A stretch of DNA of 64,000 bases, from assembly GCA_024679065.1 (NCBI GenBank), contig JAGIQG010000017.1, positions 57,846,001 through 57,910,000 of the forward strand. Direction: 5' to 3'. The stretch is from Sphyrna mokarran. Taxonomy: Eukaryota. A program made the translations under genes and the position numbers. Of this stretch, positions 1 through 64,000 are shown piece by piece (within the stretch, counting starts at the first letter, position 1; each line of letters opens with the position of its first letter). The notes beneath the pieces were generated by a model. It was given only the letters and a program-made list of their open reading frames with translations, made no database searches and was not told the DNA's origin.

Positions 1-2856
1 GAAATGCGTATACTTTAATGCAAGGAGTATTCGCAATAAGGGGGAGGAACTTGCAGCTTGGACCAGTACTTGGAAATTCGATGTTGTGGCCATTTCAGAG
101 ACTTGGGTAGAGCAGGGACAAGAATGGATGTTGCAGGTTCCAGGGTTCAAATGCTGTAGTCGGAGTAGAGAAGGAGGTAGAAGGGGGGGAGGAGTGGCAT
201 TATTAGTCAAAGACTGTATCACAGTGACAGAAAAGAAGTTTGATGAGGACTTGTCTGTTGAGGTAGTATGGGCTGAGATTAGAAACAGGAAAGGAGAGGT
301 CACCCTGTTGGGAGTCTTTTATAGACCTCCGAAAAGTTCTAGAGAGGTTGAGGAAAGGATTGCAAAGTCAATTCTGGTCAGGAGTGAAAGTAATAGGGTA
401 ATTGTTATGGGGGACTTTAACTTTACTAATATTGATTGGAATAGCTATAGCTCTAGCTCGTTAGAGGGGTCAGTTTTTGTACAAAGTGTGCAGGAAGGTT
501 TTTTGACTCAATATGTAGATAGGCCAACTAGAGGTGAGGCTACATTGGATTTGGTGCTGGGCAATGAGCCAGACCAGGTGTTAGGCTTGGAGGTTGGTGA
601 ACATTTTGGTGATAATGACCACAATTCGGTTACATTCACCTTAGTGATGGATAGGGATAGGCAAGAAGCTGGGGGCAGTAGTTATAGCTGGGGGAAGGGT
701 AATTATGAGGCCATCAGGAGAGAATTAGGGTGCATCGATTGGACTAGGAAACTACAGGGACTGGGAACATCTGGAATGTGGTGCTTATTCAAGGAGCAGC
801 TGCTGCGAGCCCTTGATAAGTATGTCCCTGTCAGGCAGGGAGGAAATGGTCGAGTAAGAGAGCCTTGGTGTACGAAAAAAGTTGATTTGCTGGTTAAGAA
901 GAAAAAGGAGGCTTATGTCAGGCTGAGGCTTGAAGGCTCAGTTAGTGCAATGGATAGCTATAGATTAGCCAGGAAGGAGGTAAAAAGTGAATTGAGGAGA
1001 GCTAAGAGGGGACACGAGAAGATGTTGGCTGATAGGATTAAGGAGAATCCTAAGGCTTTCTTTCGATATGTTAAGAATAGAAGATTGGTTAGGGCAAGAT
1101 TAGGGCCAGTCATAGACAGCAGTGGGAAGTTGTGCGTGGAGCCTGAAGAGATTGGAGAGGTACTGAATAAATTTTTCTCTTCGGTATTCACGCAGGGTGA
1201 TGTAAATGTAGTTATGGAGAACACTGAGGTACAGGGTAGCAAACTGGAAGGTATCGAAGTAGATAGGGAGGATGTGCTAGATATTCTCGAGGGTTTGAAG
1301 TTGGATAAGTCCCCTGGGCCGGACGGGATTTACCCTAGGATTCTCTGGGAGGCAATAGAGGAGATTGCAGAGCCTCTGGCTCTGATCTTCAGGTCGTCGT
1401 TGGTTACGGGTGTGGTTCCGGAGGACTGGAGGATAGCGAATGTGGTCCCGTTGTTCAAGAAGGGGAAGAGAGACCTTCCAGGGAATTATAGGCCAGTTAG
1501 TCTTACTTCTGTGGTGGGCAAAGTGTTGGAGAGAATAATTAGGGATAGGATTTATAGTTATTTAGAGAGTAATGAATTGATTGGAGATAGTCAGCATGGT
1601 GTTGTGAAGGGTAGGTCGTGCCTTACTAACCTCATTGAGTTTTTTGAAAAAAGTGACCAAAGAGGTGGATGGGGGTAAGGCGGTTGATGTAGTATATATG
1701 GACTTTAGTAAGGCGTTTGATAAGGTGGCCCATGGAAGACTTCTGCAGAAAATGCAGATGTATGGGAATAGAGGGTGATTTAGCTAATTGGGTTAGGAAT
1801 TGGCTAGCAGATAGAAGACAGAGGGTGGTGGTTGATGGGAGATATTCATCTTGGAGTTTGGTGACAAGTGGTGTACCTCAGGGGTCTGTTTTGGGGCCCC
1901 TGCTGTTTGTAATTTGTATAAATGATCTGGATGAGGGTATTGAAGTTTGGATTAGTAAATTTGCAGATGACACGAAAGTCGGTGGAGTGGTAGATAGTGA
2001 AGAGGGTTGTTATAGTTTGCAGAGGGACTTGGACAAGTTGCAGAACTGGGCCGAGAGGTGGCAAATGGAGTTTAATGTGGAAAAGTGTGAGATAATGCAC
2101 TATGGCAGAAATAATAAATGTGTAGAGTATAGGGCAAATGGTAGGCTTGTTAGTAGTCTAGATGAACAGAGGGATCTTGGTGTGTATGTGCATAGATCGA
2201 TGAAAGTAGGCAGTCAGGTCGAGAAGGTTGTTAGGAAGGCATGTAGAGTCTTGGCTTTTATTGGTAGGGGGATTGAATTTCGGAGCCGCAACGTCATGTT
2301 GCAACTGTACAAAACTCGAGTGCGGCCGCACTTGGAGTATTGTGTGCAGTTCTGGTCCCCACATTATAAGAGAGATGTGGAGGCATTTGGAGAGGGTACA
2401 GAGGAGGTTTACGAGGATGTTGCCTGGTATGGAGGGCAGGTCTTATGAGGAGAGGTTGAGGGATTTGAGGTTGTTTTCGTTAGAAAGGAGAAAGCTAAGA
2501 GGGGACCTGATCGAAACATATAAGATGATTAAAGGTTTAGATAGGGTGGACAGTGATAGCCTTTTTCCTAGGATGGAAAAAGCTAGCACGAGGGGACGCA
2601 GCTTTTATTAAGGAGTGATAGTTATCGGACGGATATCAGAGGCAGGTTCTTTACCCAAAGGGTGGTTCGGGAGTGGAATTCCCTGCCTGCAGCGGTTGTA
2701 GATGCGCCAAGTTTGGTGGCGTTTAAGAGGTTAGTTGATAAGTATATGGAAGAGAAGAGAATGGTTTAGTTTGGAGGGGCATTGCTTTTTATATTGGTCG
2801 GTGCAACATCGAAGGCCGAAGGGCCTGTTCTGTGCTGTAATGTTCTATGATCTATG
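1..2856 (+). mobile_element. CR1-clade LINE (subfamily A), near-complete ORF2 (APE endonuclease + RT) with frameshifts and 3' tail
   Basis: ORF 86-1678 has APE motifs (MGDFNF, LDLVL, GDNDH); 1717-2448 has RT motifs [13 protein letters not shown] and FADDTK; ends in GGCCGAAGGGCC hairpin plus ATGTTCT-type tail. Confidence 0.95.
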
Positions 2857-3119
2857 GAAACTTCCCTCTATGTTTCCCTCGCCACTAATTTTGCCACAGC
2901 TGCTGAATTGTTCCAACATTATCTGATGTTGTGTGAGAGGGGACTGGATAGACACCCTCTGTCTCTCCAGCGTGTCGTTGTAATAGCTATCGTGTAAATC
3001 CTCTTCTCAAAATGTTTGATACTGTTTGGAAACATATCTCCGTCTCACACCCTGAATCTGATGAATACCAATTGTTCCTGCATGATTTCCACCCACCCCC
3101 GACCCCCGTGTTTTTTTTT

Positions 3120-3420
3120 TCGGACGAGTTTATCTTCAGAGTCTGTCAGCGGGAGAAAGTTGAAATGTTACTGGGAGAATGTTTCATTGTATTTGAATAG
3201 ATTGTGCTGGATCAATTTGTTCAGGAAGTTGTATTTCAAATAAATGTGCAGCAGTCGATACATTTCCGGAATGAAATGGGCAAGATTAGTTTTTTTTTCT
3301 AACATTTAAAGCTGCAGATTTCACACAGTGTAAACTGATAGAAGGAGATGCTGCCTAGACTCAGTAACCAGGAGTCTGGGACACTCTCACTGTGGTGTTT
3401 TCCTGAACAGGAGATCCTTT
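3120..3420 (+). promoter_or_regulatory. Candidate promoter of the SRCR gene (ETS/RUNX/GATA motifs)
   Basis: CAGGAAGTT (3222), TTTCCGGAA (~3263), TGATAG (3337) and TGTGGT (3391) in unique sequence just upstream of a possible decayed leader exon. Confidence 0.3.
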
Positions 3421-4230
3421 AAAAGGTGAAGTTCCCTGAATTGTTTATCCCATTCCAGATCTGGACTGAATAATGTTATTGAAACTTGAAGCAGGTATTT
3501 GCTTCTTTCATATTCCAAGTAGCAACGCTAAAACTCTTGAGGATTTTTATTCCGTTTTGCACGCGGCCGTTACATTTTCGTGATCCGTGCGCATGGACCT
3601 TTTGTAATGTGTTGTATGTTCATCTCCATTTAGATGTTTTGGGATGTATTGTTTCATTTCTGCTTGGAGAAATTTCAGAACGTTCATTCTTAACACGTTT
3701 CAGCGCCGAAAAAAAAATCAAGAATGTTGATTTTGTTTGATGCCTGGCAGTTAATCCGTCCCTGTGCAAATTCCATACGGTATTGATTCAGGTCCGCTTG
3801 TTGTGCATTCTGATATTTCCCTTCCCCAAACGTTAGTGGACAGCTTTGTTCAGAATTTATTGAGATAAACCAGCAGTCGATTTAATTTAAGGGGGAATTG
3901 GGAAGAGTGTTCCAAAGGAAAAGCTAATAAGCTGAACATATGTCGTGGGGAGAATAAACACAGACATAGATTGAACTTGATGAAGGATCTTTAATTATAG
4001 AATTTCTTAATGCAGAGGAAGGACATTCAACCCGCTGAGTTTCACCGACGGATGATCCAACCTGGTTGGACCCCACGTTTTTACCGCGATATTTTCCCTG
4101 ATCCTTACATTAAAGGACACCTGAGGGGAACCAGATTCAGAACCAACCATGGCAGAATTTAATTAAGTAAATGTGAGTATTTTCATTTTGATAATAATTC
4201 TTTGTGTTTTTGTGATTTGTTGTTGTTCAG

Positions 4231-4545
4231 CCCACAGATTTCCAAAACTGGTATCCGGAGCTTTCCCGTGCTCCGGCAGACTCGAGATCCATAACCATGT
4301 AGATTCGGGCACAGTGTGTGACATTGACTGGAGTTGGAATGACGCCAGTGTGGTCTGTGCTGAGCTTCATTGTGGAATCGCCGTTTCCATGAGAAGAGGG
4401 GCTTATTTTGGAGAGGGCACTGGACTTATATGGAACGATAGATTTGAATGTAAAGGCAGCGAGACAAGCCTGATGGACTGCCCCGTTGTTCCTGCAAATC
4501 GGTCCGAGTGCACCCACAGCAACGATGTCGGTGTGATCTGTTCCG
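4231..4545 (+). CDS. SRCR domain exon 1 (8 Cys, group B)
   Basis: TTCAG| ... TCCG|GTGAG, 315 nt, phase 1-1; HRFPKLVSGAFPCSGRLEI...GTVCD...VVCAELHCG...FECKGSE...CTHSNDVGVICS. Confidence 0.92.
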
Positions 4546-5527
4546 GTGAGTGCAGATTTATGAATATTAGAAAAAAATGTCAGCAGGAAGGATGACAATT
4601 CTTTTTTTCTCTCCCCCATGAAGATAGCTAACCAGACCTTCATATTTCATGTCATTTGCTGCAATTTTGGCTTATCATTTCACAGTATGTACTTTTTTTT
4701 TTTGCAAATCAGAAATGTTATTCATGTTCTGAAATTAGCAGATTATTATTATTGATTTAGTACCGTGGCCAATTTTATGGGTTTCTCTTAAACATTTGAT
4801 ATGACACTTTTTGTGTTATGTATTCGTGGTCTACCTCCCAAGTCATGAACCCATTGCATGGACTATCGCAGACCATAACATTGCTTGCATTTTGAATAGG
4901 ATACTGGCGCAGCAGAATAAAGGAAGTTTCTTTTTATTTTCAAATATCTTGCAACAACAAAAAAGTTGGATGAGCTCAGTAACAGCATTGCACTGCTTGT
5001 TTTACATCCACTTACCTGCTTTCAGGTGGAAACATTTACTAATTGTAGAGGAGATTTCAAATCATGAAGAACGTTTCAATAATGGGCATAACCTCCAGAT
5101 ACTACAGGATTTTTTCGAACGACATTTTTTAAAATTTTATTTTCTGAATTAACCGGTCCCAACTCCTTCCAAATTGGAGGTGAACTCACCATTTTATGCT
5201 CAACATATTGCGCAGAGGATATCGTTTTATAATTGCACCCTAATGCAATGCTTAAACTTCATGCACATTATGCAAAATATATCTGCAAAGACACTATACC
5301 CTGTCAATGGTAGATTATATTTTCTGTTCAGGATGGACTGTTCGATTTGGGTTGAAGCATCTTCCTAAAAGCATCACATATTATGATAACTAGTTCAATG
5401 TGATCATTTATGAATATTGAAAAAAAATGATTGCGGATGTTTACCCGTTTATACAAACATAAACTGGCATGTGTTCTTCTAATTTCGATGTATAAATTAT
5501 GTGAGTCTGTGTTTGCCCTTGAAACAG

Positions 5528-5842
5528 GAAACCATGGGCCGAGATTGGTTGGTGGAAAGGACAGGTGCTCCGGACGGGTGGAAGTACTGCATGGAGAACA
5601 CTGGGGGACGCTCTGTGATGTTTACTTTGGTTTCGAAGACGCCAGTGTGATCTGTGAACATCTTCAGTGTGGAGTGGTAGAGAAAATCCCAAGAGGGGCA
5701 GCCTTTGGGAAGGGAAATGGGATAATGTGGAAGGAGAACTACGACTGTGGCGGGATCGAGTCCCAGTTGTGGGAGTGCCCGGTTTCATCCGTGGAAGAGT
5801 TTAACTGCTCACATGAAAATGACGCCAGTGTCATCTGCTCGG
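5528..5842 (+). CDS. SRCR domain exon 2 (8 Cys)
   Basis: AACAG| ... TCGG|GTGAG, 315 nt; PRLVGGKDRCSGRVEVLHGEHWGTLCD...CSHENDASVICS. Confidence 0.93.
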
Positions 5843-6146
5843 GTGAGTCCTTAAATCAAGAAAATGAAAACACGTGATGCTGGGATTGAAGAGGATATTT
5901 CCACATTTTACCGTCCAAATGTTAGGCCATCCTTGAGTTCCACACATATATATTATCACTCTGCCTTTCAATGTATATGCTTCAGATATGGAGCAGCCGC
6001 ACTGGTTGTTCAGCCTCCTGATTGTCTATGTACAGCAGCTTCTCATCACATCCTTCAGCCGTGCAGTTGCTGTGGTGAAAGGTAACATTAATATAAGTTA
6101 ATTTGCTGTACTGTAACCACCGATTTCAATGTCTTTCTTCGCCTAG

Positions 6147-6461
6147 GTGAAAACTGGTCATTGAGATTAAGGAATGGGGGAAGTCGGTGTGATGGGCGAG
6201 TGGAGATTTACTACAACCACAGCTGGGGCAGAGTGCAGGACAGCCTCTGGGATCTGAATGACGCTAATGTCACCTGTAGACAGCTGGGCTGCGGAGAAGC
6301 GTTAACCGCCTATAACAATTCAAAGTACGGAGAGGGTGAAGGGCCTGTGTGGGTGAATGATGTCCGGTGTGAAGGAAATGAATCGCATCTCCGGAAGTGC
6401 AGCACATTCTCATTGAACCCACATCGCAGTGGCAGCATCGGCGTGGGGGTTCTGTGCTCAG
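6147..6461 (+). CDS. SRCR domain exon 3 (6 Cys; lacks Cys2 and Cys7)
   Basis: CCTAG| ... TCAG|GTGAA, 315 nt; LRLRNGGSRCDGRVEIYYNHSWGRVQD...GVGVLCS. Confidence 0.92.
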
Positions 6462-6899
6462 GTGAATAAACAGGTCACTTTTCCAGAAATATAAAGAGAA
6501 AAATATAATCTTGGTCATCTTCCTTTTCGGGAACACATGCGTGAGATATTTGACAATCGTGCTTGGGTGCAGGAAAAGACGCTCCGGGAAGAAAAAAAAA
6601 CATAACAGTTTGGAATATGATGATACAAACAATTTAATAAAATCAGTCAACAACTTTATACATCTCCAGGTTAATCCCTTCAGTAAATTGAAACCAACAA
6701 AGACAGTATCAGCAATGGAGAATAATGTGTTGATCATGGGGTGGGTTTTAACCGCACAGCGAAGGGAAAGTCACACTTAAGCATAAGATAAAATCTTATG
6801 CCCCAGTCACTAACATAAGGACGATTGAATAAGTATGAAGAAAGGCTTGCTGCATGAAGTGTCAGATGGGAAGGGAAGCCAAACTCTTAGTTAAAGTTA

Positions 6900-7130
6900 A
6901 TTTATTAGTAACATGTCAGATTTACATTAACACTGCAATGAAGTTACAGTTAAATTCCCCTAGTCACCCAGGACGCCGCTTGCTTGGGTCAAGGCACGAC
7001 TTTCAGAATGTGAGAGGTACCCGGAGGAAACCTATGTAGGCATGGGGAGAATGTACACAATCCACACAGACGGAGACTCAAGCCAGGAATCTAACCCAAG
7101 TCCCTGGCATTATGAAGCAGCAGTGCTACA
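6900..7130 (-). mobile_element. tRNA-derived SINE (HE1/V-SINE-like)
   Basis: Reverse complement of the tRNA-like head (AGCACTGCTGC...GGGACTTGGGTTAGATTCC) and the GGTTTCCTCCGGGT core. Confidence 0.75.
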
Positions 7131-8002
7131 GTGTGGAATAGACTCAGGAGTGCTGATTATCATGATCGCTAGGGTAGTGACCAAACTGTGAGCAATGGTG
7201 GAGAGCATAGATATCCTTAAACATGACCACGATATTTTGAAACTAGTTTGCTTCGACAGGAGAGAATCCAATGCAGATCAAATAGCCAGGGCTGGTAATG
7301 CTGTTGATCAGAAAGGGGGAAAGGGAGAGGATTGGGGAGGGAGTAAGTGTGAGTGCGGCTCTGTGCTTGCGCTGGTGCTCCTGGTGAGTTGGAATTTTCG
7401 CGGTTCATTGAGAAAAGTGTTGATTGTATTCCCGTGTTTTGGAGGGGTGGCCATCAGGGTAGAATCGAAACATGTATTCTTGAGATAACAAGAAACTGAT
7501 GATCATTTGAGCAGCAACTTGTGTGAGTTCTCAGGAAAGGTCAATGTCTGAAAGATCGAGTCGCTGCCAGCCTACTTGCATATTTGCAGTATTTCTGTTT
7601 TGTGTGAACTGGTGAAGCATCTGATGAAGTTTTCATGGCAAAATGAGTCAGTGAAAAAAGAAAGAAACTAATGTCTGCTGGAAACATTCATTCTGGAACA
7701 AATAATTATATACTTTGGATAAAGCAAAACAAGTAGCAATGAGTGGGTCAGATCCAAACCAGAACGTTCGGATGATATTCTCATTGGAAATATGAATATT
7801 TAGAAGATTTGTAAAGGCGCCATCATTTATTTTACCTTTGAACAGAAACTTCTTTTTTTTTCTAGAGCGTAGATCAATGTCCCTGTCAACGGCAGTTAAA
7901 ACGAAGGTTTTAATTTAGCTGCAAATTATAAAATAGGCTGAATTTAGCAACGGGATGAATGTGTTTAAGAAAAATAATCTGTCACTTCCATTATTCTATT
8001 AG

Positions 8003-8317
8003 AGCACACTCAGTTAAGACTCTCTGGCGGTGGGAGCCGATGTGCGGGCCGATTGGAGATTTATCACAATGGGACCTGGGGCTCAGTTTGTGATGATTCC
8101 TGGGATCTGACAGACGCTGACGTGGTTTGCAAGCAGTTGGATTGTGGACATGCATTGCGATTTCCTCTCCATATATCGACTGGACCTGATTCACAGCCAA
8201 TTTGGTTGGATGAGCTGGAATGCTCCGGGAGTGAAACATTTCTGTGGGAATGCCCCCATGCATTGTGGGGTAAACACGACTGTAATCATAAAAAAGATGT
8301 GAAGATCATGTGCTCTG
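8003..8317 (+). CDS. SRCR domain exon 4 (8 Cys)
   Basis: ATTAG| ... TCTG|GTAAA, 315 nt; LRLSGGGSRCAGRLEIYHNGTWGSVCDDSWD...CNHKKDVKIMCS. Confidence 0.93.
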
Positions 8318-9049
8318 GTAAATGTCCCAACTTCAGTTACATTAGAAGTTTCATACAAAAGATATATTCCTGACATGTCAAACGACTGCATTTGCGGATG
8401 TTCTTCTGTCAAATCCCTGTCTGTGTTATTTATTCTGGACACCATTTCCGTTACAATATTTCTATATCCTACTTTTGATGTGTTGTTTTATGTTTCTTTA
8501 TCCCTCATTTCTTGACATAAGCGCATCTTCCAGTTAATATCCCTGACTATTATGATCACGAGCCTTTAAATTCATCAGCTTATGTGTAAAATATTCCAGA
8601 AAACGACATCATTTTGCAAAGATATTTGATTTAATGATTATTTCTCAAGAAGCATGCTGCCACTTTATTCCTCGCATCAAAATTCACTCCATTCCACTTA
8701 GCAGTACGAAAACTAAGTTGTCATTGCCATCTGTATCCTGCTATATATTAACATTTTGATACATACTTTCCATTGCTCTTTGTTATTAACTATATAAACC
8801 AGTTTGCTGTTACAACAGAGGTTTTTTTTTATTTTACTGCCGATTGCAAAGTCCAGCTGCTTTTTGTAACTCCCAAGGAGCAGCGACCGCAGCACCAAAT
8901 TATGAACCTCACACCGGAAGATTTGCTACTTTAGAAACGAGAAACTTCACAGACTTTTTAAAATCTGCTTTTACACCGACTGCCTGGTTTCCCATTGTCT
9001 TTCGTAGACTTTCATTATGGAACTTGTGGAAGGTCTGCTATAAATTCGC

Positions 9050-9272
9050 GAAAGACTCTGACAACACCACATTTAATTTCAACCAATTTATTCGATAGTA
9101 TCATCACAAGCTTTCGAGGTTTGTCCTTTGTCAGGTGACGAAGGGGCACCTGACGAAGGGGCAAACCCCGAAAGCTTGTGAGTTTATAATCACATAAATT
9201 AATTGGACTTAAACCTGGTGATGGCAGGCTTCTTACTGTGCTTACCCCAGTCCAACGCCGACATCTCCACAA
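9050..9272. mobile_element. Penelope-like element remnant, head-to-head inverted pair with hammerhead-like core
   Basis: CTGACGA-A-GGGG-CAAA-CCCC-GAAAGCTT (9150-9177) followed by ...CCCCAGTCCAACGCCGACATCTCCACA; 9055-9137 is an inverted, diverged copy. Confidence 0.65.
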
Positions 9273-9526
9273 CGTTAATCTGCGCACAGAGCATCTATAG
9301 CATTGCTCCTTTCACCATTGCTGCAAGTTTTGCAAATAAATCAATCGGGTTCTTCGTTCAAATGTTTTGATTAAAATTTACTGTTGCTTATTCTTGATTT
9401 TCTCTGCTTATCTGTGACGTTTACAAAATAATTATGAGAAATTTGCGAACTCAAGTTAGAAACATATAGTGCATGAATACAGAACTGATGATTACACCAC
9501 GTGGTTATTTATGATTCGCTTGACAG

Positions 9527-9844
9527 AGCACAAAGAGCTACGTTTGGTGCAGGGAAAGCATCGTTGTGAGGGCAGAGTGGAAGTGTTCTATAACGGGATC
9601 TGGGGAACAGTTTGCTCTGAAAAGCTCGAGCAAGATGATGGAGCAGTGATCTGTAAACAGTTAGGTTGTGGCCCACTCGTTTCCATTGACTATGACGCTC
9701 GTTCATTCGGAGAAGGATCCGGACCTATTTGGTTGGATGAGGTCGAGTGCCTTTCACACGAGTCGACGCTTTGGCAGTGCCAGGCAGACCCGTGGGGTCA
9801 ACACAACTGTGAGCATCGGGAAGATGCAGGTGTCGTTTGTTCAG
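9527..9844 (+). CDS. SRCR domain exon 5 (8 Cys)
   Basis: GACAG| ... TCAG|GTAAC, 318 nt; LRLVQGKHRCEGRVEVFYNGIWGTVC...CEHREDAGVVCS. Confidence 0.93.
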
Positions 9845-9929
9845 GTAACACCATCAATCATTCTGCTTACAGGTGTGATTTAAAATATTGATGCAGCTCA
9901 TGGAGTCAGCATGTTTGTCTTATCGACAG

Positions 9930-9986
9930 GGGGAGACAAACCGAAGCAAGAGCAGGACGCTGTGAACGGCTGCAAGCGAAAATCAG
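9930..9986 (+). CDS. Short inter-domain linker exon of SRCR gene
   Basis: GACAG| ... TCAG|GTATT, 57 nt, phase 1-1, GGDKPKQEQDAVNGCKRKS. Confidence 0.7.
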
Positions 9987-10079
9987 GTATTTTCCAAACC
10001 TTAATAAAACAGCTATCTGATTGTATTTCTCTCTTGTCCTATATCAAAATTCATAATTTATTTGTTATCTTTGAAAAAA

Positions 10080-10374
10080 TTCTGCCAAAGTTTACACCTG
10101 CCTGGAGATAATAACAGCTGTTCCGTGAGAGTGGAGATATTGTGTAATGGAACCTGGGGCATGGCGTGTGATGATTCCAGGGTTTTGAACGATTCCAGTG
10201 CTGTCTGCAGACAGCTGGGCTGTGGCTCTGCTCTCGACACCACTGGAGGGCGCTCTTTTGGGCAGAGTAACGATATGATCTGGATGGATGTGGTGAAGCG
10301 CAACGGAAGAGAAGCATTTCTGTTTGACTTTCCTTCTTCGTCATTAACTCAAACCGACTATGATCACAAGGAAG
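10080..10374 (+). pseudogene. Decayed SRCR domain exon 6
   Basis: SLHLPGDNNSCSVRVEI...WGMACDD...VCRQLGCG; Cys5/6/7 replaced (VKRNG, FDFPS, TDYDHKE); no AG at the expected acceptor; cut before the final Cys by a SINE at ~10375. Confidence 0.85.
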
Positions 10375-10630
10375 GTAGAATCATAGAATCCTTCGGCCCA
10401 TTGAATGTGCACCGAACATAAGCCCACCAATCCCTACCTCCATATCCCTACATACTTTACCACTAATTCCTCAAACCTACGCATCCCTGGACACGAAGGC
10501 ACAATTTCTTAGGATGGCCAATCAACCTAACATGCACATCTTTGGACTGTGGGAGGAAACCGGAGTACCCCGAAGAAACCGAAGCAGACATGTGGAGATA
10601 TACATTTAGGCAGTGACCAAGCCGTGAATC
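10375..10630 (-). mobile_element. tRNA-derived SINE (HE1/V-SINE-like) interrupting SRCR exon 6
   Basis: CACATCTTTGGACTGTGGGAGGAAACCGGAGTACCC core; CR1-like tail at the left end. Confidence 0.75.
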
Positions 10631-10639
10631 CCTGTGTGG

Positions 10640-11430
10640 TCATCCAATTTCACGAGAAAATATTGAAAGTAAATTATTATTTAAATGGGAAACATATTCA
10701 AATCTCTTAGTGCAGAGGGATCTGGTGTCCTTGTGCACGAATGACAGAATGTGAATGTGCAGGTGCCGTATTTACTAAGAAAGGGAAGTTGAATATTGGA
10801 ATTTATTTCAAAAGAACAGGATTTTAAATATAAAGAAGTGTTGTTAATACTAGATAAGGTAACTAGATAACACTAGATGAGTTCATATCTAGAGTGTTGT
10901 GTCCAGATTTATTCTCCATGCCTAATGAAAGATGTGCTGACACTGGAGGCCATTCAGAGAATGTTCACCAGATTGATTCCAGGGATGAAGTGGCTAGCAG
11001 ACGAGCAGCGTTTCTACAGCTTAGGTTTCTATCCGTTGGAGCTCAAACAAAAGGAGGATCTAACCGTGGGATATAAAATGCTAAAGAGCTTGATGAGGTG
11101 GAAATTGAACAGGTATTCCCTATTTGTTGGAGAGTATATAACAAAAGCTCATAGATTTAGTGTGAGACGAAGTAGATCCAAATCTGTGGCGAGATTTGAA
11201 TTCTGTCAGATGGTTGTGATCCTGTTGAAAGATTTCCCAGAATGCAGGGGGACAGAAACAGTCAGCAGAGTACAGAAATAAACAAATAAGTGTCTCCATG
11301 AAAGCTCGATAAAGCTCATATGGAGCAGACAGGTTTGTAGATTTGAGAGCAGGATAAGACCAGCATATAGAATGGTGGAGCGGGCTTGAAAGGTTGAATT
11401 GCCCAATCTCGTTCCTAATTCCAATGTTCA
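10640..11430 (+). mobile_element. Old degenerate CR1 3' end
   Basis: ORF 10877 SYLECCVQIYSP...LEAIQRMFTRLIPGM matches the CR1 ORF2 C-terminus. Confidence 0.8.
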
Positions 11431-11584
11431 AATGTGTTCATTAATTATTCAACAACTGATATTTTGTTTGGACTTGCAATTGGTGACAAACCAATACTGA
11501 GTTTTTTTGCCGTGTCAAGTTCTCAAACAGTACTCGACATATTTTGAGACAATTGCCAATTCCAACACAACCCCGCTAATATGA

Positions 11585-12860
11585 CAGGATCTATGACAGT
11601 CGTTATTGGTTCTGTATACGGTGCATGACGATCAGGCTGGTGCATGACTTTTGTCTTTTTAGCATTGATGGTGAGTACAAAGTTGTCACAAGCCATGGAA
11701 AATGTGTCCATACTGACTTACATCTCTGACTCTGAGCCTCTATGCAGGGAGCAGTCATTGGTTTAGATGAAGTCTGTCGGAAGAGTCTCCTTCACTTTGG
11801 TAATAGCTTGAAGTCTCTTTAGATTGAAGAGCTTCCAATCAACTCTACATTGAGGCTGATTCGAGCAACATTATCCCGGAAGGCATCATTCAGCATGGCA
11901 GTCAACATCAATGTGGGTGGGAGCACAAAACCCTGTTTGACCCCATCAATATGAGAACGACCAAAGTCATTCACCAGCCTGTTCCTCATGCACCGCACAC
12001 AGAACCCATAATCATAATCAAAGGGCAGAAACTATAGGCAGTGGACCAGTTCACTTATCTTGGCAGCATCCTCTCCCAAGCGGTGACAGAAGTTGCAGCA
12101 GTTAAGTGTAGAATAACAAAGGTAAGTTCTGTTTTTGGTAGACTGCGCTCCGGTGCGTGGGAATGATGTGGAATCAGCCCAGACACAAAACGGAAAGTCT
12201 ACAGCGCCGTGATACTTACTACCCTCCTGTATGCCTGCGAAACGTGGACTGTGTATGGAAGGCATGCAAGGCAGCTCAATAAATTCCACATGAATTGCCT
12301 TCGAAGAATATTACGCATCATATGACAAAACAAAATACTCGACACTCAAGTTCTCTCTCGAGCAAGTCTACCATCAATCCGCACACTGCTGATGAGAGCG
12401 CTGGCCCGGTGGGCAGGTCATGTTATCCGTATATCAGACAAGCGCATATCCAAGCAGTTCCGTTTTGGAGGAATCTCTGCTGGAAGTCGCTCACGTAGAG
12501 AGCAGAAGAAACGTTAAAAAAACACATTCAGTGCCTCCTTAAAATCGCTTGACATTGACACGACCACCTGGGGAACGCTGGCACAAAACCGTCCTACCTG
12601 GCGCCTTATCATCCACAAAGGCTGTCAAGCTCACGAACGAAGGTGCATTGCTGAAGCACAATTTAAGTACGAGCTGTGCAGTTCCAGCGCCATCAGCGCA
12701 ACAACTATAGCACCTACACAAGTCTGCGTAATGTGTGTCAGGACACTCCTTGCCCAAAATGGCCTGATCAGTCATCTTCAGACACATCGCATCCAGCCTC
12801 AAAATGATTATTAGTGTCCAGGTCAACATCGACGATGATGGACAGACAAGAACAAGAACA
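11585..12860. mobile_element. RTE-clade LINE remnant with inverted 5' part
   Basis: Minus 11585-11950: GVKQGFVLPPT...ACDNFVLTINAKKTKVMHQP; plus 11955-12860: TKVIHQP...FTYLGSILS...LLYACETWT, ending GATGGACAGACAAGAACAAGAAC. Confidence 0.75.
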
Positions 12861-12964
12861 AAAGTCTCAATCCCGTAATTACTGTGAAAATAGACATTTA
12901 AGGATATGATTCTAACTGTGCTTCATTTTTAATTAACATCAATTCAAATACTTTTACCTCTCAG

Positions 12965-13094
12965 CTCCTGCTTTGACAGACCACGACGATGCTGAGACTC
13001 AAACCATTGATTCTGATGGGGCATTTACTGCTGAACCGAGACCCTGATGGTATCTTCACTTTGACAAGTTCCAGCGGTGATCTCAGCACGCTGG
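12965..13094 (+). pseudogene. Putative cytoplasmic-tail exon of SRCR gene, frameshifted
   Basis: CCTCTCAG| ... CTGG|GTGAG; 130 nt (129+1); PALTDHDDAETQTIDSD resembles YDDAE-type tail motifs; phase-1 reading stops at TGA 13045-13047, the shifted frame reads GHLLLNRDPDGIFTLTSSSGDLSTL to the donor. Confidence 0.55.
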
Positions 13095-13144
13095 GTGAGA
13101 CAAATTTTTGATTGTTCCGCTTACTCGAGGTCAGTACATTATAA

Positions 13145-13700
13145 ATTGATAAGAAATTGGAACACGATTCGGCCGCTGGGATCTTGCAGCCGGGTCCGTC
13201 CTTCAGTGGATGATGTCTAATCGGACATTCATCATATTGACTCTCTTACCCGTTCTACGTGATCCACGACTCCTTTACTGATCAATAATCTACCTAACTC
13301 AGCCTCAAACGTGCACAGGAACTTTGGCTCCTCAGCTCTCTATGGCAACGTGTTCCAAAGATTTCCCACTTACTGACAAGAACAAGTTCTTCAACTTTCA
13401 GTCTGAAATTTCTGCCTCTTCATTCTGAAACTACACAACTGGTGCTAGAATCTTTAATGGGTGCAAAATCATCTCAGCATTTACCCTGCCCATAAATCAT
13501 ACGTTTCAATGAGAGCATCTTGTGTTCTCCTGAATACCAATATCCATGGTGGCAACCTATTCTGCCTTTCCTCCTAAAACTATCCCTTGATGTCTGTGAT
13601 CATCCTCGGAGCCTTTCTTTGAGTTGCCCTTTATTAAACGGTGTTTCCATTAAATAAGGGACAATAAATGCTCAATACTCAATTTCTGATCTTTTCAGTA
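13145..13700 (-). mobile_element. Old degenerate CR1 3' end
   Basis: Diverged reverse complement of the CR1 tail and ORF2 end. Confidence 0.55.
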
Positions 13701-14049
13701 TCAATAATAATTATCTGAGACCTCTGTGTTCTGTTTTTTTTATGATTCGTGCAGAAGTACCACTTAGTTTCCATGTATTTTAGCTTCCTCCAGTTTTTCT
13801 TCAATTACGTTATTGATTTTATTTTGTTTTTTTTTAAACACGTTTTACTCTTTGTGCCATTTTTCATCCACTCACTTAACCCATCACTATATCTTTGTAA
13901 AATGTTTGCAGATCTCTCAAAACGTGCCTTGGTGCAAATTTTAACGCCAGCTTCAAATTTGTATCCAGAAGATTTGCATCTGCCTCCAAGTTGTCAGAAT
14001 ATGTTGCAAAGAGATGTATCAAGTTGTGAGTGGTGGTGCCTGATAGCTA

Positions 14050-15061
14050 AGGGGGCTGAGGGCAGATAAGTCCCCGGGATTGGATGGGATGCATCCCAGA
14101 GTTCTCAAGGAAATAGCAGAGGTGATAATGGATGCCCTAGTAATTATCTTTCCGAGTTCACTGGACTCCGGGAAAGTGCCAGAAGATTGGAAAACGGCTG
14201 ATGTTATGCCGCTGTTTAAAAAAGGTAGCATGCAGAGGGCAGGGAATTATAGGCCGGTTAGTTCAACGTCTGTAGTAGGAAAAATGTTTGAATCTGTCGT
14301 CAAAGCAGAAATAACGAGGCACCTGGATACGAACTGTTTGATCAGATAGATGCAGCACGGATTCGTTAAGGGGAAGACGTGCTTGACAAATTTATTGGAG
14401 TTTTATGAGGAAGTGACTAGTGTGGTAGATAGAGGGGAACAGGTGGATGCGGTGTTTTTGGATTTTCAAAAGGCGTTTGATAAGGTGCCTCACAAAAGAT
14501 TGCTGCAGAAGGTTAGGGTGCAGGGTTTTGGGGGTAGGGTGTTAGATTGGATAGATGATTGGTTGTCTAACAGGAAGCAGAGGGCAGGTATTAATGTGGG
14601 ATATTCTGATTGGCAGCTGGTGACAGCTAGGTTTGTACTCTTTGGAGTTTAGAAGGCTGAGAGAGGATCTTGTAGAGACGTATAAGGTACTGAAGGGGAT
14701 GGATAGGGTAGAGGTTGAGAAACTCTTCACTCTTAGCAAAGACAGCAGGACTGGAGGGCACAGCCTCAAGATTAGGGGAGGGGGGCGGTTCAGATTAGAG
14801 TTGCGAAGGAACTTCTTCACATAAAGAGTGGTGAATCTTTGGAATTCTCGACCTGGTGAAGTGGTGGAGGCTTCTTCACTGAATGTGTTCAAATCAAGAG
14901 TGGATAGGTTTTTGATTGACAAGGAAATAAAAGAAGAGAAAGTAGAGAAAGCGGGAAAGTGGTACTGAACCTCTACAGATCAGCCATGATCTTATTGAAT
15001 GGCAGGACAGGCTCAAGAGGCTGGATGGCCTACTCCTGCTCCTATTTCTTATGTTCTTATG
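14050..15061 (+). mobile_element. CR1 LINE (subfamily C), internally deleted
   Basis: SPGLDGMHPRVLKE, QHGFVKGKTCLTNL, DFQKAFDKVPH; jumps to the C-terminus at ~14625; CTTATGTT tail. Confidence 0.9.
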
Positions 15062-15149
15062 TGAGGCCTTTGGAAACCTACTGGCTACAGGTCGCCAAAC
15101 TGAAAAAAAAGCAAAAAAACAAAATCCTCCATCCCCGCAGCCTGTTTCC

Positions 15150-16050
15150 TGCTCATTAGTCAATTCTCTATTACTGCCAATGTAATGACTGCAAAACTAT
15201 GGGCTCTTTTCTTATGACTTAATCTTTTGTGGGTTATTTTGGTGAAGACATTTGGAAGCACAAAAACAATACATCAACATTGTTTTTGCACGACCCAATC
15301 CGATTGACACATCTTTTGAAAATTCAGGATGGATCATGAGTGTTTTATCCCGCTCTTAGGATCTTTACTCCTTCTGAGAATTACTTCCTTTTGCTAAGAA
15401 TCATGAATTATCTCCTTAAATTCCGACTGTTGTACAATTACTTTCTTCCTTAATAATCTATCCGCCCTGTTTACTTCATTCTGTTTTATGCTCACACTGG
15501 AATTTATTTCATTTAAATGAAACATCGCTCTTTCTGACTCAGAGTTCTCACACTTAAACTGATTATTCAACCCTATCATGTAATGATCGCATCCCAGAGA
15601 ATCCTTTATTCCGTGGTCATTGATTAAACTCCGTCTTTAACCACTGGTTGTTTCCTAGTTTTCACCATTGTATATCGTTCCAGTAATCTATCCATAATAC
15701 CATTTGTGAATTTGTTGCTGCAGCTATCCTTCCCAACTTTATTGGACAATCAACATTATTAAGTTAACACACAGTTATCCTTCTACTATTTTCACATGCT
15801 CCATTATTTGCTGATATATTGCTTTTCCTGCAATATATCAACATTATTTCCTGGCTCAGGGTGTATTCTATCCTCCTTCGAATGTGTCCCCCCTCCCCTC
15901 CTTTGCTATTTTCCATCTCCGTCCTCATGGACCTTATTTCATCCAAGCCAAAATGCTCTCTCGCAATTTTCTTTTTCATTTCAGCCTTTATTAACTGTGC
16001 AACCCCATCATATTCTCCTCCCTCTTCCTGCCTATGTCTGCAGTACCTAT
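15150..16050 (-). mobile_element. Highly degenerate CR1 ORF2 fragment
   Basis: Diverged similarity to RT and endonuclease regions on the minus strand. Confidence 0.45.
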
Positions 16051-16061
16051 ATGCACCATAA

Positions 16062-16560
16062 CTTCAGGTTCCTCAAATTCCCCTTTCAGGATGTCTGGGA
16101 GACGTCCAGAAACATCCCGGATCCCAGCTCCAGGAAGACAAACCACCATCCACGACTCTCACCTGCGTCCACAAAAACGCCTGTCTGAACCCCTCACAGT
16201 GGAGTTCCCTATTAGTATCGCCTTGCCTCTCACTTCCTTAGATTTTTGGCGTACTGGCGCAGGTTTAGAGATAGGGCCACTGCTGTCTCCCTCGAACGAG
16301 TTGTCCCCCCCAGTAGTACTCAAGCAGGAGTACTTATTATGAATGGGGACACCCGCCGGTGTGCTCTCCATCACCCGAGTTTGCCCTTTCCTGATAGTCA
16401 CCCACGCGCCTTCTTCTCGTTGCCCTGGTGTGACCACCTGTTGATAACTCCTGTCGATTATCTCCTCGCTCTCTCTAATGAGACGAAGATCCTCAAGCTG
16501 CATCTCCAGTTCCTTAACCTTATCCCTTAGGAACTGCAGCTCTACACACCCAGCACAGCT
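16062..16560 (-). mobile_element. CR1 ORF1 fragment (zinc-finger/leucine-zipper plus SGNH esterase-like)
   Basis: CAGCVELQFLRDKVKELEMQLEDL...LIGNSTVRGSDRRFCGR. Confidence 0.85.
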
Positions 16561-18965
16561 GTTCTTGGGGAAGAGTACAGAAGGGAAGTGGCGGTTTTTC
16601 AAGGAATGTTTGTCTCGGCACTGCAAGACAATGTTCCGAGGAGTCAAGGAGGTTCTGGTAGGATGCAGGAACCGTGATACATGAAGGTAGTGGTGAACCT
16701 AGTTAGGAAGAAAACAAAGGTATATAAAAGATTCAGAGAGCTAGGGGATGCTAGGGATATAGAGGAGTATAACGTGTGTAGAAGGGAACTTAAAAAGGAA
16801 ATTAGGAGAGCCAGAAGAGGTCATGAGAAGGCCTTGGCAGGTAAGATTAAGGAGAATCCCAAGGCCTTCTACAAATATGTGAAAAGTAAAATGATGAGAA
16901 GAGAAGGGATAGGACCTATAAAAGGTGAAGGAGGAAATGTCTGTGTGAATCTGGAAGAAATGGCAGAGGTGCTTAATGAGTACTTTGCCTTGGTATTCAC
17001 AGTGGAAAGTGAACTGGGAGATTGCACTGCAGGTTTGAGGCATATGGAAAAGATTGAATATGTGGATGTTAAGAAAGAGGATGTGTTAGACCTGTTAAAT
17101 TCTATCAAGATAGACAAGTCGCCAGGACCGGATGGGATGTACCCCAGGTTTTTGTGGGAGGTGAGGGAAGTGGTTGCAGAGCCCCTGGCGATGATCTTTG
17201 CGTCGTCCATGGAAACGGGAGAGGTTCCGGAGGATTGGAGGATTGTGGATGTGGTTCCTATCTTTAAGAAAGGGAACAGGGATAGTCCAGGAAATTACTG
17301 ACCGGTGAGTTTGACTTCAGTGGTTGGTAAGCTGATGGGGAGGCTTCTGAGGGATAAGATATATGAACATTTGGAGAAGTTTGAAATAGAAATTAGAAAG
17401 AGTCAGCATGGTTTTGTCAAGGGCAGGTCATGCCTTACGAGCCTAGTTGAGTTCTTCGAAAATGTGACTGAACACATTGACGAAGGAAGGGTGGTGGGCG
17501 TAGTGTACGTGGACTTTAGTAAGGCGTTTGATAAGGTCCCCCATGCAAGGCTTCTGGAGAAGGTGAGAGGGCATGGGATCCAAGGGGCTTTGGCCTTGTG
17601 GATCCAGAACTGCCTTGCCGACAGAAGGCAGAGAGTGGTTGTGGATGGGTCTTGTTCTGCATAGAGGTCGGTAACCAGTGGAGACCCCAGGGATCTGTTC
17701 TGGGACCCCTGCTGTTTGTCATTTTCATAAATGACCTGGATGAGCAAGTGGAGGGATAGGTTAGCAAATATAAAGGTCGGTGGTGTTGTGGATGGTCTGG
17801 AGGGATGCCAAAAGTTGCAGTGGGACATAGACAGGATGCAAGACTGGGCGGAGAAGTGGCAGATGGACATCAACGCAGGTAAATGTGTAGTGGTCCATTT
17901 TGGCAGGAATAATGGGATGAAGGAGTACAATATAAGGGGTAGGAGTCTTAGCTGTGTTTTACAGTAGAAGGACCTCGGGGTCCGGGTCCATGGGACTCTT
18001 AAATCGGCCTCGCAGGTGGAGGAATTGGTCAAGAAGACGTATGGTGTACTAACCTTCATTAATCGAGGAATAGAGTTTAGGAGTCAGGAGGTAAAGATGC
18101 AGCTCTATAAGACTCTTGTCAGACCCCAGTTGGAGTATTGTGCGCAGTTCTGGTCGCCTCATTATAGGAAGGATGTAGAGGCTATTGAGAGAGTTCAGAG
18201 GAGATTTACAAGGATGCTGCCTGGATTGGGAGGCAGGCCTTATGAAGATAGGTTGAGGGAGCTGGGACTCTTCTCACTGGAGAGACGTAGGTTGAGAGGC
18301 GACCTGATAGAGGTTTATAAAATGTTGAGAGGAATAGATAGGGTGGACTCTCAGAGACTATTTCCCCGAGCTGAAATGGTCACTACGAGAGGACACAGAT
18401 TTAAGGTGCAGGGAAGCAAATACAAAGGAGATGTCGGGGGTAGGTTTTTCACTCAGAGGGTGGTGAGTGAATGAAACCGACTGCCGTCGGAGGTTGTTGA
18501 GGCAAACTCACTGGGGTCTTTTAAGAGACTTATGGATGAGTATATGTAAAAGAATAGGATAGGTGGTTATAGAACATAGAACATAGAACGTTACAGCACA
18601 GAACAGGCCCTTCGGCCTTCGATGTTGCGCCAACCAATATAAAAAGCAATGCCCCTCCAAACTAAACCATTCCCTTCTCTTCCATATACTTATCAACTAA
18701 CTTCTTAAACGCCACCAAACTTGGCGCATCTACAACTGCTGCAGGCAGGGCATTCCACTCCTGAACCATCCTTTGGGTAAAGAACCTACCTCTGATATCC
18801 GTCCTATAACTACCACCTCTTAATTTAAAGCTGTGTCCCCTCGTGCTAGTTTTCTCAATCCTAGGAAAAAGGTCTATAGATAGGTTTGTGGATTGATCAA
18901 TGTGATCGGCGCAACTCGTGGGCAGAAGGGCCTGTTTGTGCTGTATTGTTCTATGTTCTATGTTC
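16561..18965 (+). mobile_element. CR1 LINE (subfamily B) ORF2 and 3' tail, interrupted by subfamily A
   Basis: ORFs 16681, 17305 and 18016 with RT motifs; tail resumes at 18873 and ends in (ATGTTCT)n. Confidence 0.92.
18570..18872 (-). mobile_element. CR1 subfamily A 3' fragment nested in the subfamily B 3' UTR
   Basis: (AGAACAT)n tail at the left end; sequence near-identical to other A copies. Confidence 0.9.
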
Positions 18966-19335
18966 CCCCCTGGCATTGTGAATGTTGAATGTCCCTGAAA
19001 ATGAAGTTCCCAGCTCTGATTTATTTGCAAACAAGTCTTCGCAAAAGCTGTTCACTCAAATCCAGATACCTTGGTTTGCGCTGTCTGTTCGAATATTTCG
19101 AAGTCTGTGCATTCAGATATAAAGCATTTAAAGATTTGTCTTTTGCCATTATTAATCATCATACGTGTTGTGAAGATATTTGCCTTCTGTCGTTCATTAT
19201 CCGAGCTCTCGATGCTGCATTTTACTGTTTTCTCATTATTATTTATTCTAGTGCTTGTTTCCTATACCAAACATCCAGTTGTCATTCCATTTTATCCCAT
19301 CCTAACTACACAATTAAATACTCACCAAAGGACAG

Positions 19336-19437
19336 CATTTTCGTTCCTGACCAGGTGCAACCCGTCCAGTTTGTTTTGGCCTGTCCCGACCCAACCTGAA
19401 CGCGTACCAACGTCCCAGCAATGTAAAACCCGCAAAG
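19336..19437 (+). CDS. Candidate Pro/Ser/Thr-rich tail exon of SRCR gene
   Basis: GACAG| ... AAAG|GTAGT, 102 nt, phase 1-1, open: FSFLTRCNPSSLFWPVPTQPERVPTSQQCKTRK. Confidence 0.4.
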
Positions 19438-19459
19438 GTAGTAAAGGTGCTCAGCTGAT

Positions 19460-19910
19460 ATAGAGTCATGGGGATTTACAGCATAGAAACAAGCCCTTCG
19501 GCCCAACTTGTCCATGATGCCCTATTTAAAAAAAAAACTATGCTAATCTCACTCGCCCGCATTGGCCCATATCTCTCTATACCCACGTACCCGTATAGCT
19601 CTGTAAATGTTTTTTAATATAAAATTGTACCTTCCTCTACCACTGCCTCTGGTTCCAGACACTCACCAGACTCTGTGTGTTAACAAAAATGCCTCTCAGG
19701 ACACGTTTGTGTCTCGCCCCTCTCAAAAAAACCTATGCCCTCTAATTTTAATCTCTCCTACCTTTTGGGAGAAAAAATGAATATCTACCTTGAATATGCC
19801 GCACATTATTTTATAGACCTTTATAAGGTCAGCCCTCAGCTTTCTATGTTCCAGAGAAAAAGAAGTTCGAGACTATTCAGCCTCTCTTTAAAATTCAATC
19901 CATCAAGTTT
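19460..19910 (-). mobile_element. Older CR1 3' end
   Basis: ACAGCATAGAAACAAGCCCTTCGGCCCAAC tail, diverged ORF2 end. Confidence 0.7.
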
Positions 19911-19914
19911 CGAT

Positions 19915-21240
19915 AGGAATTATAGACCGGTGAGTCTTCCTTCTGTTGTGGGCAAAGTATTGGAAAGAATTATTAGGGATAAGATATAGTTATTTAGAGA
20001 GAAATGTATTGATTGGGGATAGTCAGCATGGTTTTGTGAAGGGTAGGTCGTGCCTTACTATCCTTATTGAGTTTTTTGAAAAAGTGACCAAAGAGGTGGA
20101 TGGGGTAAGGCAGTTGATGTGTTGTGTATGGAGTTTAGTAAGGCGTTCGATAAGGTGGCCCATGGAAGGCTTCTTCAGAAAATGCCGATGTATGGGATTG
20201 AGGGTGATTTAGCTAATTGGATTAGGAATTGGCTAGCTGATAGAAGGCAGAGGGTGGTGGTTGATGGAAATTATTCATCGTGGAGTTCGGTTACAATTGG
20301 TGTACCTCAGGAATCTGTTTTGGGGCCCCTACTGGATTAGTAAATTTGCAGACGACACTAAAGTCGGTGGAGTGGTAGATAGTGAAGAGGGTGTTATAGT
20401 TTGCAGAGGACTTGGACAAATTGCAGAGCTGGGCCGAGAGGTGGCAAATGGAGTTTAATGTGGAAAAGTGTGAGGTAATGCACTATGGCAGAAATAATAA
20501 ATGTGTAGAGTATAGGGCAAATGGTAGTATTCTTAGTAGTCTAGATGAACAGAGGGATCTTGGTGTGTATGTGCATAGATCCCTGAAAGTAGGCAGTCAG
20601 ATCGAGAAGGTTGTTAGGAAGGCGTATGGAGTCTTGGCTTTTATTGGTAGAGGGATTGAATTTCGGAGCCGCAACGTCATGTTGCAACTGTACAAAACTC
20701 TAGTGCGGCCGCACTTGGAGTATTGTGTGCAGTTCTGGTCCCCACATTATAAGAAAGATGTGGAGGCATTGGAGAGGGTACAGAGGAGGTTTACCACGAT
20801 GTTGCCTGGTATGGAGGGCAGGTCTTATGAGGAGAGGCTGAGGGATTTGAGGTTGTTTGTTAGAAAGGAGTAGGTAAGAGGGGACCTGATCGAAACATAT
20901 AAGATGATTAGAGGTTTAGATAGGGTGGACAGTGATAGCCTTTTTCCTAGGATGGAAAAAGCTAGCACGAGGGGACACAGCTTTAAATTAAGGATGATAG
21001 TTATAGGACGGATATCAGAGGCAGGTTCTTTACCCAAAGGGTGGTTCGGGAGTGGAATGCCCTGCCTGCAGCAGTTGTAGATGCGCCAAGTTTGGTGGCG
21101 TAAGAGGTTAGTTGATAAGTATATGGAAGAGAAGGGAATGGTTTAGTTTGGAGGGGCATTGCTTTTTATATTGGTTGGCGCAACATCGAAGGCCGAAGGG
21201 CCTGTTCTGTGCTGTAATGTTCTATGTTCTATGTTCTATG
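19915..21240 (+). mobile_element. CR1 subfamily A, 5'-truncated
   Basis: RT and C-terminal ORF2 pieces, (ATGTTCT)n tail. Confidence 0.93.
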
Positions 21241-22196
21241 CTGTTTGTAATTTTGATAAATGATCTGGATGAGGGTATTGAAGGATCGATTAGTAAATTT
21301 GCGGATGACCCCAAAGTCGGAGGAGTGGTAGATAGTGAAGAGGGGTGTTATAGTTTGCAGAGAGACTTGGACAAGGTGCAGAGCTGGGCCGAGAGGTGGC
21401 TAATGGAGTTTAATGTGGAAAAGTGTGAGGTAATTCACTTTGGCAGGAATAACAAATGTGTAGAGTATAGGGCTAATGGTAGGACTCTTAATAGTGTTGA
21501 TGAACAGAGGGATCTTGGTGTATATGTGCATAGATCCCTGAAAGTTGGCAATCAAGTCGATAAGGTTGTTAAGAAGGCATACGGAGTCTTAGCTTTTATT
21601 GGTAGGGGGATTGAATTTCGGAGCCGCAACGTCATGTTGCAACTGTACAAAACTCTAGTGCGGCTGCACTTGGAGTATTGTGTACTGTTCTGGTCCCCGC
21701 ATTATAAGAAAGATGTGGAGGCATTGGAGAGGGTACAGAGGAGGTTTACCAGGATGTTGCCTGGTATGGAGGGCAGGTCTTATGAAGAGAGGCTGAGGGA
21801 TTTGAGGTTGTTTTCATTAGAATGAAGGCGGCTAAGAGGAGACCTTATTGAAACATATAAGATGATTAGAGGTTTAGATAGGGTGGACAGTGATAGCCTT
21901 TTTTCTCGGATGGAGAAAGCTAGCACGAGGGGACATAGCTTTAAATTAAGGGGTGGTAGTTATAGGACGGATGTCAGAGGTAGGTTCTTTACCCAGAGGG
22001 TGGTAAGGGTATGGAATGCCCTGCCTGCTGCAGTTGTAGATGCGCCACGTTTTGTGGCGTTTAAGAGGTTAGTAGATAAATTTATGGATGAAAAGGGAAT
22101 GGTTTAGGTTAGAGGGCCATTGCTCTTTCTTAATTGGTCGGCGCAACATCGAAGGCCGAAGGGCCTGTTCTGCGCTGTAATGTTATATATTCTATG
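21241..22196 (+). mobile_element. CR1 subfamily A, 5'-truncated, tandem with the previous copy
   Basis: Starts at LFVILINDLDEG right after the previous tail; has its own 3' tail. Confidence 0.93.
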
Positions 22197-22722
22197 ATAG
22201 CATCCTAATAAATATTTTCTGCACTTTATTTTCTCGTTTAGGAACATTATTTCTATAATAGGGCGAACAGAATTGCACACAGTATTCCAAGTATGGCCTT
22301 ACCAATATCTGGTACAACATCAACAAGACGTCCCAACTCCTGCATTCACTGTTCTGACCGCCTTACCAGTACCTTGTACAACTTCAACAAGAATTTGTAC
22401 AGCATTTGGGATTAGTTCCCGCCGTGAATGCACAGAATTGTATTAAACAAGGAACCTGCTTCAAGCCCAAAGTTCACCAAAAAATATGTCGAACTCTACG
22501 TAGACCGGCATTCATCCAATTTATCGGTTCCTTCCACGCCAGCAAAGAATGAGAATGTTACCCGTGGTGCAAGCATAGGCTTTAACAGACATTGGGCAGT
22601 GACCATGTCCGAAGTTTGCATGGATACATTATTAATCGTATTTTCCGGCGTTTTCCAATGGAAGTGCAACAGTGCAGAGATATGACTGTCTCACATGCTT
22701 TCTGGTTTGTGATTTGCTGCAG

Positions 22723-22749
22723 GAGTTTCAGTGGCGCATTACAATGAAC
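22723..22749 (+). CDS. Candidate 27-nt tail mini-exon
   Basis: CTGCAG| GVSVAHYNE |GTATCA (weak donor), phase 1-1. Confidence 0.3.
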
Positions 22750-22892
22750 GTATCAGAGAAAATGTGCAGCGTGTAATTGATAGAAATAAATTTCGAGTTG
22801 AACTGAAAAATAATAAAGGTATTTGTGAAGTGTTGACCTGATTGTGGAAATTGTTGTTATTCTTACACTTTTTTTTTCTGTTACTGTTTCAG

Positions 22893-22951
22893 GTCATAGT
22901 CTTCAACAACTTCAGGATGTGACGTCCACGGACATACGGATCACGTATTAA
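22893..22951 (+). CDS. Candidate terminal coding exon followed by 3' UTR and AATAAA (23298-23303)
   Basis: Strong polypyrimidine acceptor TTTTTCTGTTACTGTTTCAG|, reads HSLQQLQDVTSTDIRITY*; AATAAA with GT-rich sequence downstream. Confidence 0.4.
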
Positions 22952-23369
22952 ATGGAAGAGGACGCCCTGTAACAGTCCCACAAATATCGCCATGTCGAAT
23001 ATGCTTTAGTCTTAGATAAAAACGTTGTTGTTTTCATATCAATAATTCGTAACTTCACGTCGCGTATTGTGAATTCTCATTTCTGTCCCTATTGTGAGTA
23101 AAAGTGCAAACGTTTTGTTCAATCAACAATGAAAAACAACCTAGAATATATATCAAGTGTTGCCCTGTCCATATTAAAGCTGTAACATCGCATTGCATTG
23201 TGGAACGGAACCGCTTTTGTAATTCAAGACTCGATACGTATTTTTGCCAAATAGATTTGAAGTTTATTTTGTAAAAGATTCCTTTCTAATGCCATTAAAT
23301 AAAGATTACGGCAGATAAATACATGGTTTGAGTCCGTTGTCTTCATTTATTATACTCTAAATCGTCAAG

Positions 23370-24480
23370 GAGGCAGAGAGAGGACATTTACCGGTGAAGA
23401 GGGGTTGTCGTAGATTGCTGGGAGGATTAGAGAGGACATTAGGAAGAAGATTTTCACTCAGAGAGTAGTTGGTGACTGGAATTTGTTGCGTCACCTGGTG
23501 GTTCAGACAGAAACTCCTCGGATCACTCGATCGGCCTCCAGATCTGCAGCTGAAATGTTGGAACCTGTAAAGATGGGGCTCATGACGGGTCACTAGAAGG
23601 TGAGATTAGAATGGAATGCGAGTTTATAGATCCCGAGCTGATACAGATGTGATGGGTTGAATGGCCTCCTTCTCTGCCATAACGTTTTCTCTGCTTTCAA
23701 ATAGCCCCATCGCGAAGCAAGGTGGAAGAATGAGATGTTTTTAAATAAGAAATAAGAGGAAAGATGAGGATATTGAGGCAACGCTGAGTTATTCTGACAC
23801 CCATTCCCCCTTCAATAATCAAAGTGAGTGAGAAATCATCCCACCCGCCACATGTTCAACCCAAATGCATTTACCCTAGTGGCAGTACAGTGGCACAGTG
23901 TTTAACGCTGCTGCCTCACAACACCAGGGACCCAAGTTCGATTCTAGCCTCAGGTCACTGTCTGTGCTGAGATTGCACATTCTCCCCTTGTCTATGTGCA
24001 TTTCTTCTGGGTGCTCCGGTTTCCTCCCACATTCCAAGATGTGTGAGTTAGGGGGATGAGAAGGTAAATATGTGAAGATAGGGGAGTTGCGTAACATGTC
24101 CTTTTGATGCAGAGTCAGGATTTTATGGTTTTAAGTCGGGGTAGTTTGATTCCTGGGGTCAAGTTGCTGCGGTGACAATTCACTCTCTGTCTTTAAACAC
24201 TCTGCAATGCTAAGACTGGGGAGAGGAGTGTGCAGCAGGGAGCAGCATTGTAGCTTCTCTCCCCCCATTGAAACTGGGATTTTTGCTCCATCTGCTGCAC
24301 CATCCCCACCACATCCAATGGGGAGCAATATGGACAATGGGCTACAGGCAGACCCATCGCTGACGGCCATCTTATATTGCTCAAACAACCAGCCGGCGGC
24401 CATCTTGCGTTGCCAGAGAAGACGGCTCCCGCCATCTTGCGTTGCCAGGGGAGACATCAGGCGGCCATCTTGAGTTGCCT
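23370..24480 (+). repeat. Copy 1 of an old ~1.1 kb duplication (old CR1 end, unique spacer, SINE, conserved core, GCCATCTT array)
   Basis: Colinear similarity to 38990-40075, e.g. TTTTCTCTGCTTTC...AATAAGAAATAAGAGGAAA...CCAAATGCATTT and the near-identical core 24192-24345. Confidence 0.8.
23878..24060 (+). mobile_element. tRNA-derived SINE (HE1/V-SINE-like)
   Basis: GTGGCACAGTGTTTAACGCTGCTGCCTCAC...GTTCGATTC (A/B boxes) plus GGGTGCTCCGGTTTCCTCCCAC. Confidence 0.85.
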
Positions 24481-24861
24481 GAATTTTGCTCTTCTATGTC
24501 ATGCTCTTCCTGCCTTTTGATTTGCACGCTTACTGTTAGCAACAGATCCAACACTTCAGATTCCATTTGCGTAAAGATGGCAAGATCTAGGCGTCTCCAC
24601 TCTTCTTCAGTTATGGCATTAATAATTTTGAAAAAGTGAATTGGAAAGTTATTTGAGGAAAACATTTCACAGGCTCATAACTAATAAAAACATGGATAAA
24701 TAAACGAAAAAAATACAGAGAAAGACAGGCAGGAACTTGCACACGAACGTACACAAGTGCATTCCGTGCACACAATCAGACACGTATAATTAAACACAGA
24801 GTGACTTACACAAAGAGATAGAGGCACATAAAGATCACCGCCACTCTTTAGGCCGATCATT

Positions 24862-26300
24862 AGAACATAGAACATAGAACATAGAACAATACAGCACAGA
24901 ACAGGCCCTTCGGCCTTCGATGTTGTGCCGACCAAAATAAAAAGCAATGCCCCTCCAAACTAAACCATTCCCTTCTCTTCCATATACTTATCAATTAACC
25001 TCTTAAACGCCACCAAACTTGGCGCATCTACAACAGCTGCAGGCAGGGCATTCCACTCCCTAATCACTCTTTGAGTAAAGAACCTACCTCTGATATCCGT
25101 CCTATAACTCATACCCCTTAATTTAAAGCTGTGTCCCCTCGTGCTAGCTTTCTCCATCCTAGGAAAAAGGCTATCACTGTCCACCCTATCTAAACCTCTA
25201 ATCATCTTATATGCTTCAATAAGATTCCCCCTTAGCCGCCTCCTTTCTAACGAAAACAACCTCAAATCCTTCAACCTCTCTTCATAGGACCTGCCCTCCA
25301 TACCAGGCAACATCCTGGTAAACCTCCTCTGTACCCTCTCCAATGCCTCCACATCTTTCTTATAATGTGGGGACCAGAACTGCACACAATACTCCAAGTG
25401 CGGCCGCACTAGAGTTTTGTACAGTTGCAACATGATGCTGCGGCTCCGAAATTCAATCCCCCTACCAATAAAAGCTAAGACTCCATATGCCTTCTTAACA
25501 ACTTTATCCACTTGACTGCCTACTTTCAGGGATCTATTGACACATACACCAAGATCCTTCTGTTCCTCAACACTATTAAGAGCCCTACCATTAGCCCTAT
25601 ACTCTACACATTTATTGTTCCTGCCAAAGTGCATTACCTCACACTTTTCCACATTAAACTCCATTTGCCACCTCTCGGCCCAGCTCTGCAACTTGTCCAA
25701 GTCACTCTGTAAACTAAAACACCCCTCTTCACTATCTACCACTCCACCAACTTTAGTATCATCTGCATATTTACTGATCCATCCCTCAATACCCTCATCC
25801 AGATCATTTATAAAAATTACAAACAGCAGGGGCCCCAAAACAGACCCCTGAGGCACACCACTTGTCACCGAACTCCACGATGAATATCTCCCATCAACCA
25901 CCACCCTCTGTCTTCTATCTGCCAGCCAATTCCTAATCCAATTAGCTAAATCACCCTCTATTCCACACATCTGCATTTTCTGTAGAAGTCTTCCATGGGC
26001 CACCTTATCAAACGCCTTACTAAAGTCCATATATATTACATCAACCGCCTTACCCCCATCCACCTCTCTGGTCACTTTCTCAAAAAACTCAATGAAGTTA
26101 GTAAGGCATGACCTACTCTTCACGAAACCATGCTGACTGTCCCCAATCAATTCATTTCTCTCTAAATAACTATAAATCCTATCCCTAATAATTTTCTCCA
26201 ATACCTTGCCCACAACAGAAGTAAGACTCACTGGCCTATAATTCCATGGAAGGTCTCTCTTCCCCTTCTTAAACAATGGGACCACATTCGCTATCCTCCA
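24862..26300 (-). mobile_element. CR1 subfamily A, 5'-truncated, uninterrupted 449-aa RT/C-terminal ORF
   Basis: ORF 24960-26309 is open through YADDTK to the natural stop; (AGAACAT)n tail. Confidence 0.95.
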
Positions 26301-26443
26301 TTCGTGCACTTAAGGCAGAAATTCTGAAAATAAGTATTAGAAAAACAATCTCTTATCGTTGAAAGGTACTAGGTATCCTTCCGGATAGTTCGTGATCCAC
26401 CCCAAAGGAATGTTCTGAAAGTTGAAAGTGAATGAGGAATGGA

Positions 26444-26795
26444 GACATACAAGATAATGAAGGGGTTGTACAGGATAGAGGTAGAAAGATTCTTTCCGCT
26501 TAGAAAGGAAACCAGAACTAGAGGGCACAGCCTCAAAATACGAGGAACTTCTTCTTTCAGAGGATGGTGAATCTCTGGAATTCTTTGCCCATTGAAATGG
26601 TGGAGGATACCTCGCTGAATATGTTTAAGTCACGGGGAGATAGATGACTATTGCATAAGGAAATTAAGGGTTATGGAGAGCAGGTGGGAAAATGGAACTG
26701 AACCATTTCAGATAAACCATGATCTTATTGAATGGCTGGGGATGGAGGGGCTAGGTGGCACAAATCCTGCTCCTATTTCTTATGTTCTTATGTTC
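26444..26795 (+). mobile_element. CR1 subfamily C 3' fragment
   Basis: Matches 14680-15060; TATGTTCT tail. Confidence 0.85.
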
Positions 26796-26860
26796 AACTG
26801 GTGGGTGAATCACTCGGCCGTGTATTGCAGCACAGTGAATATTCATAGTGACTCAAAGAA
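26796..26860 (+). pseudogene. Possible relic of a V-segment 3' end with RSS heptamer
   Basis: GTG AAT CAC TCG GCC GTG TAT TGC AG (VNHSAVY-C) directly followed by perfect CACAGTG (26831-26837); no good nonamer at 12 or 23. Confidence 0.35.
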
Positions 26861-28424
26861 AAGGAGCAGTTTGATAAAACCTCAAAGGCAGCAGGAAACA
26901 CCTGTGAATGAAATCACACAAACAATTAATCGCGCTGCGTGGTATTTTGCAGACTGCAGAGCGTAGTAACTCGAAGAGATAGAACAGGACAGATTAAAGC
27001 AGGAGATATTGAAAGAAAGAAATAGTGCAGGGAAGCATGGAATAAAATAGAAAACAAGAGTGAAGACAAGCCAGAATTCAAGAAACTAGGAAGGAGGATC
27101 AGAAAGAGCAGAAGAGTTTTCCAGGAATGTTAGCAGTCATATCAATTAGTTGGGTATATAGGCGAAGATGCGATCATTCTACTCAAGCAAGGGGTATTGA
27201 TGGGACAGGTACCCCACCTTGGAGCATCGTTAGTTAGAAGGTCAGACTAGAGCAACTGGGATTTCTTTCCCCAAAGCAGGGAAGATACAGGGATGAAAGT
27301 TATTCACAATAATGAGGGTCTTTAATTAGGAAAGAGAGAGCTTTCGTTAGACTTTAGTGGGTGAAATTAACATTACCATTCACAATTCAATCAGATACAG
27401 CAGTTACTTTTCAGCACATATAACAGTTGAGAATGGGAATGATGGATCCTGGGATCTCCTTCTGTTCTTCTCACAGGAATCTCAAAACACCCGGCCATGC
27501 TTGCAATTTGACCTTGGACTTTTTTTTCCCATGCCCAGAATCCCATCCATCAGGAGATTAGGCTGGATCTCACCAGAGTCTTCCAGTGGCGCCTGCCTCT
27601 ATAATGATGCATGGAATGGGCGCTCTTTTATAACCCTCACCCCCACCCCCCGCCAAATCGATGAAGAGGTCTAGGAAGTTCCGAGCAGCCACTGGAGTGT
27701 TCACTGCCCAGTCTACACCAAAACTGTCTCTTTCCCACTGTTACCCTCGCTATTGGGAGCAATCCAAAACCCTTCAATCCACAGCCAGTGGGATGACACA
27801 GAAGTGGCCGATTTACTCCACGTCCACATTCAATCGGGTGATTATTTCCCCTTCCCTCCTGGTCAAAATTTTAGCATTGAAAAGGAACCAACACTTAACT
27901 CAACTTTTAAAATTCATGTCGAATGATTTTTTTCTCCCTGAAACTATTACAAATCGGCCTTTCCTTGTTGTCCTGCTTTTATTTCTTCACTCATTCAATC
28001 CCGTTTTATCAGTCTCCTTCCTTTTCTCACTTTCACTGTTTATTACGTTCTGTCTCTGTTTTTTTTGCTCAGTCTGTCACTTTTCTGTCTGTGGGTCTTT
28101 TCACAATCTTCCCATCTCTCGAAAGCCTCAGTCAGAATTCTTTGCCTGGAATTATCGATCACTCTCTGTTATTTATGGGTTTGTTTTCACTCCCTGATCA
28201 GGGAAAGCTTTGTGAGCAATTTAAACAAAGCGGCAGGGTTTTTAAGCAATTCCTGCCTGCTCCTTGCACTTTGCTCGCAGGAAGAGCAGCAACGTCTCTC
28301 ATTTAGCTGCAGTGCCAAGAGCGGCCGCCGCGGCGCTCTCACGCTCTATATGACGAGCCAGTTTCTTGTAGAAATCAGCTCAAAGACATTTGAGATCAAA
28401 AGAAAGCTGAATCTTACGCGGAGA

Positions 28425-28470
28425 ATGTTCACCATTTCTTGGTTTTCCGTATTCGTGTTGTCCAATGTCT
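28425..28470 (+). pseudogene. Leader (L1) exon of antigen-receptor V segment
   Basis: 46 nt, MFTISWFSVFVLSNV+T|GTATGT; phase 1 joins the V exon as ...NVYVDS, a typical L1/L2 split. Confidence 0.8.
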
Positions 28471-28756
28471 GTATGTACTAGATAGCAGAAACACCTGTTT
28501 TTTTTTTAATCGACACTTGCTGAATATAATGACGACATTTTGTGTTTGTTGACAGATTCTAGTGAACGCAATACAAATAATTCACTGGTCTTTAATCCGC
28601 TAAATTGTCATCATGCTGGCTCAATGCGTCCCAGCCATTGCAATTTTTCTTCTTTCAGAACTACCCCCCCCCCCCACCGGAATCTGCCTTGGAACAAGTT
28701 AGGAGTTTGGCAAATTAATTGTTTAAATGTTGACTAATTGACTTACTTGGATGAGC

Positions 28757-29040
28757 AATAGAATGCTACAGTGCAGAATGAGGCCACTCAACCCATGGAG
28801 TCTGCACTAACTTACTCAGACCCGCAGAACCCCACTGACCCTAAGTGACAATTGGACACGGCCAATCCGCCCAACCCACACATCATTGGAGTGTGGGAGG
28901 AGACGGGAGCACCCGGAGGAAACCCACGCAGATACGGGGAGAACGTGCAAGCTCCACACACAGACATTGTCCCACTCGGGAATCAGATGAGGGTAATTGG
29001 TGCTGTGTGGCAGCAACGCTAACCATTGTGTCGCCACAGA
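28757..29040 (-). mobile_element. tRNA-derived SINE in the V leader intron
   Basis: GGAGCACCCGGAGGAAACCCACGCAGATACGGGGAGAACGTGCAAGCTCCACAC core. Confidence 0.85.
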
Positions 29041-29167
29041 ATGTAGCAATGTTACTGCAGAAAACCAATCTATTTATTGATCTTTCCCTCTCTTTACTTT
29101 GTCCCATGTTCAGTTGATCATTTTGTCTCCTGACTGAACTGCTGCCCTGTTTTAATTATCTTATTAA

Positions 29168-29465
29168 ATGTTGACTCCAAGCACTTAGTCGCCCAGTTTC
29201 CATCGACAATGACTCTGTCTCCACGGGAGGAAACCGCTTTCTACTTGCAGCATCTGGCAGGGGAACGTGACCGATTATTGGTTGCACTAGTACATCCAGA
29301 GCAGTGACCAAATTGAGTGGGTTAGACCCGGGGTACTGTCTTCATCTAGGGGCAGAAAACGAATGGATGTCAAGCACGGCCCTCAGAACAACGAGTTCAC
29401 CCTGTTCGTGAAGGACTCCCAGATCGAAGACAGCGGCACATATTACTGTGTGTCCTACAACGATG
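29168..29465 (+). pseudogene. Antigen-receptor V exon (pseudogene), inverted relative to TRBC
   Basis: VDS-KHLVAQFPSTMTLSPREETAF/(frameshift ~29240)/TCSIWQGNVTDYWLH*YIQSSDQIEWV...RMDVKHGPQNNEFTLFVKDSQIEDSGTYYCVSYND; conserved Trp is TAG (29288-29290); acceptor reads AA (29166-29167). Confidence 0.9.
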
Positions 29466-29504
29466 CACAGCGTTACAAGAATGCAAAGTCTTCCAACTAA
29501 AACT
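29466..29504 (+). promoter_or_regulatory. 23-bp-spacer recombination signal sequence
   Basis: CACAGCG (29466-29472) + exactly 23 nt + ACTAAAACT (29496-29504), directly after the YYC end of the V exon. Confidence 0.92.
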
Positions 29505-29679
29505 GCCCGCGGCAGAAAGAAACCTGCCTCAGTCTCCAGACAGTAATTCCGTAACTGGAATGGGGAATCTGGATGCGTTGGATCACAGGAGTTCAAATTC
29601 GCGTGGCCGCTGAAGAATTTCACTCCATTCACTTCAGGCGGTGGGTGCAGCTGTATCATCTGTAAAATACACTTTAAAA

Positions 29680-30343
29680 ATCTTTATAGCTTATTGGGCA
29701 CAGCTCCTGACCTAAGAAGATAAACACTTTCCTATCCTGCCTGATCCTATCTCTTTCCAATGCTATCGTGCAGGAGATAGAATTATGATCACCATCCCCA
29801 AGATGCTGCGCTACCGAGTGATCCGACACCAATCCTGGTTCATAAGCCAGCACCTCATCAAATACAGCCTCTCCTCTCGTAGGCTTATCCATGTGCTGTG
29901 TCAGGAAACCCTCCTGAACACACCTAACAAACTCCTCACCATTGGTGACATTCCAGTCGATGTTTGGGAAATTAAAGTCTCCCATCACGACAATTTTGTT
30001 ATTTCTACATCTCTGTAGGATCTGTTTCCCCATCTGCACTTCAACATCCCTGTCACTATTGGGCGGCCTACAAAAAACACCCAGTTTTCGACCCCTTACT
30101 GTTCCTGACTTCCACACACAGAGTCTCCGTAGACGGTCCCTCCACAGCATCCTCCTTCTCTACAGCTGTGACACTGTCCCTAATCAACAGTGCCACTCCC
30201 CTACCTCTTCTACCTCCCTCCTTGAACTTCCTGAAGCATCTAAATCCTGGCACCTGAAGTACCCAGTCCTGTCCCTGAGACATCCAAGTCTCTGTAATGG
30301 CCACCACATCACATTTCCAAACAGCAATCCAGGCCCTGAACTC
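29680..30343 (-). mobile_element. CR1 endonuclease-region fragment
   Basis: DVVAITETW, VMGDFNFPNIDW, GDGDHNSI. Confidence 0.88.
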
Positions 30344-30573
30344 ATAGATCATAGGGCATTACAGCGCAGAACAGGCCCTTCGGCCTTCGATGTTGCGCCG
30401 ACCAATTAGGAACAAGCAATGACCCTCTAACCGAAACCATTCCCTTTTCATCCATAAACTTATCTACAAACCTCTTAAACGCCACCAAACTTGGCGCATC
30501 TACAACTGACGCAGGCAGGGCATTCCATACCCTCACCACCTTCTGGATAAAGAACCTACCTCTGACATCCGTT
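30344..30573 (-). mobile_element. CR1 subfamily A 3' tail fragment
   Basis: Tail hairpin and the last ORF2 codons. Confidence 0.88.
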
Positions 30574-30583
30574 CTAAAACTTT

Positions 30584-31498
30584 TGGATTAGTAAATTTGC
30601 AGATGACACTAAAGTCGGTGGAGTGGTAGATAGTGAAGAGGGGTGTTATAGTTTGCAGAGGGACTTGGACAAGTTGCAGAGCTGGGCCGAGAGGTGGCAA
30701 ATGGAGTTTAATGTGGAAAAGTGTGAGGTAATGCACTACGGCAGAAATAATAAATGTGTAGAGTATAGGGCTAATGGTAGGATTCTTAGTAGTCTTGATG
30801 AACAGAGGGATCTTGGTGTGTATGTGCATAGATCCCTGAAAGTAGGCAGTCAAGTCGAGAAGGTTGTTAAGAAGGCATATGGAGTCTTGGCTTTTATTGG
30901 TAGGGGGATTGAATTTCGGAGCCGCAACGTCATGTTGCAACTGTACAAAACTCTAGTGCGGCCGCACTTGGAGTATTGTGTGCAGTTCTGGTCCCCACAT
31001 TATAAGAAAGATGTGGAGGCATTGGAGAGGGTACAGAGGAGGTTTACCAGGATGTTGCCTGGTATGGAGGGCAGGTCTTATGAGGAGAGGCTGAGGGATT
31101 TGAGGTTGTTTTCGTTAGAAAGGAGGAGGCTAAGAGGGACCTGATCGAAACATATAAGATGATTAGAGGTTTAGATAGGGTGGACAGTGATAGCCTTTTT
31201 CCTAGGATGGAAAAAGCTAGCACGAGGGGACACAGCTTTAAATTAAGGGGTGATAGTTATAGGACGGATATCAGAGGCAGGTTCTTTACCCAAAGGGTGG
31301 TTCGGGAGTGGAATGCCCTGCCTGCAGCGGTTGTAGATGCGCCAAGTTTGGTGGCGTTTAAGAGGTTAGTTGATAAGTATATGGAAGAGAAGGGAATGGT
31401 TTAGTTTGGAGGGGCATTGCTTTTTATATTGGTCGGCGCAACATCGAAGGCCGAAGGGCCTGTTCTGTGCTGTAATGTTCTATGTTCTATGTTCTATG
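30584..31498 (+). mobile_element. CR1 subfamily A, 5'-truncated
   Basis: From ISKFADDTK to the (ATGTTCT)n tail. Confidence 0.93.
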
Positions 31499-31499
31499 T

Positions 31500-33071
31500 A
31501 AAACCACCACCCCTTAATTTAAAGCTATGTCCCCTCATGCTAGGTTTCTCCATCCTAGGAAAAAGGCTATCACTGTCCACCCTATCTAAACCTCTAATCA
31601 TCTTATATGTTTCAATAAGGTCTCCTCTTAGCCGCCTTCTTTCTAACAAAAACAGCCTCAAATCCCTCAGCCTCTCTTCATAAGACCTGCCCTCCATACC
31701 AGGCAACATCCTGGTAAACCTCCTCTGTACCCTCTCCAATGCCTCCACATCTTTCTTATAATGCTGGGACCAGAACTGCACACAATACTCCAAGTGCGGC
31801 CACACTACAGTTTTGTACAGTTGCAACATGACGTTGCGGCTCCGAAATTCAATCCCCCTACCAATAAAAGCTAAGACTCCATATGCCTTCTTAACAACCT
31901 CATCGACTTGATTGCCAACTTTCAGGGATCTACGCACATATACACCAAGATCCCTCTCTCATCAAAACTACTAAGATTCCTACCATTAGCCCTATACTCT
32001 ACACATTTGTTATTCCTGCCAAAGTGAATTACCTCCACTTTTCCACATTAAACTCCATTTGCCACCTCTCGGCCCAGCTCTGCAACTTGTCCAAGTCTCT
32101 CTGCAAACTATAACACCCCTCTTCACTATCTACCACTCCTCGACTTCAGTGTCATCCGCAAATTTACTAATCCATCCTTCAATACCCTCATCCAGATCAT
32201 TTATAAAAATTACAAACAGCAGGGGCCCCAAAACAGATCCCTGAGGTACACCACTTGTAACCGAACTCCACGATGAATATCTTCCATCAACCACCACCCT
32301 CTGTCTTCTATCAGCTAGCCAATTCCTAATCCAATTAGCTAAATCACCCTCAATCCCATACATCTGCATTTTCTGCAGAAGCCTTCCATGTGCCACCTTA
32401 TCGATCGCCTTACTAAAGCCCATATATACCACATCAACTGCCTTACCCCCATCCACCTCTTTGGTCACTTTTTCAAAAAAACTCAGTAAGGATAGTAAGG
32501 CACGACCTACCCTTCACAAAACCATGCTGACTATCCCCAATCAATTCATTTCTCTCTAAATAACTATAAATCCTATCCCTAATAATTCTCTCCAATACTT
32601 TGCCCACAACAGAAGTAAGACTCACTGGCCTATAATTCCCTGGAAGTCTCTCTTCCCCTTCTTGAACAATGGGACCACATTCGCTATCCTCCAGTCTTCC
32701 GGCACTATACCCGTAACCAACGACGACCTGAAGATCAGAGCCAGAGGCTCTGCAATCACATCTGTCGCCTCCCAGAGAATCCTAGGGTAAATCCCTTCCG
32801 GCCCAGGGGATTTATCTAACTTCAAACCCTCAAGAATATCTAGCACATCCTCCTTATCTACTTCAATATTTTCCAGTTTGCAACCCTGTATCCCACTGTT
32901 CTCCACAACTACATATACATCTCCCTGCGTGAATACCGAAGAGAAATATTTGTTCGGTGCCTCTCCAATTTCTTCAGGCTCCACGCACAACTTCCCACTG
33001 CTGTCTCTGACTGGGCCTAATCTTGCCCTTAGCAATCTTCTATTCTTAACATATCTGAAGAAAGCTTTAGG
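31500..33071 (-). mobile_element. CR1 subfamily A ORF2 fragment
   Basis: ORFs 31494, 32130 and 32622 on the minus strand with RT motifs. Confidence 0.93.
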
Positions 33072-33109
33072 ATGCTTTAAAGCTTTAGAAAGCTTTAAAG
33101 CTCATCCAC

Positions 33110-34265
33110 TTTATTCACTACAGTCCTGGTGTTAAAATAGACACACCTCAGACCCTCAGTCTGAGCACTTCCCTTCTCCATCACCTGTCTAACCTCCCTC
33201 TCATACTGTCTTTAATCCTTCTTTACTTGCAAGCTAACCTCCTCGCTCCCACTCACCTCATCTCGATTCCCTCCCCCCAATCTTTGAAGTCCCTTCAAGT
33301 TTAAGTCCCTTCAAGTTAAAAGTCCCTTCAGAAGCCCTAGCCAGCCTTCCCACCAAGATACTGGTCCCCCTGGGATTTAAGTGCCACCCGTCTTTATTGT
33401 ACAGGTCACACCTGCCCCTAAAAAGGTCCCAGTGATCCAGGAACCGGAACCCCTGCCCCCTGCACCAGTCCCTCAGCCACGCATTCACCCTCCACCTCAT
33501 TCTATTCCTGCTCTCACTTTCTCGTGGCACAGGCAGCAATCCTGAGATTACTACCTCTGCGTTCCTCTTTCTCAGCTGTTTACCTAGTTCCCAATAATCC
33601 CTTCTCATGACCCCTTCTCTCTTCCTACCTACATCAGCGGTACCTATATGGACCACAACCTTCGGCTTCTCCCCCTCCCCTTTCAAGATATCTGGGATGC
33701 ATCCGGCAACATTCTGGATCCCAGCTCCAGGGAGGCAGACCACCATCCGTGACTCCCGTCCGCAAAAACGCCTGTCTGACCCCCTCACTATGGAGTTCCC
33801 TAATGACACGGCCCTTCTCTTTTCTTTACTTTTCGGTTTCTGGGTCGAGCTCAGCTCCAGAGGCGCAGCTACTGCTGCCTCCCCCAGATAAGCTGTCCCC
33901 TCCAGCAGTACTCAGACACGACTACTTGTTATGAAGGGGGACATCCACCGGGGTGCTCTCCATCATACGAGCTTTCGCCTTCCTAACAGTTACCAACTTG
34001 ACTTCTTCCTGTTGCCCTGGTGTGACCACTTGCTGGTAGTTCCTGTCAATTACCTCCTCATTCTCTCTAATGACTCCAAGGTCCTCGAGCTGCGGTTCCA
34101 ATTCCTTAACCCGGTGCCTTAGGATCCACAGCTCCTCACACCGAGCACAGACATGGATGTCTGGGAGACCAGGAACCTCCAGGACCTCCCACATATTGCA
34201 CTGGCTACAATATACTGGCGTCAGAGTACAATGAACTATCGAATAATCTTTAAACAACCGCATTA
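33110..34265 (-). mobile_element. CR1 ORF1 region (zf/lz plus SGNH esterase-like)
   Basis: CSQCNMWE...CARCEEL...KELEPQLEDL; GNSIVRG, VVVHIGT, DGWHLN. Confidence 0.88.
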
Positions 34266-34309
34266 ATTATCACAGAACAAGGCCCCATATGGGGGGAATC
34301 TAGTACCAG

Positions 34310-35990
34310 GTTTCAAAGTTTATTTATTAGTGTCACAAGTAGGATTACATTAACACTGCAATGAAGTTAGTGTGGAAAAGCCATAGTCGCCACAGTGTGG
34401 TGCCTGTTGGGGCACACAAAGGGAGAATTTAACACTGTTGGTGCAACTAACCAGTGGGTCCTTCAAACTGTGGGAGGAAACTGGAGGAAACCCACGCAGA
34501 CACGGGGAGGAGGCGTACATAGAACATAGAACATAGAACATTACAGCACAGAACAGGCCCTTCGGCCTTCGATGTTGCGCCGACCAATATAAAAAGCAAT
34601 GCCCCTCCAAACTAACCATTCCCTTCTCTTCCATATACTTATCAACTAACCTCTTAAACGCCACCAAACTTTGCGCATCTACAACTGCTGCAGGCAGGGC
34701 ATTCCACTCCCGAACCACCCTTTGGGTAAAGAACCTACCTCTGATATCCGTCCTATAACTATCACTCCTTAATTTAAAGCTGTGTCCCCTCGTGCTAGCT
34801 TTTTCCATCCTAGGGAAAAGGCTATCACTGCCCACCCTATCTAAACCTCTAATCATCTTATATGTTTAGATTAGGTCCCCTCTTAGCCACCTCCTTTCTA
34901 ATGAAAACAACCTCAAATCCCTCAGCCTCTCTTCATAAGACCTGCCCTCTATACCAGGGAACATCCTGGTAAACCTCCTCTGTGCCCTCTCTAATGCCTC
35001 CACTTCTTTCTTATAATGTGGGGACCAGAACTGCACACAATACTCCAAGTGCGGCCGCACTAGAGTTTTGTACAGTTGCAACATGACGTTGCGGCTCCGA
35101 AATTCAATCCCCCTACCAATAAAAGCTAAGACTCCATATGCCTTCTTAACAACCTTCTCGCCTTGACTGCCTACTTTCAGGGATCTATGCACATACACAC
35201 CAAGATCCCTCTGTTCATCTAGACTGCTAAGAATCCTACCATTTGCCCTATACTCTACACATTTATTATTTCTGCCATAGTGCATTACCTCACACTTTTC
35301 CACATTAAACTCCATTTGCCACCTCTCGGCCCAGCTCTGCACCTTGTCCAAGTCCCTCTGCAAACTATAACACCGCTCTTCACTATCTACCACTCCACCG
35401 ACTTTAGTGTCATCTGCAAATTTACTAATCCATCCTTCAATACCCTCATCCAGATCATTTATCAAAATTACAAACAGCAGGGGCCCCAAAACAGACCCCT
35501 GAGGTACACCACTTGTCACCGAACTCGAAGATGAATATCTCCCATCAACCACCACCCTCTGTCTTCTATCTGCTAGCCAATTCCTAACCCAATTAGCTAA
35601 ATCACCCTCTATCCCATACATCTTCATTTTCTGCAGAAGTCTTCCATGGGCCACCTTATCAAACGCCTTACTACAGTCCATATATACCACATCAACCGCC
35701 TTACCCCCATCCACCTCCTTAGTCACTTTTTCAAAAAACTCAATGAGGTTAGTGAGGCACGACCTACCCTTCACAAAACCATGCTGACTATCTCCAATCA
35801 ATTCATTACTCTCTAAATAACTATAAATCCTATCCCGAATTATTCTCTCCAATAATTTGCCCACACAGCAATACTTTGCTCACACCACTGTCTGTGTAGG
35901 CTCCACACAGACAGTGACTCAAACAGGGAATTGAACCTAGGTCCCTGGCACTGTGAGGCACCGGTGTTAACCACTGTGCCACAGTGCGCC
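34310..35990 (-). mobile_element. tRNA-derived SINE split by a CR1 insertion
   Basis: 3' part at 34310-34517; tRNA head part at ~35895-35990 continues the same consensus. Confidence 0.8.
34518..35865 (-). mobile_element. CR1 subfamily A, 5'-truncated, nested in SINE
   Basis: 332-aa RT ORF 34866-35864 and (AGAACAT)n tail. Confidence 0.94.
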
Positions 35991-36642
35991 GGCGTTGGGA
36001 GGTGGGGGGGGGGGGGGGGGGCGGGGGCGGAGGGGGGAAACACTGTTTAAAACTCAGAAGTTCCCATTGAAAATCGAGATGAGGAGGATTAATTTCTTCT
36101 CTCAGGGGGTGGTTAGTGTTTCGAATTCCCTTCCCCGGAGAGCAGTGGGCGCTGGGACATTGATCATATGCAAGAGAGGGAAGGGTTATGGGGGAGACAG
36201 GCATCGAAGAGGAGTTAAGGTCACAGTCAGATCAGCCATGATATTATCAACTGGGGGAGTAGGCTCGAGGGGCAGAATGTCCTCCTCCTGCTCCTATTTC
36301 TTATTTTCTGTGTGGTCCCTGTGTGATCACTGCTCTCAGCTTTGCAGGAACACTGTTTGGCAGTCTCCATCTCAATTATTTCCTCTCTCTCTCTCTCTCT
36401 GAGACTGTCACCCATTGCTATCCTCCCCTCTCTCTATTACTCTCTCTCCATCTCCACTGGTTTCTCTCTCTGTTCCCCTCTCCAGCTGGATGGAGAGTGG
36501 GAAAGATAGGCTGATATGGAGGGAATTCTAAAGACTAACCGCCCACTGAGAGAAGTAATTATTCCTCCTCATTTCTTCTGTATCTAACTGCATTTCCTTA
36601 ACAGCCCTGCCCTTGTTTGTTGAAACAGTGAAAAAGGAGATT

Positions 36643-36776
36643 NNNNNNNNNNNNNNNNNNNNNNNNNNNNNNNNNNNNNNNNNNNNNNNNNNNNNNNNNN
36701 NNNNNNNNNNNNNNNNNNNNNNNNNNNNNNNNNNNNNNNNNNNNNNNNNNNNNNNNNNNNNNNNNNNNNNNNNNNN
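36643..36776. other. Assembly gap (134 N)
   Basis: Run of N next to a degenerate (TG)n tract. Confidence 0.99.
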
Positions 36777-37329
36777 CACTGTGCGAGTGTTTATGTATCA
36801 GTGTGTGTGTATCTGTGTGTGTATCTGTGTGTGTGTGTGTGTGTGGTGCATCTGTGTGTCAGTGTGTGCATGACTGTGTGGGTGTTTGTGTATCGATGGA
36901 TGTATCATTGTGTGTGTGTGTGTCTGCACGTGTATATTGGTGTCTGTGTGTGTGTGTGTGTATCTGTATTTGTGCATTTGTATGTGTGTTTATACCTATG
37001 TATGCATCTGTGTGAGTGTGTGTATACCAGTGAGTGTATCAGTGTGTGTATCTGTGTGTATGTGTGAATATACCTGTGTATGTAACTGTGTGAGTGTGTG
37101 TGTACCAGTAAGTGTATCAGTGTGTGTATCTATGTGTGTATCACTCTGTGAGGTGGTCTGCTTAAGTATTTGGGTGCATGTGAAAGTTTACAAAGAACAA
37201 AGAACAAAAAGCAACACAGCACGGGAAACAGGCCCTTCGGCCCAACGAGCCCACGCCGCCGTCCTAACGTCCTAATGATATATCCTTGTCTTTAGGCTAT
37301 GCCTAAAGTATGTGTGTCTTTACTCTGCA

Positions 37330-37364
<35 letters not shown>

Positions 37365-37380
37365 ATATGTGTATGGGAGG
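36777..37380. repeat. Degenerate (TG)n low-complexity tract
   Basis: Imperfect and perfect TG runs; source of the V/C-rich spurious ORFs. Confidence 0.95.
37191..37305 (-). mobile_element. ~115-bp CR1-tail-type short element (copy 1)
   Basis: Reverse complement of 53837-53955; GGCCGAAGGGCC hairpin and (TTGTTCT)n tail. Confidence 0.75.
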
Positions 37381-38174
37381 TATGTGCGCATCTGTGAGCC
37401 TCGACATGAGAGTGTGGGTGTGTACGTGAGAGAAATTGCGTTTGGGTGTGATTCTATGGCGGGGGGGAGGGGGTGAAAGTGTTTGCCTGCACGGGGTTCG
37501 GTGTGTGAAACCTAGAAACTAGAAGCAGAAGGAGGCCATTCACCCTCCCGCCTGCTCTGTCTTTCATTTTGATCATGGCTGATCATCAAATTCAATCTCC
37601 TGATCCTCCTTCCCCCCAGATCCCTCAATCCTTTCAGCCCCAAAACAGCCCCATGTTAATCATGGTGGAAGGGAGCTCAGGGCCCAGTCACTGCTACTGG
37701 GGGAGAGATAGAGAGGGAGAGAGTGAAAGAGGAAGAGATTGGGATGATTAATAAGGGTCAATGCTGTCCCAAAACTGTGTGGAGCAGTGTGAAAGTAGCA
37801 GTCAGGCTTTGCTCCGTGAGAAATATCCGTCCCTCTCTCTCTCTCTCAGGGGGACACAGATTTGAAGGGATTGGTGAAAGAACCAAAAATGACACAAGGA
37901 AATTCTCTCTGTCCCAGCTTTTAGTCTCCTGTCCCTAATATCTCCCCGTGAGTCTGGCTGGGAGAATTTATTTTTGATAGTCCCCGTGTGAAGTCTCTGC
38001 CAGACATTCCATTCTGTTTCTGGTGCTACATTAATGCAGGTTGTTGTTGCTTTCCCGTTCACACATTCCACCGTCTAACCCGCGCCTTGTGAACATCTCC
38101 CCAGTCGCAGTCATTCCAACCTCAGTGGCTGTGTCTCCAGCTGTCAAGGCCCCTAGCTGTGCAATTCCCTCCCT

Positions 38175-38510
38175 AAAGGGGAGGCGATAGCCGAGTGCGA
38201 TCATTGATAGACTATTCATCCAGAAACTCCACTCAGTTTCTGCGCGACCCGGGTTCGAATCCCGCCATAACAGGTGGTGGAATTTGAATTCAATAATAAA
38301 AAAAAAAATCTGAAATTAAGAATCATCTGACGCTCGATTGTCAGAAACACCCATCTAGACCATTAATGCCCTTTAGGGAAGGAAATCTGCCTGGTTCGGC
38401 TCCGTGTGACTCCAGATCCACAGCAATGTCTCTGAACCTCGGGTTCCGAGAGATAGGCAATAAATGGTGGCCGTCAGTATTACCCCATGTCCCATGAATG
38501 AATAAAAATC
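38175..38510 (+). mobile_element. Second tRNA-derived SINE family
   Basis: B-box GGTTCGAATCCC, body GGAATTTGAATTCAAT...CCCTTTAGGGAAGGAAATCTGCC, ending CCCATGAATGAATAAAAA. Confidence 0.7.
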
Positions 38511-38989
38511 AAATCTCTTCATCTCACTCTCATCCCTCCTTCCTGATGCCTAACCAACGTTTTATCAGGGTGTGGTATGAGTTTGGATCTCTCCATTATA
38601 TTGGGAGTCACCAGCAATGTCCAATTTCACGAGAAACTTCGACTTTGTTACAATGACCTTTAACCTTGGACTGCACCATTGTTTTAATGTAGGTCTGGTC
38701 AATGACCATCTTTGAGATTTATCTGAACAGGGAAATAAATTTTTCATTGTTTTCTCACGAAATATCCCAACATTAACACAGTCTCCGCCTCTTGTTTGTG
38801 CATCTGTAGATTTCTCACTGTTGGCAATGGGGAAATGTTAAAATTTAGTCAGATTCAATAACCATTTGGATTTACAAATGTTTTGCCAGGGCTGGGGAAA
38901 TTGCAGCTGTGAGGAAAAGATTGGATTGGCGAGGGTTGTTTTCCTGAGAGGTGACCGAACTGAGGGGTCTAAAATTCTGAAGGGAGCCA

Positions 38990-40075
38990 AGACAGGATGG
39001 ACAGGGAAGTCCCTCTTCCCCCGAACAGAGACAGGGGTTCACACAAATTGAAGGTGATTGGGAGGAGGATTACCAGGGACATGTGTAAGAAGCTTGTCAC
39101 TCAGAAGGTGGAGGATATCTGCAAAGCACTGCCTAAACTGATGGTTCAGTACTCGGTGCCCGGATTTTTAGCTGAAACACTCTAACCTGTAAAAATTAGA
39201 TTAGCGACTGGGTTTGCTGGAAGATGGGATTAAAATGGACAGCTAGTCTTTATTTCCAAAGCTGGTACAGATGTGATGGGCTGAATGGCCTCTCCTGCAC
39301 TGTAACCTTTTCTCTGCTTTCTGTTAGCCCTGTTGATGGGTGGGATGGAGGAGCTGGTTTTCAATAAGAAACAAGAGGAAAAATGGAAGATTTTTTTGAG
39401 ACAAAGCTGATTTTTCCTGATGTTACCCTCACCCCAATCAAATTGAGATAGTGATACCACCACCTTCCCCATGTTCCCCCAAATACATTTGCCCCAGTGT
39501 CAGCATGGTGGGACAGTGATTAACACTGCAGCCACACTGTGCTAGGCACCTGTGGGTCATTTGCACATTTTCCCCATTTCGGTGTGGGTTTCCTTCGGTT
39601 TCATCCCCCAGTCTGAAAGATGTGCTGGGTTAGGGTGCATTGGACCGTGCTTCAATTCTCCCTCAGTGTTACCCAAACAGAAATATGGAGACTAGGGGAA
39701 TTCTGACAGTAACTTCATCGCAATGTTAATGTCAGCCGACTTATTAGAAACACTAATAAATAAACTTAAATTGCAGACCAAGGTGATGCAGTGACAATGC
39801 ATCCTCTTGTTTAAACACTCTGCAATGCTGAGACTGGGGGAGAGGAGTGAATAACAGGGAGCAGCATTGCAGCTTCTCTCCCCCCATTGAAACTGGGTTT
39901 GTTGCTCCATCTGCTGCACCATCCCCACCACATCCACTCGGGGGGCAATCTGGACAATGGGCAGCAGCCAGGCCTCACTGCGCCTGCGCCACAATCACAC
40001 CCTCCGCCAGCGGCAGCCATCTTGCGTTGTCAGGGGAGACGGCCAGCGGCCATCTTGCGTTGCCAGGGGAGACGG
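38990..40075 (+). repeat. Copy 2 of the old ~1.1 kb duplication (includes SINE 39500-39770)
   Basis: Colinear with 23370-24480. Confidence 0.8.
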
Positions 40076-40179
40076 CGTCCCGCGGGCTCTATTCTGGAGG
40101 AATTCCCCTCCTGCAAATGCGCCCAGAGAGTTAAATTGTAATCTCTCAATATTTTGAATCTTGATGATTATTATTCACA

Positions 40180-40600
40180 TCCTCACCCGTCAGACTTCGG
40201 GCTCCTTTTCGATTCGGGAACATCTTTTTTTAATTCCAAATATTTTTCAATCAGATCCGCGTGGTGTGCTCTGGGAAAATACTACACACATGCGCGGTTC
40301 CGCCTCTTTGTAAAAATATGTATTTTATTTAATTTTAATTCCGCTCTGGGCGGGATTTCTGGGTGGGAATTTCTCTCACTTTCTACATTTCTAAACCGTC
40401 GCTTCTTCCTCGACGGGGGTGGGTGGGGGGGGAGGGGCTGAGTGACGTCACTGCAATATGGCGGCTGGACCCGCCTCTGTTCAGGCCCCTGATGTTCCGC
40501 CAACGAGCAGCGGCCGGGCCGGAGCGGGCAACAGGTGACATTGGGCGGTGCAGCGGCCGATCAAGTTGTAGCGCCCCCTGTTGGTCAGGAAGAGGGCTAG
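40180..40600. promoter_or_regulatory. CpG-rich promoter-like island (CRE, GC boxes, YY1-like start)
   Basis: Palindrome AGTGACGTCACT (40441-40452), AATATGGCGGC (ATG at 40458), GGGCGG boxes and unusually dense CpG. Confidence 0.65.
40568..40587 (-). promoter_or_regulatory. CTCF-binding motif
   Basis: Minus strand TGACCAACAGGGGGCGCTAC, a close match to the CCASYAGRKGGCGC core. Confidence 0.7.
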
Positions 40601-41179
40601 CAGCAGCACAGTCTCTGCCCAAAGACTTCCCCAGTTCAGCTGCTCAGAGACACTGGAAACCTCTTCAACTGGAAACTCCAGCTCCTCACATTCAGCCCCA
40701 GTGTGTTCACTCATTGTTTTATAGACAACCTTTGTAATGAAATCAGAAACAACTTGTTCACATTAAAGGGGGTGGGAATCTGGACCATTCTGCTCAAAAG
40801 GCTCCACTTGCCTTGACATTTCAATTGAAATGTTCAAGATGAGATTTTCTAGATGCAAGTCATGTTGCAATGTGGAACGCTTATGATTCCACAATAAGAT
40901 CAACGCAGATATCTCACAGGGTTGTGTGACTGCAGGAAATATCAGAGATGCGCTTTCATAAGAGAAAGGGAATAACCAACACGCTACAGCAGAGCTGCGG
41001 GATCAACGGAACTAAAGAGACTTGCATAGAATTGTAAACAGTGCGATCATGCTGCAGTTCTGGAACAGTTTTTCAGAAATAGAATTTGATCAGTGCTCAC
41101 AAACTGGTTCAGAATATATTGAACTGCTGCTGTCTCAGTCTCTGTGGCGCATTCGGCTGTTAACATTTCATCTGGCTCA

Positions 41180-41385
41180 TTCATCTAAACTACACATCTT
41201 GTGGCACTAAGTTACAATTTAGCTTGGCCAATCCATCTAACCTGCACATCTTTGGACTGTGGGGGGAAACTGAAACATCGAAAGAAAATCCATACAGACA
41301 CACAGAAACATGCCAACTTCACACAAACAGCCAGCCAATGTTAGAATTGAACCCGGGTTGCAAATTTCTGTGCCACAGTGCCGTC
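41180..41385 (-). mobile_element. tRNA-derived SINE (HE1/V-SINE-like)
   Basis: GCCAATCCATCTAACCTGCACATCTTTGGACTGTGG core. Confidence 0.75.
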
Positions 41386-41807
41386 TCACTCCTCTGTTAA
41401 AATCCCTCTGCTACTTTGCCACCACTCCACCAAATCATCCATACCGTTTTCGAGATTGTAGTTACCCTCTGCATTATTTACTACTCAGCCAATGCAACTG
41501 CAAACTGCAATGCAACTGCTATCAACTGCAAATCCCCTATTCTGCCTTGCAGGTTCGCACCCAAGTCGTTAATAAGTAACACAAGCTGTAAGGGTCACAA
41601 TAATAAGTCCTATGAAACAATTTTCCATACACAACGTAATCTGAAACTCCTTTCCATCAATAACCCGGTGGTAGGGTGGTGGTAGGTGTCTCTCAATATT
41701 GATTAATATTTTATTGGTTGAAGGATAACTTGGCTGATCCAATGTTTAAAAATAAATACTATTTTAAATCACTTCAAAAGCAAAAAAAAAATGTGTCATG
41801 GGATGAT

Positions 41808-44780
41808 GGGGATCTTATAGAGACGTATAAGATAATGAAGGGGATGGATAGGGTAGAGGTAGAGAGATTCTTCCCGCTTAGAAAGGATAGCAGAACTAGA
41901 GGGCACAGCCTCAAAATGGGGGGGGGGCGGTTTCAAAGAACATAGAACATAGAACACTACAGCACAAACAGGCCCTTCGGCCCACAAGTTGTGCCAAACA
42001 CATCAAAACCTACCCAGCCATAGACCTATCTATAACCCCCAATCCCATTGGATCCCATATACTCATCCAGAAGTCTTTTAAAAGACCCCAGCGAGTTCGC
42101 CTCGACCACCACCGACGGCAGCCGATTCCATTCACTCACCACCCTCTGAGTGAAAAACTTTCCCCTAGCATCCCCTCTGTACTTGCTTCCCTGCACCTTA
42201 AATCTGTGCCCTCTCGTCGCGACCATTTCAGCCCTGGGAAATAGTCTCTGAGAGTCCACCCTATCTATTCCTCTCAACATCTTGTAAACCTCTATTGTGA
42301 CCTCTTTAGTGACCAGAGAGGTGGATGGGGGTAAGGCGTTGAGTAGTATATATGGACTTTAGTAAGGCTTTTGTAAGGTGGCCCTGGAAGACTTCTACAG
42401 AAAATGCAGATGTGTGGGAATAGAGGGTGATTTAGCTAATTGGATTAGAAATTGGCTGGCAGATAGAAGACGAGGGTGGTGGTTGATGGGAGATTTTCAT
42501 CGTGGAGTTCGGTGACGAGTGGTGCGCCTCAGGGGTCTGTTTTGGGGCCCCTTGCTGTTTGTAATTTTTATAAATGATCTGATGAGGGTATTGAGGATGG
42601 ATCAGTAAATTTGCAGATGATACTAAAGTTGGTGGTGTGGTAGATAGTGAAGAGGGGTGTTTTAGTTTACAGAGTGACTTGGACAAGTTGCAGAGCTGGG
42701 CCGAGAGGTGGCAAATGGAGTTTAATGTGGAAAAGTGTGAGGTAATGCACTTTGGCAGGAACAATAAATGTGTAGAGTATAGGGCTAATGGTAGGGCTCT
42801 TAATAGTGTTGAGGAACAGAAGGATCTTGGTGTATGTGTCAATAGATCCCTGAAAGTAGGCAGTCAAGTGGATAAAGTTGTTAAGAAGCTTATGGAGTCT
42901 TAGCTTTTATTGGTAGGGGGATTGAATTTAGGAGCCGCAGCATCATGTTGCAGCTGTACAAAACTCTAGTGCGGCCGCACTTGGGGTATTGTGTGCAGTT
43001 CTGGTCGCCACATTATAAGAAAGATGTGGAGGCATTGGAGAGGGTACAGAGGAGGTTTACTAGGATGTTGCCTGGTATGGAGGGCAGGTCCTATGAAGAG
43101 AGGTTGAAGGATTTGAGGTTGTTTTCGTTAGAAAGGAGGCGGCTAAGGGGGGATCTTATTGAAACATATAAGATAATTAGAGGTTTGATAGGGTGGACAG
43201 TGATAGCCTTTTCCTAGGATGGAAAAAGCTAGCACGAGGGGACACAACTTTAAATTAAGGGGTATGAGTTATAGGACGGATATCAGAGGTAGGTTCTTTA
43301 CTCAAAGAGTGATTAGGGAGTGGAATGCCCTGCCTGCAGCTGTTGTAGATGCGCCAAGTTTGGTGGCGTTTAAGAGGTTAGTTGATAAGTATATGGATGA
43401 GAAGGGAATGGTTTAGTTAGGAGGGGCATTGCTTTTATTTTGGTCGGCACAACATCGAAGGCCGAAGGGCCTGTTCTGTGCTGTATTGTTCTATGTTCTA
43501 TGTTCTATCAGGTCGCCTCTCAACCTTCGTCTCTCCAGGGAGAACAGTCCCAGCTCCCTCAACCTGTCTTCATAAGGCATGCCTCCCAATCCAGGCAACA
43601 TCCTTGTGAATCTCCTCTGCACCCTTTCAATAGTTTCCACGTCCTTCCTATAGTGAGGCGACGAGAATTGCGCACAGTACTCCAAATGTGGTCTGACAAG
43701 GGTCCTATAAAGCTGCAGCATTACTTCCTGACTCCTGAACCCAATCTCTCGATGAATGAAGGCCAGTACACCGTAAGCTTTCTTAACCACATCCTCCACC
43801 TGGGAGGCCGATTTGAGTCTTATGGACCCAGACCCCAAGATCCCTCTGCTCTTCCACACAGCTAAGACTCCTACCTTTGATAGTGTACTCATTCATCCCG
43901 TTGGATCTGCCAAAATGGACCACAACACATTTATCCGCTTTGAAGTCCATCTGCCACTTCTCCGCCCAGTCTTGCATCCTGTCGATGTCATGCTGCAACT
44001 TCTGACATCCCTCCAGACCATCCACAACACCACCGACCTTCGTGTCATCGGCGAACTTACTCACCCATCCCTCCACTTCCTCATCCAGGTCATTTATGAA
44101 AACGACAAACAGCAAGGGTCCTAGAACAGATCCCTGGGGCACTCCACTGGTGACCGACCTCCATGCAGAAAAAGAGCCATCCACAACCACCCTCTGCCTT
44201 CTGCAGGCAAGCCAGTTCTGGATCCACAAGGCCAAAGCCCCTTGGATCCCATGGCCTCTCACCTTCTCAAGAAGTCTTGCATGTGGGACCTTGTCAAATG
44301 CCTTGCTGAAGTCCATGTACACCACGTCCACTGCTCTTCCTTCGCCAATGTGTTCAGTCACATTTTCAAAGAACTCAATTAAGCTCGTAAGGCACGACCT
44401 TCCTTTTTCAAAACCATGCTGACTATTTCTAATCAACCTTAACTTCTCCAAATGTTCGTAAATCTTGTCCCTCAGAAGCCTCTCCATCAGCTTACCAACG
44501 ACTGAGGTCAGGCTCATTGTCTGACCTCAATCAGACAATCGGAGTTGAGGAGGAACTTCTTCACTCAAAGCGTGGTGAATATTTGGAATTCACTGCCTGT
44601 TGAAGTGGTGGAGGCTACCTCGCTGAATATATTTAAATCATGGGTAGATATTGGAATTAAGGGTTAGGGGGAGAAAGTGGGAAAGTCGATCTGATCCACT
44701 TCAGCCATGATCTTATTGAATGGCGGGGTAGGCTCGAGGGTCGGGATGGCCTACTCCTGCTCCTATTCCTTATGTTCTTA
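41808..44780. mobile_element. Three-level nested CR1 cluster: C(+) interrupted by B(-) interrupted by A(+)
   Basis: C 41808-41934 resumes ~44538; B 41937-42295 resumes ~43505-44517; A 42309-43507. Confidence 0.88.
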
Positions 44781-44949
44781 AGTCCACAGATGGAGCTATG
44801 ATCGAGATCAAACAGAAGATACATGGACAGCTGCAAAGGACGAGTGGCCATTTCATGATTCTGCATTGTGTTAACTTACAGTGTTGTTGCAAGGGTCGTT
44901 GAATGACAGCTTGGAATAATAACATTTCATTTTTGAATGCGTAGATACA

Positions 44950-45480
44950 AGACCATAAGACGTAAGAGAGAATTAGGCCACTTGGTCCATCGATTCTGCC
45001 CCGCTATTCAATCATGGCTGACATTTCTCTCATCCCCATTCTCCTGTCTTTTCCCCATAACCCTTGACCCCGTCACTAATCAAGAGCCTCTGTCTTAAGG
45101 ATACGTGATGAGCTGGCCTTCTGTGGCAAAGAGTTCCACAGATTTACCATTCTCTGGCTGAAGAAATTCCACCTCATCTCTGTTTTAAAGGATCATCCCT
45201 TTATCCTGCGTCTAGGCCCTCTGGTTCTAGTTTTTCTAATGAGTGGAAATATCCTCTCCACGTCCACTCAATCCGGGCCCCGCCGTAATCTGAAGTTTTA
45301 ATATTGCCCCCTTAAATTTCTAAACTCCAATGAGTACACACTCAGAGTCCTCATACGACAATCTCTGCATTTCAGAGGCCATTCTTGTGAACCTCCTCTG
45401 GACCCCTTCCAAGGCCAGCACATCCCTCCTTAGATATGGTACCCAAAACTGCTCACAATGCTCCGAATGGGATTGTGTAT
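44950..45480 (-). mobile_element. Older CR1 3' end
   Basis: [28 protein letters not shown] on the minus strand. Confidence 0.8.
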
Positions 45481-46489
45481 AATTTATATGAATCCAGATG
45501 ATGCTTTGGTCCCCTACCTGACAGATGTTGAACAACGAGAAGTTCCACTCAAACCTAACTATTGATTAGGCATGGGTCTATCAAGCACATCACAACTCTT
45601 GTTTCCTTTTGAACCTTCCAATTCTTGTCACAAATTCCTGTGGCGCTGAAGCGGCTAATTTAGGGTCTGTGTGCATGTGTTTTCCATTGGATAGAACTAT
45701 TCCATTAGCTCCACTGTCCCATTCCCCCGGTGTGAACACATAATCTGGCAAAAAGTAAATATCGCATCCCCTTTTTAGAATTGTTTAATCCACTTGTTCA
45801 GCAATGGCATCTACATTATACTCATTATGCAATTTCCATTCTCTCTGTCATTTCTGGCTATTTTCACAAAATGATATGTCTCTCCCACTGTCTGTTGGTC
45901 GGTCTGTCTGACTCTCTGTCTCATTGTCTGTCTATCTGCCTGCCTTCTATCCATCTGTTCAAATATTAATCCACATGTCTCTAAAATTGCTTACAATACA
46001 TAATGATGAGTGGGGAGCAGCAGAGATTACATGTCATCCTAAATAACAAATACTGTGGATGCTGGAGATCTGAAATATATTAAAAAACAGTGTTTGAAAA
46101 ACTCAGTGTATCTGACAACATTTATGGAGAGAGAAACACAGATAATGAGCGAGGTCAAATATGTATTGTCTTTCGAACACAGTAAGAAAATTTATATTGC
46201 CCCCCCCACCCCCCAAATGTTTACTCTGCTTCTCTTTTAGTCACGTTTGTTCATTTTGAGCCACGGTAGGAGTGGAAAGGTAGAAGAATGGAAGGATCCT
46301 TAAAATGAAGTTTTTTTTTTTCAGGTGTAGGGTGAGGTTGAGGTGCAGTGAGCATGGAATGGGCAATTGGTGATTGGAAATAAATCCTGGTCCTACCAAT
46401 GCCATCCATATCCCATGGAGTTGGGGTGGAAGCTTAGGGCCAAAACTGGCAGAGAGGTTATCTCTGACTCTTGCCTGTGCCACGGGTTA

Positions 46490-49400
46490 GTTTAGAGAAG
46501 AACAGAGAGAGGGAACGTTTGAACTCGTGGCTGCAGTGATGGTGCAGGAGGGAGGAATTGTTCAATTCCTGAACAATTGGGACTCATTCTGGGATAGGTG
46601 GGACCTCTACAAGAGAGATGGTCTACACCTGAACCAGAGGGGAACTAACATCTTGGGGGGAAAATTTGCAAAGGCTATGCAGGGGGCTTTAAACTGATTC
46701 AGAGGGGGGGTGGGATCCTGAGTAGTTGGGGTGCTAAGAGGGATGAGAATAGGGGGGTCATAGAGGAGAACTGTAAAACACAGCAGCATACGGGTGGAGT
46801 AGGGCATGGTTTGAAATGCGTATACTTTAATGCAAGGAGTATTCGCAATAAGGTGGAGGAACTTGCAGCTTGGACCAGTACCTGGAACTTCGATGTTGTG
46901 GCCATTTCAGAGACTTGGGTAGAGCAGGGGCAGGAATGGATGTTGCAGGGTCCGGGGTTCAAATGCTTTAATCGGAGTAGAGAAGGAGGTAGAAGTGGGG
47001 GAGGAGTGGCATTATTAGGCAAAGACTGTATCACAGTGACGGAAAAGAAATTTGATGAGGGCTTGTCTGTTGAGGTAGTATGGGCTGAGATTAGAAGTAG
47101 GAGAGGAGAGGTCACCCTGTTGGGAGTCTTTTATAGACCTCCTAAAAGTTCCAGAGAGGTAGAGGAAAGGATTGCAAAGTCGATCCTGGACAGGAGTGAA
47201 AATAATAGGGTAATTGAAATGGGGGACTTTAACTTTACTAACATTGATTGGAATAGCTATAGCTCTAGCTCGTTAGAGGGGTCAGTTTTCGTACAAAGTG
47301 TGCAGGAAGGTTTTTTGACTCAGTATGTAGATAGGCCAACTAGAGGTGAGGCTACATTGGATTTGGTGCTGGGCAATGAGCCAGACCAGGTGTTAGGCTT
47401 GGAAGTTAGTGAACATTTTGGTGATAGTGACCACAATTTGGTTACGTTCACCTTAGTGATGGATAGGGATAGGCATGAAGCTGGGGGCAGTAGTGATAGC
47501 TGGGGGAAGGGTAATTATGTGGCCATAAGGAGAGAATTAGGGTGCGTAGGTTGGACTAGGAAACTACAGGGACTGGGAAGATCTGAAATGTGGAAGTTAT
47601 TCAAGGAGCAGCTGCTGCGAGTCCTTGATAAGCATGTCCCTGTCAGGCAAGGAGGAAATGGTCGAGTAAGAGAACCTTGGTGTACGAAAAAAGTTAATTC
47701 GCTGGTTAAAAGGAAAAAGGAGGCCTATGTCAGGATAAGGCTTGAAGGCTCGATTAGTGCAATGGATAGCTATAGATTAGCCAGGAGGGAGCTAAAGAGT
47801 GAGTTGAGGACACGAGAAGAGTTTGGCTGATAGGATTAAGGAGAATCCTAAAGCTTTCTTTAGATATGTTAAGAATAGAAGATTGGTTAGGACAAGATCA
47901 GGGCCAGTCATAGACAGCAGTGGGAAGTTGTGCGTGGAGCCTGAGGAGATTGGAGAGGCACTGAACAAATATTTCTCTTCGGTATTCACGCTGGGAGATG
48001 TAAATGTAGTTGTGGAGAGCACTGAGGTACAGCGTTGCGAACTGGAAAGTATTGAAGTAGATAGGGAAGATGTGCTAGATATTCTTGAGGGTTTGAAGTT
48101 ACATAAGTCCCCTGGGCCGGACGGGATTTACCCTAGGATTCTCTGGGAGGCAAGAGAGGCGATTGCAGAGCCTCTGGCTCTGATCTTCAGGTCGTCGTTG
48201 GTTACGGGTATAGTTCCTGAAGACTGGAGGATAGCGAATGTGGTTCCATTGTTCAAGGAGGGGAAGAGAGACTTTCCGGGTTATTATAGGCCATTGCGTC
48301 TTACTTCTGTTGTGGGCAAAGTATTGGAGAGAACTATTAGGGATAGGATTTATAGTTATTTAGAGAGAAATGAATTGTTTGGGGATAGTCAGCATGGTTT
48401 TGTGAAGGGTAGGTCGTTCCTTACTAACCTTATTGAGTTTTTTGAAAAAGTGACCAAAGAGGTGATGGGGGTAAGGCGGTTGATGTGGTATATATGGACT
48501 TTAGTAAGGCGTTCGATAAGGTGTCCCATGGAAGGCTTCTGCAGAAAATGCAGACGTATGGGATAGAGGGTGATTTAGCTAATTGGATTAGGAATTGGCT
48601 AGCAGATAGAAGACAGAGGGTGGTGGTTGATGGGAGATATTCATAGTGGAGTTCGGTGACAAGTGGTGTACCTCAGGGGTCTGTTTTGGGGCCCCTGCTG
48701 TTTGTAAGTTTTATAAATGATCTGGATGAGGGTATTGAAGGATGGATTAGTAAATTTGCAGATGACACTAAAGTCGGTGGAGTGGTAGATAGTGAAGAGG
48801 GGTGTATAGTTTGCAGAGGGACTTGGACAAGTTGCAGAGCTGGGCCGAGAGGTGGCAAATGGAGTTTAATGTGGAAAAGTGTGAGGTAATGCACTTTGGC
48901 AGGAAAAATAAATGTGTAGAGTATAGGGCTAATGGTAGGATTCTTAATAGTGTTGATGAACAGAGGGATCTTGGTGTATATGTGCATAGATCCCTGAAAG
49001 TAGGCAGTCAATTCGAGAAGGTTGTTAAGAAGGCATATGGAGTCTTAGCTTTTATTGGTAGGGGGATTGAATTTCGGAGCCGCAACGTCATGTTGCAACT
49101 GTACAAAACTCTAGTGCGGCCGCACTTGGAGTATTGTGTGCAGTTCTGGTCCCCGCACTATAAGAAAGATGTGGAGGCATTGGAGAGGGTAGCGAGGAGG
49201 TTTACCAGGATGTTGCCTGGTATGGAGGGCAAGTCTTACGAAGAGAGGCTGAGGGATTTGAGGTTGTTTTCGTTAGAAAGGAGGAGGCTAAGAGGGGACC
49301 TTATCGAAACATGTAAGATTATTAGTGGTTTAGATAGGGTGGACAGTGATAGCCTTTTTCCTAGGATGGAGAAAGCTCGCACGAGGGGGCACAGCTTTAA

Positions 49401-49637
49401 ATTAAGGGGTGATAGTTATCGGACGGATATCAGAGGTAGGTTCTTTACCCAATGGGTGGTTTCGGAGTGTAATGCCCTGCCTGCAGCAGTTGTAGATGTG
49501 CCAAGTTTGGTGGCGTTTAAGAGGTTAGTTGATAAGTGTATGGAAGAGAAGTTAATTGTTTAGTTTGGAGGGGCATTGCTTTTTATATTGGTCGGCGCAA
49601 CATCGAAGGCCGAAGGGCGTGTTCTGTGCTGTAATGT
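46490..49637 (+). mobile_element. Longest CR1 subfamily A copy: ORF1 3' end, full ORF2 (frameshifted), tail
   Basis: DGLHLNQRG (ORF1 end); ORF2 from LKCVYFNARSIRNK through RT to stop; tail. Confidence 0.95.
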
Positions 49638-50067
49638 TCTATGTTCTATGCTCTATGAAGGGTGGTGAAACATGATGAATGTAGAAGTGACCGTGAATCC
49701 ATGCCGAAATAGGCGTAAGAGGGTTTCTAAGAACATAGAATATTACAGCACAGAACAGGCCCTTCGGCCTTCGGCCTTCGAAGAAGGATGGAGTAAATGG
49801 GAACAAACCATGTAGGAATGAACTAAAGGAAAACTGGTGCTGAAAGATATGAACAGTTTAACAGTTTAACAATCAAATGTTGATTGTTATATCCCTAACT
49901 AAGGATAGTTAAAGATAGTCAGCAAGAGAATTATAATGAAATGAGGAGAAAGTTCTCTCACCAGAGAGTCCTTGGGATGTGGAATGTGCTGCCAGGAATG
50001 AGGTTCGAGTTCGATTCCATTGAAGGTGTCAGAAGAGAGGTGGGTACATATTTGAAAGTGATGGATG

Positions 50068-50070
<3 letters not shown>

Positions 50071-50108
<38 letters not shown>
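50071..50108. repeat. (AGAT)n microsatellite within an old CR1 3' end
   Basis: About nine perfect AGAT units. Confidence 0.95.
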
Positions 50109-50399
50109 TTGCTGCGGAGATAGGGCTGAAAGGCTTCCTTCCTTCCATGCAGTGAAATTCTATGACTTTATAACAGACAGTGAAAGAGAAAGAAAGAACA
50201 ACGGGAATGAAACAAATATATAATGCCTATCAAATAGAAAGACGCATTACATTAAAATGACAATAATTATTGAAAGAATTGAGAAAAAAACGTAGTCAAT
50301 GAAGGATTAATGAATCAATAAAAAAGAACTGAAGATAGGAAGAATAATGTAATGAAAAAAAGTGCACCGTGCATATTCAGGTTTGTTGAACATGCTCAG

Positions 50400-50690
50400 T
50401 CCTCACATTCCTGTGTAGAGATGGAGCAGGTGCAGCGGCTCAGAAACAGTTTGTACCTCGGAGGAAATGAGAGAGCAGCATCTCAGTGAGGCAGTCTGCA
50501 AAATGACAGCTCCCTGGGGACAGCTGGCGCATTCCGTTAAACCACAGTGTGAAACCTGGGCCCATAACCCACTTTAGAAACTGTGAGATGCGCCTGCCAG
50601 CTCAAAGCTCCACCGCATTCTTTGCAAGCTCAGGTCCCACGGTTTCCGGTATACTATTTTTTTTCTCTCTGTGCAGCTGCTCAATGTCTT
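50400..50690. promoter_or_regulatory. Candidate TCR-beta 3' enhancer
   Basis: E-boxes (50427, 50521, 50674), ETS cores (50406, 50461, 50530, 50643), RUNX AACCACA (50540) and ACCGCA (50612), TCF-like CTCAAAG (50601) in ~290 bp, about 4 kb 3' of TRBC. Confidence 0.5.
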
Positions 50691-52800
50691 TCTCTTCGGT
50701 ACGAGTGCTGTTCTGAGTCAATATTTTCCAGAGGTGTTTGAATGACTGACGAAGTAACAATAGATGTGAATTTTAATGTTAAATTACATTATCGCCTCGC
50801 CGTCAGCTTTGGAACTCATGCAACTGGGTTCTTTGAGAAATCTACATTTTTCCATACTGCAAGGTTAACTTAAAATCTTGATCACCTCTCCCTTCGCACA
50901 TTGATTATTTTCATTCATGTTGCTGACATTTTTGTAAGCTGTGTATTGCTGAAGAATCGGAAGCGAGTGTAACAGAGACATGGAGTTAATAAAACAGAAC
51001 AGAACAAATTCAAATGGAGGGAAAGAGTGAAAGAGACAGAAAACAAGAAAATAAATTCCAGAGAGGCTGAGAGAGAGAGTTGGGGGGGGAAGGTTAAAGT
51101 AGATGATAGAGGGACAAATGCATCGACCAAGAGGACAGGTAACAGAATGAGGGAGAAAGACAGAGAGACAAATAAACATCTAGAGTGAATGCTGTGGGCA
51201 GGAAGTGTGAAAGAGGGAGAGATAAACAGATAGGAATAGAATTTTGAAGGGCTGAGTGAAACACAAAATGTAAGGTTTAGAAATGCTAAGAAACAAGGAG
51301 AGAGAATTAAAGACGCAACAGGTGGCAAAATGAGAAGGGGTGGAGGGTGTGCCTGGAAAGATAATGGGAGAGGTAGATAGAAGAGGTAGGAAAAGAGAAA
51401 AGAATGACAGACAGAGAGAAAACAAAGAGAGTGGATGAACAGAAAGAAAGAGAAGTGATAACGGGGAGAACAGAAAGATAGAGTCATGGAGGTTTACAGT
51501 ACTGGAGCGGGTCCGTTGGCCCAGCTTGTCCATCCCTAAGCTCGTTCCAACTGCCAGCAGTTGACCCATATCCCTCAATATCCATCTTACCCATGTAACT
51601 GTCTAAACACTTCTTACTTAGCAAAATTGTACCGGCCTCTACTACTTCAGCTGGCAGCTTATTCCAGACACTCAGCATAATCACAAATCTTTCCAATGTC
51701 TGTATCCAATGGAAATTTCAGGAAGCATTGAAGTTTGCATTTTTCGCTGTCAGGAAAAAAAATACACAAGCTGGAACACATTTCTGCAGAAAAGACTGTC
51801 CAAACTGAAGGTTTTATCGAGGTGTAGAGAGAAATTTGCAAAGGGGATTGGAAGAGTAGATGAAGAAAAAAAAAAATTCTGTTTCATGGGGAGATCAGAA
51901 ATAAATCGTCTACAAGGCAATCAGTAACTAGTCCAATAGCGAATTCAAACACAGAGTGCTGTGAATGTGCATCTCATAATGGCAGAGAAACCTCTGAACA
52001 TCCCGTTACATTGCTAATGAAGAAAGGAATAGAAAGATTTGTCCATGCAGTAAAATGAAAGGGGAAAGAAGAGATTGGGTAGAACAGAACCATCGATGAA
52101 GAACAGATCAATCTTTTGCCTCTTTCCTCACTGCCATTTTTATGCATTTACATTAATTTCAGTCTCAGACCAGACCACGTTCTGTCTGCAACTTTCCAAA
52201 ACTGCTTTGGAGATTGAATTGATGTGTATGTGTATCACACAATATGATAGCAAATCTTTAAAATGTCTGTGTCCAATGAAAATGTGGTTTGATTTCAGAA
52301 AACGCTGACAGTTTGCATTGTTCGCCATTGGGAAAAAAATACACAAATAATCTAAAAAAAATTCCGGGGGCGAGATGGCTTCACATGTGCCGGGATCTCA
52401 TGTACAGGGCTATGGTGTCAAGGGGTTAAACGAAGAGATGCCTGCCTCTATCCCTCCCTCAGTAGTGTCGGGCAGAACTCTTACAGGATAAAAGAGGAAT
52501 TGTAATGGCTTGTCATTACCAATCTCCGACTCTAGATAGTTGTTCTCTGTCTGTGAGAACTTATGTGGGGATAACTTATATGTGAGAAGAGGCGCTTAGT
52601 GTCCTTTGTGTTGAATCTGGGGATGAAGTTGTCACACCAGGAGTCGACAGAAATGATTCCAGTGAAATTGCTTGTGACGGATAGTATTCATTTGGGAATA
52701 AAAGTCTCCGTAAATAGTCCAGAAACGCAAACTCAAATCACATTACCGCAGCTGGACAATTTACATTAACTGAAAATATAAGACAAAAGGAACTCGCAGC

Positions 52801-52932
52801 CACCTCTGGAAGGGACAGGTTGTCCCGAAAACTTGTGGCTTTTGCTACAAATAAACCTATTTGGACTTTAAACTGGTGTTGTGGGTTTTCTTTCTGTTTT
52901 CACCCCAGTCCAACGCCGGCATCTCCACATCA
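52801..52932 (+). mobile_element. Penelope-like remnant, degenerate hammerhead core
   Basis: GGGACA-GGT-TGTCCC-GAAA...CCCCAGTCCAACGCCGGCATCTCCACATC, same family as 9150-9272. Confidence 0.65.
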
Positions 52933-53836
52933 CAAAAGTCTACAACTAGTGATGTTGATTTTGACGCTACATTTGTAAAATCCAATCTACTGAGGTAGAA
53001 AATATGTTATATTTGGATAGTCTCGCGTCTATGATACACCATATGGCTGACACTTAATTGCTCCATGAAATTACCAATTCAATTTTATTCAAGAAGGTGG
53101 TCAATTAACACATTCTCGGATGCAATTAGGAATGGAAAAATAGTGTGGCCTATTACACCGCCCCCTTCCCTCTGCAATTAAATGGAAAAAAAACACGCCC
53201 CCCTCAGACATATTAGTCCAATATTTGGCAGGCGTTCAGATTTCTCACAAAAAGAAAACAAGCTCTTCAACCCAATTAAGGCTGTTACATAAAATTGACA
53301 GGAAGGTATTCAGCCAAGAGGATGTTTGCATTGAAAGCAGAGATCCTCAAGTCGGTAACAGGTGAAGGTAAATTATTGGTGCATGATAAATAGGAACAGG
53401 ATATTTTAATTATCTCCCTGGTATCTGTTCCAGTTTTTGCATCTCAGGCACGTTTCGCCAGATGCACTTGATATCCCTTGACATGGAAAACACGTATAAA
53501 AATGCCATCTACACATTGCTGTTTAGAAAGAGCTAAGCGAGGGAGAATACTAAAATAATTGCGAGAATTTTTTAATGGAAATATGATTTTTATTTTTAAA
53601 CAGTGTACAAGTAGGACAGATATATAAAGAACTATCAGAGCCCTATAAATACAAGACATAATAAGGACCCTATAACAAATAATAGACAACTGTAGTCTCA
53701 GTCTCCGTCTACAATCTATGAGAAGAATTCTAAAACGGACATTCACAGCTATGTATTAGTAGATAAGAACAAAATATGCCATCAGTGCACTAACAAATTG
53801 TCCCTATATTGGTCCCTATATGGGAATCTTCAACAA

Positions 53837-53955
53837 TAGGCATAGCCTAAAGACAAGGATATGTCATTAGGACGTTAGGACGGCGGCGTGGGCTCTTTGG
53901 GCCGAAAGGCCTGTTTCCCGTGCTGTGTTGCTCTTTGTTCTTAGTTCTTTGTTCT
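53837..53955 (+). mobile_element. ~115-bp CR1-tail-type short element (copy 2)
   Basis: Same 5' end (TAGGCATAGCCTAAAGACAAGG) as copy 1. Confidence 0.75.
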
Positions 53956-54468
53956 AAACATGATTTCAGTTACAATGTGCTTAATAATATACATAGCTTT
54001 ATTGGATTGGCAGAAAATTTCAGTTTCAGGAGGAAGGTTGAGAAGCAGAATTGACTAAATTGGGATCAATTGGAAGAAATGGCTGATCTTTTCCAAAGAG
54101 CAAACATTGCAGGAGGGATTGGATGGTCTCCCTTGTTAGATTCGACGATTTTTTTTTTACAAAAATTGCAGTAACACAGACTAACAAATAATCTGGAAAG
54201 AGGTTGCGAAAGCCTAACCTATTCAGACACAGGAACAATTAAAGAAAAAAAATGTCCAGATTGTAAAAGAAGTTATTTCAACCGAAAAGTTAGAACAGAA
54301 TATCTATTTATCCATTAATCTCAGGCAGGAATGGCGCACTGATTTTGTATCAGTGTGGCGAGAGTCGATCCCACAAAATTGATTTCCAAGGTATTCGTAA
54401 TGTTTATATTTTCTCTCATCTCTCTCTCTGGTGTGTTGTATCATTTACTAATTCAATGCGTGTCAGCC

Positions 54469-54495
54469 TCAGTCAAACCTTTTGCTATAAAACAT
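54469..54495 (-). CDS. TRBC: TRBC exon 4 (cytoplasmic tail)
   Basis: TTTTACTAG|ATG TTT TAT AGC AAA AGG TTT GAC TGA = MFYSKRFD*. Confidence 0.88.
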   Translation of the reverse strand: MFYSKRFD

Positions 54496-57400
54496 CTAGT
54501 AAAACAAACAAACAAACAAAAACAGTCAGCCTTACCACAATTTTAAATCAGAATCGTACAGCCCAAAAGGGGGCCAATCTGAAAATTCATTGGCATTTCA
54601 AAAGGAGTTGACAATTCATACCAATTGCCTGCTGTCTGGTCCCGCTCCCCACAAGTGTAAACGTAACAACATTTTTAAAAGTTAGTATTGAATGTATTTC
54701 TACCTGTTTCTGGCAGTGCTTTCCAGATAGTGACAACTCTCTGCATGAAAGTATTTCCACATCTTTCCCATCTTCCCCCTTTCCTTACTTGATCCATTAT
54801 TTTATATCGGCGTCCTTTTATTCCTGACTACATTTTTTCTTTTCCTTACTTACACATGGGTCTCAGCCACTTGCACTTATGTTACATTCAACACTTTCTG
54901 CACTTCTAACATCATTCTTTCCCACTCCTGTCAGAGTCATGATAGAATTCTGCTTTATCCCTGGCACGGCACTCAAAGGGTTTTCTCCACCCAACTTCAA
55001 CAGAATACCACCCACCAAACACATTACCTTCTAACTTCCCTGTTAGCATTCGTGATCCTTTCTCTCCTTAATCCACAAGGATGATCCAAACGCGATTGTT
55101 CGCTATTTCAATTCACACCTTCTTCTCATGCTCAGATTTCTGCCCCTGTTGCAATGTTCCAACAGCTCAAGTTGGAAAAAATCATCTTCTAATTCGCAAC
55201 ACAACACTGAATTTAACAACCTTGGGTCATAATCTAAGTCCTCCATTTTGCACTGCTGTCAGCCTGAATGTTTAACTGATATTTTGCTTTTAAGTCAAAT
55301 AGTCACAGTGGGATGAACTGTATTCAATTCGTGGATAATCGGAGCGAGGAAGTGTTTTTTTATTGAGTTCCATACAAGAAAGATCAGAAACTCCAGGTGC
55401 TTTAATATAGAAAGTCAATGGCTCATCAAACGTATTTTAACCACAGAACTAGTTAGAATTGCCACCGCATGGAGCGAGTGAATCGAATAGCATAAATAAT
55501 TTAATGGCAGAAGACAGATATGCAAATAGACGGTCAGGGAATCAGAGGGTCACTGTGAAGAGGTTAGTTATAGTGGGATGGGACAACTGTGGTGTTTAAA
55601 CAGAGGTATGCACCTTAGGATCCATGAATCTATTTGAGTCGATGAGGTAATTCATATGCTCTTATTTTCCACATTTTTTTCATGAAAGCATACATGAGTT
55701 TCTCCACCAAGGCCATGCAAAATGCAACAGTTGGGATGAAAGATGGGTTGGACTTTTCTTTCCCGCTGAAGAAAATCTATAGGCTGTCATTAAATGTATG
55801 CGGGAGTACCAGCGATTGCAGGAAAACCATAACTGTTCATGGCTTGACTACAAAAAAAAAGTTTAAGTTTTAGGCTGTATATTTTGCCATACTTAGTTTA
55901 ATCTTACCTTAGTTTTCCAACCAAGTACTGAGATGAACACGCCATAAAAGATGCTTTTGCAGATAAGGATCAGGTATGTTAACTTTCCTGTTTGTCTGCT
56001 TTGCATTTTAGCCTCTGTGAAGTAAATATAAAGAACAATTTGGAATTTCTATTCTCTTCTACTGTTTGGAAATAGAACATATCTTCATTTCAGGATCCCA
56101 GTGTACGAGTTGAGCTGTAGAAATACAATATTTCACATTTATGCGTGGAGTTGATTGAGGTCCACTTCATTATATTAAGTCCACTTTTACAATATTGTAT
56201 GTTCAATTAGCAGAACTTCTATTTGTTGTACCACTATCCCCCAAAAATGAAGCAATATATGAATTGGTAACTAAAAAGTGCATGGATCGGGAGTTTGTGC
56301 AACCAGTAAGGAGCTTTCCCCTTCTGAATAGTAATTATGCAATCAATCCCTACTCCAGATCCCTATAAGTGGTGTTGGACAATCATTCTTTCATATGAGA
56401 TGTTAAACTAATAATATGCCTGCCCCTTCCAGAGAATGTAAGTTATCCAGTACAGTGTTTTCCACTGTTCTCTGGGCCTCAACTTATTCCTTAACCAATG
56501 TCACAAAAAGAAGATGATTTCGTCATATATTTCTTGCCATTTGGGGTGAAACCAGTTTCTGTGATCATCAAAATATTGCTGTGACTAAACCTTCAATGGA
56601 TTTCATTGACTACTATGAACTTTGAGATGTTATGTGACCCTAAAACACTTTACTTTTTAAAGGGTATAATTGTGTCTGCGTCTTCTGTGCCAAAATTGAA
56701 CTATAATCTCACAGAACGAAGTTTTGTGACACTACTGTTCCTTTAATAAGTGCATATTCATGATGTTTCTCTGCAATTCTTTTAGGAGCATCTGCCATTT
56801 TGTGTTGTTTGCTGACCTGTCTCAGTCTATGTATTTTGATTGTTGATGGAATTATATAGTAGGCTGTTTGTTTAGTTTCAATTTGGCTTAATGCACCGTC
56901 CTGGAGTTTGAATTATCAGGGCAAGAATGATTCACAGGTCAGGTCAAACAGTTCTGTTTCTTACAAGAGAACTTCATTTTCTCTTCGGCTAGCTTGTAGC
57001 TGCGAGGACTGAATATTCCGAGAAATACCTGCTGTTTGTAATTTTTATAAATGATCTGGATGAGGGTATTGAGGGATGGATCAGTAAATTTGCAGATGAC
57101 ACTAAAGTTGGTGGAGAGGTAGATAGTGAAGAGGGGTGTTATAGTTTACAGAGTGACTTGGACAAGTTGTAGAGCTGGGCCGAGAGGTGGCAAATGGAGT
57201 TTAATGTGGAAAAGTGTGAGGTAATGCACTATGGCAGAAACAATAAATGTGTAGAGTATAGGGCAAATGGTAGGACTCTTAATAGTCTAGATGAACAGAA
57301 GGATCTTGGTGTATATGTCAATAGATCCCTGAAAGTAGGCAGTCAAGTCGATAAAGTTGTTAAGAAGGCATATGGAGTCTTAGCTTTTATTGGTAGAGGG

Positions 57401-60029
57401 ATTGAATTTAGGAGCCGCAACATCATGTTGCAACTGTACAAAACTCTAGTGCGGCCGCACTTGGAGTATTGTGTGCAGTTCTGGTCGCCACATTATAAGA
57501 AAGATGTGGAGGCATTGGAGAGGGTACAGAGGAGGTTTACCAGGATGTTGCCTGGTATGGAGGCAGGTCCTATGAAGAGAGGTTGAAGGATTTGAGGTTG
57601 TTTTCGTTAGAAAGGAGGCGGCTAAGAGGGGATCTTATTGAAGCATATAGGATGATTAGAGGTTGAGATAGGGTGGACAGTGATAGCCTTTTTCCTAGGA
57701 TGGAGAAAGCTAGCACGATGGGACACAGCTTTAAATTAAGGGGTATGAGTTATAGGACGGATATCAGAGGTAGGTTCTTTACTCAAAGAGTGATTAGGGA
57801 GTGGAATGCCCTGCCTGCAGCTGTTGTAGATGCGCCAAGTTTGGTGGCGTTTAAGAGGTTTATTGATAAGTATATGGAAGAGAAGGGAATGGTTTAGTTT
57901 GGAGGGGCATTGCTTTTTATTTTGGTCGGCACAACATCGAAGGCCGAAGGGCCTGTTCTGTGCTGTAATGTTCTATGTTGTATGTTCTAAATATTTCAGT
58001 GTCTCTCTCTCTCTGGTATTGGAAGTTTAGCTCTTGGAAGCTGATTGCAAAGGATGCAAACGTGATTCAAGAATTTTTTTTCAAGAAGCAAGTGCTTCAG
58101 ATTTGGGATGTATTGCCTGGAAGTGCGTCGAAGGCAAATTCATTCGAAACATTGAAAAGGAATTTGTGTCATTATTTTGATATACATCTTGTGCAGAGGT
58201 TCAGAAAAGGGCTGGGGAATGACACTAAGTCATGATACTTATTTGGACAGCCAATGCAGACACAATGGATCGAATGGCCTCCATCTGTGACCTAACGATT
58301 CTGTGAGCTGTGATGATATGGTGCCTTTAAGAAAAAATGTTTATCTCATGCTTCTTGTCAGAGGTTGTTTGCATTTCAGATCTGTTTTGCAGGGTGCTGA
58401 TTTGTTTATGACAAGATTAAATTTCTAGCTGGGAGAACAAGATAAATATTCATTTTAGACATAGAGTGCTTATTTAAGAAGCACTAGTGTATTTCTGTAT
58501 AATTATGTTCCCATGGGTTTTCACAGAAGAGTTTAGATTAGATTGATTTGTAGGGATATATTTTTTCACCGTCTGAAGGAAACTCCCATTCCTCCCAATA
58601 TGTGGTGCCCAGATGCAGCTCGGAGAATATGGTGACTTACCTTTACTTAAACCACAGATTTCTGAAAAAAAGAGGAAAATATATGTGTTTAGCTTCTGAT
58701 ACTTTAAGGGATTTCTGTGTTATCACAGTTGTAAGCTGTTTTCAATCTGTTACCTTGCGACAGTCACTAAAATATAAGTTTTGACATTGTTCACGGGTAC
58801 ATTTGATCTGTGTGATTGTTTATTTATCTATTTATTGATCTACAGATTCGTGTATTGATCAATGAGTAGAGCACAGGAGCCATGCAAGATACAGCTTTCT
58901 TCAAAGCTAAAGTGGAATGGCAGAAATAATAAATGTGTAGAGTATAGGGCAAATGGTAGGATTCTTAGTAGTCTAGATGAACAGAGGGATCTTGGTGTGT
59001 ATGTGCATAGATCCCTGAAAGTAGGCAGTCAGGTCGAGAAGGTTGTTAGGAAGGCATATGGAGTCTTAGCTTTTATTGGTAGAGGGATTGAATTTCGGAG
59101 CCGCAACGTCACGTTGCAACTGTACAAAACTCTAGTGCGGCCGCACTTGGAGTATTGGGTGCAGTTCTGGTCCCCACATTATAAGAAAGATGTGGAGGCA
59201 TTGGAGAGGGTACAGAGGAGGTTTACCAGGATGTTGCCTGGTATGGAGGGCAGGTCTTATGAAGAGAGGCTGAGGGATTTGAGGTTGTTTCGTTAGAAAG
59301 GAGGAGGCTAAGAGGGGACCTTATCGAAACATATAAGATGATTAGAGGTTTAGATAGGGTGGACAGTGATAGCCTTTTTCCTAGGATGGGAAAAGCTAGC
59401 ACGAGGGGACACAGCTTTAAATTAAGGGGTGATAGTTATAGGACGGATATCAGAGGTAGGTTCTTTACCCAAAGGTGGTTCGGGAGTGGAATGCCCTGCC
59501 TGCGGCAGTTGTAGATGCGCCAAGTTTGGTGGCGTTTAAGAGGTTAGTTGATAAGTTAATGGAAGAGAAGGGAATGGTTTAGTTTGGAGGGGCATTGCTT
59601 TTTATATTGGTCGGCGCAACATCGAAGGCCGAAGGGCCTGTTCTGTGCTGTAATGTTCTATGTTCTATGGTATAGTAGGCCTACCAGCGTTGATGTAAAT
59701 CATGCCCATGTGGATGTATGGTGTTGATCCTTTAGCATAGTGCTTCACTTCACACTTGACCACTTTCGATTTGACCCAGTCTTTAGTCGTGAATCGAAGG
59801 CGACTGCTGATACTGAAGGACTTGTTCCCATCTACTGAGACTGAACTGAGATCGGTCTGAATGCTTGAGTCACTGGCCTTCCTTTCCTCACCATCGACAA
59901 ACCAGCTGATCTGGATATTGTCAGGGTAGAAGTCAGATACAAGACAAACCACTGTCGCGTTCTCCTTCTCTTTTATCTCTTCGGGAGAGGGTTCAAAGAT
60001 CGTAACTGTGGCATTCTTAATCTCATGTT
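54469..60029 (-). CDS. TRBC: T-cell receptor beta constant region gene, four exons, intact
   Basis: Exons 60029-59685, 58661-58641, 56014-55908 and 54495-54469 all have AG/GT, splice in frame (phases 1,1,1,0) and give C1-set Ig domain, Cys connecting peptide, Lys-containing TM and short tail. Confidence 0.93.
55908..56014 (-). CDS. TRBC: TRBC exon 3 (transmembrane)
   Basis: TCACAG| (E)[35 protein letters not shown] |GTAAGA; conserved TY...K...Y TCR-beta TM pattern. Confidence 0.93.
57028..57988 (+). mobile_element. CR1 subfamily A in TRBC intron 2
   Basis: From [11 protein letters not shown] to the tail. Confidence 0.93.
58641..58661 (-). CDS. TRBC: TRBC exon 2 (connecting peptide, interchain Cys)
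   Basis: TTTTTCAG|AA ATC TGT GGT TTA AGT AAA G|GTAAGT = (E)ICGLSK(E), 21 nt. Confidence 0.9.
58918..59668 (+). mobile_element. CR1 subfamily A in TRBC intron 1
   Basis: ORF2 C-terminus and tail ending about 15 nt from the exon 1 donor. Confidence 0.93.
59685..60029 (-). CDS. TRBC: TRBC exon 1 (Ig C1-set domain)
   Basis: CACACAG| (E)[42 protein letters not shown]...[10 protein letters not shown]....VKCEVKHY...INA |GTAGGC; the FEPSxxEI, FYPD and SSRLR motifs are diagnostic of C-beta. Confidence 0.96.
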
Positions 60030-60546
60030 CTGTGTGCAAATTAAACAAAAGTAAATGGTGAGAAAATGAAACCGGTCTGAGATTTGTTTTTTTCTCTCTG
60101 ATAGAACATCTTTGCTGTGAAACTATGGGCATACCGACATCGCCGAGAGTGCAGTTATTCAAAAAATGCAGCTGACCTCAACTTTATTGAGGAGAATTAA
60201 CAATGCGCAAATGTGTTATTAGACATATTCGTATGATATTTTTAGGTTTTAAAAGCATCACGGGCTTCAGGGAAAAGCGACATTATGTCACTGAGATAGA
60301 TTGAGATATGATCATATTGAATGGTGGAGCAGATTTCAAGGGTCAAAGGACCCACCTCTGTTCTAAGATTCTACGTTCCTGATTAAAGCCCAGCTTCACT
60401 ATATGAAGTGTAATTCTATGTGAGGCAAACAATCTTCTCCTGTGAAGCCCAAAGCTTGTTTTCAGTCTAATTGACTGCCACTTTGTCCGTGTTGAGCTCT
60501 ACCCAATGCTTATTTCAGCCGGTGTGCTCAACAACATCTTATATTT

Positions 60547-61068
60547 TGCGGCCACAATTGGAGTATTGCATACAGTTCTGGTCACTGCATTATAAGAAAG
60601 ATGTGGAAGCATTGGAAAGGGTGCAGAGGAGGTTTACCAGGATGTTGCCTGATATGGTGGGAAGGCCTTATGAGGAAAGGCTGAGGGACCTGAGGTTATT
60701 TTCATTAGAGAGAAGGTTACACGGTGACCTAATTGAGGCGTATAAGATGATCAAGGGATTGGATAGGGTGGATAGTGAGAGCCTTTTTCCTCGGATGGTG
60801 ATGACCAACACGAGGGGACATAACTTTAAATTAAGAGGTGGTATTTATAGGACGGATGTCAGAGGCAGGTTCTTTACACAGAGGGTGGTGAGAGCGTGGA
60901 ATGCCCTGCCTGCAGCCGTCGTGGACTCGCCTACTTTGGGGGCATTCAAATGTTCGGTGGATAGGCATATGGATGATATTGGAATAGTTTAGGTTAGTGG
61001 GTCCACTGGCCGGCGCAACATCGAGGGCCGAAGGGCCTGTACTGCGCTGTAATGTTCTATGTTCTATG
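60547..61068 (+). mobile_element. CR1 3' fragment in the presumed J-C intron
   Basis: RPQLEYCIQFWS...RFFTQRVV and tail. Confidence 0.9.
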
Positions 61069-61524
61069 TATATGATGATTAACGAGGCCATTCGGCTCAT
61101 CACGTGTGTGCAAGCACTTTGGTGGAGGGTTCAGTTTTGCCCCATTTCATCAACTGTTTCTACTCTCTCAAAATACTGCGCATTGGCCTTTCTGATTGGT
61201 TATCCGTTTTCTTCAAAAATAATACCATTACATCTACATGCTTTAAGGAACAATCCAGTAATACCCGCTTCAGGTAAACAGAGGATGGGAAATGAATGCA
61301 AACATTTTCCACATCTGAAGAATGCAGTTTATTCGTTAATTTAGTTATTCGGAATCCAATTGTTAAGCTACTTGGCGCTTTCTACTGATTCTGACTTGAA
61401 AGTAAGGCTTTAAAATATGTTTTGTCATATGGCTACCCCCAATATTTGAGCAACTCAATTATTTTCATGAAGCAAGACAAGAGTCGTTTTTTATCTAAAG
61501 TTTCATCTTATAATGTCTCAGAAC

Positions 61525-61968
61525 CATAGAACCATAGGACATTACAGCACAGAAACAAGCTTTTGGCCGTTCTTGGCTGTGCTGAACCATTTTTTGGCCT
61601 AGTCCCACTGGCCTGCACCTGGACTATATCCCTCCACACCCCTCATACCCATGTACCCGTCCAAATTTTTCTTAAATATGAAAAGTGAGCCCGCACTTAC
61701 CATTTCAATAGGCAGCTCATTCCACACTCCCATCACTCTCTGTTGAAGAAACCCCACTCCCCAATATTCCCATTCAACTTTTTTCCTTCCACCCTTAACC
61801 CACTCCCTCTGTCTTTTTCTCCCCTAGCCTCAGTGGAAAAAGTCTGTTTGCATTCACTCTATCTATTCCTATCATAATTTTATACGCCTCTATCAAATCT
61901 CCACTCATTCTTGTATGCTCCAGGGAATAAAGTCTTAACTATTCAATCTCTCTCTGTAACTCAGCTTC
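61525..61968 (-). mobile_element. Older CR1 3' end
   Basis: CCATAGAACCATAGGACATTACAGCACAGAAAC tail; diverged ORF2 end. Confidence 0.7.
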
Positions 61969-61969
61969 T

Positions 61970-62733
61970 CACGCAGGGAGATGCAAATGTAGTTGTGGAG
62001 AACACTGGGATACAGGGTTGCAAACTGGAAAGTATTGAAGTAGATAAGGAGGATGTGCTAGATATTCTTGAGGGTTTGAAGTTAGATAAGTCCCCTGGGC
62101 TGGACGGGATTTACACTAGGAATTCTCTGGGAGGCGACAGAGGCGATTGCATAGCCTCTGGCTCTGATCTTCAGGTCATCGTTGGTTACGGGTATAGTGC
62201 CGGAAGACTGGAGGATAGCGAATGTGGTTCCCATTGTTCAAGAAGAGGAAGAGAGACATTCCGGGGAATTATAGGCCGGTGAGTCTTACTTCTGTTGTAG
62301 GCAAAGTATTGGAGAGAAATATTAGGGATAGGATTTATAGTTATTTAGAGAGAAATGAATTGATTGGGGATAGTCAGCACGGCTTTGTGAAGGGTAGGTG
62401 GTGCCTTACTAATCCTATTGAGTTTTTTGAAAAAGTGACCTAAGAGGTGGATGGGGGTAAGGCAGTTGATGTGGTATATATGGACTGTAGTAAGGCGTTC
62501 GATAAGGTGGCACATGGAAGGCTTCTGCAGAAAATGCAGATGTATGGTATTGAGGGTGATTTAGCTAATTGGATTGGGAATTGGCTAGCAGATAGAAGAC
62601 AGAGGGTGGTGCTTGATGGGAGATACTCATCGTGGAGTTTGGTTACTAGTGGTGTACCTCAGGGATTGTTTTGGGGCCCCTGCTGTTTGTAATTTTTATA
62701 AATGATTTGGATGAGGGTATTGAAGGATGGATT
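61970..62733 (+). mobile_element. CR1 subfamily A ORF2 fragment
   Basis: [20 protein letters not shown] motifs. Confidence 0.92.
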
Positions 62734-64000
62734 ACATAGAACATAGAACATAGAACATTACAGCACAGAACAGGCCCTTCGGCCTTCGATGTTGTGCCGA
62801 CCAAAATAAAAAGCAATGCCCCTCCAAACTAAACCATTCCCTTCTTTTCCATATACTTATCAATTAAACTCTTAAACGCCACCAAACTTGGCGCATCTAC
62901 AACAGCTGCAGGCAGGGCATTCCACTCCCTAATCACTCTTTGAGTAAAGAACCTACCTCTGATATCCGTCCTATAACTCATACCCTTAATTTAAAGCTGT
63001 GTCCCCTCGTGCTAGCTTTCTCCATCCTAGGAAAAAAGCTATCACTGTCCACCCTATCTAAACCTCTAATCATCTTATATGCTTCAATAAGATCCCCTCT
63101 TAGCCGCCTCCTTTCTAACAAAAACAACCTCAAATCCCTTCAACCTCTCTTCATAGGACCTGCCCTCCATACCAGGCAACATCCTGGTAAACCTCCTCTG
63201 TACCCTCTCCAATGCCTCCACATATTTCTTATAATGTGGGGACCAGAACTGCACACAATACTCCAAGTGCGGCCGCACTAGAGTTTTGTACAGTTGCAAC
63301 ATGATGCTGCGGCTCCTAAATTCAATCCCCCTACCAATAAAAGCTAAGACTCCATATGCCTTCTTAACAACTTTATCCACTTGACTGCCTACTTTCAGGA
63401 TCTATTGACACATACACCAAGATCCTTCTGTTCCTCAACACTATTAAGAGCCCTACCATTAGCCCTATACTCTACACATTTATTGTTCCTGCCAAAGTGC
63501 ATTACCTCACACTTCTCCACATTAAACTCCATTTGCCACCTCTCGGCCCAGCTCTGCAACGTGTCCAAGTCCCTCTGCAAACTATAACACCCCTCTTCAC
63601 TATCTACCACTCCACCGACTTTAGTGTCATCTGCAAATTTACTGATCCATCCCTCAATACCCTCATCCAGATCATTTATAAAAATTACAAACAGCAGGGG
63701 CCCCAAAACCGACCCCTGAGGCACACCACTCGTCACCGAACTCCACGATGAATATCTCCCATCAACCACCACCCTCTGTCTTCTATCTGCCAGCCAATTC
63801 CGAATCCAATTAGCTAAATCACCCTCTATTCCACACATCTGCATTTTCTGTAGAATTCTTCCATGGGCCACCTTATCAAAAGCCTTACTAAAGTCCATAT
63901 ATACTACATCAACCGCCTTACCCCCATCCACCTCTCTGGTCACTTTCTCAAAAAACTCAATGAGGTTAGTAAGGCATGACCCACCCTTCACGAAACCATG
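62734..64000 (-). mobile_element. CR1 subfamily A, runs off the window edge
   Basis: RT ORF 63395-63991 and (AGAACAT)n tail at 62734. Confidence 0.94.

What the first reader, a model, noticed from the sequence alone, without database searches (positions are those of the whole stretch)
28425..29504. Inverted V segment with intact 23-RSS about 25 kb downstream of TCR-beta C
Seen: leader exon, V exon ending DSGTYYC and CACAGCG-23-ACTAAAACT on the plus strand, 3' of and facing a minus-strand TRBC. The ORF track misses it because of a frameshift and a stop. Established: mammalian TRB has a single inverted V 3' of C (human TRBV30, mouse Trbv31) that rearranges by inversion, with the enhancer between C and V. 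Inference: the same C-enhancer-inverted V layout in a shark-like genome would mean this architecture dates to early jawed vertebrates or arose twice.
Basis: partly seen in the sequence, partly recalled or inferred. Interest (0 to 1): 0.85.

Follow-up and report, generated by a model that had tools for sequence, protein, structure and literature searches.

The report
Dead inverted V segment behind shark TCR-beta C
A broken antigen-receptor V gene segment with a usable-looking recombination signal lies head-on to the 3' end of a shark T-cell-receptor beta constant gene, the layout known from land vertebrates, but this copy is dead and does not look like a typical V-beta.

Summary
On the + strand there is a leader exon (28425-28470), a V exon (29168-29465) and a heptamer-23-nonamer signal (29466-29504). 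On the minus strand lies a four-exon TCR-beta constant gene (60029-54469). Its stop codon is 24,965 bases from the signal, and the two genes converge.

This copy is a pseudogene. It carries TAG at the conserved Trp codon, one extra base before Cys23, and AA where related copies read the AG splice acceptor. A high-copy repeat sits in the leader intron. Contigs of a public DNA run reproduce these lesions exactly. They also show three related copies, about 81-91% alike, that read TGG.

The V-beta label is not supported. The FR2-FR3 piece drew 0 TCR-beta rows among the 60 best solved-structure matches. The same piece of a genuine shark V-beta drew 32 of 60.

A 134-N run lies between V and C, so order and orientation are untested. 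No RNA run was available, and the tool for checking other sharks' loci was closed.

The scan had noted this same stretch before (s1-887217), not on other DNA.

Verdict: most likely a decayed inverted 3' V of the shark TRB locus, a new member of a known kind. The deep-ancestry inference remains unproven.

The parts
28425..28470 (+). Leader exon (L-PART1): ATG plus 15 codons and 1 base, ending in phase 1 before the donor GTATGT at 28471-76
   Evidence: Sequence and translation. Related copies in run X1 share this stretch (rec1 28419-28566 with 8 differences; rec6 aligned up to 28548).
28471..29167 (+). Leader intron, 697 bases, holding a high-copy interspersed repeat (about 28723-29051 by depth)
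   Evidence: Depth is 4e3 to 2.8e6 in bins 28723-29051 of X1, against 12-50 beside them. No tRNA or Rfam match. One related copy aligns to 28548 and resumes at 29120.
28713..28735 (+). First copy of a 23-nt imperfect direct repeat (13 nt exact) that duplicates the intron/V-exon boundary; the second copy is at 29154-29176
   Evidence: the repeat finder family D1, 83% identity, spacing 441. Whether it is a target-site or a local duplication is not resolved.
29166..29167 (+). Lost splice acceptor: AA here, AG in two related copies
   Evidence: 29167 A>G in 2 contigs, depth 21.6 of 32.3. An exon start at 29168 gives the canonical 11-base L-PART2 in the frame of the FR1 piece.
29168..29465 (+). V exon: L-PART2 at 29168-78, V region from 29179. 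It reads KHLVAQFPSTMTLSPREETAFY, then a frame break, CSIWQGNVTDYWLH, a stop, and YIQSS...DSGTYYCVSYND
   Evidence: Translations. Pfam V-set E 3.4e-06 for the last piece. X1 rec3 and rec7 are identical to the window.
29244..29245 (+). One extra base that shifts the frame just before the Cys23 codon (29246-48)
   Evidence: 'Left out 1' at 29244 (rec6) and at 29245 (rec4) in related copies. Frames.
29288..29290 (+). TAG stop in place of the conserved Trp codon
   Evidence: Translation WLH*YIQ. 29289 A>G in all 3 related contigs, depth 33.5 of 44.3.
29466..29504 (+). Recombination signal: heptamer CACAGCG, 23-base spacer, nonamer ACTAAAACT (6 of 7 and 7 of 9 matches to consensus)
   Evidence: A relative's contig (X2 rec15, 29424-29646) covers it at 10 differences in 223 with no gaps.
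36643..36776 (.). Run of 134 N between V and C, beside a GT-rich imperfect microsatellite
59685..60029 (-). TRBC exon 1 (Ig C1-set domain)
   Evidence: 74% identity to the Mustelus asterias protein named T cell receptor beta chain (P0001, E 1.4e-50). Pfam C1-set E 4.2e-22. Splice sites read.
58641..58661 (-). TRBC exon 2 (EICGLSK hinge with the interchain Cys)
   Evidence: tblastn with P0001 and the sequence itself.
55908..56014 (-). TRBC exon 3 (transmembrane, ...[15 protein letters not shown]...)
   Evidence: tblastn 84% identity to P0001, E 1.7e-16. Splice sites.
54469..54495 (-). TRBC exon 4 (MFYSKRFD and the TGA stop)
   Evidence: P0001 and P0002 also end SYSKRFD.

Best explanation
This is a genuine germline V gene segment lying tail-to-tail with the TCR-beta constant gene. 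It has a leader, a phase-1 intron, a V-set exon and a 23-spacer recombination signal. Its signal points at the 3' end of TRBC from 25 kb away.

A V in this position can join an upstream D-beta 12-signal only by inverting the DNA between them, as the 3' inverted TRBV of tetrapods do. That step is inferred from the geometry and the 12/23 rule, not shown.

The window copy cannot make a chain. It has lost its splice acceptor, carries a one-base insertion before Cys23, and has a stop at the conserved Trp. I read it as a decayed, or allelically dead, inverted 3' V of the shark TRB locus. It belongs to a V subgroup with at least three further copies in the genome that lack these lesions.

The subgroup is not of the ordinary V-beta type by sequence.
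For: - The anatomy of a V segment and its signal is present.
- The lesions appear in independent contigs of run X1: rec3 and rec7 show 0 differences over 435 and 214 nt.
- Three related copies, 81-91% alike, read TGG at 29288-90. Two of them lack the extra base and read AG at the acceptor.
- TRBC is identified by 74% identity to Mustelus TCR beta (exon 1) and 62% to a Pristiophorus TCR beta whose V hits TCR beta chains in the PDB. It has four exons of the expected kinds.
- No J-like motif, no other V, no other C1-set exon and no other signal lies on either strand of the 64 kb. The only partner in view is therefore the TRB cluster.
- At least 11,428 of the 24,964 bases between C and V are LINE coding remnants, so the spacing is inflated by insertions.
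- A relative (organism B) keeps the V end, the signal and 140 nt of flank at about 95.5%.
- Inverted 3' TRBV are described for amniotes, axolotl and newt (passages read).
Against: - The FR2-FR3 piece drew 0 TCR-beta rows among the 60 best PDB rows. It drew 11 alpha, 1 delta, 11 light-chain and 8 pIgR rows. The control shark V-beta piece drew 32 of 60 beta rows.
- BLASTP against that shark V-beta found only 6 of 18 identities in FR3, E 0.068.
- A 134-N run lies between V and C, so order and orientation are unproven.
- No RNA run holds the V, so there are no V-DJ-C joins.
- Where the related copies sit is unknown.
- The word-index protein search for the V piece was blank. The exhaustive search was swamped by giant Ig-repeat proteins.
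- It is not known whether this TRBC is the last one in the locus.
Confidence: 0.55

Rival explanations
1. The V is an orphon: a stray, decaying copy from another receptor family (alpha/delta-like or light-chain-like) that was duplicated into the DNA behind TRBC and was never part of the beta repertoire.
For: - 0 of 60 best PDB rows are TCR beta, while 11 are alpha, 1 delta and 11 light chain. The control V-beta behaves as beta.
- In the printed alignment of 8y0y_E, the kappa-type FR3 domains score 12.2 and 10.9 bits against 2.7 and 3.9 for the VH-type domains.
- The copy carries three lesions and sits among LINE debris.
- It is solitary, with no V array around it.
Against: - Landing within 25 kb of TRBC, with the signal facing it, would be a coincidence.
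- The Atlas gives the V piece the same neighbour clusters as the true shark V-beta control, including one named a TVB29 fragment (0.91 against 0.94).
- An unchecked scan note (s1-886588) reports another atypical V upstream of the beta D-J cluster on the same piece of DNA.
Confidence: 0.25
2. The V belongs to a second recombination unit of opposite orientation, as in the salmonid or newt arrangements. Its own D-J-C would lie outside the window.
For: Salmonids and pike have paired V-D-J-C loci in opposite orientation. Newts have inverted V clusters interspersed among six C-J-D units (passages). The window shows only one C and no D or J.
Against: Nothing on the + strand downstream of the V, up to TRBC, looks like a J or a C. 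The V is single and dead. What lies beyond the window was not visible.
Confidence: 0.1
3. The layout is an assembly artefact: the piece carrying the V (1-36642) is misplaced or flipped at the N run.
For: There are 134 N at 36643-36776 next to a GT-rich low-complexity array. The surrounding DNA is full of near-identical LINE copies.
Against: The N run may be a mask rather than a gap. There is no positive sign of a misjoin. Contigs of X1 confirm the local V sequence only, not the join.
Confidence: 0.1

Closest known systems
3' inverted TRBV of amniotes
   Same: A V with a 23-spacer signal lies 3' of TRBC in opposite transcriptional orientation, so joining must be by inversion (passages of PMC11754216, PMC5278385 and PMC10464911).
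   Different: Here the copy is a pseudogene and does not score as V-beta. The distance is 25 kb, nearly half of it LINE remnants. Membership of the tetrapod 'inverted' clade was not tested.
Inverted TRBV clusters of salamanders (axolotl cluster A; three clusters in Pleurodeles waltl)
   Same: Inverted V lie next to or among C-J-D units. They are expressed, and so rearrange by inversion (PMC12698447 passages).
   Different: Those are multi-gene, expressed clusters of TRBV families. Here there is a single dead V and no expression data.
Inverted V behind the delta constant gene, cited with the beta one as a mark of an ancient cis duplication of TCR loci
   Same: The same C-then-inverted-V geometry. 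PMC12227049 uses it as an argument for common ancestry of the beta and delta loci (passage).
   Different: The constant gene here is beta by homology. The V's alpha/delta-like score is a resemblance only.
V pseudogenes and orphons of antigen-receptor loci
   Same: A stop codon, a frameshift, a lost splice site and a repeat insertion, with a still-recognisable signal.
   Different: The position and orientation relative to TRBC are specific. Related copies without the lesions exist.

Membership tests
Germline rearranging V gene segment (Ig/TCR) | Leader exon, phase-1 intron, then a V exon that starts with a short L-PART2 | tested here: met
   L-PART1 is 28425-28470 and the donor GTATGT is at 28471. 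An exon start at 29168 gives an 11-base L-PART2 in frame with FR1. The acceptor reads AA here and AG in two related copies.
Germline rearranging V gene segment (Ig/TCR) | V-set domain with Cys23, the conserved Trp and the second Cys in a YYC motif | tested here: met
   Pfam V-set 27.7 bits against a cut-off of 26. Cys is the 23rd residue of the V region. The Trp codon position is occupied by TAG here and by TGG in 3 related copies. DSGTYYC is present.
Germline rearranging V gene segment (Ig/TCR) | Recombination signal directly abutting the V end | tested here: met
   CACAGCG, a 23-base spacer and ACTAAAACT at 29466-29504.
Germline rearranging V gene segment (Ig/TCR) | Open reading frame (a functional segment) | tested here: not met
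   TAG at 29288-90, an extra base at 29244/45, and a lost acceptor. All are confirmed in X1 contigs.
TRBV (TCR beta variable) | Lies in the TRB locus | tested here: met
   The signal is 24,965 bases from the TRBC stop codon in the window as assembled. This is subject to the N run at 36643-36776.
TRBV (TCR beta variable) | 23-spacer signal compatible with the 12-spacer 5' signal of D-beta | tested here: met
   The spacer is 23 bases. D-beta itself is outside the window and was not seen.
TRBV (TCR beta variable) | Sequence groups with V-beta rather than other V classes | tested here: not met
   0 of 60 best PDB rows are TCR beta (11 alpha, 1 delta, 11 light chain, 8 pIgR). The same piece of the Pristiophorus TCR beta gives 32 of 60. 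FR1 is uninformative, because the control also hits light chains. The Atlas does not discriminate. No shark V reference set was available, so this is a coarse test.
TRBV (TCR beta variable) | Found joined to D-beta/J-beta/C-beta in transcripts | not testable with these tools
   No RNA run holds the stretch.
3' inverted TRBV (TRBV30/Trbv31 type) | 3' of the (last) TRBC, in opposite orientation, with the signal facing C | tested here: met
   The V is on the + strand at 29.2-29.5 kb and TRBC on the minus strand at 54.5-60.0 kb. Whether this is the last TRBC is unknown.
3' inverted TRBV (TRBV30/Trbv31 type) | Rearranges by inversion and is expressed | not testable with these tools
   There are no RNA runs. 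The window copy is a pseudogene.
3' inverted TRBV (TRBV30/Trbv31 type) | Falls in the clade of inverted TRBV in V phylogenies | not tested
   No reference sequences of that clade were within reach. The supplements of PMC11754216 that list accessions are closed.
TRBC (TCR beta constant gene) | C1-set exon closest to TCR beta constants, plus a hinge-Cys exon, a transmembrane exon with a conserved Lys, and a short tail exon | tested here: met
   Exon 1 is 74% identical to Mustelus asterias TCR beta and 62% to Pristiophorus japonicus TCR beta. Exons 2-4 were mapped. The names are the sources' automatic ones. The Pristiophorus protein's V hits TCR beta chains.

The most novel reading that the evidence does not exclude
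The shark TRB locus holds a V subgroup that is not of V-beta type (light-chain/alpha-like by FR2-FR3), placed around the D-J-C unit and including an inverted 3' position. The copy 'V-prime' seen in run X1 has the same intron insertion, an identical 3' part, an AG acceptor, TGG and no frameshift. In this reading it is the live allele of this very locus.

Shark beta chains would then draw on a second V lineage by inversional joining. The C-then-inverted-V layout would predate the split of cartilaginous and bony vertebrates, as the cis-duplication model of TCR loci expects.
Probability: 0.12. Interest if true: 0.8.

Novelty: new member of a known kind. Interest (0 to 1): 0.45.

Why it matters
An inverted V behind C-beta is documented for amniotes and salamanders. 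It is used as an argument that the beta and delta loci arose by an ancient cis duplication (PMC11754216 and PMC12227049, passages read).

My 7 searches of the held library found no map of a cartilaginous-fish TRB locus that shows one. Subscription journals are not covered.

A shark example would push the layout to the base of jawed vertebrates, or show that it recurs. As it stands, the example is a single dead V of uncertain class in one assembly. It makes the question testable in shark genomes but does not answer it.

Tried and rejected
- **Rejected: 'IgH-like V' (scan note s1-887217).** In the one printed multi-domain alignment, VH-type FR3 domains score 2.7 and 3.9 bits against 12.2 and 10.9 for kappa-type domains. 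One row of the 60 (6zqk_A) is named a heavy chain, but it is 469 residues long and its match lies at 323-347.
- **Rejected as evidence: light-chain hits of the FR1 piece.** There were 4 of 4, at E 0.48-2.4. The FR1 of a true shark V-beta also hits light chains.
- **Rejected as evidence: the Atlas 'TVB29 fragment' lead.** The control shows the same clusters for a real V-beta, so the search does not separate V classes.
- **Led nowhere:**
  - The word-index search for the V piece was blank.
  - The exhaustive representative search gave 240 hits at E up to 0.001, and all 150 listed proteins are far longer than a single V domain (254-7602 residues), most of them matched at several stretches; they are unnamed.
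  - The middle piece had no PDB hit.
  - There was no tRNA or Rfam match in the intron repeat.
  - The findings search by sequence was blank.
- **Considered: a light-chain or gamma cluster downstream of the V.** No J motif and no C1-set exon lies on the + strand.
- **Considered: the 23-nt direct repeat as a target-site duplication of the intron repeat.** The right copy lies about 100 bases beyond the high-depth block, and that stretch is shared with a related copy. This is left open.
- **Not done:**
  - I did not examine the proposed enhancer.
  - Supplements are closed. The accession tables of PMC11754216 for nurse-shark TRBV could have given references for a V tree.

Full report
**What is there.** On the + strand an ATG at 28425 opens a 15-codon hydrophobic leader. 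It ends, one base into the next codon, before GTATGT at 28471.
- The V exon runs from 29168 to 29465. It has an 11-base L-PART2, then a V region read in three pieces. The first is KHLVAQFPSTMTLSPREETAFY. The second, in the next frame, is CSIWQGNVTDYWLH. After a TAG comes YIQSSDQIEWV...FTLFVKDSQIEDSGTYYCVSYND.
- Cys is the 23rd residue of the V region, and the stop sits where the conserved Trp belongs.
- The last piece passes Pfam V-set (E 3.4e-06, 27.7 bits against 26).
- The heptamer CACAGCG, a 23-base spacer and the nonamer ACTAAAACT follow at once (29466-29504).
- A consensus scan with 3 mismatches finds 2 such sites in the window against 0.83 expected, so the motif alone is not significant.
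- The motif is, however, the only heptamer-nonamer pair in my relaxed scan, and it abuts the only YYC-type V end in 64 kb.

**Lesions, checked in reads.** One DNA run (X1, organism A) holds 0.92 of the sampled words. A second (X2, organism B) holds 0.06. No RNA run was listed.
- Laid at 80% likeness, two X1 contigs match the window without any difference: rec3 (28931-29365) and rec7 (29336-29549). The stop and the frame break are therefore not assembly slips.
- Three other contigs are related copies. These are rec4 (33 differences and 2 gaps in 363), rec5 (24 in 119 and 38 in 206) and rec6 (37 in 195).
- All three read G at 29289, which gives TGG.
- rec4 and rec6 leave out one base at 29245 and 29244 respectively, and read G at 29167, which gives an AG acceptor.
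- Relative to its kin, the window copy therefore has three lesions: a lost acceptor, a one-base insertion before Cys23, and a stop at the Trp codon.
- Whether the kin are open throughout is an inference. Their full sequences were not shown.
- The leader intron (697 bases) contains a repeat at depths up to 2.8e6. It has no tRNA or Rfam match.

**An unresolved twin.** rec2 and rec4 reach into the repeat-bearing block, so that copy shares the insertion.
- rec4 and the window-identical rec3 end at the same base and run into rec7. The depth of rec7 (20.9) is about the sum of theirs (10.7 + 8.7).
- This copy is either the other haplotype of this locus or a very recent duplicate.
- If it is allelic, the inverted position would carry a possibly live V.
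- I could not decide this.

**The constant gene and the geometry.** Exon 1 on the minus strand (60029-59685) is 74% identical to a Mustelus asterias protein that its source names T cell receptor beta chain.
- It is 62-67% identical to Pristiophorus and Carcharodon relatives.
- Exons 2, 3 and 4 follow at 58661-58641, 56014-55908 and 54495-54469.
- The Pristiophorus protein carries a V whose FR2-FR3 piece hits TCR beta chains in the PDB. This supports the beta identity of the constant family independently of the automatic names.
- The V signal ends 24,965 bases from the TRBC stop, and the two genes converge.
- At least 11,428 of those bases are LINE endonuclease or reverse-transcriptase remnants.
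- The window's only N run (134 N, 36643-36776), next to a GT-rich array, lies in between.

**Nothing else in view.** There is no J-like FGxG motif outside SRCR and LINE frames. There is no second V end, no second C1-set exon and no other signal on either strand. D-beta and J-beta must lie beyond 64 kb. An unchecked scan note places a beta D-J cluster and another atypical V there (s1-886588).

**What class of V?** For the 59-residue FR2-FR3 piece, the 60 best PDB rows include 11 TCR alpha, 1 delta, 11 light-chain and 8 pIgR rows, and no TCR beta.
- As a control, the same piece of the Pristiophorus TCR beta gives 32 of 60 rows named TCR beta, aligned end to end.
- BLASTP of the two shark pieces finds only 6 of 18 identities.
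- The spacing from the Trp position to the second Cys is 53 residues here and 56 in the control. I recall 53 as usual for light chains, but I did not test that.
- FR1 is uninformative, because both it and the control hit light chains.
- The Atlas returns the same fragment clusters for both pieces.
- The V is therefore not a typical V-beta. With no shark reference set, I cannot say which class it is.

**Literature.** I read passages, not whole papers.
- PMC11754216: inverted 3' TRBV are shared by many amniotes and form their own clade. The inversion is also reported in salmonids and some amphibians.
- PMC12698447: three inverted, expressed TRBV clusters in a newt.
- PMC5278385: one inverted V-beta in duck.
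- PMC10464911: paired opposite loci in salmonids.
- PMC12227049: the inverted V behind both beta and delta C is cited for a cis duplication of TCR loci.
- PMC6795676: cartilaginous-fish TCR genes are in translocon arrangement.
- Seven searches turned up no cartilaginous-fish TRB map with an inverted V. The library lacks most subscription journals, and supplements were closed.

**Reading.** The most likely reading (0.55) is a decayed, or allelically dead, inverted 3' V of the shark TRB locus. A live copy there would join D-beta by inversion, which is inferred from the geometry and the 12/23 rule. The rivals are:
- an orphon of another V class (0.25);
- a V of a second, opposite unit outside the window (0.1);
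- a scaffold error at the N run (0.1).

Noticed in passing
window 4173-10421 (+): Six ORF-sized exons of scavenger receptor cysteine-rich (SRCR) domains sit in a row on the + strand. Pfam SRCR gave E 4.3e-26, 1.4e-33 and 4.3e-27 for the three tested. This is a multi-SRCR gene flanking the far side of the V.
   Followed up: partly
window, whole: At least 26,546 of 64,000 bases are LINE coding remnants (AP-endonuclease plus reverse transcriptase), in both orientations. Some sit inside TRBC introns (57029-57894, 58919-59579).
   Followed up: partly
window 36794-37142: A GT-rich imperfect microsatellite/minisatellite (periods 2, 12, 14 and 78) lies directly right of the 134-N run.
   Followed up: no
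window 50543-50570 (+) and 3728-3766 (-): These are lone signal-like matches: a 12-spacer with a perfect CACAGTG, and a 23-spacer. Each has 3 mismatches, is at chance level, and has no coding end beside it.
   Followed up: no
X1 contigs on window 28537-29365: A twin copy of the V shares the intron insertion and has an identical 3' part, but has an intact acceptor, Trp codon and frame. It is either an allele or a recent duplicate.
   Followed up: partly
P0154 (Carcharodon carcharias), P0002 and P0155 (Scyliorhinus torazame): The Carcharodon protein that its source names 'immunoglobulin kappa light chain-like' contains two J-like FGxGTKL motifs followed by a TCR-beta-like C domain. It looks like a J-C read-through model of TRB. 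S. torazame has two distinct TRBC-like proteins, 64% and 54% identical to this exon 1.
   Followed up: no
window 28713-28735 and 29154-29176: A 23-nt imperfect direct repeat (13 nt exact) duplicates the intron/V-exon boundary around the repeat-bearing block. Its origin is unresolved.
   Followed up: partly

Follow-up and report, generated by a model that had tools for sequence, protein, structure and literature searches.

V-beta segments that lie 3' of the constant gene in the opposite orientation have been reported in mammals, birds, reptiles and amphibians (PMC11754216, PMC5278385, PMC12698447). In the bamboo shark, 30 of the 35 TRB V segments listed in Supplementary Table 3 of PMC10322711 lie 3' of the nearer C-beta and opposite to it, so that an inverted position is ordinary for a shark, and 13 of the first 15 TRBV are marked there as transcribed. 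V segments of immunoglobulin (Ig) type are established in sharks on TCR-delta (PMC12227049, PMC6795676), and the shark TRA/D-IgH complex mixes V types (PMC12227049). The same study gives as its authors' opinion that a VH on TCR-beta would be disadvantageous, and models the beta and delta loci as having arisen by duplication, an inverted V following C in both. Its table S1 places within the white shark TRA/D-IgH complex a V labelled TCRbV (LOC121270145), the mirror image of the atypical V in TRB described below. Among bony fish, salmonid TRBV6, with a CDR1 of 9 and a CDR2 of 3, is expressed (PMC10464911, PMC8559430). The literature covered contained no description of a V of Ig type on TCR-beta, most subscription papers on shark TCR lying outside its scope, and the available text of PMC3964593, PMC7349638, PMC13433984 and PMC12529555 held nothing further on shark TRB; a published shark V-beta family of the type described here may exist.

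We analyzed 64,000 nt of the hammerhead Sphyrna mokarran (GCA_024679065.1, contig JAGIQG010000017.1, positions 57,846,001-57,910,000, forward strand), hereafter the window. The V segment at 29168..29465 (+ strand) is genuine, but it is a pseudogene. It has the organization of a rearranging V: a split leader, a V-set exon with the Cys/Trp/Cys pattern (the Trp codon having become TAG) and a recombination signal sequence (RSS) directly 3'. The leader exon (L-part1, 28425..28470, +) is 46 nt long and hydrophobic, keeps an intact phase-1 GT donor, and ranked first among 3 hydrophobic candidates ending in GT in a scan of 26.5-29.2 kb; it would join the V exon in frame. A second leader candidate at 28614 was rejected because it has no GT donor. 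The leader-V intron contains a dispersed repeat (28838..29030, unstranded), presumably SINE-like, with six further copies in the window at 71-96% identity. The V retains its leader, intron and RSS and is therefore not a retrocopy.

Three lesions disable the segment. The splice acceptor at 29166..29167 reads AA instead of AG; one extra base in FR1, which lies within 29239..29242 and cannot be placed more exactly, shifts the exon between frames 2 and 0; and TAG at 29288..29290 replaces the conserved Trp. In alignment, the one-base step in FR1 restores the FR1 length seen in the paddlefish (P0024) and bowfin (P0117) V domains. Cys1 is encoded at 29246-48, with the TAG 13 codons further on, and Cys2 at 29447-49, 52 codons past the Trp position; FR2 ends in IEWV and the V in YYCVSYND. 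Thus, the motifs on which the initial annotation was built are all present at this place on the + strand, including the 13-residue Cys-Trp spacing. With its AA acceptor, frameshift and TAG, however, this V can yield no receptor chain, chimeric or other, in this genome.

The RSS (29466..29504, +) has a 23-nt spacer, one mismatch in the heptamer, whose CAC is intact, and two in the nonamer, i.e., three overall. It begins at position 20, after a germline tail of 19 nt counted from the first base of Cys2. Matches of this quality to a 23-RSS occurred twice in the window, as against 0.3 per window expected from 30 simulated sequences. Read through with X, the exon scored 26.3 bits against Pfam V-set (cut-off 26). 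A profile of 47 V domains found it (32.3 bits, iE 2.5e-9) and no other V in a six-frame scan of the window, and tblastn with our V panel gave E values down to 2e-8 at the V exon and no lower than 8e-4 in the rest of the window.

The gene on the - strand of the window is TRBC, with 63% identity to a Scyliorhinus TCR-beta-like protein and 55% to a Heterodontus TCR. It is intact, and its four exons splice in frame: exon 1 (59685..60029) encodes the C1-set domain, identified by Pfam and protein matches; exon 2 (58641..58661), placed by AG/GT ends and frame, a connecting peptide with a Cys; exon 3 (55908..56014), matching Heterodontus and Scyliorhinus TRBC, a transmembrane segment with a single Lys; and exon 4 (54469..54495) the cytoplasmic tail and stop, the end of the tail resembling that of Heterodontus TRBC. 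A J motif was absent from the 4 kb upstream of TRBC, which puts D and J beyond the window. The V lies 3' of TRBC on the opposite strand, at a distance of 30.6 kb (measured to the start of C exon 1). Between them is an assembly gap of 134 N (36643..36776, unstranded) adjoining a GT-rich simple repeat, so that adjacency and relative orientation depend on the scaffold join. Given that one gap, the V is a pseudogenised TRB segment that lies 3' of an intact C-beta and faces the other way. None of the 8 shark TRBC proteins that we found carries this V. Heterodontus gene models P0132-P0137 place near-identical TRBC on contigs of at least four different lengths, which suggests that the horn shark has several TRB units.

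Beyond the V is a multi-SRCR gene on the + strand, which we take to be CD163/DMBT1-like, with at least six SRCR exons within 4227-10421 (at about 4.3, 5.6, 6.2, 8.0, 9.6 and 10.2 kb), two of them confirmed by Pfam. This neighbour differs from the trypsin and ephrin-receptor genes that flank tetrapod TRB (PMC12529555). On this flank of C-beta (10500-55900) there is a single V, as against a cluster of 15 at the bamboo shark counterpart; it seems that shark TRB layout differs among lineages, or that the window holds a separate, smaller TRB unit.

Between C and V, the kilobase 40001-41000 is richer in GC (0.50) and CpG (o/e 0.71) than its surroundings and contains the window's sole perfect TGACGTCA, at 40443; it is a possible regulatory element. 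Two related GC-rich stretches, 24150-24490 and 39830-40140, each carry a CAAGATGGC-type motif (at 24430 and 40015), which we take to be a YY1 motif, and are probably copies of one repeat. RSS-like matches at 3766 (minus) and 50543 (plus) were set aside, as no V, D or J was found adjoining them. At 50513-50570 (+), 3' of C, a perfect heptamer with a 12-nt spacer and a nonamer with three mismatches follows a GGGACAG stretch resembling D-beta; no 5' RSS was seen beside it, and the element is likely a product of chance.

By position and RSS, the segment behaves as a 3'-inverted V-beta, and it has no working function in this genome. Like mammalian TRBV30/31, duck V-beta4 and the inverted V-beta of tuatara, skink and bamboo shark, it lies 3' of TRBC on the opposite strand with a 23-RSS, and, as for these, rearrangement by inversion would be expected of it; unlike them, it is a pseudogene. 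Skink VB8, taken to be the skink's inverted V-beta, was rejected as a match because its geometry differs (Cys-Trp 11, as against 13 here). Judging from orientation and the 12/23 rule, the ancestral intact V would have rearranged by inversion, its 23-spacer RSS pairing with the 12-spacer RSS of D-beta. The present V, with its near-consensus RSS, may still be cut by RAG, and the outcome would be unproductive.

The family of the V was assessed against a panel of V domains, 98 collected by pattern and 5 added, of which 101 were scored and 47 of the 103 were used in trees so as to balance the classes. The class labels are our own, and the TRDV2-like and short-CDR2 V-beta rows were enriched by our own profile search. 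The panel's shark V-beta are of two types, with 3 tree rows; its 3 IgH-type rows come from animals other than sharks; and shark IgH, TAILV, IgL and TRA/D V, as well as any TRG, TRDV3 or TRBV30-type V, fell outside it. We consider the best explanation overall, with a slightly better than even chance of being right, to be an atypical pseudogene of the TRB locus that derives from an ancient lineage of TCR V close to the TRDV2-like/short-CDR2 group. The principal alternative, which we regard as unlikely, is an antibody-derived V that was copied into TRB with a 23-RSS and then decayed; jointly at that same level of doubt, it would be either light-chain-like or of IgH/TAILV type, in the latter case shortened by about six codons near CDR2.

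The V has Cys-Trp and Trp-Cys spacings of 13 and 52. The corresponding values are 13/54 in TRDV2-like V (3 of 3), 11-14/49-55 in short-CDR2 V-beta (n = 21), 8-13/52 in kappa-like V (n = 9), 12-13/58-60 in IgH-type V (n = 3: 58, 60, 60) and 11-12/55-61 in conventional V-beta (n = 48). Both spacings thus set the V apart from the 48 conventional domains, and its Trp-Cys of 52 sets it apart from the long-CDR2 form of IgH, TAILV and VH-delta; an IgH origin would require the further loss of about six codons, and the shorter spacing may reflect a later deletion. A light-chain-like origin also fits this value, 52 being found in all nine kappa-like rows. The Cys-Trp of 13 and very short CDR2 are those of TRDV2-like V. 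The CDR1 end S-Y-T-M-x-W and the RSS near position 13 (inferred from read-through) of TRBV6-like fish V are lacking, the RSS here being at position 20. The V has neither conventional V-beta nor IgH geometry, and fits neither the TRDV2-like nor the TRBV6-like family cleanly.

As the initial annotation had noted, 13 residues is unusual for ordinary V-beta (11-12 in the conventional domains here). The spacing does not by itself point to IgH: it is 13-14 in 14 of the 21 domains of short-CDR2 fish V-beta and 13 in nurse shark aV1 (read by eye in the source table of PMC5931798), and a value common to several TCR and IgL families is not diagnostic. The columns of IgH type that do occur, YWxHW, in which His precedes Trp, and the EW of FR2, speak for an antibody origin, as does nurse shark aV9.1m, an IgH-like V on TCR-alpha that, read by eye, likewise combines Cys-Trp 13 with NNxFTL (PMC5931798). 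The Trp-Cys of aV9.1m is 58, however, and the hammerhead germline tail of 19 nt compares with about 11 in one IgH row (inferred from the read-through of P0125); the long tail and the Trp-Cys of 52 argue against IgH. FR3 N-x-F-x-L was dropped as evidence against IgH because aV9.1m has it too. Set beside the IgH-type V known on TCR-delta or TCR-alpha (TAILV, VH-delta, IgHV trans-rearrangements, NAR-TCR), the hammerhead V shares Cys-Trp 13, the 23-RSS, the His-Trp and EW columns and a weak pull to the IgH stem in trees; unlike them, it is 6-8 residues shorter from Trp to Cys, has the longer germline tail and adjoins C-beta, and it is known here from the gene alone.

A search of the V read-through against 1.84 billion representatives returned 127 matches. 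On per-domain rescoring, the TRDV2-like V of paddlefish (39.4 bits) and bowfin (35.3) came first, a fish short-CDR2 V-beta third (35.2) and the next match at 24.5; the protein that we recognized as IgH-type scored 20.0, and no IgH domain was among the top per-domain matches, which speaks against an antibody origin. The TRDV2-like label rests on the alignment of the bowfin V to human TRDV2 in the PDB. The closest matches, TRDV2-like V and short-CDR2 fish V-beta, have about 31% identity to the V. Global scores over the 101 domains ran the same way: 119, 111 and 92 for TRDV2-like V and 98 for a sturgeon short V-beta, as against 77.5 for the best IgH and 62 for the best of 50 conventional V-beta. 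These scores are low against all families, whose within-family means are 133-253; the mean against TRDV2-like rows (107, as against 253 within that class) is near between-class levels.

The V resembles the TRDV2-like TRA/D V of human (TRDV2), bowfin (P0117), paddlefish (P0024) and wheatear (P0154) in Cys-Trp 13, short CDR2, FR1 and FR3 (31% identity). It differs from them in lying in TRB rather than TRA/D, in lacking the IYRE-x-D motif of CDR2, in scoring far under family level and in forming no supported clade with them. With the short-CDR2 V-beta of ray-finned fish, whose top-scoring members have 24-35% identity to it, it shares the TRB locus, a long CDR1 and a very short CDR2. These fish V-beta, which we equate with salmonid TRBV6 solely on the lengths of their CDRs, occur beside conventional V-beta, and 5 of the 21 domains are in one gene model with TRBC (predictions).

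No intact orthologue, which the initial annotation had proposed to look for, was found in the protein sets. A word-indexed search of the read-through among proteins of 53-172 aa gave no candidate; among longer proteins, a profile search yielded 76 matches, of which none was named as coming from a cartilaginous fish and none exceeded 33% identity across the greater part of the query; and the representative search held no full-domain match above about 34%. These negatives are weak, since germline V segments are often missing from protein sets. For nurse shark TRA, the opening rows under nine family labels, a few of the 447 in all, showed no close relative when read by eye (PMC5931798). In PDB sequence searches multi-domain scFv and light chains predominated, with light chains first, a point against the preferred reading. 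The fold model of the V (pLDDT 80) had 5 Foldseek matches at E <=0.001, all generic V-set domains, and VIA Z scores of 9.9-11.3 that tie light chain, VH, TCR, CD8 and PD-1; the V-delta structure 1tvd ties with antibody domains (Z 10.4). Fold comparison is thus uninformative as to family.

In the tree of 47 domains, the V sits on a branch of length 1.25 outside conventional V-beta (92/96). Grouping it with conventional V-beta, whose rows include only 3 from sharks (Scyliorhinus and Heterodontus), gave an AU p of 0.042 and a placement weight of about 0, moderate support for the V not descending from that group. Its sister relation to IgH V had support of 49/11. Of 1000 bootstrap trees, 481 (48%) made it sister to the 3 IgH rows, 189 (19%) to the kappa-like rows, 229 attached it to the branch that links Ig with the TRDV2/short group, and 47 with TRDV2-like rows alone or both families. 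Placement on 92 branches, with 5000 resamples, fewer than advised, gave the IgH stem the top weight (0.28), the Ig stems 0.69 altogether, the TRDV2/short-V-beta side 0.19 and positions above both 0.12; 0.06 fell in or on TRDV2-like V, 0.12 on its common stem with short V-beta and 0.015 on short V-beta alone. Holding the V with the TRDV2-like rows gave a lnL 0.17 above that of the free tree (AU 0.54); AU was likewise 0.54 for TRDV2-like plus short V-beta, 0.23 for short V-beta and 0.41 for IgL, which has no shark row.

The trees thus lean, without support, to the Ig side, and the IgH-stem weight, the bootstrap counts and the AU for IgL all favor an antibody origin. Against it stand the 49/11 support, the length of the V branch and the leading placements, which are all stems and none within a family; long-branch attraction could affect them. 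The mixing of V types in the shark TRA/D-IgH complex speaks for this origin, and the argued disadvantage of VH on TCR-beta, an opinion, against it (PMC12227049). If it is correct, intact orthologues could yield Ig-V/TCR-beta chains.

The description of the segment as Ig-heavy/V-delta-like rather than V-beta-like is thus borne out in part. It is outside conventional V-beta, no clustering within shark TRBV families was seen (a borderline result with 3 shark rows), and its best matches are TRDV2-like. As for the IgH half of the description, the IgH geometry is lacking (Trp-Cys 52, as against 58-60 in 3 of 3 IgH-type rows), and the trees, a kind of check that the initial annotation had suggested, are compatible with IgH ancestry (sister at 49/11). 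The proposed chimeric TCR-beta system was not substantiated, the V having three lesions and neither an intact orthologue nor a transcript having been found.

The preferred reading of an old TCR V lineage rests in part on a relation among the reference families. Without the V, TRDV2-like and short-CDR2 V-beta form one clade (98/98). Together with the 5 of 21 domains modelled with TRBC, this gives delta-related V on beta a precedent. We judge the chances about even that the hammerhead V is a long-diverged relative of this long-CDR1/short-CDR2 TCR V lineage; coming from a TCR lineage, it would be an old TRB resident and not a captured antibody V. As an observation in itself, the short-CDR2 V-beta family of ray-finned fish clusters with TRDV2-like TRA/D V and apart from other V-beta (12 rows, one model), a grouping for which we found no statement in the literature.

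Less probable than capture of an antibody V is that the segment is a decayed member of a catalogued divergent shark V-beta family, for instance an orthologue of bamboo shark TRBV09, its oddity being exaggerated by decay. TRBV09 (ccg_chipu00000117:5339706-5340422) is oriented in the same way, with a leader exon of 46 nt and an RSS at position 20, found in only 1 of the 35 bamboo shark V; it lies 41 kb from TRBC_1, as against 30.6 kb here, and is marked as an ORF without evidence of transcription (PMC10322711). The nurse shark, moreover, has six V-beta families (PMC5931798), as against the two shark types in our panel. However, TRBV09, known from table values only, seems to have an exon 2 about 15 nt longer (293 vs 279 nt, or 278 once the extra base is discounted), provided that End in the table, on which the legend is silent, is the base before Cys2, and the trees weakly reject a place among conventional V-beta (AU 0.042, weight about 0). 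TRBV09 is a lead for an orthologue and no more, and if it is itself atypical, this explanation and the preferred one overlap.

It is improbable that the V is an orphan from TRG, TRA/D or IgL, or a product of the assembly join, that never served a beta chain. In favor of this are its being the sole V in the window, with an SRCR gene beyond it where the bamboo shark has its 15-V cluster and an assembly gap before C, and the position of its RSS (20), which is closer to the values for zebrafish TRG (22-34) and for a minor class of TRA (20) than to the TRB mode of 16; the panel contained no TRG V. Against it, its orientation, spacer and distance match the 3'-inverted V-beta of shark, bichir and sturgeon (PMC10322711) and of tetrapods.

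As found, the V is a dead gene that changes no function; it is useful as a marker. We hold it very doubtful that the V is a remnant of an Ig-derived lineage, IgH/TAILV-like or light-chain-like, within chondrichthyan TRB whose intact orthologues in other sharks, with TRBV09 as first candidate, would give an antibody-type V on TCR-beta. If such a lineage were real, the mixing of Ig and TCR would be widened from delta to beta by way of inversion to D-beta/J-beta, and if intact orthologues proved to be Ig-derived and expressed with C-beta, this would contradict the view that VH is kept off the MHC-restricted beta chain (PMC12227049). The presence in shark TRB of a V that is neither conventional beta nor clearly Ig suggests that the atypical short-CDR2 V lineage of fish TRB may predate the split between sharks and bony fish, and it bears on the model that derives the beta and delta loci from a duplication (PMC12227049).
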